In this document: one piece after another, positions 1 to 24,000 of the stretch
Position numbering within the stretch: position 1 is the first letter of the stretch
How the letters are laid out: every line of letters begins with the position of its first letter
Assembly (NCBI RefSeq): GCF_900155475.1
Contig: NZ_FXAM01000001.1
Coordinates: 2,776,881 to 2,800,880, forward strand
Source: Methylomagnum ishizawai
GTDB lineage: Bacteria; Pseudomonadota; Gammaproteobacteria; Methylococcales; Methylococcaceae
Direction: 5' to 3'
DNA length: 24,000 bases
Position numbers and translations under genes: made by a program
Notes under the pieces: generated by a model
The model's input: only the letters and a program-made list of their open reading frames with translations
The model's database searches: none
Told to the model about the DNA's origin: nothing

Positions 1-472
1 GCTTACGGATTTTCTTGGGTTTTTGCTCCGGGTGTTCTCCGGTCGCCGCCGTCGCCGTTTCACGCCCCACCATGCCGCCACCTCGTGTCTGGATTGGGGG
101 CGATATTACCAGAGGGCGGGGAGCGCTTCAGTCGTGCCACGCTGAAGCCATACGGCAACGCCTTATCCGACGGCCCGGCCCACGCCATAGGCGAATCAGC
201 CGGGCCACAGGAAAATCTCCCGACCTGCCTCCCCATAGAGATGCTTGATGCCTGAATCGCCGGAAAAACACCATAAATCGGATACAGCCCATTTCGGAAG
301 CGCTGTACCGGACCACTATTCATCGCCTTTTTGATGTGCCAGATTAACTTTCGATAATCACTTTCCCCCCAAGCGCACCCTGGGGGATATGGAACAGGAT
401 TCGGAACGCGCCATCCCCTAGAGCGCGGATGAGGCTAGCGGCCCCAACGGGCCATCATATCGGAGCATACAG

Positions 473-3103
473 ATGACACATCAGCAACCAGCCCCACGGG
501 CGCGACGGTCGGCCACCTGGGTTTTCCTGGCCGGCCTCGCGGGTTTCGGCAGCGCGCAGGCGGCGGTCAACGTCTTCGAGCGCAGCTACGACCCATATCG
601 GACCGGCGCCAACACCGCCGAAACCACCCTCACCCCGGCCAATGTCAAGGCCGACACCAACCAATTCCACAAACGCTTCGCGCTCAAGGTGGATGGCAAG
701 ATCGAGGGCTCGCCGCTCTATGCGTCCCAGGTCAACATCGGCGGCGGCCTCCACAACGTGGTCTATGTCGCCACCATGCACAACACCGTGTATGCCTTCG
801 ACGCCGACAGCGGTGCCCAACTCTCGACCCGCTGGCTGGGCGCCCCGGTCACCGGCAACGATCTCCACACTCTCAAGCCCTTCACCATCCATGGCGAATG
901 GGGCATCGCCAGCACCCCGGTCATCGATCCCGCCACCGGCACTTTATATGTGGTGCGCTGGGGCTATGAAAACGGCACCAGCGGCCCGACCTATCGCTTG
1001 TTCGGGCTGGACATCGGCAACCTCGCCAACGAAAAATTTCCCTCGGTACGGATCGACGGCTACAGCAAGAACGGCGTCGGCTTCGACCGCTACCGCCAGA
1101 TGCAGCGGGCCGGTCTGGCCCTGGCCAAAAAGCCGAATGGTGCCAAGGCCGTGGTCATCGCCTTCGGCGGCGGCGAGGGCCAGAACACGGCGGCGGGCTG
1201 GGTGGTCGCCTTCGACACCGCCAAGCTGCCCCAGGGCAAAGCTTCCCACGATGTCTGGTGTTCCAGCCCCAACAACGGCTCCGGCAGCGGCGGCGGGGCC
1301 GGGATATGGATGGCGAACGCCGCGCCCGCCATCGACGACAACGGCGATATCTATGTCGCCACCGGCAACGGTCCCTACAACCCGGCCTTCGGGGCCGACC
1401 AACTCGGCGAAAGCGCGGTGCGGCTGGTGTGGAATCCCGGCGATCCCGGCGCGTTGGCGGTGGCCGATTGGTTCACGCCCTTCCTCGACCGCGACCGCGA
1501 CGCCGCCCACAAGGATCAAGATTTATCGGCAGGCGGCGTGGTCGCCCTGCCGGAGGGCGGCGGGCTGATCGCCGGCGGCAAGGACGGCGTGTACTACCAC
1601 ATCCACCGCGGCGGCATGGGCCAGCGCGATTACTCCAAGCTGATCGACCCGCCCTTCGTCGCCACCTTCGATTACCAACCTTGGAACGGCCACGGCTCGC
1701 TGTTCGACGACCTGAACCAGATCACCTCGACCGATCCCTTCACCATCGGCCATGTGGACGGTGGCCGCACCCCGCATATCCACGGCACCGGGGTCTATCA
1801 CAACAACCTGCTGTTCGTGCAGGGCGAGAACAACCAAGTGCGGGTGTTCGCCAAGAACAGCGGTCATTTCGGCGCCAGCCCCCTGGCGAAAGGCACGGAA
1901 ACCGCCTCCTGGGGCACCGGCTCGCCGGGCGGGATGCCCGGCGGCATCCTCTCGCTATCGGCCAACGGCACCCAGAACGCCATCCTCTGGGTGAACCAGG
2001 CCGCGGGCAACCTGCCCGGCGACCCCGCCGCCAATATCGCCCCCACGCCGAACATCCTCCGCGCCTACGATGTGTCGAGCGCGGTCGGCGGCACCCTGCA
2101 AATGATATGGGACAGCGAGATGGAGCCGAACGACCACGTCGGCGCAGCGACCAAATTCGCCCCGCCCCTGGTAGCCAACGGCAAGGTCTACATGGCGACC
2201 TACGACAACCAAGTGGTGGTCTATGGCCTGGGTGCCGCGTCGCCGACCCCGAAGCGGGATATCCGCCGCACCGTGGTATTCATCTACGCCCAGACCCAAT
2301 CTGGCCAGGACATGTTCGTGCGGGGCGGGAGCCAGGGCGGTTCCCCCATCCGCATCACCCACCGCAACTGGCTGAACGCCCGCACCAATGTCTACCGCTG
2401 GGGCGACGCTTATCTGGACTGGAACGGCGGCGAACCCGGCCAGGCCCAGCCCGGCGGCGGTTTAGGCGGTGGTTCGCCGGTGGACTGGACCACCAGCGCG
2501 GCCCAGGGCCAGAACCAACCCTATGTGTGGATGGCGGGCTATGGCATCGCCAACGAAAACAACTTCGGGATGCACTACTGGATGCTCGATGCCGACATGG
2601 ATTGCGAGCAGGCGTTCGACGATGGCAAAGGCCATAAGTGGTTCGAGCTGAAGGGCTTCATCGTCACCACGCTCAACAACGCCGTGTCGCCGACGCCGGG
2701 CTGGGAAGGCGATATCTATCAGACGGGCACGCCCTACCCTTCCATCAACCACATGGGCCAGTGCGGGATGGTGAATGTGTTCGTGGCGAACTTCCCCGGA
2801 CGGCCCGCCAATCTGGACCCGAACTCGGCCCAGTTCTTCGCGCCCAGCTATACCTACCTCGCGCCGCTGGACGACCGCAAGGCCGCGGCGGACGTGCTGG
2901 AAAAAACGCCCTGCGTGGCTCCAGGCGTGGAGAAGCGCTGTGTCGGCAATCTGGCCCAGACCTGCCAGACCGTGGAGGGCGGGAAATATTTCCGCACCGC
3001 GCAGAACTGTAATACGTCCTCGGTGGGCGGGAATTTCGTGCAGATGTGCCAGCGCTCGACCGGCCAATGCTGCACGCCCGGTGCCGGGGGAATTTGCCAG
3101 TAA
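473..3103 (+). CDS. Secreted PQQ-like beta-propeller repeat protein with a Cys-rich C-terminal extension
   Basis: 876-aa ORF with strong GC3 bias and a GGAG about 9 nt upstream of the ATG. The N-terminus looks like a signal peptide (RRSATWVFLAGLAGFGSAQA). Repeated motifs such as VYVATMHNTVYAFDADSG and IYVATGNG are typical of PQQ/BamB-like propeller blades. The last ~70 aa contain many Cys (CVAPGVEKRCVGNLAQTCQ...CCTPGAGGICQ). The family call is by motif recollection only. Confidence 0.75.
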   Translation: MTHQQPAPRARRSATWVFLAGLAGFGSAQAAVNVFERSYDPYRTGANTAETTLTPANVKADTNQFHKRFALKVDGKIEGSPLYASQVNIGGGLHNVVYVATMHNTVYAFDADSGAQLSTRWLGAPVTGNDLHTLKPFTIHGEWGIASTPVIDPATGTLYVVRWGYENGTSGPTYRLFGLDIGNLANEKFPSVRIDGYSKNGVGFDRYRQMQRAGLALAKKPNGAKAVVIAFGGGEGQNTAAGWVVAFDTAKLPQGKASHDVWCSSPNNGSGSGGGAGIWMANAAPAIDDNGDIYVATGNGPYNPAFGADQLGESAVRLVWNPGDPGALAVADWFTPFLDRDRDAAHKDQDLSAGGVVALPEGGGLIAGGKDGVYYHIHRGGMGQRDYSKLIDPPFVATFDYQPWNGHGSLFDDLNQITSTDPFTIGHVDGGRTPHIHGTGVYHNNLLFVQGENNQVRVFAKNSGHFGASPLAKGTETASWGTGSPGGMPGGILSLSANGTQNAILWVNQAAGNLPGDPAANIAPTPNILRAYDVSSAVGGTLQMIWDSEMEPNDHVGAATKFAPPLVANGKVYMATYDNQVVVYGLGAASPTPKRDIRRTVVFIYAQTQSGQDMFVRGGSQGGSPIRITHRNWLNARTNVYRWGDAYLDWNGGEPGQAQPGGGLGGGSPVDWTTSAAQGQNQPYVWMAGYGIANENNFGMHYWMLDADMDCEQAFDDGKGHKWFELKGFIVTTLNNAVSPTPGWEGDIYQTGTPYPSINHMGQCGMVNVFVANFPGRPANLDPNSAQFFAPSYTYLAPLDDRKAAADVLEKTPCVAPGVEKRCVGNLAQTCQTVEGGKYFRTAQNCNTSSVGGNFVQMCQRSTGQCCTPGAGGICQ

Positions 3104-3318
3104 GCCGCCGACCGGGGTAGGTCCGAAGCGGCGGGTTGCTCCACGACCCGCCGTGGCGGACGGTGGCGCCGCTGGGGCTGAACTTCACATTCCCTCCAAT
3201 TTGGCTCCATATTCGTCTTCCAGAATGGTCCGCGCTGGCCGGTAGCGCGGCCAAGCTTCCAAAACCACGCCCCCTCGCCGGGGTGCGGCACTCCCCTTCC
3301 CCCGAGGACACCCATCCC

Positions 3319-4182
3319 ATGACCATGCCACCCAATAACGATATTCCGGTACCGGCCCGGCGCCGGTTCTTACTCAACGGAGCGCGGGGCGTGGCCGGAT
3401 TGGCCGCGGCCGCAGCGCTCGGAACCCCCATGGGAACCGCCCTGGCCGCGAGCTACCCGCTTTCGCCCGTGCTGACCGAAGGCCCGTTCTGCCTGGACAA
3501 GAAACTGCTCCGCTCCGATGTCCGCAGCGATTCCACCACCGGGGAAACCACGACCGGCTTCCCTCTCGGCCTACGCATCCGGATCTTCACGCTGAACGCG
3601 AAGGGCAAGACCGTCCCGCTCGCGGGGGCCTATGTGGATATCTGGCATTGCAATGCCCTGGGTTATTACTCCGGCGAGACCAATAACGGTGCCTACGACG
3701 CCAGCACCGTGGATTGGCTGCGCGGCTACCAAGTGACCGATTCCAGGGGGCTGGTCAGGTTCGTTTCCATCTACCCCGGCTGGTACACCGGGCGCACGGT
3801 CCACATCCATGCCCGCATCCGCCTGTACGACGACGCGGGGAACGCCACCTACGACCAAGCCACGCAGATTTTCTTCGACGACGACCTGACCGATATCATC
3901 GCGGCCAAACCCCCCTACACCCACGATACCCAGGTGCGCACTTACAACGCGACCGATTCGATCTATAACGGCGCGTCCAACCATTCCGAAATCGACGGCG
4001 TCACCAGCGATGCCGGAGACGATCTACTAGCCACCACGACCCTGCTCCCCAAGCGTTGCAGCGCCTCGATCCGGCTCGTGATCGACACCAGCGAAGGCGT
4101 GGCCGGGTTGAATTGCCCGACCAGCGCGGACAATAGCGGCGGCGGGGGCGGCGGTGGCACGCCCCCGACACCGCCCTCCTGA
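3319..4182 (+). CDS. Tat-signal intradiol ring-cleavage dioxygenase-like protein
   Basis: The tracked ORF starts at 3136. I prefer the ATG at 3319 (MTMPPNNDIPVPARRRFLLNGARG...ALA) because it gives a twin-arginine RRRF signal. The body has motifs recalled from the intradiol dioxygenase family (DIWHCNALGYYSG, YPGWYTGRTVHIHARI). The C-terminus is a Gly/Pro tail (GGGGGGGTPPTPPS). Confidence 0.7.
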   Translation: MTMPPNNDIPVPARRRFLLNGARGVAGLAAAAALGTPMGTALAASYPLSPVLTEGPFCLDKKLLRSDVRSDSTTGETTTGFPLGLRIRIFTLNAKGKTVPLAGAYVDIWHCNALGYYSGETNNGAYDASTVDWLRGYQVTDSRGLVRFVSIYPGWYTGRTVHIHARIRLYDDAGNATYDQATQIFFDDDLTDIIAAKPPYTHDTQVRTYNATDSIYNGASNHSEIDGVTSDAGDDLLATTTLLPKRCSASIRLVIDTSEGVAGLNCPTSADNSGGGGGGGTPPTPPS

Positions 4183-4205
4183 AGCGCCAGCGCCGCCGGG
4201 CAACA

Positions 4206-4237
4206 AAACAAGGGTTGGCCCATGACAACCCTTGTTT
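4206..4237. terminator. Hairpin between the convergent dioxygenase-like gene and rtcA, a putative bidirectional terminator
   Basis: AAACAAGGGTTG (4206-4217) and CAACCCTTGTTT (4226-4237) are exact reverse complements, separated by an 8-nt loop. The hairpin lies between the two stop codons at 4182 and 4246. The A/T tracts are part of the stem rather than long flanking runs. Confidence 0.55.
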
Positions 4238-4245
4238 CCCGGTCC

Positions 4246-5283
4246 TCAACCATCCCGTCCCACCCCGACCCGAAACGCCCCATCATCCCGCCGTTCCATC
4301 CGAATCTCCACGTCTAAGAAGCGCCGGATCACCCCGGCATTGGTGATAGCGTGCTGGCTCGGCGTCCCCGTGGTGAACGACCCGGCCCCGGCCAGGGCCA
4401 AGGGCAGCAACAATTGATCGGCCAGATACGGACCCACCGCCGCTCCCGCCGCGAGATAACGCCGCGCCTGCTCGACGGTCCGCTCGGCCACGGTTTCCGC
4501 CGCCACGCCCTTTTCCGCGAAGCCGGAAAACACCTCGGTCACTTGTTCATGTTCCAAGGTCAGCAACAAGGCGTTGCCCGGCCCCTGGTCGTTGGCGAGA
4601 CCGCGCAGGTGGAGTTGTTCGGCGTTCCAACCCAGGCGCTTGCCGACCACGTCCAGTTCCCGGCGGGCAATGTGGACCGGCAGGGCGGCGATGAAGCTTT
4701 CCGCGTAGGCTTGGACGCGGGGGCCGCGTTCCTCCAGGACCAAGGGCCGCAGCCGGGGCGCGGGCTCGATGTGGGCGCTGAAACCGCCGCCGCCCGCCGG
4801 ATAGAAACCGAAGCGCTGGAGTTCCAGGGACACCTCCGCGCCCATGCGCCGCAGCAGCGGCAGGAAGGCCCGCTCCAGGAAATGGAACGGCGGCGACATG
4901 GGGTTGTGGGTGCCGCCCTGGAGTTCGACCCGGCTCGGCGCATCGGCCCGCAGCAAAGCCGGGAGGACGGTCTGGAACACCAGGGTACAGCTTCCCGCCG
5001 TGCCGATGGCGAAGCGGTAGTCGCCGCCCCGGACCAGCCCCGGCGCGAAGCCCAAGGTTTGCGAACCGGCCCGGTCGCCTTCGACCGTGGCCCCGCAAAT
5101 CTCCGCCGCCGCCCGCACGGCGGTCAGGTGTTGGCGCATCAGCCCTGGGGTTTTGCGCTTGGCGCGGATATTGACAATGCGGAACGGCGTCCCGGTACAC
5201 AGAGACAGCGACAGCGCCGTCCGCAATACCTGTCCACCACCCTCGCCTTCCGAACCGTCCAGTTCCAAGTATTCATTCACCAT
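4246..5283 (-). CDS. rtcA: RNA 3'-terminal phosphate cyclase
   Basis: 345-aa ORF. The N-terminus LELDGSEGEGGGQVLRTALSLS...GLMRQHLTAVRAAAEICGATVEG and later RGGDYRFAIGTAGSCTLVFQTVLPAL and GPYLADQLLLPLALAG align closely with E. coli RtcA as I recall it. A GGGGG Shine-Dalgarno lies 6 nt upstream of the ATG. Confidence 0.95.
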   Translation of the reverse strand: MVNEYLELDGSEGEGGGQVLRTALSLSLCTGTPFRIVNIRAKRKTPGLMRQHLTAVRAAAEICGATVEGDRAGSQTLGFAPGLVRGGDYRFAIGTAGSCTLVFQTVLPALLRADAPSRVELQGGTHNPMSPPFHFLERAFLPLLRRMGAEVSLELQRFGFYPAGGGGFSAHIEPAPRLRPLVLEERGPRVQAYAESFIAALPVHIARRELDVVGKRLGWNAEQLHLRGLANDQGPGNALLLTLEHEQVTEVFSGFAEKGVAAETVAERTVEQARRYLAAGAAVGPYLADQLLLPLALAGAGSFTTGTPSQHAITNAGVIRRFLDVEIRMERRDDGAFRVGVGRDG

Positions 5284-5318
5284 TTCATGCCCCCGGAATA
5301 TACTTCACATCATAATCC

Positions 5319-5348
5319 TTGACCATCGGGATTATGCCGCATTAAAGT
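5319..5348 (+). promoter_or_regulatory. Candidate sigma70 promoter for the DUF1152-like gene
   Basis: TTGACC (5319-5324), an 18-nt spacer, then TAAAGT (5343-5348), about 36 nt upstream of the ATG at 5384. It sits in the A/T-rich divergent intergenic region shared with rtcA. Motif match only. Confidence 0.25.
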
Positions 5349-5383
5349 CCACATCGAACAAAACGCTGCTTATAGGTTTTAAA

Positions 5384-6325
5384 ATGAAAATTCCCTTTTT
5401 CGACGCCTTATCGGACTCGAAATCCATCCTGATCGCGGGCGCGGGTGGTGGTTTCGACGTGGCAAGTGGAATACCCATCTATTTATATCTACGCAAACTC
5501 GGCAAGCCCGTGGTTCTGGCCAACTTATCCTTCACCGCATTACCGTCCACGGACAGCGATGAAATCTGTCCAGGCACCTATCAGATCACCCAAGAATCGC
5601 GGGATATACCTTACTTTCCAGAGAAATTCATCCTGGAATGGCTAAGCGCCAGGGGCGAGAATCCCGATATCTACGCTTGCTCCAACAAGCTGGGGGTTAT
5701 CCCGCTCGGCCATGCCTATTCGGTGATCGCCCAGAAACACGGTATCGACACACTCATCCTGGTCGATGGCGGCACGGATAGCCTGATGTTCGGCGATGAA
5801 GTAGGGGTCGGCACCATCGTCGAGGATGCCTGTTCCATCATCGCGGCGGCCAAAGTTCCCATCGCCCATCGCTATCTGGTCGCGACCGGGTTTGGTGTCG
5901 ATTATTTCCACGACCTCAATCACCATGCCTGCCTGGAAAATATCGCCACCCTTACCAGGGACGGCGCATACCTGGGTGCCATCGCCTTGACTCAGGATAT
6001 GGACGAGGGACGGGGTTATTTGGAGTTGGTGGAATACCTGAACCGGCGGCTGCCGGGATATATGAGTATCGTCGCCAATTCCATAGCCAGCGCCATCCGG
6101 GGTGAATTCGGGAATTTCCATGTCACCCCCAGGACGAAAGGCAGCGAGTTGTTCATCAATCCCTTTATGGGGTTATTTTGGTTTTTCCAACTACGCGGCG
6201 TGGCTGCGCGGATCGCGTTCGCTTCCAAAATCGACACCAGCGAGACCATGCACGAAGTGGCCCAGGGTTTTCGGCTATTCCGCGCCATGACCATCCGGCG
6301 CACACCGAAAAATATCCCCCTCTGA
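5384..6325 (+). CDS. Uncharacterised glycine-loop protein (DUF1152-like by recollection), opposite strand between rtcB and rtcA
   Basis: The tracked ORF starts at 5087, but that upstream part overlaps rtcA. I prefer the ATG at 5384 (MKIPFFDALSDSKSILIAGAGGGFDVASGIP...). A beta-strand followed by a GAGGGFD loop, and a later LILVDGGTDSLMFGDE motif, resemble what I remember of DUF1152 (PF06626) proteins. My hand count over five 60-nt lines gives about 53% GC, against about 60% or more in rtcB and rtcA. Confidence 0.7.
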   Translation: MKIPFFDALSDSKSILIAGAGGGFDVASGIPIYLYLRKLGKPVVLANLSFTALPSTDSDEICPGTYQITQESRDIPYFPEKFILEWLSARGENPDIYACSNKLGVIPLGHAYSVIAQKHGIDTLILVDGGTDSLMFGDEVGVGTIVEDACSIIAAAKVPIAHRYLVATGFGVDYFHDLNHHACLENIATLTRDGAYLGAIALTQDMDEGRGYLELVEYLNRRLPGYMSIVANSIASAIRGEFGNFHVTPRTKGSELFINPFMGLFWFFQLRGVAARIAFASKIDTSETMHEVAQGFRLFRAMTIRRTPKNIPL

Positions 6326-6335
6326 CGCGGCCCGC

Positions 6336-7556
6336 CTAACCCTTGACGCACACCACCTGCTTGAGGGTATGCACGATCTCCACCAAATCCGCCTGCGCCC
6401 GCATCACCGCGTCGATGTCCTTATAGGCCAGGGGAATCTCGTCGATCACATTCTTGTCCTTGCGGCATTCCACGCCTTCGGTGGCCTGGATTTGGTCGGC
6501 CACGCTGTAGCGGCGCTTGGCCTCGGAGCGCGACATCAAACGCCCCGCGCCGTGGCTGCACGAGCAGAACGACTGCGGCTCGCCCTTGCCGCGCACGATG
6601 TAGGACCGCGCCCCCATCGAACCGGGGATGATGCCGAGTTCGCCTTCCCGCGCCGACACCGCGCCCTTGCGGGTGACGAGGATGTTCTTGCCGAAATGGT
6701 GTTCGCGCTGCACGTAGTTGTGGTGGCAATTCACCGCCTCGACCTCGGCCTCGAACGGCTGGGGCATGATGCGGCGGATGGCCTCGACCACCTGACGCAT
6801 CATCAAGGCCCGGTTGCGGCGGGCGTAATCCTGCGCCCATTCCACCGCTTGCACATAGTCGGTGAAATGTTCGCTTTGCTGCGGGAAATAGGCCAAATCG
6901 GCATCCGGCAGGTTGATGAAATAGCGGCGCATGTCCTCCTTCGCCAGTTCGATGAACAGGTTGCCGATGGCGTTGCCGACGCCCCGCGAGCCCGAGTGCA
7001 GCATGAACCAAACTCGATCCACCTCGTCCAGGCAGACCTCGATGAAGTGATTGCCAGTGCCGAGCGTGCCCAGGTGGTTGCGGTTGTTGGTCTTGGCGAG
7101 CTTGGGGTATTTCGCGGTGATCTCGCGGAATTCCGGCTCCAGTTCGGCCCAGACTTCGTCCACCTCCGGCGGCGGATTCGTCCAGGCGCCCACATCGCGG
7201 CTGCCGGGCGTGCGGCCATGGGGGACGGCTTTTTCGATGGCCGTGCGCCAGCCATGCAGGTGGTCGGGCAGGTCGGCGGCGGTCAGCGAAGTGCGGGCGG
7301 CGATCATCCCGCAGCCGATATCGACCCCGACCGCCGCCGGGATGATGGCCCCGAGGGTCGGGATCACGCTGCCGATGGTGGAGCCCTTGCCGAGATGCAC
7401 GTCCGGCATCACCGCCAGGTGGCTGAAGATGAACGGCAGCCGGGCGATGTTGAAAAGCTGCTGCTTGGCTTCTTCCTCGACCGGGACGCCACGGGTCCAC
7501 ATCTTGATGTGGTGGCCTTGGGTGGGCTGGAGGACTTCGTAGGATTCGTGGTTCAT
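6336..7556 (-). CDS. rtcB: RNA-splicing ligase RtcB (3'-phosphate/5'-hydroxyl RNA ligase)
   Basis: 406-aa ORF. MWTRGVPVEEEAKQQL...PFIFSHLAVMPDVHLGKGSTIGSVIPT, GTLGTGNHFIEVCLDE, NCHHNYV, SFCSCSHGAGR and the C-terminal LKQVVCVKG are near-identical to E. coli RtcB as I recall it. Confidence 0.97.
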   Translation of the reverse strand: MNHESYEVLQPTQGHHIKMWTRGVPVEEEAKQQLFNIARLPFIFSHLAVMPDVHLGKGSTIGSVIPTLGAIIPAAVGVDIGCGMIAARTSLTAADLPDHLHGWRTAIEKAVPHGRTPGSRDVGAWTNPPPEVDEVWAELEPEFREITAKYPKLAKTNNRNHLGTLGTGNHFIEVCLDEVDRVWFMLHSGSRGVGNAIGNLFIELAKEDMRRYFINLPDADLAYFPQQSEHFTDYVQAVEWAQDYARRNRALMMRQVVEAIRRIMPQPFEAEVEAVNCHHNYVQREHHFGKNILVTRKGAVSAREGELGIIPGSMGARSYIVRGKGEPQSFCSCSHGAGRLMSRSEAKRRYSVADQIQATEGVECRKDKNVIDEIPLAYKDIDAVMRAQADLVEIVHTLKQVVCVKG

Positions 7557-7580
7557 GGGCTTTCCCCTGGAATAAAAGGC

Positions 7581-7700
7581 GCGATGACAAGGGATGATGA
7601 AATTCCTATTCGCTACCGGCCATAGGCCGACCGGGACTTGAACCCGGAACCTGCGGATCGCTCCGCCGCTTTACCATGTAATTCCATCGGCATTCATCGC
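7581..7700 (-). ncRNA. Y-RNA-like module 6 (T-arm plus GNRA hairpin, degenerate D region)
   Basis: Minus-strand RNA: GCGAUGA-AUGCC-GAUGGAAUU-ACAUGGUAAAGC-GCGGA GCGA UCCGC-AGGUU-CCGGG UUCAAGU CCCGG-U-CGGCC UAU GGCCG-GUAGCGAAUAGG-AAUUUCAUC-AUCCCUUG-UCAUCGC. It ends 24 nt upstream of the rtcB ATG. Confidence 0.7.
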
Positions 7701-7711
7701 TAAAAAAGCTT

Positions 7712-7838
7712 GGGCGACAAGGGGTTGGTGAAACTTGCCCGGTGTTCTACCACTGAACTACGGTCCTATGGGTAGCGGGACCGACGGGGATCGAACCCGC
7801 GACTTCCGGGGTAGATGTAGTTCCACCCGCATTCGCCC
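7712..7838 (-). ncRNA. Y-RNA-like module 5 (permuted tRNA-like, YrlA-type topology)
   Basis: Minus-strand RNA: GGGCGA-AUGCG-GGUGGAAC-UACAUCUA-CCCGG-AAGUC-GCGGG UUCGAUC CCCGU-CGGUCC CGCUACCCAUA GGACCG-UA-GUUC AGUGGUA GAAC-A-CCGGG-CAA-GUUUCACC-AACCCCUUG-UCGCCC. CCGGG pairs with CCCGG as an anticodon-like stem that continues into the connector helix and the terminal stem. Confidence 0.8.
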
Positions 7839-7856
7839 AAAATTATCGAAAAAAGC

Positions 7857-7965
7857 GGCGCGACAAGGATCGGCAAGACTTCTGCTCTACCGACTGAGCT
7901 ACCGCGCCGAAGCACGGGCCGGGATCGAACCGGCGACATGAGGTAGTCCTGCCCGCATTCGCACC
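7857..7965 (-). ncRNA. Y-RNA-like module 4 (permuted tRNA-like)
   Basis: Minus-strand RNA: GGUGCGA-AUGCG-GGCAGGACU-ACCUCAUGUC-GCCGG UUCGAUC CCGGC-CCGUGC UUCG GCGCGG-UA-GCUC AGUCGGUA GAGC-AGA-AGUCUUGCC-GAUCCUUG-UCGCGCC. It has a canonical D-arm and T-arm. The acceptor stem is closed by a UUCG tetraloop, and a 9-bp connector takes the anticodon-stem position. Confidence 0.8.
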
Positions 7966-7985
7966 AAACAGCCATCAAAAAAGAT

Positions 7986-8106
7986 GGGCGACAAGGTGTG
8001 GTGAAACAAGGCGCTCTGGCCTCTGAGCTACGGTCCCGAAGGACCGGCGGGAATCGAACCCGCGACCTCCCGCGTGACAGGCGTGTAGTTCCACCGGCAT
8101 TCGCCC
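7986..8106 (-). ncRNA. Y-RNA-like module 3 (permuted tRNA-like, tRNA-Asp-related)
   Basis: Minus-strand RNA: GGGCGA-AUGCC-GGUGGAAC-UA-CACGC CUGUCAC GCGGG-AGGUC-GCGGG UUCGAUU CCCGC-CGGUCC UUCG GGACCG-UA-GCUC AGAGGCCA GAGC-G-CCUU-GUUUCACC-ACACCUUG-UCGCCC. The T-arm, a UUCG-capped acceptor stem and the D-arm are all present, in permuted order. Confidence 0.8.
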
Positions 8107-8125
8107 AAAATCGTCATAAAAAGCT

Positions 8126-8230
8126 GTGCGACAAAACGGGGTTGGACTCGAACCTGGGTCGCCCCAGGCTCCGGGACTTGAACCCGAGCGGTTGCCCGCC
8201 TACCTGATGTAGTCCAACCGGCATTCGCAC
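8126..8230 (-). ncRNA. Y-RNA-like module 2 (T-arm plus GNRA-capped hairpins)
   Basis: Minus-strand RNA: GUGCGA-AUGCC-GGUUGGACU-ACAUCAGGUAG-GCGG GCAA CCGC-U-CGGG UUCAAGU CCCG-GAG-CCUGGG GCGA CCCAGG-UUCG-AGUCCAACC-CCGUUUUG-UCGCAC. It has the terminal stem and a 9-bp connector. It also has a T-arm with a canonical 7-nt UUCAAGU loop and two GNRA-capped hairpins. There is no clear D-arm. Confidence 0.7.
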
Positions 8231-8242
8231 ATCAACCTAAGT

Positions 8243-8324
8243 GCGGAGGCCCGCGACAAGAATTCGGTGTGATCGCGCTATCGGAACAATCGATGTAATC
8301 ACACCGGCATTCGCGGGCCTCCGC
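8243..8324 (-). ncRNA. Y-RNA-like module 1 (simple stem-loop, YrlB-like, no tRNA-like element)
   Basis: Minus-strand RNA: GCGGAGGCCCGCGA-AUGCC-GGUGUGAU-UACAUCGAUUGUUCCGAUAGCGCG-AUCACACC-GAAUUCUUG-UCGCGGGCCUCCGC. It has a 14-bp terminal stem and an 8-bp second helix. It starts 7 nt after the rsr stop codon. Confidence 0.75.
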
Positions 8325-8331
8325 CCAACAC

Positions 8332-9894
8332 TTACAAAACCATCTCTTCGATCACGCCGGCCCAATGCGCCGCCGTCAATTGCCCGGCCGCGAACGCCGC
8401 CAGCACCTTGAACACCTCGTCGGAGAACCCGCCGATGTTCAAAATATCCCCGCGTTCCGCCGCCTGGGTCGTGCCGTAGGGCTGGATGTCGATGCAGACC
8501 AAGCGGGCCTCCGGGTTGCGCTGGCGGAAGATTTCCCATTCCTTCAAGGTGGCCGTGGCCCCATGCCGGACAGCGTCCACCCAGGATTGATTATCCGAGA
8601 CGAACACCACCAGATCGGCCCGGGCCTTTTCGCGGTTCAGCAAGGCCAAAGGAGCGCTGCAATTGGTTCCGCCGCCCCCGACCGCCGCCAGCCTTTCGGC
8701 ATTGGCCAGCACCGTGGCGCGGGCATCCAAAGCCACCGACACCACATCGGTCTCGAAGGGCAAGACCCGCGTCTCGGGGTTCTTGCGCAGCAACGCCGCC
8801 GCCACCAAGGCCGCCACATCGACACAGCGCACCGACGTGGTCGCCGATCCGCGTTGGCCCGTGACCGGGGAACGCATCGAACCGGACACGTCCGGGCAGA
8901 CCACCACCCGGCCCGCCAATTCCGGCACGTTGGCGAGCGCGGTTTCCATAGCCTGCTGCAAAGCTTCCCGGACCTGGGCGGGCACGCCTTGCCCGACCGA
9001 GCGGTAGGCCGCCAGCAATTGGTACGGGAACACCTTGGCGCGGGCGATGGCCGCCGGATCGCGCAGTTTGTCCGCCACCACCTCCGCCATGCCTTCCATG
9101 GCAAACACGCCATGCCGGGCAAAGGTGTTCAGATTCATCCGCACCATCTGCCAACCGCTACAGCGGGCGATCCGCGCCCATTGTTTGGTGTCCAGATTCA
9201 AAGCCGTCAGCATTTGGAACGGCACCTCCGGCGGTTCGCCGCCGGGGTCGCGCTTCCAGGCTTCAAAAGCCTGGGTGATGGGTGGCAAGGCCGCCGCATC
9301 GTAGGGCTTGCCGATCAACCAGGCGAAAAAGGCTTCGCGCCAGGGCTCGGCGGGCTTGGGATGCACCATCTTCACCACATCGACCAGGGAGGGCGCGTTG
9401 CCCACGGCGGCGTTCAGCAAATCCTTCTCGGAAGCTTGGTTCAGCCAGTGCTGCACCAGCTTCTTGGGCCGGGTGCCCAGGGACTTCCGGCCCACCGCGC
9501 CGCTCCGCAAAATCTGCACGAAGTTCCGCAGCATCCGGCCATTGCCGACCACCCGGTCGAACACCTGGGGCAGGAATTCCGGTCCCCGCAGGGTCAACAC
9601 CGCCGCCAACAAGGCCGGGATATCTTTCATATAACCCCGCTCGCGGCAGTAAACGGCGGTCTTGGCGATGAAGCGCGGCTCCACCTCGCGGCACAGGTCG
9701 AGGATCGTCGCCAATTGCGCTTCGGCCCCGGCGTAGAACGTGCCGTTCAGGCAGCCGGTCGCGGCGTATTGGGCCAGCCGGTGCTTGGGGCTGAAAGCAT
9801 AGGCGGGAGCGCCTTCGTGGTTACGGCCATCGGCCACCGGCAGGGCACGGCCCCGCGTGCTTTGGAACAATTGTGGATTCGCCATGGCGTTCAT
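8332..9894 (-). CDS. rsr: Ro60-related (TROVE plus vWA domain) RNA-binding protein Rsr
   Basis: 520-aa ORF. The N-terminus (NHEGAPAYAFSPKHRLAQYAATGCLNGTFYAGAEAQL) matches the TROVE/Ro60 pattern I recall. The C-terminal part (VVCPDVSGSMRSPV...GGGTNCSAPL...VVFVSDNQSW) looks like a vWA/MIDAS domain. Its position upstream of Y-like RNAs and rtcB, and divergent from rtcR, fits the known rsr locus layout. The second in-frame ATG at 9885 is an alternative start. Confidence 0.93.
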   Translation of the reverse strand: MNAMANPQLFQSTRGRALPVADGRNHEGAPAYAFSPKHRLAQYAATGCLNGTFYAGAEAQLATILDLCREVEPRFIAKTAVYCRERGYMKDIPALLAAVLTLRGPEFLPQVFDRVVGNGRMLRNFVQILRSGAVGRKSLGTRPKKLVQHWLNQASEKDLLNAAVGNAPSLVDVVKMVHPKPAEPWREAFFAWLIGKPYDAAALPPITQAFEAWKRDPGGEPPEVPFQMLTALNLDTKQWARIARCSGWQMVRMNLNTFARHGVFAMEGMAEVVADKLRDPAAIARAKVFPYQLLAAYRSVGQGVPAQVREALQQAMETALANVPELAGRVVVCPDVSGSMRSPVTGQRGSATTSVRCVDVAALVAAALLRKNPETRVLPFETDVVSVALDARATVLANAERLAAVGGGGTNCSAPLALLNREKARADLVVFVSDNQSWVDAVRHGATATLKEWEIFRQRNPEARLVCIDIQPYGTTQAAERGDILNIGGFSDEVFKVLAAFAAGQLTAAHWAGVIEEMVL

Positions 9895-9925
9895 CTCGTG
9901 ATCGTTGCGGTTACGGCTGTACTAT

Positions 9926-9941
9926 TGCAGCCGCCGTGCCA
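9926..9941 (-). promoter_or_regulatory. Sigma54 (-24/-12) promoter for rsr, the Y-RNA array and rtcB
   Basis: The minus strand reads TGGCACGGCGGCTGCA. It has the GG and GC elements at the canonical spacing of the TGGCACG-N4-TTGCW consensus. The -12 element lies about 30 nt upstream of the rsr ATG, and the sigma54 activator gene rtcR is divergent from it. Confidence 0.7.
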
Positions 9942-9959
9942 GGATTTGCGCCATTATTC

Positions 9960-9972
9960 CAACTCATTGATT
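9960..9972. promoter_or_regulatory. Possible IHF site upstream of the sigma54 promoter
   Basis: CAACTCATTGATT matches YAANNNNTTGATW, the reverse complement of the IHF consensus WATCAANNNNTTR. It lies in an A/T-rich stretch about 20-45 nt upstream of the -24 element. Motif match only. Confidence 0.35.
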
Positions 9973-10075
9973 TATCTAGCTTTCAGCCTGTTTCGGGGTC
10001 GATAAGCACTCCATCGGCTTGGCCCGGAGTCCTGGAATTTTTATACTTTAAGCTAAACTATTAGCGAAAATTCCC

Positions 10076-11668
<1,593 letters not shown>

Positions 11669-11941
11669 ACGAATGTCCGCCGGCGTCCAAAGCTTGCTTT
11701 GGACTCCCGGCCAGGGGCAGTGGAAGGTTCCGCCACAAAATCATCCAGAAACCTTCATCCTGTTGTAAAATCAACGCCTTGGATACGGGCGCCCAAGCGC
11801 TTGTTTTCCATCGGTTGGCTGGCCGCGATTCCCGTGCCGGTGTCCGGCGTTCCAACCCAAGCCCCATGTTAGCGATGACACGGGGTTTTTTATGCCCGGC
11901 GGTTCCCGCCGCTTCCCCATCACGACAACCCGACCCTATCC

Positions 11942-12577
11942 ATGACCACCATCGCTTCCATCGACGAACTCGACCGCTTCCTCTCTTCCACCGCGATGCC
12001 GGAACACGGCCTCAACCTGCACGGACTCGACGGCCTGTGCGCGGCGCTGGCCCTCGTGCCCGGCTCCGTGCCTTCCGAGCAATGGCTGGCCTGGGTCTGG
12101 GATAGCGGGGAAGGCACGCAACAGCCCGAATTCGCCGACGCCGAGCAGGAACAACGCCTCACCCGGCAAATCCTCACCCATTATGAGCGGGTCAAGGACG
12201 CCATCAAGGCGCAAAGCTTCGCGCCGCATCCCACCCCCGCCGACGGCGACGCGATTCAGAACGCGCAACGCTGGTGCCAGGGCTTCGTGACCGGCATGTC
12301 GCTGTCCCCCGACCCTTGGGACAAGCTCCTGGACCGCCACAGCGAAATGCTCTCGCCCATGCTGTTGCTGGGCACCGAGCGCGGTTGCAAAACCATCTCG
12401 CAGAGCGGCACCCGCTTCGAGGAAGTCGCCGCCGCCCTGCCCGCCGCGGTCGCCGCCCTCCACGCCCATTTCGCCGCTCAAACCAGCCCGGTACGCAAAG
12501 CCGAAGGCAAGGTGGGCCGCAACGAGGCCTGTCCTTGCGGTTCCGGCAAGAAGTACAAGAAATGCTGCGGCGCGTAA
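11942..12577 (+). CDS. yecA: YecA-like UPF0149 protein with a C-terminal SEC-C metal-binding motif
   Basis: 211-aa ORF ending in [14 protein letters not shown], the SEC-C motif. The N-terminal part ([13 protein letters not shown]...PSEWL) resembles the UPF0149/YgfB-like domain. Size and architecture match E. coli YecA. Confidence 0.75.
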
Positions 12578-12586
12578 GCGGCCCCT

Positions 12587-12617
12587 AGCCCGGATTCCAC
12601 CGCGTCCCATCCGGGCT
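12587..12617 (+). terminator. Hairpin downstream of the yecA-like gene, a weak terminator candidate
   Basis: AGCCCGGAT (12587-12595) and ATCCGGGCT (12609-12617) are exact reverse complements with a 13-nt loop. Only a short GGTTTG tract follows, so the T-tract is poor. Confidence 0.3.
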
Positions 12618-12783
12618 GCGCGGTTTGTCGCATTGCCTACAATCCAGCGCCGAAGCGGGCGGACCAGCGCCGCCCCCATCGCTTAACCCATTGATTCCAC
12701 ATAAAAATATCGGCTGGCCTGGAACCTGCTGCACGCGGTTTCAGCGCCTCGGGGCGCGGTCGTGGACAACAACGGGGAACATC

Positions 12784-13338
12784 GTGAACAAGATCGGCAT
12801 TTTCTATGGCACCGACACCGGGACCACCCGCTTGGTGGCGAAGCGGATTTTCAAGGCGCTGGGGGCGGAAACCGCCGACGCGCCCAAGAACGTCAACCGG
12901 GCCGGGGTGGCGGAATTTTCCGGCTACGACGCCCTGATCCTGGGCACGCCCAGCTATGGCGTGGGGGCGGTGCCCGGCCAGGCGGTCGGTTGCGTCGAAC
13001 CCAATTGGGCGGAATTCCTGCCGCAACTGGAAGGGATGGATTTTTCCAGCAAGCGGGTGGCCTTGTTCGGGCTCGGCCACCAGGAACGCTATTCCGAGCG
13101 CTTCGCCAGTTCGCTGATCCACCTCTACCGGTTTTTCCAGGCCCGTGGCGCGGATATGGTCGGTGCCTGGAGTACCGAGGGCTATACCTTCGAGGCTTCG
13201 GCCTCCATCGTCGATGGCCGCTTCGTGGGCCTGGTGGTGGACCAGCGCTCGCAACCGGCGCTGACCGATCCCCGCATCGAGGCGTGGCTGGCGGAGGTCG
13301 GACCGCTATTGAAGGAGCGCTGCGCGGAGGCGGCGTAA
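12784..13338 (+). CDS. Long-chain flavodoxin
   Basis: I prefer the GTG start at 12784, with GGGGAA about 9 nt upstream, over the tracked 12625. The product VNKIGIFYGTDTGTTRLVAKRI...ALILGTPSYG...RVALFGLGHQERYSERF...GYTFEAS...FVGLVVDQRSQPALTDPRIEAWL aligns along its length with E. coli FldA as I recall it. Confidence 0.85.
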   Translation: MNKIGIFYGTDTGTTRLVAKRIFKALGAETADAPKNVNRAGVAEFSGYDALILGTPSYGVGAVPGQAVGCVEPNWAEFLPQLEGMDFSSKRVALFGLGHQERYSERFASSLIHLYRFFQARGADMVGAWSTEGYTFEASASIVDGRFVGLVVDQRSQPALTDPRIEAWLAEVGPLLKERCAEAA

Positions 13339-13363
13339 GCCTGGGCGCGGTAGGCCACCGCGC

Positions 13364-16300
13364 TCAGAACTCCTCCCACTTTTCGGCGGCGGTCGGCTCC
13401 ACCCGCGCCGGATGGCCCGGCGGCGGTACGGCCAGACGCCCGCCGGACCCGCCGCCGGTCTTGAAGAAACCCACCAAGCGCACCATCTCCTCGGCCTGCC
13501 CGCACATGGACAGGCTCGCTGCCGAAGTCTCCTCGGCCAGGGCGGCGTTCTGCTGGGTGATCTCGTCCATCTGCGCCACCGCCTGGTTGACCTGGCCGAT
13601 ATCCTGGGCCTGTTGGGCGCTCGCCACCGATATCTGCGATACCAACCCCCCCACCTGCCGCACCCCGGCCACGATCTCCCCCAGCATCTCGCCCGATTGG
13701 CTGACCCAGCCCACGCCGGCCCGCACCTTGTCCAGGCTGCCCTCGATCAATTCCCGGCTTTCCTTCGCCGCCTGGGCGCTGCGCTGGGCGAGGCCACGCA
13801 CCTCCGCCGCCACCACCGCGAAGCCTTTCCCCTGCTCGCCCGCCCGCGCCGCCTCGACCGCCGCGTTCAAGGCCAGGAGGTTGGTCTGGGAGGCGAGCAT
13901 GTCGATGGTGCCGATAATCCGGGCGATCTTGGCGCTGCTCTCGTTGATTTCCGCCATCGCGGCCACGGCTTGCCGCACCACCTCGCCGCCGCGCTCCGCC
14001 AACAGCCGGACCTGGGCCGCGGCCTCGTTGGCGCGGAGGGCATAGCCGGCGTTTTCCCGCACCGTGCCGGTCAGTTCGTCCATGCTGGCCGAGGTTTGTT
14101 GCAGGCTGGAGGCTTGCTGCTCCGCACGTTGGGACAGATCGTTGTTGCCGCTGGCGATTTCCTGGGAGGCGTTGTGGATGAACTCGGCGGAGCGCCGGAT
14201 TTGGCCGAACACCTCGCCGAGTCTGTCCTGGGTCCGCGCCAAATTGGCGCGGAACTCGCCATAGACCCCCATATAGGCGTCGTAGCCGGTCTGGCGGGTC
14301 AGATCGCCCTCGGCCATGCCGCGGATAACCCAACCGAAATCCTTGAACAGCGCTTCCGTATCGCCCGCCACCTGGTTCAGGCCGTCGCACAGGGTTTTCA
14401 GGAACCCGATCCCCTCCCCCGCCTCGATCCGCCGTGCCAGGTCGCCGGACCGGAATTCCTCCAGCAATTGGTTCACCTGCCGCTCTATCGCCACCTCGGC
14501 GGTGCGGTCGGCCCATTCCACCACGTTGCCGATGCGTTGGCCGTCGTGGTCGAACACCGGGTTGACCACCCCCACGAAACACCGGCCCGCCACTTCGGTT
14601 TCGAAACGGTGGGTGGTCATCAGTTGTTCCAGCAGATAACGCGAATGGGCGGGCGAACGGTCGAACAGGTCGATGCCGGTCCCCAGCAGCCGCTCGGCGT
14701 CGAACTCCGGCATCACCTTGCGTAGATCGGCCTCGGCGGCCTTGAACAAGTTCCGCGCCGCCGGATTCAGGTAGACGATATCGAAATCCTGGTCGGACAC
14801 CATCATGCCGGTGGAGGCATTGTCCAGCGCCGCCCGTATCCTGTGTCCCTCGCTGGCGAGGCGGCGCAGTTCGGCCACGTCGTAGCCGAGCTTGGTCTGC
14901 ACACAGCGCAGGGCGTTCAACACCTCGCCGCATTCGTCGTTGTGCGCCACCTCGATGCCCTGGGTGAAATCGCCCTGGGCGATCCGCATGAAGCCTTCCG
15001 AAGCCTGCCCCAAGGGCACCAACACCCGCCGCATCATATAACGCTGCACGCCGGCCGCCAGCAAGGCCAAGGCCAGGGAGGCCGCCAGCATCGCCGCGCG
15101 TTTGAACGCGAGGCGGTCGATGCGCCCGGCCAGCGCCCCGTCCAGGGCATCGCCCAAACCGGCGTGCAGCCGCAAGCCCGCCTCGATGGCCGCGCCGCCC
15201 GCTGCGGATACCTCTTCCGGTGCCAGGCCGACCGGTCCGGCCTGGGCGATGCCACGGTCGAGCAACTCCAGGAACGCCTGTTGCCGCCGTTCGCTGTTTT
15301 CGAACAGGGGCGACAGGCTTGCCCTCAAACCCGGCAACTCGCCGAACACCTTGGCCAAACCGGCGCGGTTGGCAGCCTGGGTGGCGCGCACCGATTCCGC
15401 CAAGAGCGCCAGCCGGGTGTGGTCGGCTTCGGAAATCCCCTGGCGCAAGGCCGCGGCCGTGGCCAAGCCGCGCACGAGTCCGAGGTGGTACAGGCTTTGC
15501 GGGTTCTTGAAGACCCAGCCATCCATCAGGTAGTAGGTCGCGAGTTCCGGGTCCAGGGTCAGGTTGGAGGCGTCCGAAACCTGGGTAATCAAACCCAACA
15601 GGCTGTTGAGCAGGACGTTGTGGGACTCGGGGCCGTCCACGCCCTTGGACATGGGCCAAGCTTGGCGCAGGGCTTGCCAGCGCCCCCGGAACGCCGCCCA
15701 CTGCGTGCCGCCCCAGCGGGCGGCGAGCGCGTCCACCACCGCGAGGTCGGCCTCGATCCTGGCCTCCACTTCCGCCGCCTTGGCCTTGGCGGAGACATCG
15801 CCTCCGAGCGCGGCGGCGACCAAGACCCGGTGGCGCGGCAAATCGTCCAGCAAGGCCGACAAGGCCCGGATATACACGACACCTTGGCGCTCCTGCTCGG
15901 CGAACTCGATCCCGGCCCCGATTTCCTTGAGCAGCAAACCCATGGGCACGGCCACCGCCGCCAGCAGCAAGACACCGACCAGGACACCCAAACGGCGCAG
16001 CGGCCAGCGGCCCAGGAAATTCAGCCGCCGCCACGGCGGAGTCCCGTCCCCGCCCCCCGCGTTCATGCGCCGGTACCGCGCGGCGGCCCGTTCGGCCTCG
16101 GCCTTGGATATGGCGCCGCGCACCGAGAGATAACCGATCACCTGGCCGTTTTCCCACAGCGGGGCGATATTAGCCCGGACCCAATAGAAATCGCCGTTCT
16201 TGCGGCGGTTCTTGACCAACCCGGTCCAGGGCCGCCCGGCCCCGAGGCTGTCCCACAGTTCCCGGAACACGGCGGCCGGCATATCGGGATGGCGCACCAG

Positions 16301-16462
16301 GTTATGCGGCTGGCCGAGCAGTTCGCGCTCGCCGAAACCGCTGGCGGCGATGAATTCAGCGTTGGCGTAGGTGATGATTCCCTTCAGGTCGGTCTTGCTG
16401 ACGATCATGGCACCTGGGTTCAGGACGTATTCCGTGTCCGTGACCGGCATGTTCTTTTTCAT
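13364..16462 (-). CDS. Methyl-accepting chemotaxis protein with N-terminal PAS, a large sensor region, HAMP and PAS modules
   Basis: 1032-aa ORF. It has an N-terminal PAS-like segment (IVSKTDLKGIITYANAEFIAASGFGERELLGQPHNLVRHPDMP) and a hydrophobic segment (LGVLVGVLLLAAVAVPMGLL). An internal PAS-like region follows (MMVSDQDFDIVYLNPAARNLF). The highly conserved MCP signalling hairpin is present (LASQTNLLALNAAVEAARAGEQGKGFAVVAAEVRGLAQRSA). Confidence 0.9.
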   Translation of the reverse strand: MKKNMPVTDTEYVLNPGAMIVSKTDLKGIITYANAEFIAASGFGERELLGQPHNLVRHPDMPAAVFRELWDSLGAGRPWTGLVKNRRKNGDFYWVRANIAPLWENGQVIGYLSVRGAISKAEAERAAARYRRMNAGGGDGTPPWRRLNFLGRWPLRRLGVLVGVLLLAAVAVPMGLLLKEIGAGIEFAEQERQGVVYIRALSALLDDLPRHRVLVAAALGGDVSAKAKAAEVEARIEADLAVVDALAARWGGTQWAAFRGRWQALRQAWPMSKGVDGPESHNVLLNSLLGLITQVSDASNLTLDPELATYYLMDGWVFKNPQSLYHLGLVRGLATAAALRQGISEADHTRLALLAESVRATQAANRAGLAKVFGELPGLRASLSPLFENSERRQQAFLELLDRGIAQAGPVGLAPEEVSAAGGAAIEAGLRLHAGLGDALDGALAGRIDRLAFKRAAMLAASLALALLAAGVQRYMMRRVLVPLGQASEGFMRIAQGDFTQGIEVAHNDECGEVLNALRCVQTKLGYDVAELRRLASEGHRIRAALDNASTGMMVSDQDFDIVYLNPAARNLFKAAEADLRKVMPEFDAERLLGTGIDLFDRSPAHSRYLLEQLMTTHRFETEVAGRCFVGVVNPVFDHDGQRIGNVVEWADRTAEVAIERQVNQLLEEFRSGDLARRIEAGEGIGFLKTLCDGLNQVAGDTEALFKDFGWVIRGMAEGDLTRQTGYDAYMGVYGEFRANLARTQDRLGEVFGQIRRSAEFIHNASQEIASGNNDLSQRAEQQASSLQQTSASMDELTGTVRENAGYALRANEAAAQVRLLAERGGEVVRQAVAAMAEINESSAKIARIIGTIDMLASQTNLLALNAAVEAARAGEQGKGFAVVAAEVRGLAQRSAQAAKESRELIEGSLDKVRAGVGWVSQSGEMLGEIVAGVRQVGGLVSQISVASAQQAQDIGQVNQAVAQMDEITQQNAALAEETSAASLSMCGQAEEMVRLVGFFKTGGGSGGRLAVPPPGHPARVEPTAAEKWEEF

Positions 16463-16752
16463 GGGAATGCCTGTTGAGTTGTTTCAAGTCCCCGGCCACG
16501 CCCGGCCTGGCGGCGCGGGAAGGCCCGGTCTGCTGAAGGCTAGAGCATTTTCGGTTCGGATGTACGGTCCGTCGCGCTGGGCACGGAACCGGAAAGCGGG
16601 TTCCCCCCGTCCGCGGGCCAGGATTGTAAAATCGACAAAACCGTTACCGGAGCGCCGGACCAAGCCATGGCGGAGCCGCCGGGGGAACCGCTCCCGGCGG
16701 CGATTCGGCTAAGATAGGCACCTTCCGAAAAGCCGAGACTACAGGACGCCCC

Positions 16753-18036
16753 ATGATCCGCTTGCCAGAACACCCCTTGCGCTCCAAGCTGCACGACGAA
16801 ATCAACGCCCGGCCCTACGAACCCCTGCGCCCGCCGGAACGGGTCTCCTACCTCGCCTATCTGGTGGACGAGCAGGACCGCGCCCGTGAAACCGCCCACC
16901 TGGAAGCGTTGTGCCGCCATTTCGACCACGAATGGGTCCACAGCGGCGAGCGCTTCTTCCACCTCAAGTTCGACGACCTGCGCCTGCGGGTGGAACAGCA
17001 CGAGGAATTCACCCGCTACCTGTTCATCCTGGCGGATGCGCTGAACGACCCCTTCGCCGCCCCGGCCCTATGCCGCGTCCCGGAGGAATGGGTCGAAGGG
17101 ATTCCGGGCCGGGTCATGGTCGCCATCCACGCCGCCGTGCTGCCCTGCCCCATCGAGGACGCGACGCCGGACGCCGCCGCCCCCCATTTCCCCGAACGCC
17201 GCCTGATGGGTTCCCGCCTCGCCAATGGTGCCTTGTCGGCCTACACCGATTTCCGCATCCACGAAGATGGCTTCTCGCGCTGGCTGCTGTTCGACCATCG
17301 CGACGACCCGGCCCAGGCGGGCCGCACCTTGCTCAGGCTGCTGGAGGTCGAGACCTACCGCATGATGGCCCTGCTCGCCGCCCCGCTGATCGACGGGCTC
17401 CGCGCCACCCTCCGCGACAAGGACCGCACCCTGGTCGAACTGACCACCGCCGTCGCCAACCACAACAACCGCAGCGACGAGGATTTGCTGGAAGACCTCT
17501 CGACCCTGGCCGCCGATATCGAAAGCCTGATTTCCAGCCATGAATACCGCTTCAGCGCCACCCGGGCCTATTTCAACATGGTATCGATCCGGCTGGCGGA
17601 ACTCCGGGAAATCAAGATCGGCGAACTCGCCACCCTCAGCGGCTATCTGAACCGCCGCCTGGAACCGGCGCGGAACAACTGCGATTCCTCCATGCGCTGG
17701 TTGGAAACCCTGTCCACCCGCGTCACCAACGCCAGCCAGATGCTCAGGACCCGCGCCGATGTGCGCCGCGAACAGCAGAACCACGCCCTGCTGGCCGCGA
17801 TGAACCGGCGCTCGGAATTGCAATTGCGCCTACAGCAGACGGTGGAAAGCCTATCGCTGGCCGGTATCACCTATGCCGGGGTGTCCTTGATGGGCATCGT
17901 CGGCGACGTGCTGTACAAACACGGCCTGTTCCCGATGGAGGGCAACACCTTGGAAGCCCTGATGATCCCGTTCGTGGGCTACGCCGTGTACCGGGGCACC
18001 CGCCATATTTGGAAAGCGGCCAAGCACGGCGCATAA
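16753..18036 (+). CDS. DUF3422-like membrane-anchored protein
   Basis: 427-aa ORF with strong GC3 bias. The N-terminus (HPLRSKLHDEINARPYEPL) and the size resemble DUF3422 family proteins as I remember them. A coiled-coil-like region is followed by two C-terminal hydrophobic segments (SLAGITYAGVSLMGIVGDVL, ALMIPFVGYAVY). Confidence 0.65.
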   Translation: MIRLPEHPLRSKLHDEINARPYEPLRPPERVSYLAYLVDEQDRARETAHLEALCRHFDHEWVHSGERFFHLKFDDLRLRVEQHEEFTRYLFILADALNDPFAAPALCRVPEEWVEGIPGRVMVAIHAAVLPCPIEDATPDAAAPHFPERRLMGSRLANGALSAYTDFRIHEDGFSRWLLFDHRDDPAQAGRTLLRLLEVETYRMMALLAAPLIDGLRATLRDKDRTLVELTTAVANHNNRSDEDLLEDLSTLAADIESLISSHEYRFSATRAYFNMVSIRLAELREIKIGELATLSGYLNRRLEPARNNCDSSMRWLETLSTRVTNASQMLRTRADVRREQQNHALLAAMNRRSELQLRLQQTVESLSLAGITYAGVSLMGIVGDVLYKHGLFPMEGNTLEALMIPFVGYAVYRGTRHIWKAAKHGA

Positions 18037-18538
18037 GCGGAAACCGCCCTGCTGGCGCCGGTCGATGGCGGGATCGATCATGGCCGGCGCTTACTGCGAC
18101 GCGGCGTCGATGGGGTGATGCCATTCGGCACCCTGGGGAAAGGGCCATCCTTCCCGGTAGCGTAACAGCGGGGCGAACCTCTGGCCCGAAGCCAGCGCCA
18201 AGGACCAAGGGCGCGTCCGGACCTTCCTGGAACTTGTCTCTTCCCATCCCTTCCTGCCTGCAAAGCCCTACTCGTCCCCGGCTGGCTGGCCCCGCGCCGC
18301 CCCTGTACCCGCTGTCCGAACCCGCATGGCGGCATCGCGTGGCGGGCTGCGGTTTTCCTACGCCCTGAAAGCGCTCACCCGTTGACCGTGGCGTAACAGG
18401 ATGGCCCGCGCCTTCCCCGGCCGGGCTGTGACGGAAATACACCCATAAACGTATTCCAGCTGGGGCGCATTCCTTGCGAATGGCTTTCAGCCGGGGCTTC
18501 CGGGTTACAAATAGTCTCGTTCAAACCCCTAATCCCAG

Positions 18539-18928
18539 TCAACAATACCCGGTCGATATCGGGTTACATCCCCTATATACAAGCTTTATTGCGCTGACCT
18601 GGCCGTCCCCACCCGGCTGGGATAAATCCTTCAAAAAAACCCGCGATGGCTCATAACCCAAGCAAATCGGCACAAGCCCTGCCACAACAAAACAGCACAC
18701 CCCAAAAACTTGATCGACATACTTGGCGGTATTCGCCAAAACCAGCCTGGACCTAATACCGCCAGCCCCGTCCCCATATCCCCACTGCCGAATCGTCCAC
18801 CCTACCGATTCCCAAAACTTCGTCGCACCCACCTGAATCCTCGGCGGAAACCTATTAATATTATCCCCGACCTTACACGGTGGCCGTGGAAAATACCCCG
18901 GCCCCACCTTTCCCATCCCATCGATCAT
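18539..18928 (-). CDS. Doubtful ORF (G/T-rich strand; possible small membrane protein)
   Basis: The tracked ORF is 18539..18991. Internal start MIDGMGK... at 18928 would avoid overlap with the 18945 gene. It contains one hydrophobic segment (VFGVCCFVVAGLVPICLG). However, it uses GGG for Gly heavily, unlike the GGC preference of the solid genes here. It also lies on a strongly strand-skewed stretch, so it may be an artefact. Confidence 0.2.
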   Translation of the reverse strand: MIDGMGKVGPGYFPRPPCKVGDNINRFPPRIQVGATKFWESVGWTIRQWGYGDGAGGIRSRLVLANTAKYVDQVFGVCCFVVAGLVPICLGYEPSRVFLKDLSQPGGDGQVSAIKLVYRGCNPISTGYC

Positions 18929-18944
18929 TGCGAAGAAGGCCACC

Positions 18945-19334
18945 ATGGAACCCATCGTCCACCATCTCGCCGAATTGTGCCGGGAACTCACGCCGGTCCA
19001 GTTCCGCTTGGCGATCCCGCCCTTGATGCGCTACCTGCCGACCCACCCCGTGATCGGCTCCCAGGAACGGGCGGCGGAATGCATCGCCGCCGTGTTCAAC
19101 CGCTTGAATATGAACCCCAATATCGGCGGCATCCGTCCCACCCGCTACGAACGCCAATTGGCCGAGGACCTATGGAGTTGGAAGATGACGCGCTCCGCCT
19201 CCGACCCGCCGGGGGAGGACATGGTGTTCGAGTTGAGCGCGGCGGAATTGGTCTGCTTGCAAATCTGCTTCGAGCGCTTGAAAGCGGTGTTCGAGGGCAC
19301 CGTGCTGGGGTATTTCTCAAACCGCCCGCATTGA
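18945..19334 (+). CDS. Hypothetical protein
   Basis: 129-aa ORF with the same strong G/C third-position bias as the confident genes (atc gtc cac cat ctc gcc gaa ttg tgc cgg ...). I recognise no family. Confidence 0.6.
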   Translation: MEPIVHHLAELCRELTPVQFRLAIPPLMRYLPTHPVIGSQERAAECIAAVFNRLNMNPNIGGIRPTRYERQLAEDLWSWKMTRSASDPPGEDMVFELSAAELVCLQICFERLKAVFEGTVLGYFSNRPH

Positions 19335-19520
19335 CCTGTCGCGCACACGGAATCTTGATTCGGCTGTGATTGGGTGCGGGGAGAATATCCCCGCGCTTGG
19401 GATTATTGGCGGGATGGCTCCGGCTTTCAAAAAATTTGAAAAAATATAAACTTCTCTACAAAAAATAGGGTGCCGCATGATTAAGCCGGTTTCCCCGGCC
19501 CCCGGCGATCCGCAGGCATG

Positions 19521-19862
19521 TCATTCCAAAAATACATTGAGACAGATACCCCTATACAATTCCACCCCACACACCGCCCAAAACATCCAAAACATATTTG
19601 AAACAAACCATAATAATATCTGCCACACAATGCAAAGCCGATAAATCAAAAACAATGACATCCAGCATCGCCACCTTATCAAAAAGCCGATAACGACCGG
19701 CTTAAAAAACACCCGGTCCCAGCCCGCCCTCCATCGATAGTCAATGCCGTAGCATGGATGCAACGGGGAATCCAAGATCATGGACTCCGCGCCATGTATC
19801 CGAATATCGCGCACAAGGTATCGATATGGGTGGCGGGCCGCCTCCCGGCCTTCCCGCCACAC
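19521..19862 (-). CDS. Doubtful small hydrophobic ORF upstream of uvrC
   Basis: 113-aa ORF, with an alternative start at 19781 (MILDSPL...). The C-terminal part is very hydrophobic and W/F-rich (VVIGFLIRWRCWMSLFLIYRLCIVWQILLWFVSNMFWMFWAVCGV) and is encoded by an A/T-rich stretch. There is no recognisable family and the composition is atypical. Confidence 0.25.
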   Translation of the reverse strand: MWREGREAARHPYRYLVRDIRIHGAESMILDSPLHPCYGIDYRWRAGWDRVFFKPVVIGFLIRWRCWMSLFLIYRLCIVWQILLWFVSNMFWMFWAVCGVELYRGICLNVFLE

Positions 19863-19950
19863 AGCGGGCCGGAGCTAAGTAAGTCTGCGTGCCCTCCGAG
19901 GTTCCGCATTATAATGACGCCCCATCCCCCACCCTCCGGTATGCCCCGCG

Positions 19951-21792
19951 ATGAGCCCGCCCCACACCGCCGCAGCCTTCGACATCGACGCTTTCCTGGG
20001 CACCCTGACCCAGAGGCCGGGTGTCTATCGGATGCTGGACGACCAGGGCGAGGTGATCTATATCGGCAAGGCCAAGAATCTGAAGAAACGGGTGTCCAGC
20101 TATTTCTCGCCCAAGGACGCCCCGCCCAAGCAACAGGCGATGGTGGCCCGCATCCGCGCCATCGACGTGACCGTGACCCAGACCGAGGGCGAGGCGCTAC
20201 TGCTGGAAAGCCAGCTCATCAAGCGCTACCAGCCGCGCTATAACATCCTGCTGCGCGACGACAAGGGCTATCCCTTCATCTACATCTCCACCCACCAGGA
20301 ATTCCCCAGGGTGGCGTTCCACCGCGGGGCCAAGGCCAAACCGGGACGCTATTTCGGACCCTATCCCACCAGCGCCGACACGGTGCGGAGGAACCTCAAA
20401 TTGCTGCAAAAAACCTTCCCGGTGCGACAGTGCGAGGACTCCTTCTACGCGAACCGTTCCCGCCCCTGTCTGGAATACCAGATCGAGCGCTGCACCGCAC
20501 CCTGCGTGGGCTTGATCGACGCGGCGGCCTATGCGGAAGATGTACGGAATACGGTGGCCTTCCTGGAAGGCGAGGGCGGGCATTTGATCGACACCCTGGC
20601 CCAGCGCATGGAGCAGGCGGCGGCGCGGCTGGATTTCGAGCGGGCGGCGCGTTACCGCGACCAGATCGCCAGCCTCCGCACCCTCCTGGAAAAACAAGCG
20701 GTGCATGGCGAACATGGCGACCTGGATATCATCGCCTGCGCCCTCGAAGGCAACGTGGCCTGCGTGCGGATGGTGTTCATCCGTGGCGGCCAGCAGATCG
20801 GCGACCGCAGCTTCTTCCCGGCGATGCAAGATAGCCACGAACCGGGCAGCCTGCTCGCCGCTTTCATCGGCCAGTATTACCTGGGCAAGCCCATCCCCAA
20901 GGAAATCCTCCTCAGCCATCCGGTCGAGGACGCGGGATTGCTGGAAGACATGCTGGCCCACGAGGCCGGCCACGCCGTGAAGCTCTCGGCCCGGCTGCGC
21001 GGCGAACGGGCGAGGCGCGTGCAGATGGCCGTGACCAACGCCCAGCACGACCTCGCCCTCAAACTCGCCAGCCGCCGCGATATCCACGCCCGCTTCCTGG
21101 AACTGGGTGAGGCGCTGCATTGCCCACAGCCGCCGCACCGCCTGGAGTGTTTCGATATCAGCCATACCCAGGGCGAACAGACCGTGGCCTCCTGCGTGGT
21201 GTTCGACCGGCAAGGCCCGGTCAAATCGGCCTACCGGCGTTTCAATATCGAGGGCGTCCCACCCGGCGACGACTACGCCGCCCTGGCCCAGGCCACCGCC
21301 CGGCGCTATCAAAGAATCAAGGGTGGGGAAATCGAAGCGCCCGATATCCTGTTCATCGACGGCGGTAAAGGCCAGGTCGCCGCCGTGCGGGAAGCCTTGG
21401 CGGCGCTGGACCTGGACGCGCTCCGCATCATCGGCGTCGCCAAGGGACCGGACCGCAAACCCGGCATGGAAGTCCTCATCCCGGCGGAAACCGGCCAGCC
21501 GCTCCTGCTGCCGCCCCATTCGGCGGCTTTGCACCTGATCCAGCAAATCCGCGACGAAGCCCACCGCTTCGCCATCACCGGCCACCGCCAGCGCCGGGCC
21601 AAGGCCAAACAACAATCGACGCTCGACACCATCGCCGGCCTCGGCCCCAAACGCCGCCAACAGCTCCTGCGCCAATTCGGCGGCCTCCGGGAAATCAGCC
21701 GCGCCGGGGTGGATGCCCTCAGCCGGGTAGAGGGCATCAGCCAACAATTGGCACAACGCATTTACGACACCTTCCACGAACGGGAACCCTGA
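19951..21792 (+). CDS. uvrC: Excinuclease ABC subunit C
   Basis: 613-aa ORF. It has an N-terminal GIY-YIG module (PGVYRMLDDQGEVIYIGKAKNLKKRVSSYF) and a UVR motif region (AARLDFERAARYRDQIASL). A C-terminal endonuclease and HhH region follows (LDTIAGLGPKRRQQLLRQFGG). pgsA follows directly, as in E. coli. Confidence 0.97.
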   Translation: MSPPHTAAAFDIDAFLGTLTQRPGVYRMLDDQGEVIYIGKAKNLKKRVSSYFSPKDAPPKQQAMVARIRAIDVTVTQTEGEALLLESQLIKRYQPRYNILLRDDKGYPFIYISTHQEFPRVAFHRGAKAKPGRYFGPYPTSADTVRRNLKLLQKTFPVRQCEDSFYANRSRPCLEYQIERCTAPCVGLIDAAAYAEDVRNTVAFLEGEGGHLIDTLAQRMEQAAARLDFERAARYRDQIASLRTLLEKQAVHGEHGDLDIIACALEGNVACVRMVFIRGGQQIGDRSFFPAMQDSHEPGSLLAAFIGQYYLGKPIPKEILLSHPVEDAGLLEDMLAHEAGHAVKLSARLRGERARRVQMAVTNAQHDLALKLASRRDIHARFLELGEALHCPQPPHRLECFDISHTQGEQTVASCVVFDRQGPVKSAYRRFNIEGVPPGDDYAALAQATARRYQRIKGGEIEAPDILFIDGGKGQVAAVREALAALDLDALRIIGVAKGPDRKPGMEVLIPAETGQPLLLPPHSAALHLIQQIRDEAHRFAITGHRQRRAKAKQQSTLDTIAGLGPKRRQQLLRQFGGLREISRAGVDALSRVEGISQQLAQRIYDTFHEREP

Positions 21793-21794
21793 TT

Positions 21795-22388
21795 ATGGAG
21801 TTGAACCTCCCCACTTACCTGACCTTGCTGCGGATCGTCCTGATTCCCGTGCTGGTCGCGCTGTTCTACCTGCCCTGGCCGGGTGCCCATGCCGCCTGCG
21901 GCCTGGTGTTCATGGTGGCCGGATTCACCGACTGGCTGGACGGCTACCTGGCCCGCAAGCTGGGGCTGGCCACGCGCTTCGGCGCCTTCCTCGACCCGGT
22001 GGCGGACAAACTGATGGTCGCAGTCACCCTGGTCTTGATCGTGCAGGCCGACCCCAGCCCCTTCGTCGCCATCGCCGCCGCGATCATCGTCGGGCGGGAA
22101 ATCACCATCGCCTCGCTGCGGGAATGGATGGCGGAAATCGGCCAGCGCAAAAAGGTCGAGGTCTCGCAACTCGGCAAATGGAAAACCATGGCCCAAATGG
22201 TTTCCATCACCCTGTTGCTATTCGGCATGGATATTTGGCGCGAGACCTTGCAGGGTTTCGGCCAATTCCTATTATCCATCTCGGCCCTATTGACACTGTG
22301 GTCGATGATCGTGTATTTACGCGCCGCCCTGCCCTCGTTCGCCGACCAGCCCAAACCCAGTGTTGACAAGCCCGTCTTGGACCCTTAA
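21795..22388 (+). CDS. pgsA: CDP-diacylglycerol--glycerol-3-phosphate 3-phosphatidyltransferase
   Basis: 197-aa ORF starting 3 nt after uvrC. The CDP-alcohol phosphotransferase motif is present (DWLDGYLARKLGLATRFGAFLDPVADKL), with multiple hydrophobic segments. Confidence 0.95.
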   Translation: MELNLPTYLTLLRIVLIPVLVALFYLPWPGAHAACGLVFMVAGFTDWLDGYLARKLGLATRFGAFLDPVADKLMVAVTLVLIVQADPSPFVAIAAAIIVGREITIASLREWMAEIGQRKKVEVSQLGKWKTMAQMVSITLLLFGMDIWRETLQGFGQFLLSISALLTLWSMIVYLRAALPSFADQPKPSVDKPVLDP

Positions 22389-22405
22389 AATATTCGGACA
22401 AGCAA

Positions 22406-22481
<76 letters not shown>

Positions 22482-22486
22482 AATAT

Positions 22487-22516
22487 AAAAAAGCCGTGTT
22501 TATCACGGCTTTTTTA
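22487..22516 (+). terminator. Intrinsic terminator after tRNA-Gly
   Basis: An A-run (22487-22492) precedes the stem AGCCGTG (22492-22498), the loop TTTAT and the stem CACGGCT (22504-22510). Six T residues follow directly (22510-22515). Confidence 0.75.
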
Positions 22517-22590
22517 TTGCCCCGAGATAATCCCCGCCTACTAAGTTTATCGCCCGATCCGGGACGCGCTTCCGCCCGCAAACATAAGTA

Positions 22591-22619
22591 TTGCTTCGAC
22601 CGGGAGCCTCCGCTATAAT
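22591..22619 (+). promoter_or_regulatory. Sigma70 promoter upstream of tRNA-Cys
   Basis: TTGCTT (22591-22596), a 17-nt spacer, then a perfect TATAAT (22614-22619). A GC-rich discriminator-like TTCGCGC follows. The promoter lies about 75 nt upstream of tRNA-Cys. Confidence 0.6.
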
Positions 22620-22695
22620 TTCGCGCTCTTCCGCCGGGGAATAAAGCCAAGCGATCCGCCAAAGCTTTGAAACCACTTCCCGGAAGAAGCCTAAA

Positions 22696-22769
22696 GGCTG
22701 AGTGGCAGAATGGTCATGCAGCGGCCTGCAAAGCCGTGTACGCCGGTTCGATTCCGACCTCAGCCTCCA
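22696..22769 (+). tRNA. tRNA-Cys (anticodon GCA)
   Basis: 74 nt. Acceptor GGCTGAG/CTCAGCC; anticodon arm CGGCC-TGCAAAG-GCCG, which gives anticodon GCA; T-loop TTCGATT; encoded CCA. As I fold it, the T-stem GCCGG/CCGAC contains one C-A mismatch. Confidence 0.85.
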
Positions 22770-22936
22770 ATTTCCCCAGGCGAAACAACCGCTTACCCAC
22801 AAATCCGGGTGCGCGGTTTTTTTGTGTGCATTGCGAAAATAGCCGGAAAACAGGTAAAAAAGGTAAAAATACCTACACGGAGTGGCACCGCCACTTTGTA
22901 CACGGCCCGGAAAGGCCGCTTACCTGGAACACCGCC

Positions 22937-23400
22937 ATGACCGCCCGACCGGCAACTGGGAAGTCTGCGTCCGCCGCCAAGGCATCCTTCCCAAACCCCA
23001 TTAGCCACTTTCGACACGAGGACGAGGCCCACCGCTACGGCCTCAAACTGGAAGCCCTGCTCGATTCTGGCGAAACCCCGCCGGAACTCGCCGCCGCACC
23101 CCGGCCCAGGCCCGAACCGTCGCGGGCTGGCTGGACGACTACGGCCACCACGGCAACCCCAGCCCGCTCGACCGCAGCCTGTTCCCCACCGTCAAGGCCG
23201 ACATCATCCGCAAGCGGGTGGGCAGCCTCTCGCCCGGTCCCTTGACTTCGCCGTCTACCGCAAAGTCCTGGCGGTCAACCCGGCCCGGCCCTTGCCGCAC
23301 AACTATTCCGGCTACGCCCGCGCCGATGACGAGGCCGTGCGCGACACCGGGCGCGACCGCCGCCTCGAACCCGGCGAAGACCCAGACGCGGGCGGCGCAG
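22937..23400 (+). pseudogene. Frameshifted N-terminal remnant of a tyrosine-recombinase (phage-type integrase) gene
   Basis: Integrase-like N-terminal segments occur in three different frames. These are GNWEVCVRRQGILPKP / ISHFRHEDEAHRYGLKLEALLDSGETPPEL, then WLDDYGHHGNPSPLDRSLFPTVKADIIRKRVGSLS, then LDFAVYRKVLAVNPARPLP...ARADDEAVRD. No catalytic (R..HxxR..Y) domain follows. The remnant lies about 170 nt downstream of tRNA-Cys. Recognition is by pattern memory only. Confidence 0.5.
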
Positions 23401-23485
23401 AATGTATCCGAATTTATGCTTGCGCAAAACGTGCAATATGTAAATTACATAATATCCCCAATGCCCCACCAATCGTCCACCACGC

Positions 23486-23519
23486 AAAAAGGCCGGGAAG
23501 ATTCCCCTCCCGGCCTTTT
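23486..23519 (-). terminator. Intrinsic terminator for the minus-strand gene ending at 23599 (bidirectional shape)
   Basis: GGCCGGGA (23491-23498) and TCCCGGCC (23508-23515) form an 8-bp stem with a 9-nt loop. The stem is flanked by AAAAA (23486-23490) and TTTT (23516-23519). On the minus strand the hairpin is therefore followed by TTTTT. Confidence 0.65.
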
Positions 23520-23598
23520 CCATCCGGGCGGGCATGTACTACTATGCCCACCCCCTCTAAACATCACAGTGGGCCGCTAATATCGACCCACCCGGCTT

Positions 23599-23994
23599 TC
23601 ACTGGCAATTTAGATCTTTGTTCCAACTACCGGCCCCATCCATGGCGTCCACCATAGCCTGCATCAGATTGATACTCGATGGTTGGTTTTGGTAGTCGAA
23701 CATCATTCCACCCGCATAGCCTTCCGAAATTGTTAAGGCTGCTTGCGGACCAACCGTGCCCCACTCCTCGCAAAACATATTTTCAGCCGAGAAACCGAGA
23801 CATAATTGGTTCTTGTTCATCCCATAACCCGTATAAAAGCTTAGACGCGAATTGGCATCCCCCCCATAGTAGCTCATTTGCCAGCCGTAGGTTAGGTTGG
23901 CGCCCAGCGTATTACCTTCCCAATTGGCTTGAAACACGCTCTCATCGGCCCATAGCGCCTTGGTGATTAGCTTGGTGGGCATGGTTTGTTTCAT
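23599..23994 (-). CDS. Hypothetical protein, possibly N-terminally truncated by the window edge
   Basis: 131-aa ORF (MKQTMPTKLITKALWADESVF...GYAGGMMFDYQNQ...). Only 6 nt of window remain upstream of the first ATG, with no stop, so the true start may lie beyond 24000. GC is lower than in the core genes. There is a vague resemblance to the C-terminal part of glycoside-hydrolase-like folds (GG.M.D motif), which is not enough for a call. Confidence 0.45.
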   Translation of the reverse strand: MKQTMPTKLITKALWADESVFQANWEGNTLGANLTYGWQMSYYGGDANSRLSFYTGYGMNKNQLCLGFSAENMFCEEWGTVGPQAALTISEGYAGGMMFDYQNQPSSINLMQAMVDAMDGAGSWNKDLNCQ

Positions 23995-24000
23995 CAGGGT

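Follow-up and report, generated by a model that had tools for sequence, protein, structure and literature searches.

An opposite-strand DUF1152 gene between rtcB and rtcA in the Methylomagnum Rtc locus, probably a genus-specific insertion

Among described Rtc RNA-repair loci, that of E. coli has rtcR divergent from rtcBA, and that of Salmonella Typhimurium has rtcR divergent from rsr-yrlBA-rtcBA, (PMC3854526, PMC7790460, PMC9650030). According to PMC9650030, activation of RtcR in E. coli needs both RtcA and RtcB. We show that the Rtc locus in a 24,000-nt stretch of Methylomagnum DNA (the window) resembles these systems in having rtcR divergent from the operon, a sigma-54 -24/-12 element and, behind it, the unchanged gene order rsr, Y RNAs, rtcB, rtcA. 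In contrast to the short one-strand spacer of canonical rtcBA, rtcB and rtcA are here 1,052 nt apart and have between them a gene on the other strand; additionally, five YrlA-like copies are present, compared with one in a canonical Rtc locus. The features of the locus are as follows.

4246-5283, minus strand: intact rtcA (RNA 3'-terminal phosphate cyclase), 345 aa; Pfam RTC, E = 3e-80, plus RTC_insert
5284-5383, no strand: 100-nt AT-rich divergent intergenic region, 41% GC; rtcA-side boundary of the insert
5384-6325, plus strand: DUF1152 gene (PF06626, AF2 model, GC), 313 aa, predicted Rossmann-like alpha/beta protein
6326-6335, no strand: 10-nt convergent gap CGCGGCCCGC between the stop codons of rtcB and the DUF1152 gene; no terminator
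6336-7556, minus strand: rtcB RNA ligase, 406 aa; Pfam RtcB, E = 2.6e-131
7578-8319, minus strand: array of five YrlA-like Y RNAs and a weak YrlB-like element; Rfam RF02553 and RF02565
8332-9894, minus strand: rsr, orthologue of Ro60 and first in the operon; Pfam vWA_Ro60, 3.5e-18, and TROVE, 1e-6
9926-9941, minus strand: sigma-54 -24/-12 promoter-like element TGGCACGGCGGCTGCA, one mismatch to TGGCAC-N5-TTGCW
10076-11668, plus strand: rtcR, sigma-54 activator with an RtcR/CARF N-domain; NCBIfam NF038308, Pfam RtcR, 4e-80

RtcA matches the NCBIfam equivalog NF003246 over its full length with 457 bits (cut-off 352), and RtcR matches the equivalog NF038308 with 811 bits (cut-off 650). The C-terminus of RtcB is intact (...KQVVCVKG) and matches that of the RtcB of L088, one of the uninterrupted relatives discussed below. 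The YrlA-like elements score 75.0, 74.1, 67.1, 36.8 and 36.0 bits, and the YrlB-like element 22 bits. The sigma-54-like element lies 32 nt upstream of the rsr ATG; its 15-nt core TGGCACGGCGGCTGC is identical in the sister genome M. ishizawai L081, and TGGCACACCGATTGC is also found near the rsr start in L086 and L090. Given this position on the minus strand, the geometry that the sequence-only reading had described, in which read-through from the sigma-54 promoter would run antisense through the intervening gene, holds.

The opposite-strand gene is an open reading frame of 942 nt, with an ATG at 5384 and a stop codon ending at 6325, and the coordinates first proposed for it were all confirmed. 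The start of its product is conserved, an MxIPFF N-terminus being present in 30 of 30 aligned homologues. With about 5,000 homologues, a dN/dS of 0.15 against L081 and an AF2 model of pLDDT 94, this is a real gene and no chance reading frame. In the same comparison dN/dS is 0.10 for rtcA and 0.075 for rtcB, values that place all three genes still under purifying selection; since rtcA is among them, it is presumably still expressed. The composition of the DUF1152 gene is atypical within the Rtc locus, with 55.0% GC compared with 64.0% in rtcB and 67.8% in rtcA, and a GC3 of 67.8% compared with about 80-87% in neighbouring genes. Across the whole 24 kb, 2% of 942-nt segments have GC this low, and the ten lowest, which start at 5221-5311, take in the intergenic gap together with the greater part of the gene. 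The earlier hand count had given about 53% GC for the gene.

The rtcA(-)/DUF1152(+)/rtcB(-) layout was found elsewhere only in M. ishizawai L081, where the DUF1152 protein is 97% identical and the DNA is 95% identical across 4246-7706. The nearest RtcA relatives outside Methylomagnum (P0123, 85% identity; P0124, 80%; P0125, 79%) come from loci in which rtcR is divergent from rsr-(YrlA)-rtcB-rtcA, with rtcB and rtcA on one strand, and the RtcB fragment upstream of P0123 rtcA is 97% identical to the RtcB described here. The rtcB-rtcA spacers of these uninterrupted loci measure 13 nt (L088), 47 nt (L090) and 75 nt (L086), for P0123, P0125 and P0124 respectively. Since the interrupted layout is confined to M. 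ishizawai and the nearest RtcA relatives keep the uninterrupted order, the 1,052-nt segment is best explained as a genus-specific insertion, in agreement with the earlier suggestion of a later acquisition into an ancestrally contiguous rtcB-rtcA pair. We put at roughly 80% the probability that 5284-6335 is a genus-specific single-gene insertion into a canonical Rtc locus whose placement is not related to repair. The segment would have entered the rtcB-rtcA spacer as a self-contained, single-gene transcription unit, and the AT-rich intergenic region would either have come with it or have arisen at the insertion site. No meaningful direct or inverted repeats were found around 5284-6335, where short matches were consistent with chance, and no integrase or transposase was found at the locus; mobile-element scars that could account for the arrival of the segment were thus not seen. 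Between the two Methylomagnum genomes the insert has diverged by 2.7% compared with 5.8% for its flanks (p = 5e-5), with a dS of 0.075 compared with 0.17-0.24. That the insert is kept in two diverged genomes and is less diverged than its flanks is not predicted by a pure passenger model.

The sequence-only reading had taken the product to be DUF1152-like, and rightly so: the 313-aa protein matches PF06626 with 60.6 bits against a gathering threshold of 27 (E = 1.9e-16), in an alignment that covers residues 93-296 only and to a Pfam model built on archaeal sequences. The same domain is matched by 30 of 30 aligned homologues and is present in all of the best 120 homologues listed, and no NCBIfam model matches the product. 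Its closest relative is an M. ishizawai 'DUF1152 domain-containing protein' (P0001; 97% identity over 313 aa), from which it shows no difference at the protein level; the invariant acidic residues and the GxGGGxD and DGGTD loops, likewise invariant, are common to it, this protein and other PF06626 members. The family comprises 1,859 clusters at 50% identity and occurs in Bacteria and in giant viruses, including Klosneuvirinae, and the Pfam description derives from archaeal proteins. Klosneuvirinae are giant viruses with large translation-related gene sets. Our literature search found no paper that mentions DUF1152 or PF06626. Fusions to other domains were considered as a functional clue and dropped as rare and inconsistent: one joins a CDF transporter to DUF1152 and one joins DUF1152 to a cytidylyltransferase-like domain, and the remaining long forms have no second Pfam domain.

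We surveyed the neighbourhoods of DUF1152 homologues of 40-78% identity at 86 independent non-archaeal loci from many phyla, made up of 80 genome loci (at least 12 phyla, +/-8 kb) and six close homologues (60-78% identity). Rtc genes were searched for near the 80 loci by tblastn at E<=1e-5, repeated at E<=0.01. RtcA, Rsr or RtcR lay within about 8 kb of a homologue at 0 of 86 loci, and RtcB at one, a deltaproteobacterial MAG (L042) in which about 1 kb separates DUF1152 from a downstream group made up of an RbfA-like gene, RtcB and, in divergent orientation, a Thg1-like gene. Given this locus, a weak recurrent link is still conceivable. The six close homologues are all in unrelated contexts, and in other methanotrophs the 60-78% identical homologues are located elsewhere, the Rtc loci there being canonical. 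No neighbour family recurs widely, the largest cluster of flanking open reading frames reaching 11 of 80 loci, and the larger clusters are led by Streptomyces loci. Adjacent same-strand reading frames (n = 122) match 84 different Pfam families, the commonest of which, TerD, appears five times, and the 25 commonest such families listed include none for RNA repair. The family is therefore widespread and patchily distributed, its members almost always stand alone without conserved neighbours, and its place inside the Rtc cassette is accordingly a historical accident of insertion that does not speak for a function in repair. Since its relatives elsewhere do not sit beside RNA-repair genes, the Methylomagnum gene is likely to be a passenger and not a novel factor of repair.

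The AF2 model of the DUF1152 protein (pLDDT 94.1, pTM 0.93) points to a soluble, three-layer Rossmann-like alpha/beta enzyme, and the structure prediction and Foldseek search proposed earlier thus gave a confident model with no close solved structure. The model resembles that of the Hyperionvirus DUF1152 protein A0A3G5AD54 (Foldseek TM 0.82, rmsd 2.5 A). Against the PDB, Foldseek returned only generic Rossmann-like matches (TM<=0.40 query-normalised; TM 0.2-0.4, rmsd 5-11 A, identity 9-16%), including class-I SAM methyltransferases (9sm3), LmbE/PIG-L deacetylases (5bmo and MshB), SurE and UspA (1jmv). What these folds have in common with the model is a three-layer alpha/beta/alpha architecture built on a parallel sheet, in which strand 1 leads into a glycine-rich loop; however, neither the SAM-binding acidic residue after strand 2, nor the HxDD zinc site, nor the SurE NDDG motif was identified in the DUF1152 protein. 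PDB sequence and profile searches gave nothing below E = 0.05, and matches to CD8 and MutS were discarded as noise.

Both motifs picked out in the sequence-only reading are conserved, GAGGGFD at residues 19-25 and VDGGTDS at 127-133, each after a predicted strand. Invariant positions in the alignment are G19, G21-23, D25, E80, D128-G-G-x-D132, G137, E139 and D148; an invariant basic residue for phosphate binding is absent from it. The active site is probably made up of two glycine-rich loops, one (GxGGGxD) following strand 1 and the other (DGGTD) following the strand at 123-128, together with a cluster of the invariant acidic residues D25, E80, D128, D132, E139 and D148, and would lie where the parallel sheet has its C-terminal edge. 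Glycine loops on a Rossmann-like fold make the proposed nucleotide or phosphate binding plausible, and motifs and predicted fold, on which we base this inference, suggest a metal-dependent enzyme whose most likely ligands are a divalent metal and a small molecule that is phosphorylated or resembles a nucleotide. Kinship with FtsZ and tubulin, prompted by the GGGG and GGT loops, was rejected: hhalign of the DUF1152 query alignment against E. coli FtsZ gave a probability of 0.5% over 16 aligned columns, and the top 50 Foldseek PDB matches contain no FtsZ or tubulin chain. The PP-loop/HUP-class nucleotide alpha-hydrolases were considered because DGGTDS resembles SGGxDS, and UspA (TM 0.22-0.24 query, 0.48-0.49 target), TilS and TtuA are weak Foldseek matches. 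The DUF1152 motif begins with Asp where SGGxDS has Ser, and it comes after the strand at 123-128 instead of strand 1; no sequence-profile match was found.

The insert physically uncouples rtcA from rtcB, and candidate control elements on its rtcA side bear on how each gene might be transcribed.

5297-5325, minus strand: predicted sigma-70-like promoter candidate for rtcA (TGGTCA-17-TATATT), 9/12 in a consensus scan
5311-5336, no strand: 9-bp inverted repeat CATAATCCT / GGGATTATG, from a fold of the intergenic region, overlapping both -35-like hexamers
5319-5348, plus strand: predicted sigma-70-like promoter candidate for the DUF1152 gene (TTGACC-18-TAAAGT), 9/12 in a consensus scan
5361-5356 and 5336-5331, minus strand: candidate promoter TTGTTC-N19-CATAAT, found in the sequence as noted earlier

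The A/T-rich divergent region, also as first described, is 96% identical in L081; it is not conserved upstream of other DUF1152 genes, and no upstream motif travels with the gene outside Methylomagnum. In 6.1 kb the consensus scan found four sigma-70-like sites, three of them inside the 100-nt gap and one of these facing rtcA. The inverted repeat, identical in L081, could possibly serve as an operator. The convergent gap, likewise identical in L081, has no terminator-like hairpin, as had been claimed for it (folds of 6290-6380 on either strand gave z-scores of 0.0 and -0.6), and no terminator above chance was found inside the insert. Transcription of the DUF1152 gene would probably start at a sigma-70-type promoter of its own within the AT-rich region. 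For rtcA two routes are conceivable: sigma-54/RtcR transcription that crosses all 1,052 nt of the insert in the antisense direction, with nothing terminator-like in its path, or a weak promoter within the 100-nt gap.

From its embedding in the cassette, the gene had been proposed to have a role in RNA end-healing or sealing, and on this account DUF1152 would be an accessory or antagonistic factor of Rtc repair, recruited because its targets are RNA ends or one of the proteins RtcA, RtcB and RtcR. Its position between rtcB and rtcA under purifying selection in two Methylomagnum genomes, the L042 locus, the presence of the family in Klosneuvirinae and the compatibility of its glycine loops and acidic cluster with nucleotide chemistry all speak for such a factor. 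Yet the neighbourhood survey, chosen beforehand as the test that could overturn the proposal, showed no enrichment near Rtc/Rsr genes, the single RtcB locus standing against a rough chance expectation of about 0.1-0.3, and neither recurrent co-localisation with Rtc genes nor co-direction with the RtcR/sigma-54 promoter is seen. Lying on the strand opposite to the sigma-54 operon, the gene is not co-induced by RtcR, and the displaced methanotroph homologues and the empty literature search also argue against a repair factor, a role we regard as extremely doubtful. Only slightly less doubtful is a nucleotide- or RNA-end-directed enzyme co-opted into Methylomagnum RNA repair, with its placement acting as an antisense switch; if so, either read-through under RtcR control would supply rtcA and at the same time shut DUF1152 down, or rtcA would be held back by transcription of DUF1152, and L042 and the Klosneuvirinae would be the first signs that the role of the family is tied to translation or RNA.

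It is also conceivable, if improbable, that the arrangement acquired a regulatory role, so that convergent or antisense transcription between the sigma-54-driven operon and the DUF1152 unit tunes the rtcA:rtcB dosage ratio or shuts DUF1152 off under RNA stress, and rtcA may gain RtcR-independent basal expression from the 100-nt gap. The lack of terminators, the clustering of sigma-70-like sites in the gap and the conserved palindrome across both -35-like elements are consistent with this, the low dS of the insert could reflect two-strand constraint, and rtcA dosage matters, as activation of RtcR in E. coli needs both proteins (PMC9650030). However, the promoter matches are weak, consensus-only candidates, the low divergence is explicable by recent recombination or base composition, and an arrangement limited to one genus can have no comparative support. 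A possibility that we rate higher, though still as unlikely, is that the Methylomagnum Rtc locus is a hot spot at which cargo acquired horizontally settles, with DUF1152 as one of several such cassettes, possibly related to conflict or defence. Two further cassette-sized indels distinguish the two genomes here: 7707-9847, with rsr and four YrlA, is swapped in L081 for an AbiJ-like protein and a PIN/MazE pair, and 3115-4245, with a dioxygenase-like reading frame, is missing from it; moreover, the GC of the DUF1152 gene is below host GC in several proteobacterial lineages. Set against this are the lack of an integrase, transposase or flanking repeats, the ordinary metabolic neighbourhoods, rather than defence islands, around other DUF1152 genes, and empty searches with PADLOC and PHROGs models (no match at E<=0.1), on which a known defence or phage family was rejected.

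The genus-specific insertion that we favour is mainly a caution that the place of a gene in the operon of one genome says little about what it does, as the comparative survey removed the RNA-repair link inferred from it. As a large and wholly uncharacterised family with a confident predicted structure and no close solved relative, DUF1152 is a reasonable subject for structural and ligand screening. Methylomagnum shows visible plasticity at its Rtc locus, where the sister genome has toxin-like genes in place of rsr and YrlA, and with rtcA uncoupled from rtcB the locus amounts to a natural experiment that, given the need of E. coli RtcR for both proteins, could show how much their co-transcription weighs.

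We find a complete Rtc RNA-repair locus in the window, with the following features:

10076-11668, plus strand: rtcR, 811 bits against the NCBIfam RtcR equivalog
9941..9926, minus strand: sigma-54-like -24/-12 element TGGCACGGCGGCTGCA, a sequence match
8332-9894, minus strand: rsr/Ro60
7578-8319, minus strand: five tandem YrlA-like Y RNAs (7578-7700, 36.8 bits; 7708-7839, 67.1; 7854-7965, 74.1; 7982-8107, 75.0; 8122-8231, 36.0) and a weak YrlB-like element (8248-8319)
6336-7556, minus strand: rtcB
5384-6325, plus strand: DUF1152 ORF of 313 aa, between rtcB and rtcA
4246-5283, minus strand: rtcA

All Y RNA modules lie between rsr and rtcB, the five YrlA-like copies comparing with three and two in related loci (L086 and L090, respectively). 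The positions assigned to the DUF1152 gene by the sequence-only reading were all correct: it converges on rtcB across a 10-nt gap, where, as claimed, there is no terminator-like hairpin (fold z-scores near 0), and diverges from rtcA across 100 nt of 41% GC. The promoter-like TTGTTC-N19-CATAAT was likewise found on the minus strand.

The family assignment given there also holds: the Pfam PF06626 match scores 60.6 bits (cut-off 27; E=1.9e-16). The ORF is a real gene, with a dN/dS of 0.15 relative to its orthologue in a second Methylomagnum genome (L081, also named M. ishizawai). The closest homologue, 97% identical and from Methylomagnum ishizawai (Methylococcaceae), is annotated as a 'DUF1152 domain-containing protein'. 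Searching a large protein collection returned about 5,000 homologues, and searching 50%-identity representatives with a profile gave 1,859 DUF1152 clusters, almost all of them stand-alone proteins about 310-320 aa long. Klosneuvirinae giant viruses (Hyperionvirus, Klosneuvirus, Terrestrivirus) encode DUF1152 as well (BFVD A0A3G5AD54, A0A1V0SJT1, A0A3G4ZPD9). The gene belongs to a known yet uncharacterised family, and it is its placement that is unusual and lineage-specific.

The second Methylomagnum genome has the identical rtcA(-)/DUF1152(+)/rtcB(-) layout, with 95% DNA identity over 4246-7706. In contrast, the next-closest RtcA proteins (85%, 80% and 79% identity) are encoded in canonical loci. 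Two of these read rtcR <> rsr - YrlA copies - rtcB - rtcA, with rtcB-rtcA spacers of 75 nt (L086) and 47 nt (L090); in the third (L088), the RtcB C-terminus is 97% identical to that in the window and rtcA begins 13 nt on. The canonical order in the nearest relatives indicates that contiguous rtcBA is the ancestral state. By this comparison, the 1,052 nt at 5284-6335 are a recent insertion in the Methylomagnum lineage, bearing out the earlier suggestion of later acquisition, and both RtcB and RtcA are intact at its junctions. A search for repeats, an integrase or a transposase to account for the arrival of this segment found none.

The placement had been taken to hint at an accessory or antagonistic factor of RNA end-healing or sealing. 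We collected 80 genome loci with DUF1152 homologues of 40-64% identity, including up to 8 kb of flanking sequence per locus; among the groups represented are Proteobacteria, Bacteroidota, Planctomycetota, Verrucomicrobiota, Myxococcota, Actinomycetota, Chloroflexota, Deinococcota, Abditibacteriota, Acidobacteriota and Melainabacteria. Using the window proteins as tblastn queries, at E<=1e-5 and again at E<=0.01, RtcA, Rsr and RtcR were found at none of the 80 loci and RtcB at one (L042, a deltaproteobacterial MAG). Six closer homologues (78%, 67%, 67%, 62%, 62% and, in Methylomonas, 60% identity) all adjoin unrelated genes, among them YdjM/M20 peptidase, DUF29/rhodanese/Dtd, aromatic lyase/ADH, a LysR regulator and an amidohydrolase/radical SAM gene, one locus also having nif genes. 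When all flanking ORFs were clustered, no family recurred in over 11 of the 80 loci, and Streptomyces loci lead the larger clusters, which fits synteny inside that genus. The 122 same-strand adjacent ORFs fell into 84 different Pfam families, TerD being the commonest (five times), with no RNA-repair-related family among the 25 commonest listed. At L042, the only other DUF1152 locus of the 86 with an RNA-repair gene nearby, positions 4432-8571 hold DUF1152 (+), an RbfA-like gene (+), RtcB (+) and a divergent Thg1-like gene (-) inside 4 kb, with about 600 nt between the first two. One RtcB-bearing locus in 86 is about the chance level, given a rough estimated expectation of 0.1-0.3. The accessory or antagonist proposal therefore fails on the outcome it had itself named as counting against it, since homologues are not enriched near Rtc/Rsr genes (RtcA, Rsr and RtcR 0/86; RtcB 1/86): across the 86 loci surveyed, DUF1152 is not linked to Rtc.

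At 55.0% GC and 67.8% GC3, the DUF1152 gene departs from its neighbours (64-68% and 80-87%), and of all 942-nt windows in the 24 kb, the ten with the lowest GC begin at 5221-5311, covering the intergenic gap and most of the gene. Several other proteobacterial homologues also fall well below their flanks (0.465 vs 0.612, 0.417 vs 0.627, 0.558 vs 0.663), so low GC is a trait of this DUF1152 subclade rather than a clean dating signal, and suggests a subclade either repeatedly transferred or compositionally constrained. The deficit reaches 8-21 percentage points in several proteobacterial hosts (L083, L018, L001, L085); the mean difference across the 77 loci analysed is only -2 points.

The inserted segment differs by 2.7% between the two Methylomagnum genomes, against 5.8% in its flanks (4246-5283, 6336-7706; Fisher p=4.6e-5), with third-position differences of 5.4% vs 10-14% and dS of 0.075 vs 0.17-0.24. 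Recent recombinational spread, composition-dependent mutation and constraint from transcription of both strands are possible causes. In the second genome (L081 10326-11893), an AbiJ-like protein (249 aa, PADLOC E=1.8e-5) and a PIN/MazE pair stand in place of four YrlA copies and the body of rsr (window 7707-9847), while one YrlA-like copy beside rtcB, the sigma-54 promoter and the initial ~35 nt of the rsr ORF are kept. Because that promoter is retained, these RNase-toxin-like genes appear to be under RtcR/sigma-54 control. Window 3115-4245, with a 348-aa ORF (3136-4182, TTG start) weakly matching Dioxygenase_C (E=1.3e-9), is missing from the second genome, where the flanking genes lie 67 nt apart; on this alignment it is a second strain-specific indel adjoining the Rtc locus. 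An 876-aa ORF at 473-3103 (+) has no above-threshold Pfam family, only a weak PQQ_2 match (E=0.002), and is 96.7% identical in amino acids to its counterpart there.

The AlphaFold2 model of the DUF1152 protein (30-sequence alignment; pLDDT 94.1, pTM 0.93) alternates strands with helices and has seven main strands, with GAGGGFD (residues 19-25) just past strand 1 and VDGGTDS (127-133) just past the strand at 123-128. In a 39-sequence alignment at 30-60% identity, G19, G21-23, D25, E80, D128, G129, G130, D132, G137, E139, D148 and G198 are invariant, amounting to two glycine loops and six acidic side chains, with no invariant His, Lys, Arg or Cys. Sequence and profile searches found no PDB relatives, and Foldseek against the PDB returned only generic Rossmann-like proteins (terpene C-methyltransferases, LmbE/PIG-L deacetylases, SurE, UspA; TM to query <=0.40, rmsd 5-11 A). 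The same fold occurs in Klosneuvirinae (BFVD search; Hyperionvirus protein, TM 0.82). We also tested whether the glycine loops are FtsZ-like, and rejected this reading. Tentatively, and with some doubt, the model could describe a metal-dependent enzyme whose ligand, phosphorylated or nucleotide-like, binds at the C-terminal edge of the sheet.

Since rtcA is full-length and under purifying selection (dN/dS 0.10), we infer that it must be expressed. Transcription from the sigma-54/RtcR promoter might pass rtcB and run antisense across the insert to rtcA; no terminators above chance lie on this path (6 sites vs 6.2 expected in a consensus scan). Alternatively, rtcA might have a promoter inside the 100-nt gap, which holds three of the four sigma-70-like matches that the scan found in 6.1 kb, all consensus matches only:

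TTGACC-18-TAAAGT, plus strand
TTCACC-17-TATACT, plus strand
TGGTCA-17-TATATT, minus strand

Both -35-like elements overlap a 9-bp palindrome (5311-5336) that the second Methylomagnum genome has in identical form; other DUF1152 genes lack a conserved version of the 100-nt region upstream. Between the converging 3' ends of rtcA and the dioxygenase-like ORF, direct reading revealed a perfect 11-bp inverted repeat (AACAAGGGTTG...CAACCCTTGTT, 4207-4236), absent among the consensus-scan reports, which is likely a bidirectional terminator ending the rtc transcription unit. In E. coli, RtcR activation is described as requiring both RtcA and RtcB (PMC9650030), and uncoupling rtcA from rtcB could therefore matter physiologically in Methylomagnum.

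Follow-up and report, generated by a model that had tools for sequence, protein, structure and literature searches.

The window – the whole 24-kb stretch of DNA that was analysed – carries on its minus strand the gene rsr (8332–9894), which encodes a bacterial Ro60 orthologue with TROVE and vWA domains (Pfam vWA_Ro60, 3.5e-18), and, beyond a non-coding spacer, the RNA ligase gene rtcB (6336–7556; Pfam RtcB, 2.6e-131). Among PDB entries, Rsr is best matched by the D. radiodurans Rsr structure 2NVO (4.7e-23, residues 21–506), and Xenopus and human Ro60 also match. Divergent from this operon, on the plus strand, lies rtcR (10076–11668), whose product is a sigma-54-dependent activator with Pfam RtcR and Sigma54_activat domains and a score of 811 bits against NCBIfam NF038308 (RNA_repair_RtcR, cut-off 650). 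A candidate promoter, the −24/−12 element TGGCACGGCGGCTGCA (9926–9941, minus strand), is located 31 nt upstream of the rsr ATG and departs from TGGCAC-N5-TTGCW by one mismatch; the preliminary description of this DNA had proposed sigma-54 control, and 25 of 52 related loci carry the same element ahead of rsr, at a distance of 48–126 nt. On the minus strand there is also rtcA (4246–5283), encoding the RNA 3'-phosphate cyclase (NCBIfam NF003246, 457 bits, cut-off 352; Pfam RTC), which is parted from rtcB by a plus-strand ORF (5087–6325) matching DUF1152. The setting is thus that of the known RtcR/sigma-54 rsr–Y RNA–rtcB RNA-repair operon, and the locus is a further case of a known kind.

Between the stop codon of rsr (8332–8334) and the ATG of rtcB (7556) lie 775 nt (7557–8331) – not 770 nt, as first given – which hold six tandem modules of Y RNA type, W1 to W6, on the minus strand. 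The modules begin 8 nt and end 751 nt downstream of the rsr stop codon, on the same strand as rsr and inside the distance (<4 kb of rsr) used to define YrlA. Together they span 676 of the 775 nt: the spacer had been called fully tiled, and the six units do fill most of it, but they do not abut, being separated by 8–18 nt, U-rich in four of the five cases. Runs of four to six U follow five of the six modules, 1–3 nt past the basal helix; these could be partial terminators, leading to uneven expression of the modules. Only 24 nt separate the end of W6 from the rtcB ATG, and no promoter-like site was found between W6 and the start of rtcB, which must therefore be read through the array. A coding reading of the spacer was rejected, as it contains only short ORFs (36–70 aa, in mixed frames, wholly inside the spacer).

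Six Y-RNA-like modules and their shared elements

The modules were recognised by several signals. A repeat search recovers a 23-nt element (GCGAAUGCCGGUUGGACUACAUC-like) six times in the spacer, with copies 86–142 nt apart, and the motif GAATGC-N7-AYTAC has six matches in the window, all in the spacer and on the minus strand, where shuffled sequences lead one to expect 0.03. A regular expression joining 5' GAAUG to 3' YUUGUC with at least three flanking base pairs returns exactly W1–W6 on the minus strand. Folded alone, each module has a closing helix that is separated from a second helix by an internal loop; the closing 5'/3' helix ends in YUUGUC in all six, and GAAUGC-N7-AYUAC is common to all six, in agreement with the terminal helix, the second helix and the (A)CUACAU-like element that had been claimed for every unit. 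The strands of the metazoan Y RNA helix read 5' GGUCCGA and 3' CUUGAC, their counterparts in the window being G(N)CGAAUG and CUUGUC.

The published 5' motif GNCGAAN0-1G is found in its strict form only in W3 and W5 (GGCGAAUG); W1, W2 and W4 have (C/U)GCGAAUG, and W6 reads GAUGAAUG, a deviation that a change in its 3' strand compensates. Because just two of the six modules fit the strict motif, whose first G is present in about 62% of 149 homologues, it was dropped as a criterion in favour of the core GAAUGC, which all six contain.

Beyond this common base, the modules differ. W1 (8324–8243; bounds here and below are those of the closing helix, minus strand) is a long-hairpin, YrlB-like module without any tRNA-like part, in which a closing helix of 14 bp and a second helix of 10 bp flank a GAAUGC/UUCUUGUC internal loop and are topped by a small apical hairpin whose loop, AUUGUUC, is pyrimidine-rich (−42.8 kcal/mol, z = −4.7). 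It has the features expected of YrlB, namely a long hairpin on a Ro-type helix, a small pyrimidine-rich apical loop and a place beside rsr, and scores 40.2 bits against the R1 model. Against Rfam YrlB (RF02565) it scores 22 bits (E=0.12), short of the gathering score of 97 bits; a low score is to be expected outside S. enterica, since the original BLASTN search found YrlB orthologues only in other serovars of that species (PMC4201824). W2 (8231–8125; fold z = −4.6) places a T-arm-like hairpin between two GNRA-capped hairpins and has no D-arm. W3 (8107–7985), W4 (7966–7856) and W5 (7841–7709) are canonical YrlA-type modules, and only in them is the T-arm followed by a closed acceptor-like stem, then UA and then a D-arm hairpin; the stem is capped by UUCG in W3 and by an 11-nt loop in W5, which is a paralogue of W3 (72% identical, with the acceptor-like stem CGGUCC/GGACCG in both). 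W6 (7700–7581), the last, combines a T-arm with a GNRA-capped hairpin and a capped acceptor-like stem, and lacks a D-arm hairpin. The T-arms described for five units can accordingly be assigned to W2–W6, as hairpins with UUCGAUY or UUCAAGU loops, and the D-arms and capped acceptor stems described for three of them to W3–W5, whose acceptor-like stems are of 6 bp.

The Rfam covariance model of YrlA (RF02553, gathering score 69 bits) matches W2–W6, with W3 (75.0 bits) and W4 (74.1 bits) above the gathering score and W5 (67.1 bits, E=5e-15) 1.9 bits below it; W5 has all structural features of the family. W2 (36.0 bits, E=4.8e-6) and W6 (36.8 bits) align by local ends only, skipping the D-arm; the E-values for W2, W5 and W6, 5e-15 to 5e-6, come from a 901-nt search. 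W1, W2 and W6 thus stay far below the respective gathering scores. Given these Rfam matches and the strong covariation among homologues described below, the identity of the array as Y-RNA-like modules of the YrlA/YrlB kind is supported, and the presence of six such modules between rsr and rtcB, as given in the preliminary description, is confirmed.

Conservation of module types and array size

A model of the modules was built from W2–W6 only, W1 being left out because MAFFT misaligned its 3' end in the six-unit alignment; D-arm pairs, which MAFFT aligned inconsistently, were for that reason omitted. In 63 rsr loci from genomes, the model has 168 matches at E ≤ 1; all except one are on the rsr strand, and nearly all lie a short way downstream of the gene. 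In 35 metagenome loci it has 59 at E ≤ 0.01, every one of them on the strand of rsr. Among the best 150 matches, 97.4% of cells pair, as against 38–52% when the partners are slid, and compensatory changes – the substitutions in homologous loci that had been proposed as a check on the modules – occur in 23 of 24 pairs (6/6 in helix 1, 7/7 in helix 2). Type-specific MAFFT alignments of W1-type and W6-type modules, fitted to no structure, agree with this model-based covariation. A run of at least four T follows 33% of the homologous modules, compared with a background of 3.5%.

Modules of W1-type number 42 in total and usually stand first in their array; in 23 sequences, 22 of them from related loci and one from the window, both helices are kept and 16 of 18 pairs are compensatory. 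W2 has orthologues at L002:5655–5765 (81% identical) and L009:1681–1794 (72%), in which the helices are kept through compensatory changes, and W4 has one at L009:2039–2158 (77–78%). W6-type modules, of which related loci contain 28, are the last in 24 arrays; RNAalifold on 22 sequences gives 97.6% pairing and compensatory changes in 21 of 32 pairs, and the five W6-type orthologues within the Rfam scan of related loci yielded no YrlA match at E ≤ 0.01. The best counterparts of the window's modules in the closest relatives follow nearly the same order (B, 2, A2, A1, 6 in L002), and the whole array has no strict orthologue because the best Rsr relatives, from Methylococcaceae-like assembled genomes, are only 73–80% identical. 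The module types are conserved in type and order across genera.

This conservation bears on the suggestion that only W3–W5 are functional Rsr ligands, W1, W2 and W6 being decayed or merely protective or processing structures. Their scores far under the Rfam thresholds, the lack of a D-arm hairpin in W2 and W6 and the degenerate D-like stem of W6 would fit such a view; we nevertheless consider it unlikely, as decayed copies would not co-vary, and all three belong to conserved types with orthologues in other genera, show the compensatory pairs or preserved helices just described and keep the Ro-binding-type loop exactly.

The number of modules, which had been thought unusually large, exceeds that of every related rsr locus in which modules were found (84 in all, from bacteria and metagenomes), where it ranges from one to five (one module in 16 loci, two in 28, three in 19, four in 18 and five in 3); on the other hand, arrays of four or five are common, the closest relatives carry five, and three rsr-bearing viral contigs (L127, L099 and L149) have 7–9 modules (7, 8 and 9) with GAAUGC...AYUACAU...YUUGUC on the rsr strand, some of them matching Rfam YrlA below the gathering score. 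Since these phage-like contigs carry 7–9, six is not an upper limit. It is the top of a continuum, a modest quantitative extreme that involves no new principle. The phage-like arrays differ from that of the window in that they are interleaved with, or lie beside, real tRNA genes and have no rtcR. In the Myxococcus phage Mx1, which encodes an Rsr homologue, no module was detected within 6 kb. L047 was considered as a second six-module locus, and is counted as five because its further candidate (6427–6542) scores 10.5 bits and has unpaired ends. As for the literature, the accessible portions of the published text state no maximum number of Y RNAs per locus; they report 355 putative YrlAs in 254 bacteria and 22 phages and ‘at least two’ Y RNAs per studied species (PMC4201824).

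Known relatives and the probable working of the operon

A close parallel is provided by Salmonella, in which rsr-yrlBA-rtcBA forms one RtcR-activated operon (PMC7790460) and Rsr binds both YrlA and YrlB (bioRxiv 10.1101/312249, citing Chen et al. 2013). The YrlA family (RF02553; Chen et al. 2014) is further characterised by stabilisation through bound Rsr and by its RNAs serving as substrates of the tRNA modification enzymes TruB and DusA. The window shares with Salmonella Typhimurium a divergent rtcR, a sigma-54 type promoter element and the succession of rsr, Y RNAs and rtcB on one strand, with a long-hairpin Y RNA first and Y RNAs with a tRNA-like domain thereafter, as well as the 5' CGAAUG-type motif, the 5'/3' closing helix and the 6-bp capped acceptor-like stem. 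It differs in that it has six modules, not two, among them three full YrlA paralogues and two types without a D-arm hairpin, and in that rtcA is not directly downstream of rtcB; with an opposite-strand ORF parting the two, the operon is not identical to that of Salmonella.

In M. smegmatis (YrlA, YrlB) and D. radiodurans (Yrn1, Yrn2), too, several Y RNAs adjoin rsr on the same strand, one with a tRNA-like module and one a long hairpin, and they are cut from a common precursor (PMC4201824). These Y RNAs, at least two per species, are unlike those of the window in lying upstream of rsr and outside an rtcB operon, and M. smegmatis YrlA, which RNase P cuts, has a 7-bp acceptor-like stem where the window modules have 6-bp stems. 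The Ro60-bound metazoan Y RNAs (hY1 etc.) resemble the modules in their terminal 5'/3' helix and in the U-run past the stem, but lack a tRNA-like domain and are transcribed from separate Pol III genes, whereas those of the window are probably excised from a single mRNA-like operon transcript; vertebrate genomes have two to four Y RNA paralogues (PMC4201824).

The locus is best explained, with a probability of roughly 0.8, as an RNA-repair operon of the rsr-yrlBA-rtcB(A) kind under RtcR/sigma-54 control, whose non-coding segment has expanded to six Y RNA genes. Homology to YrlA and YrlB, co-varying structure, gene context, the promoter motif and the conservation of types and their order are established. 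Active RtcR would start transcription from the sigma-54 promoter upstream of rsr, and rsr, the six modules and rtcB would be co-transcribed by read-through. Excision at the short spacers, U-rich stretches following five of the six modules, would then release six discrete RNAs, each of which may be bound by Rsr via its conserved basal helix and GAAUGC/YUUGUC internal loop.

The differing distal parts would each offer Rsr a different effector or decoy surface: a plain hairpin in W1, a T-arm with two GNRA-capped hairpins in W2, the full tRNA-like elbow (T-arm, capped acceptor-like stem and D-arm) in W3–W5 and, in W6, a member of the type whose cloverleaf fold is open at the D-loop. Possible partners in any such division of labour are PNPase, tRNA-handling enzymes and anticodon nucleases. 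The idea that the modules act as distinct adaptors is compatible with the data, in that the structural types are conserved as types across genera.

Quite improbable, by comparison, is that the array serves mainly as a cis-acting structured leader of rtcB – a stem and U-run attenuator, or a sensor – and not as a source of trans-acting RNAs. The U-runs after five modules, a feature enriched in homologues, and the closeness of rtcB to W6 would suit a leader, but other loci and phage contigs carry the same modules ahead of rsr or with no rtcB next to them, and a simple terminator scan finds nothing beyond chance, its sole match here being a weak 5-bp spacer hairpin. Moreover, in Salmonella (bioRxiv 10.1101/312249) as well as M. 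smegmatis and D. radiodurans (PMC4201824), the homologues of the modules are stable RNAs bound by Rsr.

Likeness to tRNA and its possible meaning

A degenerate cluster of tRNA genes or pseudogenes, or a generic extragenic repeat family, is very hard to credit: the T-arm and D-arm sequences are tRNA-like and the Rfam tRNA model gives 30.4 bits at 7776–7908 and 27.5 bits at 7623–7693, but ARAGORN, run on 7500–8400, reports no tRNA, no complete cloverleaf with an anticodon loop is present, the 30.4-bit match spans two modules – an artefact that joins the W4 D-arm to the W5 T-arm across the spacer – and the repeat signature occurs nowhere else in the window and tracks rsr in other genomes. The more specific proposal that each module mimics a different tRNA is not supported, given that W1 has no tRNA-like part, W3 and W5 share the same acceptor-like stem and anticodon loops are missing; no tRNA identity could be assigned to any module, the D-arm sequences being generic and anticodons absent.

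The tRNA likeness takes a particular form in the W6-type, whose orthologues fold as a tRNA cloverleaf opened at the D-loop, in the order GGUAGAGC, anticodon-arm-like hairpin, AGGUC, T-arm, capped acceptor stem, UAGCUCAG. The long-range D-stem of the other members is down to two of four pairs in W6 and its closest orthologue, and the long-range GAGC/GCUC helix of the type has one compensatory pair only in 22 sequences. With its tRNA elements in permuted order, the W6-type recalls the circularly permuted tRNA genes known from some algae and one archaeon; it differs in that the Ro-binding stem bridges the break, which lies in the D-loop, in that a tetraloop replaces the anticodon loop and in that there is no sign of processing to tRNA. 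Permuted intermediates of this sort are predicted by the model in which YrlA originated from a dimeric tRNA (bioRxiv 10.1101/312249).

Why YrlA-type Y RNAs resemble tRNA is still unanswered, and what Rsr and the Y RNAs do is not addressed in the study of the Salmonella operon (PMC7790460). Here, a single Rsr is paired with six predicted ligands of four or five structural types, and the conservation of types and their order across genera argues that the modules are not redundant. Binding and pull-down experiments could make use of this natural series, in which a D-arm or an anticodon-arm-like hairpin is present in some modules and absent from others. Annotated at the Rfam gathering score, the locus would show just two YrlA genes and one spurious tRNA; as modules are missed in this way, Y RNA numbers are probably under-counted in genomes.

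It may tentatively be proposed, as a possibility more than an expectation, that rsr loci encode ordered arrays of distinct Y RNA classes and not simply ‘YrlA plus YrlB’ – up to six in the sampled bacteria, and 7–9 in phage-like contigs, beside or between real tRNA genes – with at least one class, the W6-type, going undetected by Rfam in its orthologues. The same tentative reading takes the W6-type, nearly always last before rtcB, for a near-complete tRNA cloverleaf that is open at its D-loop, where the Ro-binding stem has been inserted, and that has a tetraloop instead of the anticodon. If it is true, Ro60 would have at its disposal a set of non-redundant adaptors or anticodon-less tRNA decoys, and in the W6-type an intermediate of the proposed descent of YrlA from a dimeric tRNA would survive to this day.

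Gene context and detection of the modules

The minus-strand gene rsr (9894-8332), whose product combines Ro60-type vWA and TROVE domains and has D. radiodurans Rsr as its best solved relative (2NVO, E=4.7e-23), is separated from rtcB (7556-6336, minus strand) by a non-coding spacer of 775 nt (8331-7557). The six Y-RNA-like modules that the preliminary description had placed in this spacer are borne out by a repeat search, a motif count, a regular-expression search, single folds and Rfam scores. The repeat search recovered six copies of a 23-nt element, spaced 86-142 nt; GAATGC-N7-AYTAC has six matches in the window, every one in the spacer on the minus strand, against 0.03 expected; and a regular expression for GAAUG...YUUGUC with paired flanks returned exactly six modules on that strand, numbered from the rsr side: W1 (8324-8243), W2 (8231-8125), W3 (8107-7985), W4 (7966-7856), W5 (7841-7709) and W6 (7700-7581).

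Folded singly, every module forms a closing helix, an internal loop and a second helix, with an A-YUAC-AU element 3' of the latter in all six. This is the (A)CUACAU-like element noted earlier, and the other structural details had likewise been read correctly: T-arm-like hairpins in W2-W6, and D-arm hairpins with capped 6-bp acceptor-like stems in W3-W5. With the Rfam YrlA model (RF02553, gathering score 69 bits), W3 (75.0) and W4 (74.1) score above the gathering score, and W5 (67.1), W6 (36.8) and W2 (36.0) below it; W1 matches the YrlB model (RF02565) at 22 bits (E=0.12).

Five of the six modules have a stretch of 4-6 U that begins 1-3 nt past the basal helix (3' flanks of W2-W6, 7578-8124), reminiscent of the oligo-U tails found on metazoan Y RNAs. 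Across 149 homologous modules (loci L001-L063), the 4-5 positions that surround the match's 3' end are 50-58% T, compared with 20% in the background, and a T-run of at least four is present in 33%, against 3.5%; such a run might mark a processing site, signal the 3' end or act as a weak terminator. A hairpin in the W3-W4 spacer (CCAUC-UUUUUU-GAUGG, 7972-7987, minus strand) was flagged as terminator-like; it has five pairs, and such sites occur at chance level in the region.

Upstream of rsr lies rtcR (10076-11668, plus strand; NCBIfam RtcR, 811 bits against a cut-off of 650) and, between the two, a minus-strand sigma-54 -24/-12 element with one mismatch, TGGCACGGCGGCTGCA (9941-9926), 31 nt before the rsr ATG. 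Taken by itself, this motif is no more frequent in the 24 kb than chance predicts – a second, sigma-54-like one, TGGCACCAGCGTTGCG (12264-12279, minus strand), lies within an unannotated 247-aa ORF – but 25 of 52 related loci have the same element 48-126 nt 5' of rsr. Downstream, W6 ends 24 nt from the rtcB start, and no promoter-like site was found between them. Convergent with rtcB, and between it and rtcA (5283-4246, minus strand), is a plus-strand ORF matching DUF1152 (5087-6325, E=5.7e-16), because of which rtcA may not share the rtcB transcript; as its listed GTG overlaps rtcA by about 200 nt, the real start of this ORF is probably further on.

Elsewhere in the window, uvrC (19951-21792), a 197-aa ORF (21795-22388), tRNA-Gly(GCC) and tRNA-Cys(GCA) lie in that order (region 19951-22769), a layout that we take to resemble the gammaproteobacterial uvrC-pgsA-glyW-cysT. 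It is consistent with the Methylococcaceae-like best matches of Rsr.

Covariation, array size and module order

A protein scan with Rsr yielded 63 genome and 35 metagenome loci (42-80% identical), none of them from the organism of the window; a covariance model built from W2-W6 was run on all these loci. At E<=1 the genome loci yielded 168 matches, of which a single one is off the rsr strand and nearly all lie just downstream of rsr; the metagenome loci gave 59 at E<=0.01, without exception on the rsr strand. Among the top 150 matches, pairing holds in 97.4% of cells and in 38-52% once the 3' partners are shifted by 1-3 columns, and two-sided changes occur at 23 of 24 pairs. Since this alignment was fitted to the model, the test was repeated with plain MAFFT alignments and RNAalifold: W6-type modules (22 sequences) have compensatory changes at 21 of 32 pairs, with 97.6% paired and only 3-8 such pairs in slid controls, and W1-type modules (23 sequences) have them at 16 of 18. 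A lack of covariance-model matches and of compensatory changes, which would have spoken against the preliminary description, is clearly not what was seen.

The preliminary description had also considered six modules an unusually large set. Among the 84 bacterial and metagenome loci with modules, 16 carry one module, 28 two, 19 three, 18 four and 3 five, so that the window's array is the largest in the sample, yet the end of a continuum, and its nearest relatives carry five. Moreover, of the 80 rsr loci returned by a scan of viral contigs (IMG/VR), several have arrays larger than six with the same signature – seven tightly tandem modules just upstream of rsr, after four tRNA genes (L127, 2092-2913), nine downstream of rsr (L099, 5004-6820) and eight alternating with tRNA genes in a cluster of 34 tRNA genes in 6.2 kb (L149, 664-2890 and 4748-4887). 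These three arrays are adjacent to real tRNA genes or interspersed with them, and Rfam YrlA matches some of their modules, none at the gathering score. Published counts are at least two Y RNAs for each bacterium studied, a total of 355 putative YrlAs from 276 genomes and, for Thermus phage phiLo, two (PMC4201824; PMC12135203). Set against them, public sequence data do contain arrays of five to nine, we found no discussion of them in the published accounts checked, and the viral arrays of seven to nine exceed any found described there.

Pairwise comparison with the closest loci, by sequence, shows one-to-one counterparts in a conserved order. W1 is 69-76% identical to L064a, L002a and L003a; W2 is 81% identical to L002b and 72% to L009b; W4 is 77% identical to L009c; and W6 is 85% identical to L002e and 72% to L003c. 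W3 and W5 are 72% identical to each other, and both match L002d, L009d/e and L003b (72-79%). By type – B for the W1-type long hairpin, 2 for the W2-type, A1 and A2 for canonical YrlA-types, 6 for the W6-type – the window reads B, 2, A1, A2, A1', 6; locus L002 reads B, 2, A2, [gene], A1, 6; and L009 reads B, 2, A2, A1, [DUF3825 gene], A1'. From this shared order, the module that brings the window's count to six is an extra A1-type copy, and not a recent one. With each module of the 84 loci assigned to its most similar counterpart in the window, the W1-type usually came first, and the W6-type (28 modules) was last in 24 arrays, which makes it nearly always the final module ahead of rtcB.

These two closest relatives have a protein gene within the array: the DUF3825 gene of L009 (2406-3278, E=4e-11) and, in L002, an ORF at about 5990-6588 without a Pfam match. 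The W4 orthologue of L002 (5774-5978) is 205 nt long, with an insertion of about 90 nt between T-arm and D-arm, at the acceptor-like stem, the length of which varies among species (bioRxiv 10.1101/312249). In the alphaproteobacterial locus L047, a sixth candidate module was rejected as degenerate; between its Y modules are two palindromic repeats, CCCCGG..TTGA.CGGGGATCC... (5680-5770 and 6130-6240), which look like REP-type elements that invaded the array.

tRNA-like parts and the W6-type fold

ARAGORN found no tRNA in the module region. An Rfam tRNA match at 7776-7908 (minus strand, 30.4 bits, gathering score 29) is an artefact, put together from the W4 D-arm and the W5 T-arm with the spacer between them; the same artefact reaches 45.1 bits in L009 (2103-2233), making such matches an annotation trap for tandem YrlA genes. 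The suggestion that each module mimics a different tRNA found no support: W1 has no tRNA-like part, W3 and W5 have their acceptor-like stem in common, and no module can be assigned identity elements.

In the plain alignments (for example L007 5971-6098 and L013 4175-4298), RNAalifold folds the W6-type into a four-way junction closed by a long-range GAGC/GCUC helix, whose upstream strand, GGUAGAGC, corresponds to tRNA positions 18-25 and whose downstream strand, UAGCUCAG, to positions 8-15. Between them are a 5-6-bp hairpin with a tetraloop cap at the anticodon-arm position, AGGUC at the variable-loop position, the T-arm and the capped acceptor-like stem. As modelled, the W6-type would be a whole tRNA cloverleaf opened, or circularly permuted, at the D-loop, where the Ro-binding stem is attached; in canonical YrlA, by contrast, this stem takes the place of the anticodon arm, and the D-arm forms a hairpin. 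Covariation lends the GAGC/GCUC helix weak support, as it varies little and a single compensatory pair was seen across 22 sequences, and in W6 and L002e this long-range D-stem is degenerate (AAGC/GCGA, two of four pairs). An Rfam scan of the related loci took in five W6-type orthologues, none of which had a YrlA match at E<=0.01. We infer that this form fits the dimeric-tRNA origin model for YrlA (as quoted in bioRxiv 10.1101/312249), with more of the first tRNA kept and less of the second.

The tRNA model also aligns over its full length with the 5' two-thirds of W6 (7623-7693, minus strand); its score there, 27.5 bits, falls just below the gathering score of 29. As acceptor stem this alignment takes AUGCCGA/UCGGCCU, a pairing in competition with the Y-type fold; the similarity may be left over from a tRNA origin.

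A putative mechanism

In Salmonella, tRNA fragments with a terminal 2',3'-cyclic phosphate activate RtcR, which drives the rsr-yrlBA-rtcBA operon (PMC7790460), and Rsr binds YrlA and YrlB (as stated in a passage of bioRxiv 10.1101/312249 citing Chen et al. 2013). Both M. smegmatis and D. radiodurans process their Y RNAs from shared precursors, and in the latter one such RNA serves as a tether between Rsr and PNPase (PMC4201824); within the Y RNA helix, Ro60 chiefly touches the 5' strand (bioRxiv 10.1101/312249). To the homology, structure, context and promoter motif documented for this locus, a model can be added in which a single transcript would run from the sigma-54 promoter through rsr and the six modules into rtcB, the modules would be released at the spacers, and each would bind Rsr via the common helix. 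The differing distal domains might then engage different partners or serve as anticodon-less tRNA decoys; a similar idea, YrlA as competitive inhibitor of an anticodon nuclease, has been raised (PMC7790460).

The array is a real, correctly recognised feature of a known system, with a copy number in the upper range for cellular genomes. What it adds is modest: module types that are conserved in order, and one type outside the cover of current models.

What the first reader, a model, noticed from the sequence alone, without database searches (positions are those of the whole stretch)
7581..8230. Two structural classes of tRNA mimics; module 3 keeps a tRNA-Asp-like anticodon arm
Modules 3, 4 and 5 are circularly permuted tRNAs. 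Their order is variable region, T-arm, acceptor 3' strand, cap, acceptor 5' strand, UA, D-arm, and the stem toward the Ro helix takes the anticodon-stem position. The acceptor is capped by UUCG in modules 3 and 4 and by an 11-nt loop in module 5. Modules 2 and 6 differ. They have a UUCAAGU T-loop, a GNRA-capped hairpin (GCAA or GCGA) in the variable-arm position, a short capped acceptor-like hairpin and no clear D-arm. Module 3 contains GCCUGUCACGCGGGAGGUCGCGGGUUCGAUUCCCGCCGGUCC. This nearly matches the anticodon-arm-to-acceptor part of E. coli tRNA-Asp as I recall it, GCCUGUCACGCAGGGGGUCGCGGGUUCGAGUCCCGUCCGUUCC. The match includes the 7-nt loop CUGUCAC with the GUC anticodon. Modules 3 and 5 share an identical connector (GGUGGAAC/GUUUCACC). 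The array therefore appears to have grown by duplication and by capture or remodelling of real tRNA sequence. The units may present different tRNA identities.
Basis: partly seen in the sequence, partly recalled or inferred. Interest (0 to 1): 0.65.

Follow-up and report, generated by a model that had tools for sequence, protein, structure and literature searches.

The report
Y RNA array of tRNA mimics
This is a tandem set of six small non-coding Y RNAs, partners of the bacterial Ro protein, inside an RNA-repair operon; they are a known kind of tRNA look-alike, but module 3 belongs to a widespread subclass with a complete anticodon-arm look-alike whose three-letter 'anticodon' differs in every relative, so its match to tRNA-Asp is a chance draw and not a captured tRNA.

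Summary
The sequence features are real. On the minus strand, rsr (Ro60 homologue) is followed by six Y-RNA modules (M1-M6, 8319-7578), then rtcB. Divergent rtcR lies upstream and rtcA further downstream. M3 and M4 pass the Rfam YrlA threshold. M5 falls just short, and M2 and M6 are weak hits. M3-M5 as 'circularly permuted tRNAs' is the published description of YrlA.

M3's 42-nt segment does match E. coli tRNA-Asp (88%). But 46 of 54 unselected YrlA modules with a 19-23-nt 'variable region', from many taxa, share the same design: a 5-bp anticodon stem broken between nt 28 and 29, and a 7-nt loop with C32, U33 and A37. The triplet is hypervariable. M3's orthologues carry GCU, AUC, CAU, ACG, UCU, ACU and ACC. 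Orthologues with other triplets are just as tRNA-Asp-like (70-78%). So the arm is inherited, not captured from tRNA-Asp, and it carries no conserved identity.

M2 and M6 are separate conserved classes. M6 is better read as a tRNA mimic opened in its D loop, with its hairpin in the anticodon-arm position.

The papers I could read treat this hairpin as a class II-type variable loop. In an operon induced by anticodon-loop-cleaved tRNAs, an anticodon-arm mimic suggests testable decoy or sensor roles.

The parts
10076..11668 (+). rtcR, a sigma-54 enhancer-binding activator with an RtcR/CARF-type N-terminal domain. It is divergent from the operon.
   Evidence: Pfam RtcR 4.3e-80 and Sigma54_activat 9.3e-48
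9927..9941 (-). Sigma-54 promoter-like site TGGCACGGCGGCTGC, 33 nt upstream of the rsr start codon
   Evidence: One mismatch to TGGCAC-N5-TTGC. This is a pattern match only; the window as a whole has no more matches than chance.
8332..9894 (-). rsr, the bacterial Ro60 homologue (TROVE + vWA)
   Evidence: Pfam vWA_Ro60 3.5e-18 and TROVE 1e-06. Thousands of homologues, many named '60 kDa SS-A/Ro ribonucleoprotein' by their source.
8248..8319 (-). M1: a simple Y RNA (Ro-binding helix plus hairpin, no tRNA-like domain), YrlB-like. It lies outside the finding's coordinates.
   Evidence: Rfam YrlB 22 bits, below threshold. Fold z = -4.6. It has the GCGAAUGC...CUUGUCGC motif pair.
8122..8231 (-). M2: D-arm-less class. 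Connector 8219-8211/8148-8140; GGUAG remnant; hairpin GCGG-GCAA-CCGC 8199-8188; T arm 8186-8172 (loop UUCAAGU); 9-bp GCGA-capped acceptor-like hairpin 8171-8150.
   Evidence: YrlA 36 bits. MFE equals this structure, z = -5.1. In 10 orthologues that are the first tRNA-like module after rsr, 7 of 9 acceptor-like pairs covary.
7982..8107 (-). M3: YrlA with a complete anticodon-arm mimic
   Evidence: YrlA 75 bits. The Rfam model treats acgccugucacgcg as an insertion. The architecture is shared by 47 unique modules.
8071..8083 (-). M3 local hairpin CGC-CUGUCAC-GCG, equivalent to tRNA nt 29-41. Loop 8080-8074; GUC triplet 8078-8076.
   Evidence: Sequence. Pairs 29-41, 30-40 and 31-39 covary across 43 modules. 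Loop consensus is C32 U33 NNN A37 A/C38.
8069..8070 (-). M3 G42 G43, pairing with C27 C28 (8011-8010) to complete a 5-bp anticodon stem
   Evidence: Covariation across taxa: CC/GG 26, CG/CG 13, GG/CC 7. 27-43 is CG 37 / GC 6; 28-42 is CG 25 / GC 18.
8010..8012 (-). M3 G26 C27 C28, directly after the D stem. The chain then leaves through UU to the connector strand 8007-8000.
8013..8068 (-). M3 tRNA core: variable loop AGGUC 8068-8064; T arm 8063-8047; acceptor 3' strand 8046-8041; UUCG cap 8040-8037; acceptor 5' strand 8036-8031; U8A9 8030-8029; D arm 8028-8013 (loop AGAGGCCA).
   Evidence: Rfam alignment. Cloverleaf pair counts are 97.9% paired against 79.0% in shuffles.
7854..7965 (-). M4: canonical short-V YrlA (V = CUCAUGUC). 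The connector takes the anticodon-stem position.
   Evidence: YrlA 74.1 bits. MFE equals the canonical fold.
7708..7839 (-). M5: YrlA with a 5-bp anticodon-stem analogue (CCCGG/CCGGG) that continues into the connector, and an 11-nt acceptor cap
   Evidence: YrlA 67.1 bits, just under the 69-bit cut-off. R1 model 118.6 bits.
7578..7700 (-). M6: D-loop-opened class. Ro helix with GAUGAAUGC/UUGUCAUC; connector 7688-7681/7603-7596; GGUA + AAGC (D 3' half) 7675-7668; G26 7667; GCGA-capped hairpin in the anticodon-arm position 7666-7653; variable loop AGGUU 7652-7648; T arm 7647-7631; capped acceptor 7629-7617; UA + GCGA (D 5' half) 7615-7610.
   Evidence: YrlA 36.8 bits. The Rfam tRNA model scores 27.5 bits in non-permuted order. 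The class recurs as the last module before rtcB in about 25 loci. Pair counts are 93.2% against 84.4%.
6336..7556 (-). rtcB RNA ligase, immediately downstream of M6
   Evidence: Pfam RtcB 2.6e-131
4246..5283 (-). rtcA RNA 3'-phosphate cyclase
   Evidence: Pfam RTC 3.4e-80 and RTC_insert 2.9e-15

Best explanation
Shown:
- The region is an array of six Y-RNA genes in an rtcR<>rsr-(Y RNAs)-rtcB...rtcA RNA-repair locus. Its closest named relatives are Methylococcaceae MAGs.
- Each module has the conserved Ro-binding helix (GNCGAAUGC ... CUUGUCGC) and a connector. Five of the six also have a tRNA-shaped effector domain.
- At least three conserved topologies occur.
  (i) M4 and M5 are classical YrlA. 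This is a tRNA permuted at the anticodon end, with a closed acceptor.
  (ii) M3 is a YrlA subclass with a full anticodon stem-loop mimic. It has a 5-bp stem with the chain break between nt 28 and 29, and a 7-nt loop with C32 U33 ... A37.
  (iii) M6 is a tRNA mimic opened in the D loop, with a tetraloop-capped hairpin in the anticodon-arm position. M2 is a reduced version without D-stem strands.
- The anticodon-like triplet of class (ii) is the fastest-evolving part of the molecule. M3's GUC, and so its tRNA-Asp look, is one value of a free variable. It is not a captured tRNA or a maintained identity.

Inferred from published work on Salmonella and Deinococcus:
- The RNAs are made from the sigma-54/RtcR-controlled operon transcript and bind Rsr through the basal helix.
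- They present the tRNA-shaped domains to tRNA-recognising partners.
- For the anticodon-arm class, the conserved loop shape with a free triplet suggests a partner that reads loop shape, not sequence.
- The most likely role is a mimic (competitor or decoy) of intact tRNA towards anticodon-loop nucleases or the RtcB/RtcR tRNA-damage pathway.
For: Gene context.

Rfam YrlA hits to all five tRNA-like modules.

Arrays of 2-7 modules lie downstream of rsr in most of about 100 related loci.

Anticodon-arm architecture:
- V-region length peaks sharply at 21 nt (42 of 97 unique modules).
- In the unselected V = 19-23 nt set, 46 of 54 have at least 4 of 5 stem pairs in a fixed register. Shuffled V gives 3.7 +/- 1.8 (maximum 9), and slid registers give 0-17.
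- All five stem pairs covary.
- Loop: C32 37/47, U33 45/47, A37 42/47. There are 25 different triplets, and A34 occurs in 21/47.
- Entropy at nt 34-36 is 1.66-1.76 bits, against 0.27 at U33.

Orthologues of M3 carry GCU, AUC, CAU, ACG, UCU, ACU and ACC. M3 and L104:4104 are 121/131 identical, and 3 of the 10 differences are at loop nt 35, 36 and 38.

tRNA-Asp likeness is generic.

M6 and M2 classes.

Published framework:
- YrlA is a tRNA mimic that binds Rsr (PMC4201824; 10.1101/312249).
- RtcR is activated by tRNA cleaved in the anticodon loop (PMC7790460; PMC10159003).
- The competitive-inhibitor idea for YrlA is in PMC7790460.
Against: - No expression, Rsr-binding or structure-probing data exist for this organism.
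- Nearest-neighbour energies do not favour the proposed M3 fold (-47.6 kcal/mol against an MFE of -55.1). The isolated 3-bp hairpin is marginal.
- The ARAGORN tRNA calls on re-joined sequences do not test the hairpin. Shuffling nt 29-41 still gives 816/921 calls.
- The split D stem of the M6 class never covaries. In the window's own M6 only 2 of its 4 pairs are standard.
- The genome's own tRNA-Asp could not be obtained, so very old descent of the family from a tRNA-Asp-like gene is not excluded.
- The functional part (decoy or competitor) is inference only.
Confidence: 0.8

Rival explanations
1. M3 acquired its anticodon arm (or its whole 3' half) from the host's tRNA-Asp gene by recombination or gene conversion, and so presents tRNA-Asp identity. 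It could then be recognised by AspRS, or by Tgt through U33-G34-U35.
For: - There is an ungapped match of 32/36 nt to E. coli tRNA-Asp, including the whole loop CUGUCAC with C38. tRNA-Asp is the best E. coli hit in all 5426 genomes.
- The positional counterpart in the closest relative by Rsr identity (L064, 92%) lacks this hairpin.
- ARAGORN calls the re-joined M3 tRNA-Asp(gtc).
Against: - L104:4104 is 92% identical to M3. It has the same stem CGC/GCG, the same GG/CC closure and the same D loop, but the triplet is GCU.
- Seven other related modules keep the flanks GCCU...A(C/A)GC with other triplets.
- Orthologues with other triplets are 70-78% identical to tRNA-Asp, against 74% for M3.
- The 5' half of re-joined M3 is only 18/29 identical to tRNA-Asp.
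- GUC also occurs in two unrelated taxa among 47 modules that carry 25 different triplets.
- The acceptor is closed by UUCG, so no aminoacylation is possible without processing.
Confidence: 0.06
2. The 13-nt hairpin of M3-type modules is a class II-type variable arm that projects from the tRNA core. This is how the papers I could read interpret long YrlA 'VL' regions. On this view it is not an anticodon arm, and the connector helix is the anticodon stem.
For: - Wang et al. (10.1101/312249, section 7) state that many YrlAs have long VLs characteristic of class II tRNAs, with possible short duplexes.
- In the Salmonella crystal structure the stem leading to the Ro helix occupies the anticodon-stem position.
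- Thermodynamic folding does not decide between the two readings.
Against: - The hairpin lies 5' of the two nucleotides (42-43) that covary with the two nucleotides after N26 (27-28). A class II variable arm lies 3' of nt 43-44.
- There is no linker between hairpin and G42, but there are 2-5-nt linkers to the connector on both strands. This favours stacking of the hairpin on the 27-28/42-43 pairs.
- The stem totals exactly 5 bp and the loop exactly 7 nt, with C32, U33, A37 and A38. That is an anticodon-loop signature.
- A normal 5-nt variable loop (WGGUC, with the Levitt partner C48/U48 covarying with G15/A15: GC 32, AU 7) follows separately.
Confidence: 0.1
3. An alternative function. The anticodon-arm class is a substrate (sentinel), not an inert mimic. 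Anticodon nucleases cut its loop. This produces an Rsr-tethered, 2',3'-cyclic-phosphate 'nicked permuted tRNA' that activates RtcR or is resealed by RtcB. Triplet diversity would then track the specificities of the nucleases met by each lineage.
For: - The operon activator RtcR binds nicked tRNAs and tRNA halves cut in the anticodon loop, and RtcB ligates them (PMC7790460; PMC10159003).
- A synthetic, circularly permuted, acceptor-closed nicked tRNA is a good RtcR ligand (PMC10159003). A cleaved M3-type module would have that topology.
- The triplet is the fastest-evolving site.
- A37-A38 is conserved in most modules. The Salmonella nuclease cuts between adenines in the loop (PMC7790460).
Against: - Salmonella YrlA is not cut by that nuclease, though it has no anticodon loop (PMC7790460).
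- A34 in 21/47 modules and triplets absent from real bacterial tRNAs fit neutral drift as well as an arms race.
- The window's M3 has A37-C38, not AA.
- There is no direct data.
Confidence: 0.15
4. The modules are genuine permuted tRNA genes, as in Cyanidioschyzon, that are processed into functional tRNAs.
For: Re-joined sequences have full cloverleaf geometry. M. smegmatis YrlA is cut by RNase P and receives CCA (PMC4201824).
Against: - The acceptor is only 6 bp with a 4-nt cap in M3.
- The break is inside the anticodon stem and leads into the conserved Ro-binding helix.
- Triplets are not conserved and often carry A34.
- No bacterial circularising or splicing pathway is known (10.1101/312249).
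Confidence: 0.02

Closest known systems
YrlA (Rfam RF02553; S. Typhimurium YrlA, PDB 6CU1; Chen et al. 2014, PMC4201824)
   Same: - Encoded directly downstream of rsr on the same strand, in an rtcR-controlled rsr-Y RNA-rtcB locus.
- GNCGAAUG Ro-binding motif and YUAC motif.
- Near-invariant T arm and D arm.
- Closed acceptor between T and D.
- M3 and M4 score above the Rfam threshold.
   Different: - Six modules in tandem, against two in Salmonella.
- M3-type modules carry a complete anticodon stem-loop mimic that branches from the chain between nt 28 and 29. Salmonella YrlA 'lacks the anticodon loop', and the Rfam model treats the hairpin as an insertion.
- M2 and M6 fall far below the Rfam threshold.
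D. radiodurans Yrn1 (as described in PMC4201824)
   Same: M6-type modules have the Yrn1-like order: D-loop features, then a 5-bp hairpin in the anticodon-arm position, then the T arm. The Ro helix is formed by the 5' and 3' ends.
   Different: M6-type also has a 5-nt variable loop, a capped acceptor and the 5' half of a D arm (UAGCUCAG) after it, so the whole cloverleaf is present but opened in the D loop. Sequence relatedness to Yrn1 was not tested.
Class II tRNA variable arm (the published reading of long YrlA variable loops; 10.1101/312249)
   Same: A short extra hairpin upstream of the T arm.
   Different: - Position relative to the covarying 27-28/42-43 pairs.
- 7-nt loop with a U33/A37 signature.
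- A separate 5-nt variable loop follows.
Circularly permuted tRNA genes of red algae/archaea, and the synthetic permuted nicked tRNA of Chen et al. 2023 (PMC10159003)
   Same: The order is 3' half, closed acceptor, 5' half. If cut in its loop, an M3-type module would resemble the synthetic RtcR ligand.
   Different: The ends are not processed into a tRNA. They form the Ro-binding helix, and the break lies in the anticodon stem 5' strand (M3) or the D loop (M6), not in the anticodon loop.
Other tRNA mimics (tmRNA tRNA-like domain, TYMV TLS, mascRNA)
   Same: An L-shape mimic with a T-arm consensus. There are weak Rfam hits to tmRNA and mascRNA models inside M3.
   Different: Those have free 3' ends and are aminoacylated or CCA-processed. 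They have no Ro-binding helix.

Membership tests
YrlA Y RNA (RF02553) | Encoded within 4 kb of the Ro60 homologue on the same strand | tested here: met
   rsr is at 9894-8332 (-) and the modules at 8319-7578 (-).
YrlA Y RNA (RF02553) | Score at or above the Rfam gathering threshold (69 bits) | tested here: inconclusive
   M3 75.0 and M4 74.1 pass. M5 67.1 is just below. M6 36.8 and M2 36.0 fail.
YrlA Y RNA (RF02553) | GNCGAAN0-1G motif near the 5' end (putative Rsr contact) | tested here: met
   GCGAAUG is present in M1-M5. M6 and its whole class have GAUGAAUG (U for C), with a compensating UUGUCAUC 3' strand.
YrlA Y RNA (RF02553) | Near-invariant T and D stem-loops, with a closed acceptor stem-loop between them | tested here: met
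   Met for M3, M4 and M5. M2 has no D arm. M6 has the D arm split into GGUAAAGC (5' side) and UAGCGA (3' side).
YrlA Y RNA (RF02553) | Binds Rsr, and carries tRNA modifications (psi55 by TruB, D by DusA) | not testable with these tools
   Needs immunoprecipitation and modification mapping.
Genuine tRNA-Asp (or a recent copy of one) | Contiguous cloverleaf with free acceptor ends, detectable as a tRNA gene | tested here: not met
   ARAGORN finds only tRNA-Gly and tRNA-Cys in the window. The M3 acceptor is closed by UUCG and the order is permuted.
Genuine tRNA-Asp (or a recent copy of one) | GUC anticodon maintained in orthologues | tested here: not met
   Orthologues carry GCU, AUC, CAU, ACG, UCU, ACU and ACC. 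There are 25 triplets in 47 modules.
Genuine tRNA-Asp (or a recent copy of one) | M3 specifically closer to tRNA-Asp than its orthologues or paralogues are | tested here: not met
   Identity to E. coli tRNA-Asp is 74% for M3 and 70%, 78% and 73% for modules with GCU, AUC and GAU. The L104 segment also best-hits tRNA-Asp. The host's own tRNA-Asp was not available.
Class II-type variable arm | Extra hairpin located between nt 44 and 48, that is 3' of the anticodon-stem 3' strand | tested here: not met
   The hairpin precedes the dinucleotide (42-43) that covaries with nt 27-28. A separate 5-nt WGGUC loop follows.
tRNA anticodon arm (structural mimic) | 5-bp stem following N26, a 7-nt loop with pyrimidine-32, U33 and purine-37, then a 4-5-nt variable loop | tested here: met
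   46 of 54 unselected modules have at least 4 of 5 pairs. All five pairs covary. Loop: C/U32 44/47, U33 45/47, A/G37 46/47. The three-dimensional stacking was not tested.
Yrn1-like orientation (D features - anticodon-position hairpin - T arm) | The hairpin between D-loop features and the T arm occupies the anticodon-arm position | tested here: met
   The M6 class has GG(N)UA-GAGC-N26-hairpin-AGGUC-T arm. The Rfam tRNA model aligns M6 in this order at 27.5 bits. Homology to Yrn1 itself was not tested.

The most novel reading that the evidence does not exclude
About half of YrlA-type Y RNAs, including M3, carry a true anticodon stem-loop mimic that has been read as a class II variable loop. Its hypervariable triplet and conserved U33/A37(A38) make it a bait for anticodon-loop nucleases (toxins, colicin- or PrrC-like enzymes, SOS-induced nucleases). 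Cleavage would turn the Rsr-bound Y RNA into a 2',3'-cyclic-phosphate 'nicked permuted tRNA'. That RNA would switch on RtcR and be resealed by RtcB. On this reading the Y RNA array is the built-in sensor and decoy arm of the RNA-repair operon. The four conserved module classes (D-less, short-V, anticodon-arm, D-loop-opened) would each present a different face of tRNA.
Probability: 0.15. Interest if true: 0.8.

Novelty: new variant of a known kind. Interest (0 to 1): 0.5.

Why it matters
The role of the tRNA-like domain of bacterial Y RNAs is an open question. Its partner is unknown. The published structure comes from a Salmonella YrlA that has no anticodon loop.

This work shows two things:
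- A large, taxonomically broad subclass has a complete anticodon-arm mimic. Loop geometry is conserved and the triplet is free.
- A second conserved class is a tRNA opened in the D loop.

Together these change what such RNAs can be expected to bind.

These RNAs sit in an operon whose activator senses tRNAs cut in the anticodon loop and whose ligase reseals them. That gives concrete experiments: nuclease cleavage, RtcR binding and RtcB ligation of M3-type RNAs.

For annotation, Rfam RF02553 misses the M2 and M6 classes. The 'tRNA-Asp capture' reading should not be propagated.

Tried and rejected
1. Source genome. Looking up the window's Rsr by exact sequence found no record. The organism and its tRNA-Asp could not be retrieved. 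The closest relative is an unnamed Logan contig (92%).
2. The metagenome scan with Rsr returned only relatives at 73% identity or less. Closer loci had to be fetched one by one.
3. My first regular-expression module finder missed most modules. I replaced it with a covariance model (R1).
4. An early idea was that M3's core was overwritten by a tRNA-Asp, or derived from a tRNA-Asp dimer, because L064's counterpart lacks the hairpin and has another D loop. I rejected this once L104:4104 and seven other orthologues showed the same architecture with other triplets.
5. Thermodynamic folding of M3 does not recover the cloverleaf or the hairpin. It is not informative either way.
6. ARAGORN on in-silico re-joined modules called 46/47 as tRNAs. 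A shuffle control (816/921 still called) shows this is not specific for the hairpin. I use it only as a check of overall geometry.
7. The simple terminator scan found only one site, because its loop limit excludes the long Y RNA stems.
8. The Sim & Wolin 2018 review (PMC6047535) is not held. I cannot exclude that the anticodon-arm reading has been mentioned there.
9. Only 29 real tRNAs were available locally for comparison. A full tRNA-set comparison was not possible.
Full report
**What is there**

The finding lies on the minus strand. The gene order is:
- rtcR (10076-11668, +), divergent from the rest;
- rsr, the Ro60 homologue (9894-8332, -);
- a 775-nt non-coding stretch;
- rtcB (7556-6336, -);
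- rtcA further downstream (5283-4246, -).

A sigma-54-like TGGCAC-N5-CTGC lies 33 nt upstream of rsr. This is the known rsr-Y RNA-rtcBA RNA-repair operon layout (PMC7790460).

Rfam finds YrlA (RF02553) five times in the non-coding stretch:

| Module | Coordinates | YrlA bits (cut-off 69) |
|---|---|---|
| M3 | 8107-7982 | 75.0 |
| M4 | 7965-7854 | 74.1 |
| M5 | 7839-7708 | 67.1 |
| M6 | 7700-7578 | 36.8 |
| M2 | 8231-8122 | 36.0 |

There is also a weak YrlB-like hit for a simple module, M1 (8319-8248). All sequence details in the finding were verified: the caps, the T loops, the GNRA loops, the 42-nt string at 8082-8041 and the shared connector.

**What is already known**

Chen et al. 2014 (PMC4201824) defined YrlA as a Ro-binding helix plus a tRNA-like domain. 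The domain has a variable region 'V', a T arm, a closed acceptor 'AS' and a D arm. Wang et al. 2018 (10.1101/312249) solved the Salmonella domain. They called most YrlAs 'circularly permuted tRNAs with closed acceptor stems', stated that YrlA 'lacks the anticodon loop', and read long V regions as class II-type variable loops.

**Relatives**

The window's Rsr is not on record. Its best relatives are:
- an unnamed Logan contig at 92% (L064);
- metagenomic contigs at 80-84%;
- Methylococcaceae MAGs at 78-80%.

I built a covariance model from seven modules (R1). It found about 240 modules downstream of rsr in roughly 100 loci. Arrays of 2-7 modules are the rule.

**Module 3**

In 97 unique modules with a T arm followed by a D arm, the length of the V region is bimodal. 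It has a sharp peak at 21 nt (42 modules). These V regions read A-[3 nt]-[7 nt]-[3 nt complementary]-[2 nt]-[WGGUC]. The two nucleotides after N26, on the far side of the D arm, are complementary to the 2-nt element.

M3 fits exactly: G26 C27 C28 | C29 G30 C31 - CUGUCAC - G39 C40 G41 G42 G43 - AGGUC. The chain leaves the anticodon stem between nt 28 and 29 towards the connector and Ro helix.

Evidence that this is a real, conserved structure:
- I took all 54 unique modules with V = 19-23 nt, without selecting for pairing. Of these, 46 have at least 4 of the 5 stem pairs. Shuffled V gives 3.7 +/- 1.8 (maximum 9), and slid registers give 0-17.
- I aligned 43 sequences re-joined in silico at the break. 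All five anticodon-stem pairs show changes on both sides (27-43 CG 37 / GC 6; 28-42 CG 25 / GC 18; 30-40 CG 26 / GC 15; 31-39 AU 16 / GC 16 / CG 9). The whole cloverleaf is 97.9% paired, against 79.0% in shuffles. That set had been selected for pairing, so the percentage is inflated. The pair-type diversity is not.
- The loop is C32 (37/47), U33 (45/47), A37 (42/47) and A38 (35/47, otherwise mostly C).
- G15/A15 covaries with C48/U48.

A class II variable arm would lie 3' of nt 43. This hairpin lies 5' of nt 42 and abuts it without a linker. It is therefore best read as an anticodon arm with a nick in its 5' strand.

Caveats:
- Nearest-neighbour energies do not favour the fold.
- ARAGORN calls the re-joined M3 tRNA-Asp(gtc) and of 47 re-joined modules tRNAs. 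It does so almost as often when nt 29-41 are shuffled, so these calls are not specific.

**Is it tRNA-Asp?**

The recalled E. coli sequence is right, and tRNA-Asp is the best E. coli match to M3 (88% over 42 nt). But the triplet 34-36 is the most variable part of the molecule:
- Entropy there is 1.66-1.76 bits, against 0.27 at U33.
- Within clades, 33-76% of sequence pairs differ at these positions, while most of the rest of the molecule differs in 0-35%.
- There are 25 different triplets in 47 modules.
- A34 occurs in 21 of 47. A34 is rare in real bacterial tRNAs (my own knowledge).

M3's closest orthologue, L104:4104-4233, is 121/131 identical. It has the same CGC/GCG stem and the same unusual D loop AGAGGCCA. 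Its loop is CUGCUAA, so 3 of the 10 differences are at nt 35, 36 and 38. Other related modules keep GCCU...A(C/A)GC but carry AUC, CAU, ACG, UCU, ACU or ACC. GUC also turns up in a Chitinophaga MAG and in an alphaproteobacterium.

The L104 segment (GCU) also best-hits E. coli tRNA-Asp (83.7%). Re-joined modules with GCU, AUC or GAU are 70-78% identical to tRNA-Asp, against 74% for M3. The Asp likeness therefore comes from the family-wide variable loop and T arm, plus one draw of a free triplet. Capture from tRNA-Asp and a maintained Asp identity are not supported. The host's own tRNA-Asp could not be examined.

**Modules 2 and 6**

Both classes are conserved and positionally fixed. M2-type is the first tRNA-like module after rsr. 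M6-type is the last module before rtcB.

M6-type (about 25 unique modules) reads YUAC-A(U)GG(N)UA-GAGC-N26-[5-6-bp hairpin, usually tetraloop-capped]-AGGUC-[T arm, UUCAANN]-[5-bp capped acceptor]-UA-GCUC-AG-connector. This is a full cloverleaf opened in the D loop, with the Ro helix emerging there.

- Pair counts on 24 sequences give 93.2% paired against 84.4%.
- The anticodon-position hairpin is 100% paired, with 4 of 5 pairs changed on both sides.
- The split D stem GCUC/GAGC never covaries. Its support is identity to the two halves of the canonical D arm, plus the Rfam tRNA model aligning M6 in non-permuted order (27.5 bits).
- The window's M6 has the weaker variant GCGA/AAGC.

This orientation is like that described for D. 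radiodurans Yrn1 (PMC4201824).

M2-type (10 orthologues) has GGUA, an invariant GCGG-GNRA-CCGC hairpin, a 4-bp T stem and a GNRA-capped acceptor-like hairpin. In that hairpin 7 of 9 pairs covary. There are no D-stem strands.

The same four classes recur in the same order in Burkholderiales and in the Methylococcaceae-like group: D-less, short-V, anticodon-arm, D-loop-opened. This argues for distinct roles, not for random duplicates.

**Mechanism**

Shown: the identity of the RNAs, their architectures and their conservation.

Inferred from the literature: they bind Rsr through the basal helix and present tRNA-shaped domains to unknown tRNA-binding partners. RtcR is activated by tRNAs nicked in the anticodon loop and RtcB reseals them (PMC7790460; PMC10159003). 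Hughes et al. proposed that YrlA might competitively inhibit the anticodon nuclease.

A mimic with conserved anticodon-loop geometry and a free triplet fits a shape-reading partner. It makes two models directly testable: decoy (inhibitor) and bait (sensor). I consider the decoy or competitor role the most likely (about 0.3-0.4) and the sensor role less likely (about 0.15).

**Verdict**

This is a known family (Y RNAs, YrlA) in its known operon. Follow-up shows that the published 'variable arm' is, in about half of YrlA modules, an anticodon-arm mimic with a hypervariable triplet. It also shows that a D-loop-opened class exists. Both are new variants of a known kind and of moderate interest.

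Noticed in passing
window 8121-8106, 7985-7966, 7853-7840, 7707-7701, 7577-7560 (minus strand): Each of M2-M6 is followed within a few nucleotides by a U tract (U5, U6, U6, U6, U4). With the long basal helix this looks like an intrinsic terminator or a 3'-end signal, yet rtcB lies downstream. This suggests partial termination or processing that sets the Y RNA to mRNA ratio. M1 has no U tract.
   Followed up: partly
window 7776-7908 (minus strand): The Rfam tRNA model scores 30.4 bits (above its threshold of 29) across the junction of two modules. It uses the acceptor 5' strand and D arm of M4, and the T arm and acceptor 3' strand of M5. This is the reverse of the 'dimeric tRNA origin' idea and a source of false tRNA calls.
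   Followed up: no
L004-L013, L053, L078 (Burkholderiales) and L100, L101, L105, L107: The same four module classes recur in the same order after rsr in distant lineages: D-less about 105 nt, short-V YrlA, anticodon-arm YrlA, D-loop-opened with GAUGAAUGC. The window (M2, M3, M4, M5, M6), L064 and L104 (7 modules each) are expanded or reordered versions.
   Followed up: partly
L107:4407-4618; L002:5774-5977; L103:4609-4781: One M3-type module has an insertion of about 80 nt (measured against the 131-nt L105 orthologue) inside its T loop. Two short-V modules have 60-90-nt insertions in the acceptor cap. Their nature is unknown.
   Followed up: no
L004:6325, L005:5670, L006:5799, L008:6496, L017:5803, L053:1597, L078:1813: In Burkholderiales the anticodon-arm modules carry an additional GNRA-capped hairpin (for example GUGCGGGCAACCGCAC) between nt 28 and the connector 3' strand. 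This makes a four-way junction at the break point.
   Followed up: no
L017:382-1297, L052:492-1590, L057:1942-3736: Clusters of 6-8 tRNA genes, some with odd features, lie next to rsr in a Massilia MAG and two Methyloligellaceae MAGs (ARAGORN). This fits the published remark that Y RNAs are sometimes adjacent to tRNAs.
   Followed up: no
window 5087-6325 (+): An ORF on the opposite strand between rtcB and rtcA matches DUF1152 (E = 5.7e-16, residues 192-395), so rtcB and rtcA are not contiguous here. Its annotated start would overlap rtcA, so the true start is probably later.
   Followed up: no
L102:1706-2219; L104:1481-1735: Toxin-antitoxin genes (RelB/YafQ-ParE; MazE) sit next to rsr in relatives. 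In Salmonella, dinJ-yafQ is attached to the same operon (PMC9879122).
   Followed up: no
window 8248-8319 vs L064:7550-7674: In the pairwise alignment, M1 aligns with a full YrlA module of L064 as if the T arm, acceptor and most of the D arm had been deleted. The simple YrlB-like module may be a deletion derivative of a YrlA.
   Followed up: no
window 22406-22481 and 22696-22769 (+): Two ordinary tRNA genes, Gly(GCC) and Cys(GCA). They are 61% and 59% identical to re-joined M3 and are unrelated to the array.
   Followed up: yes
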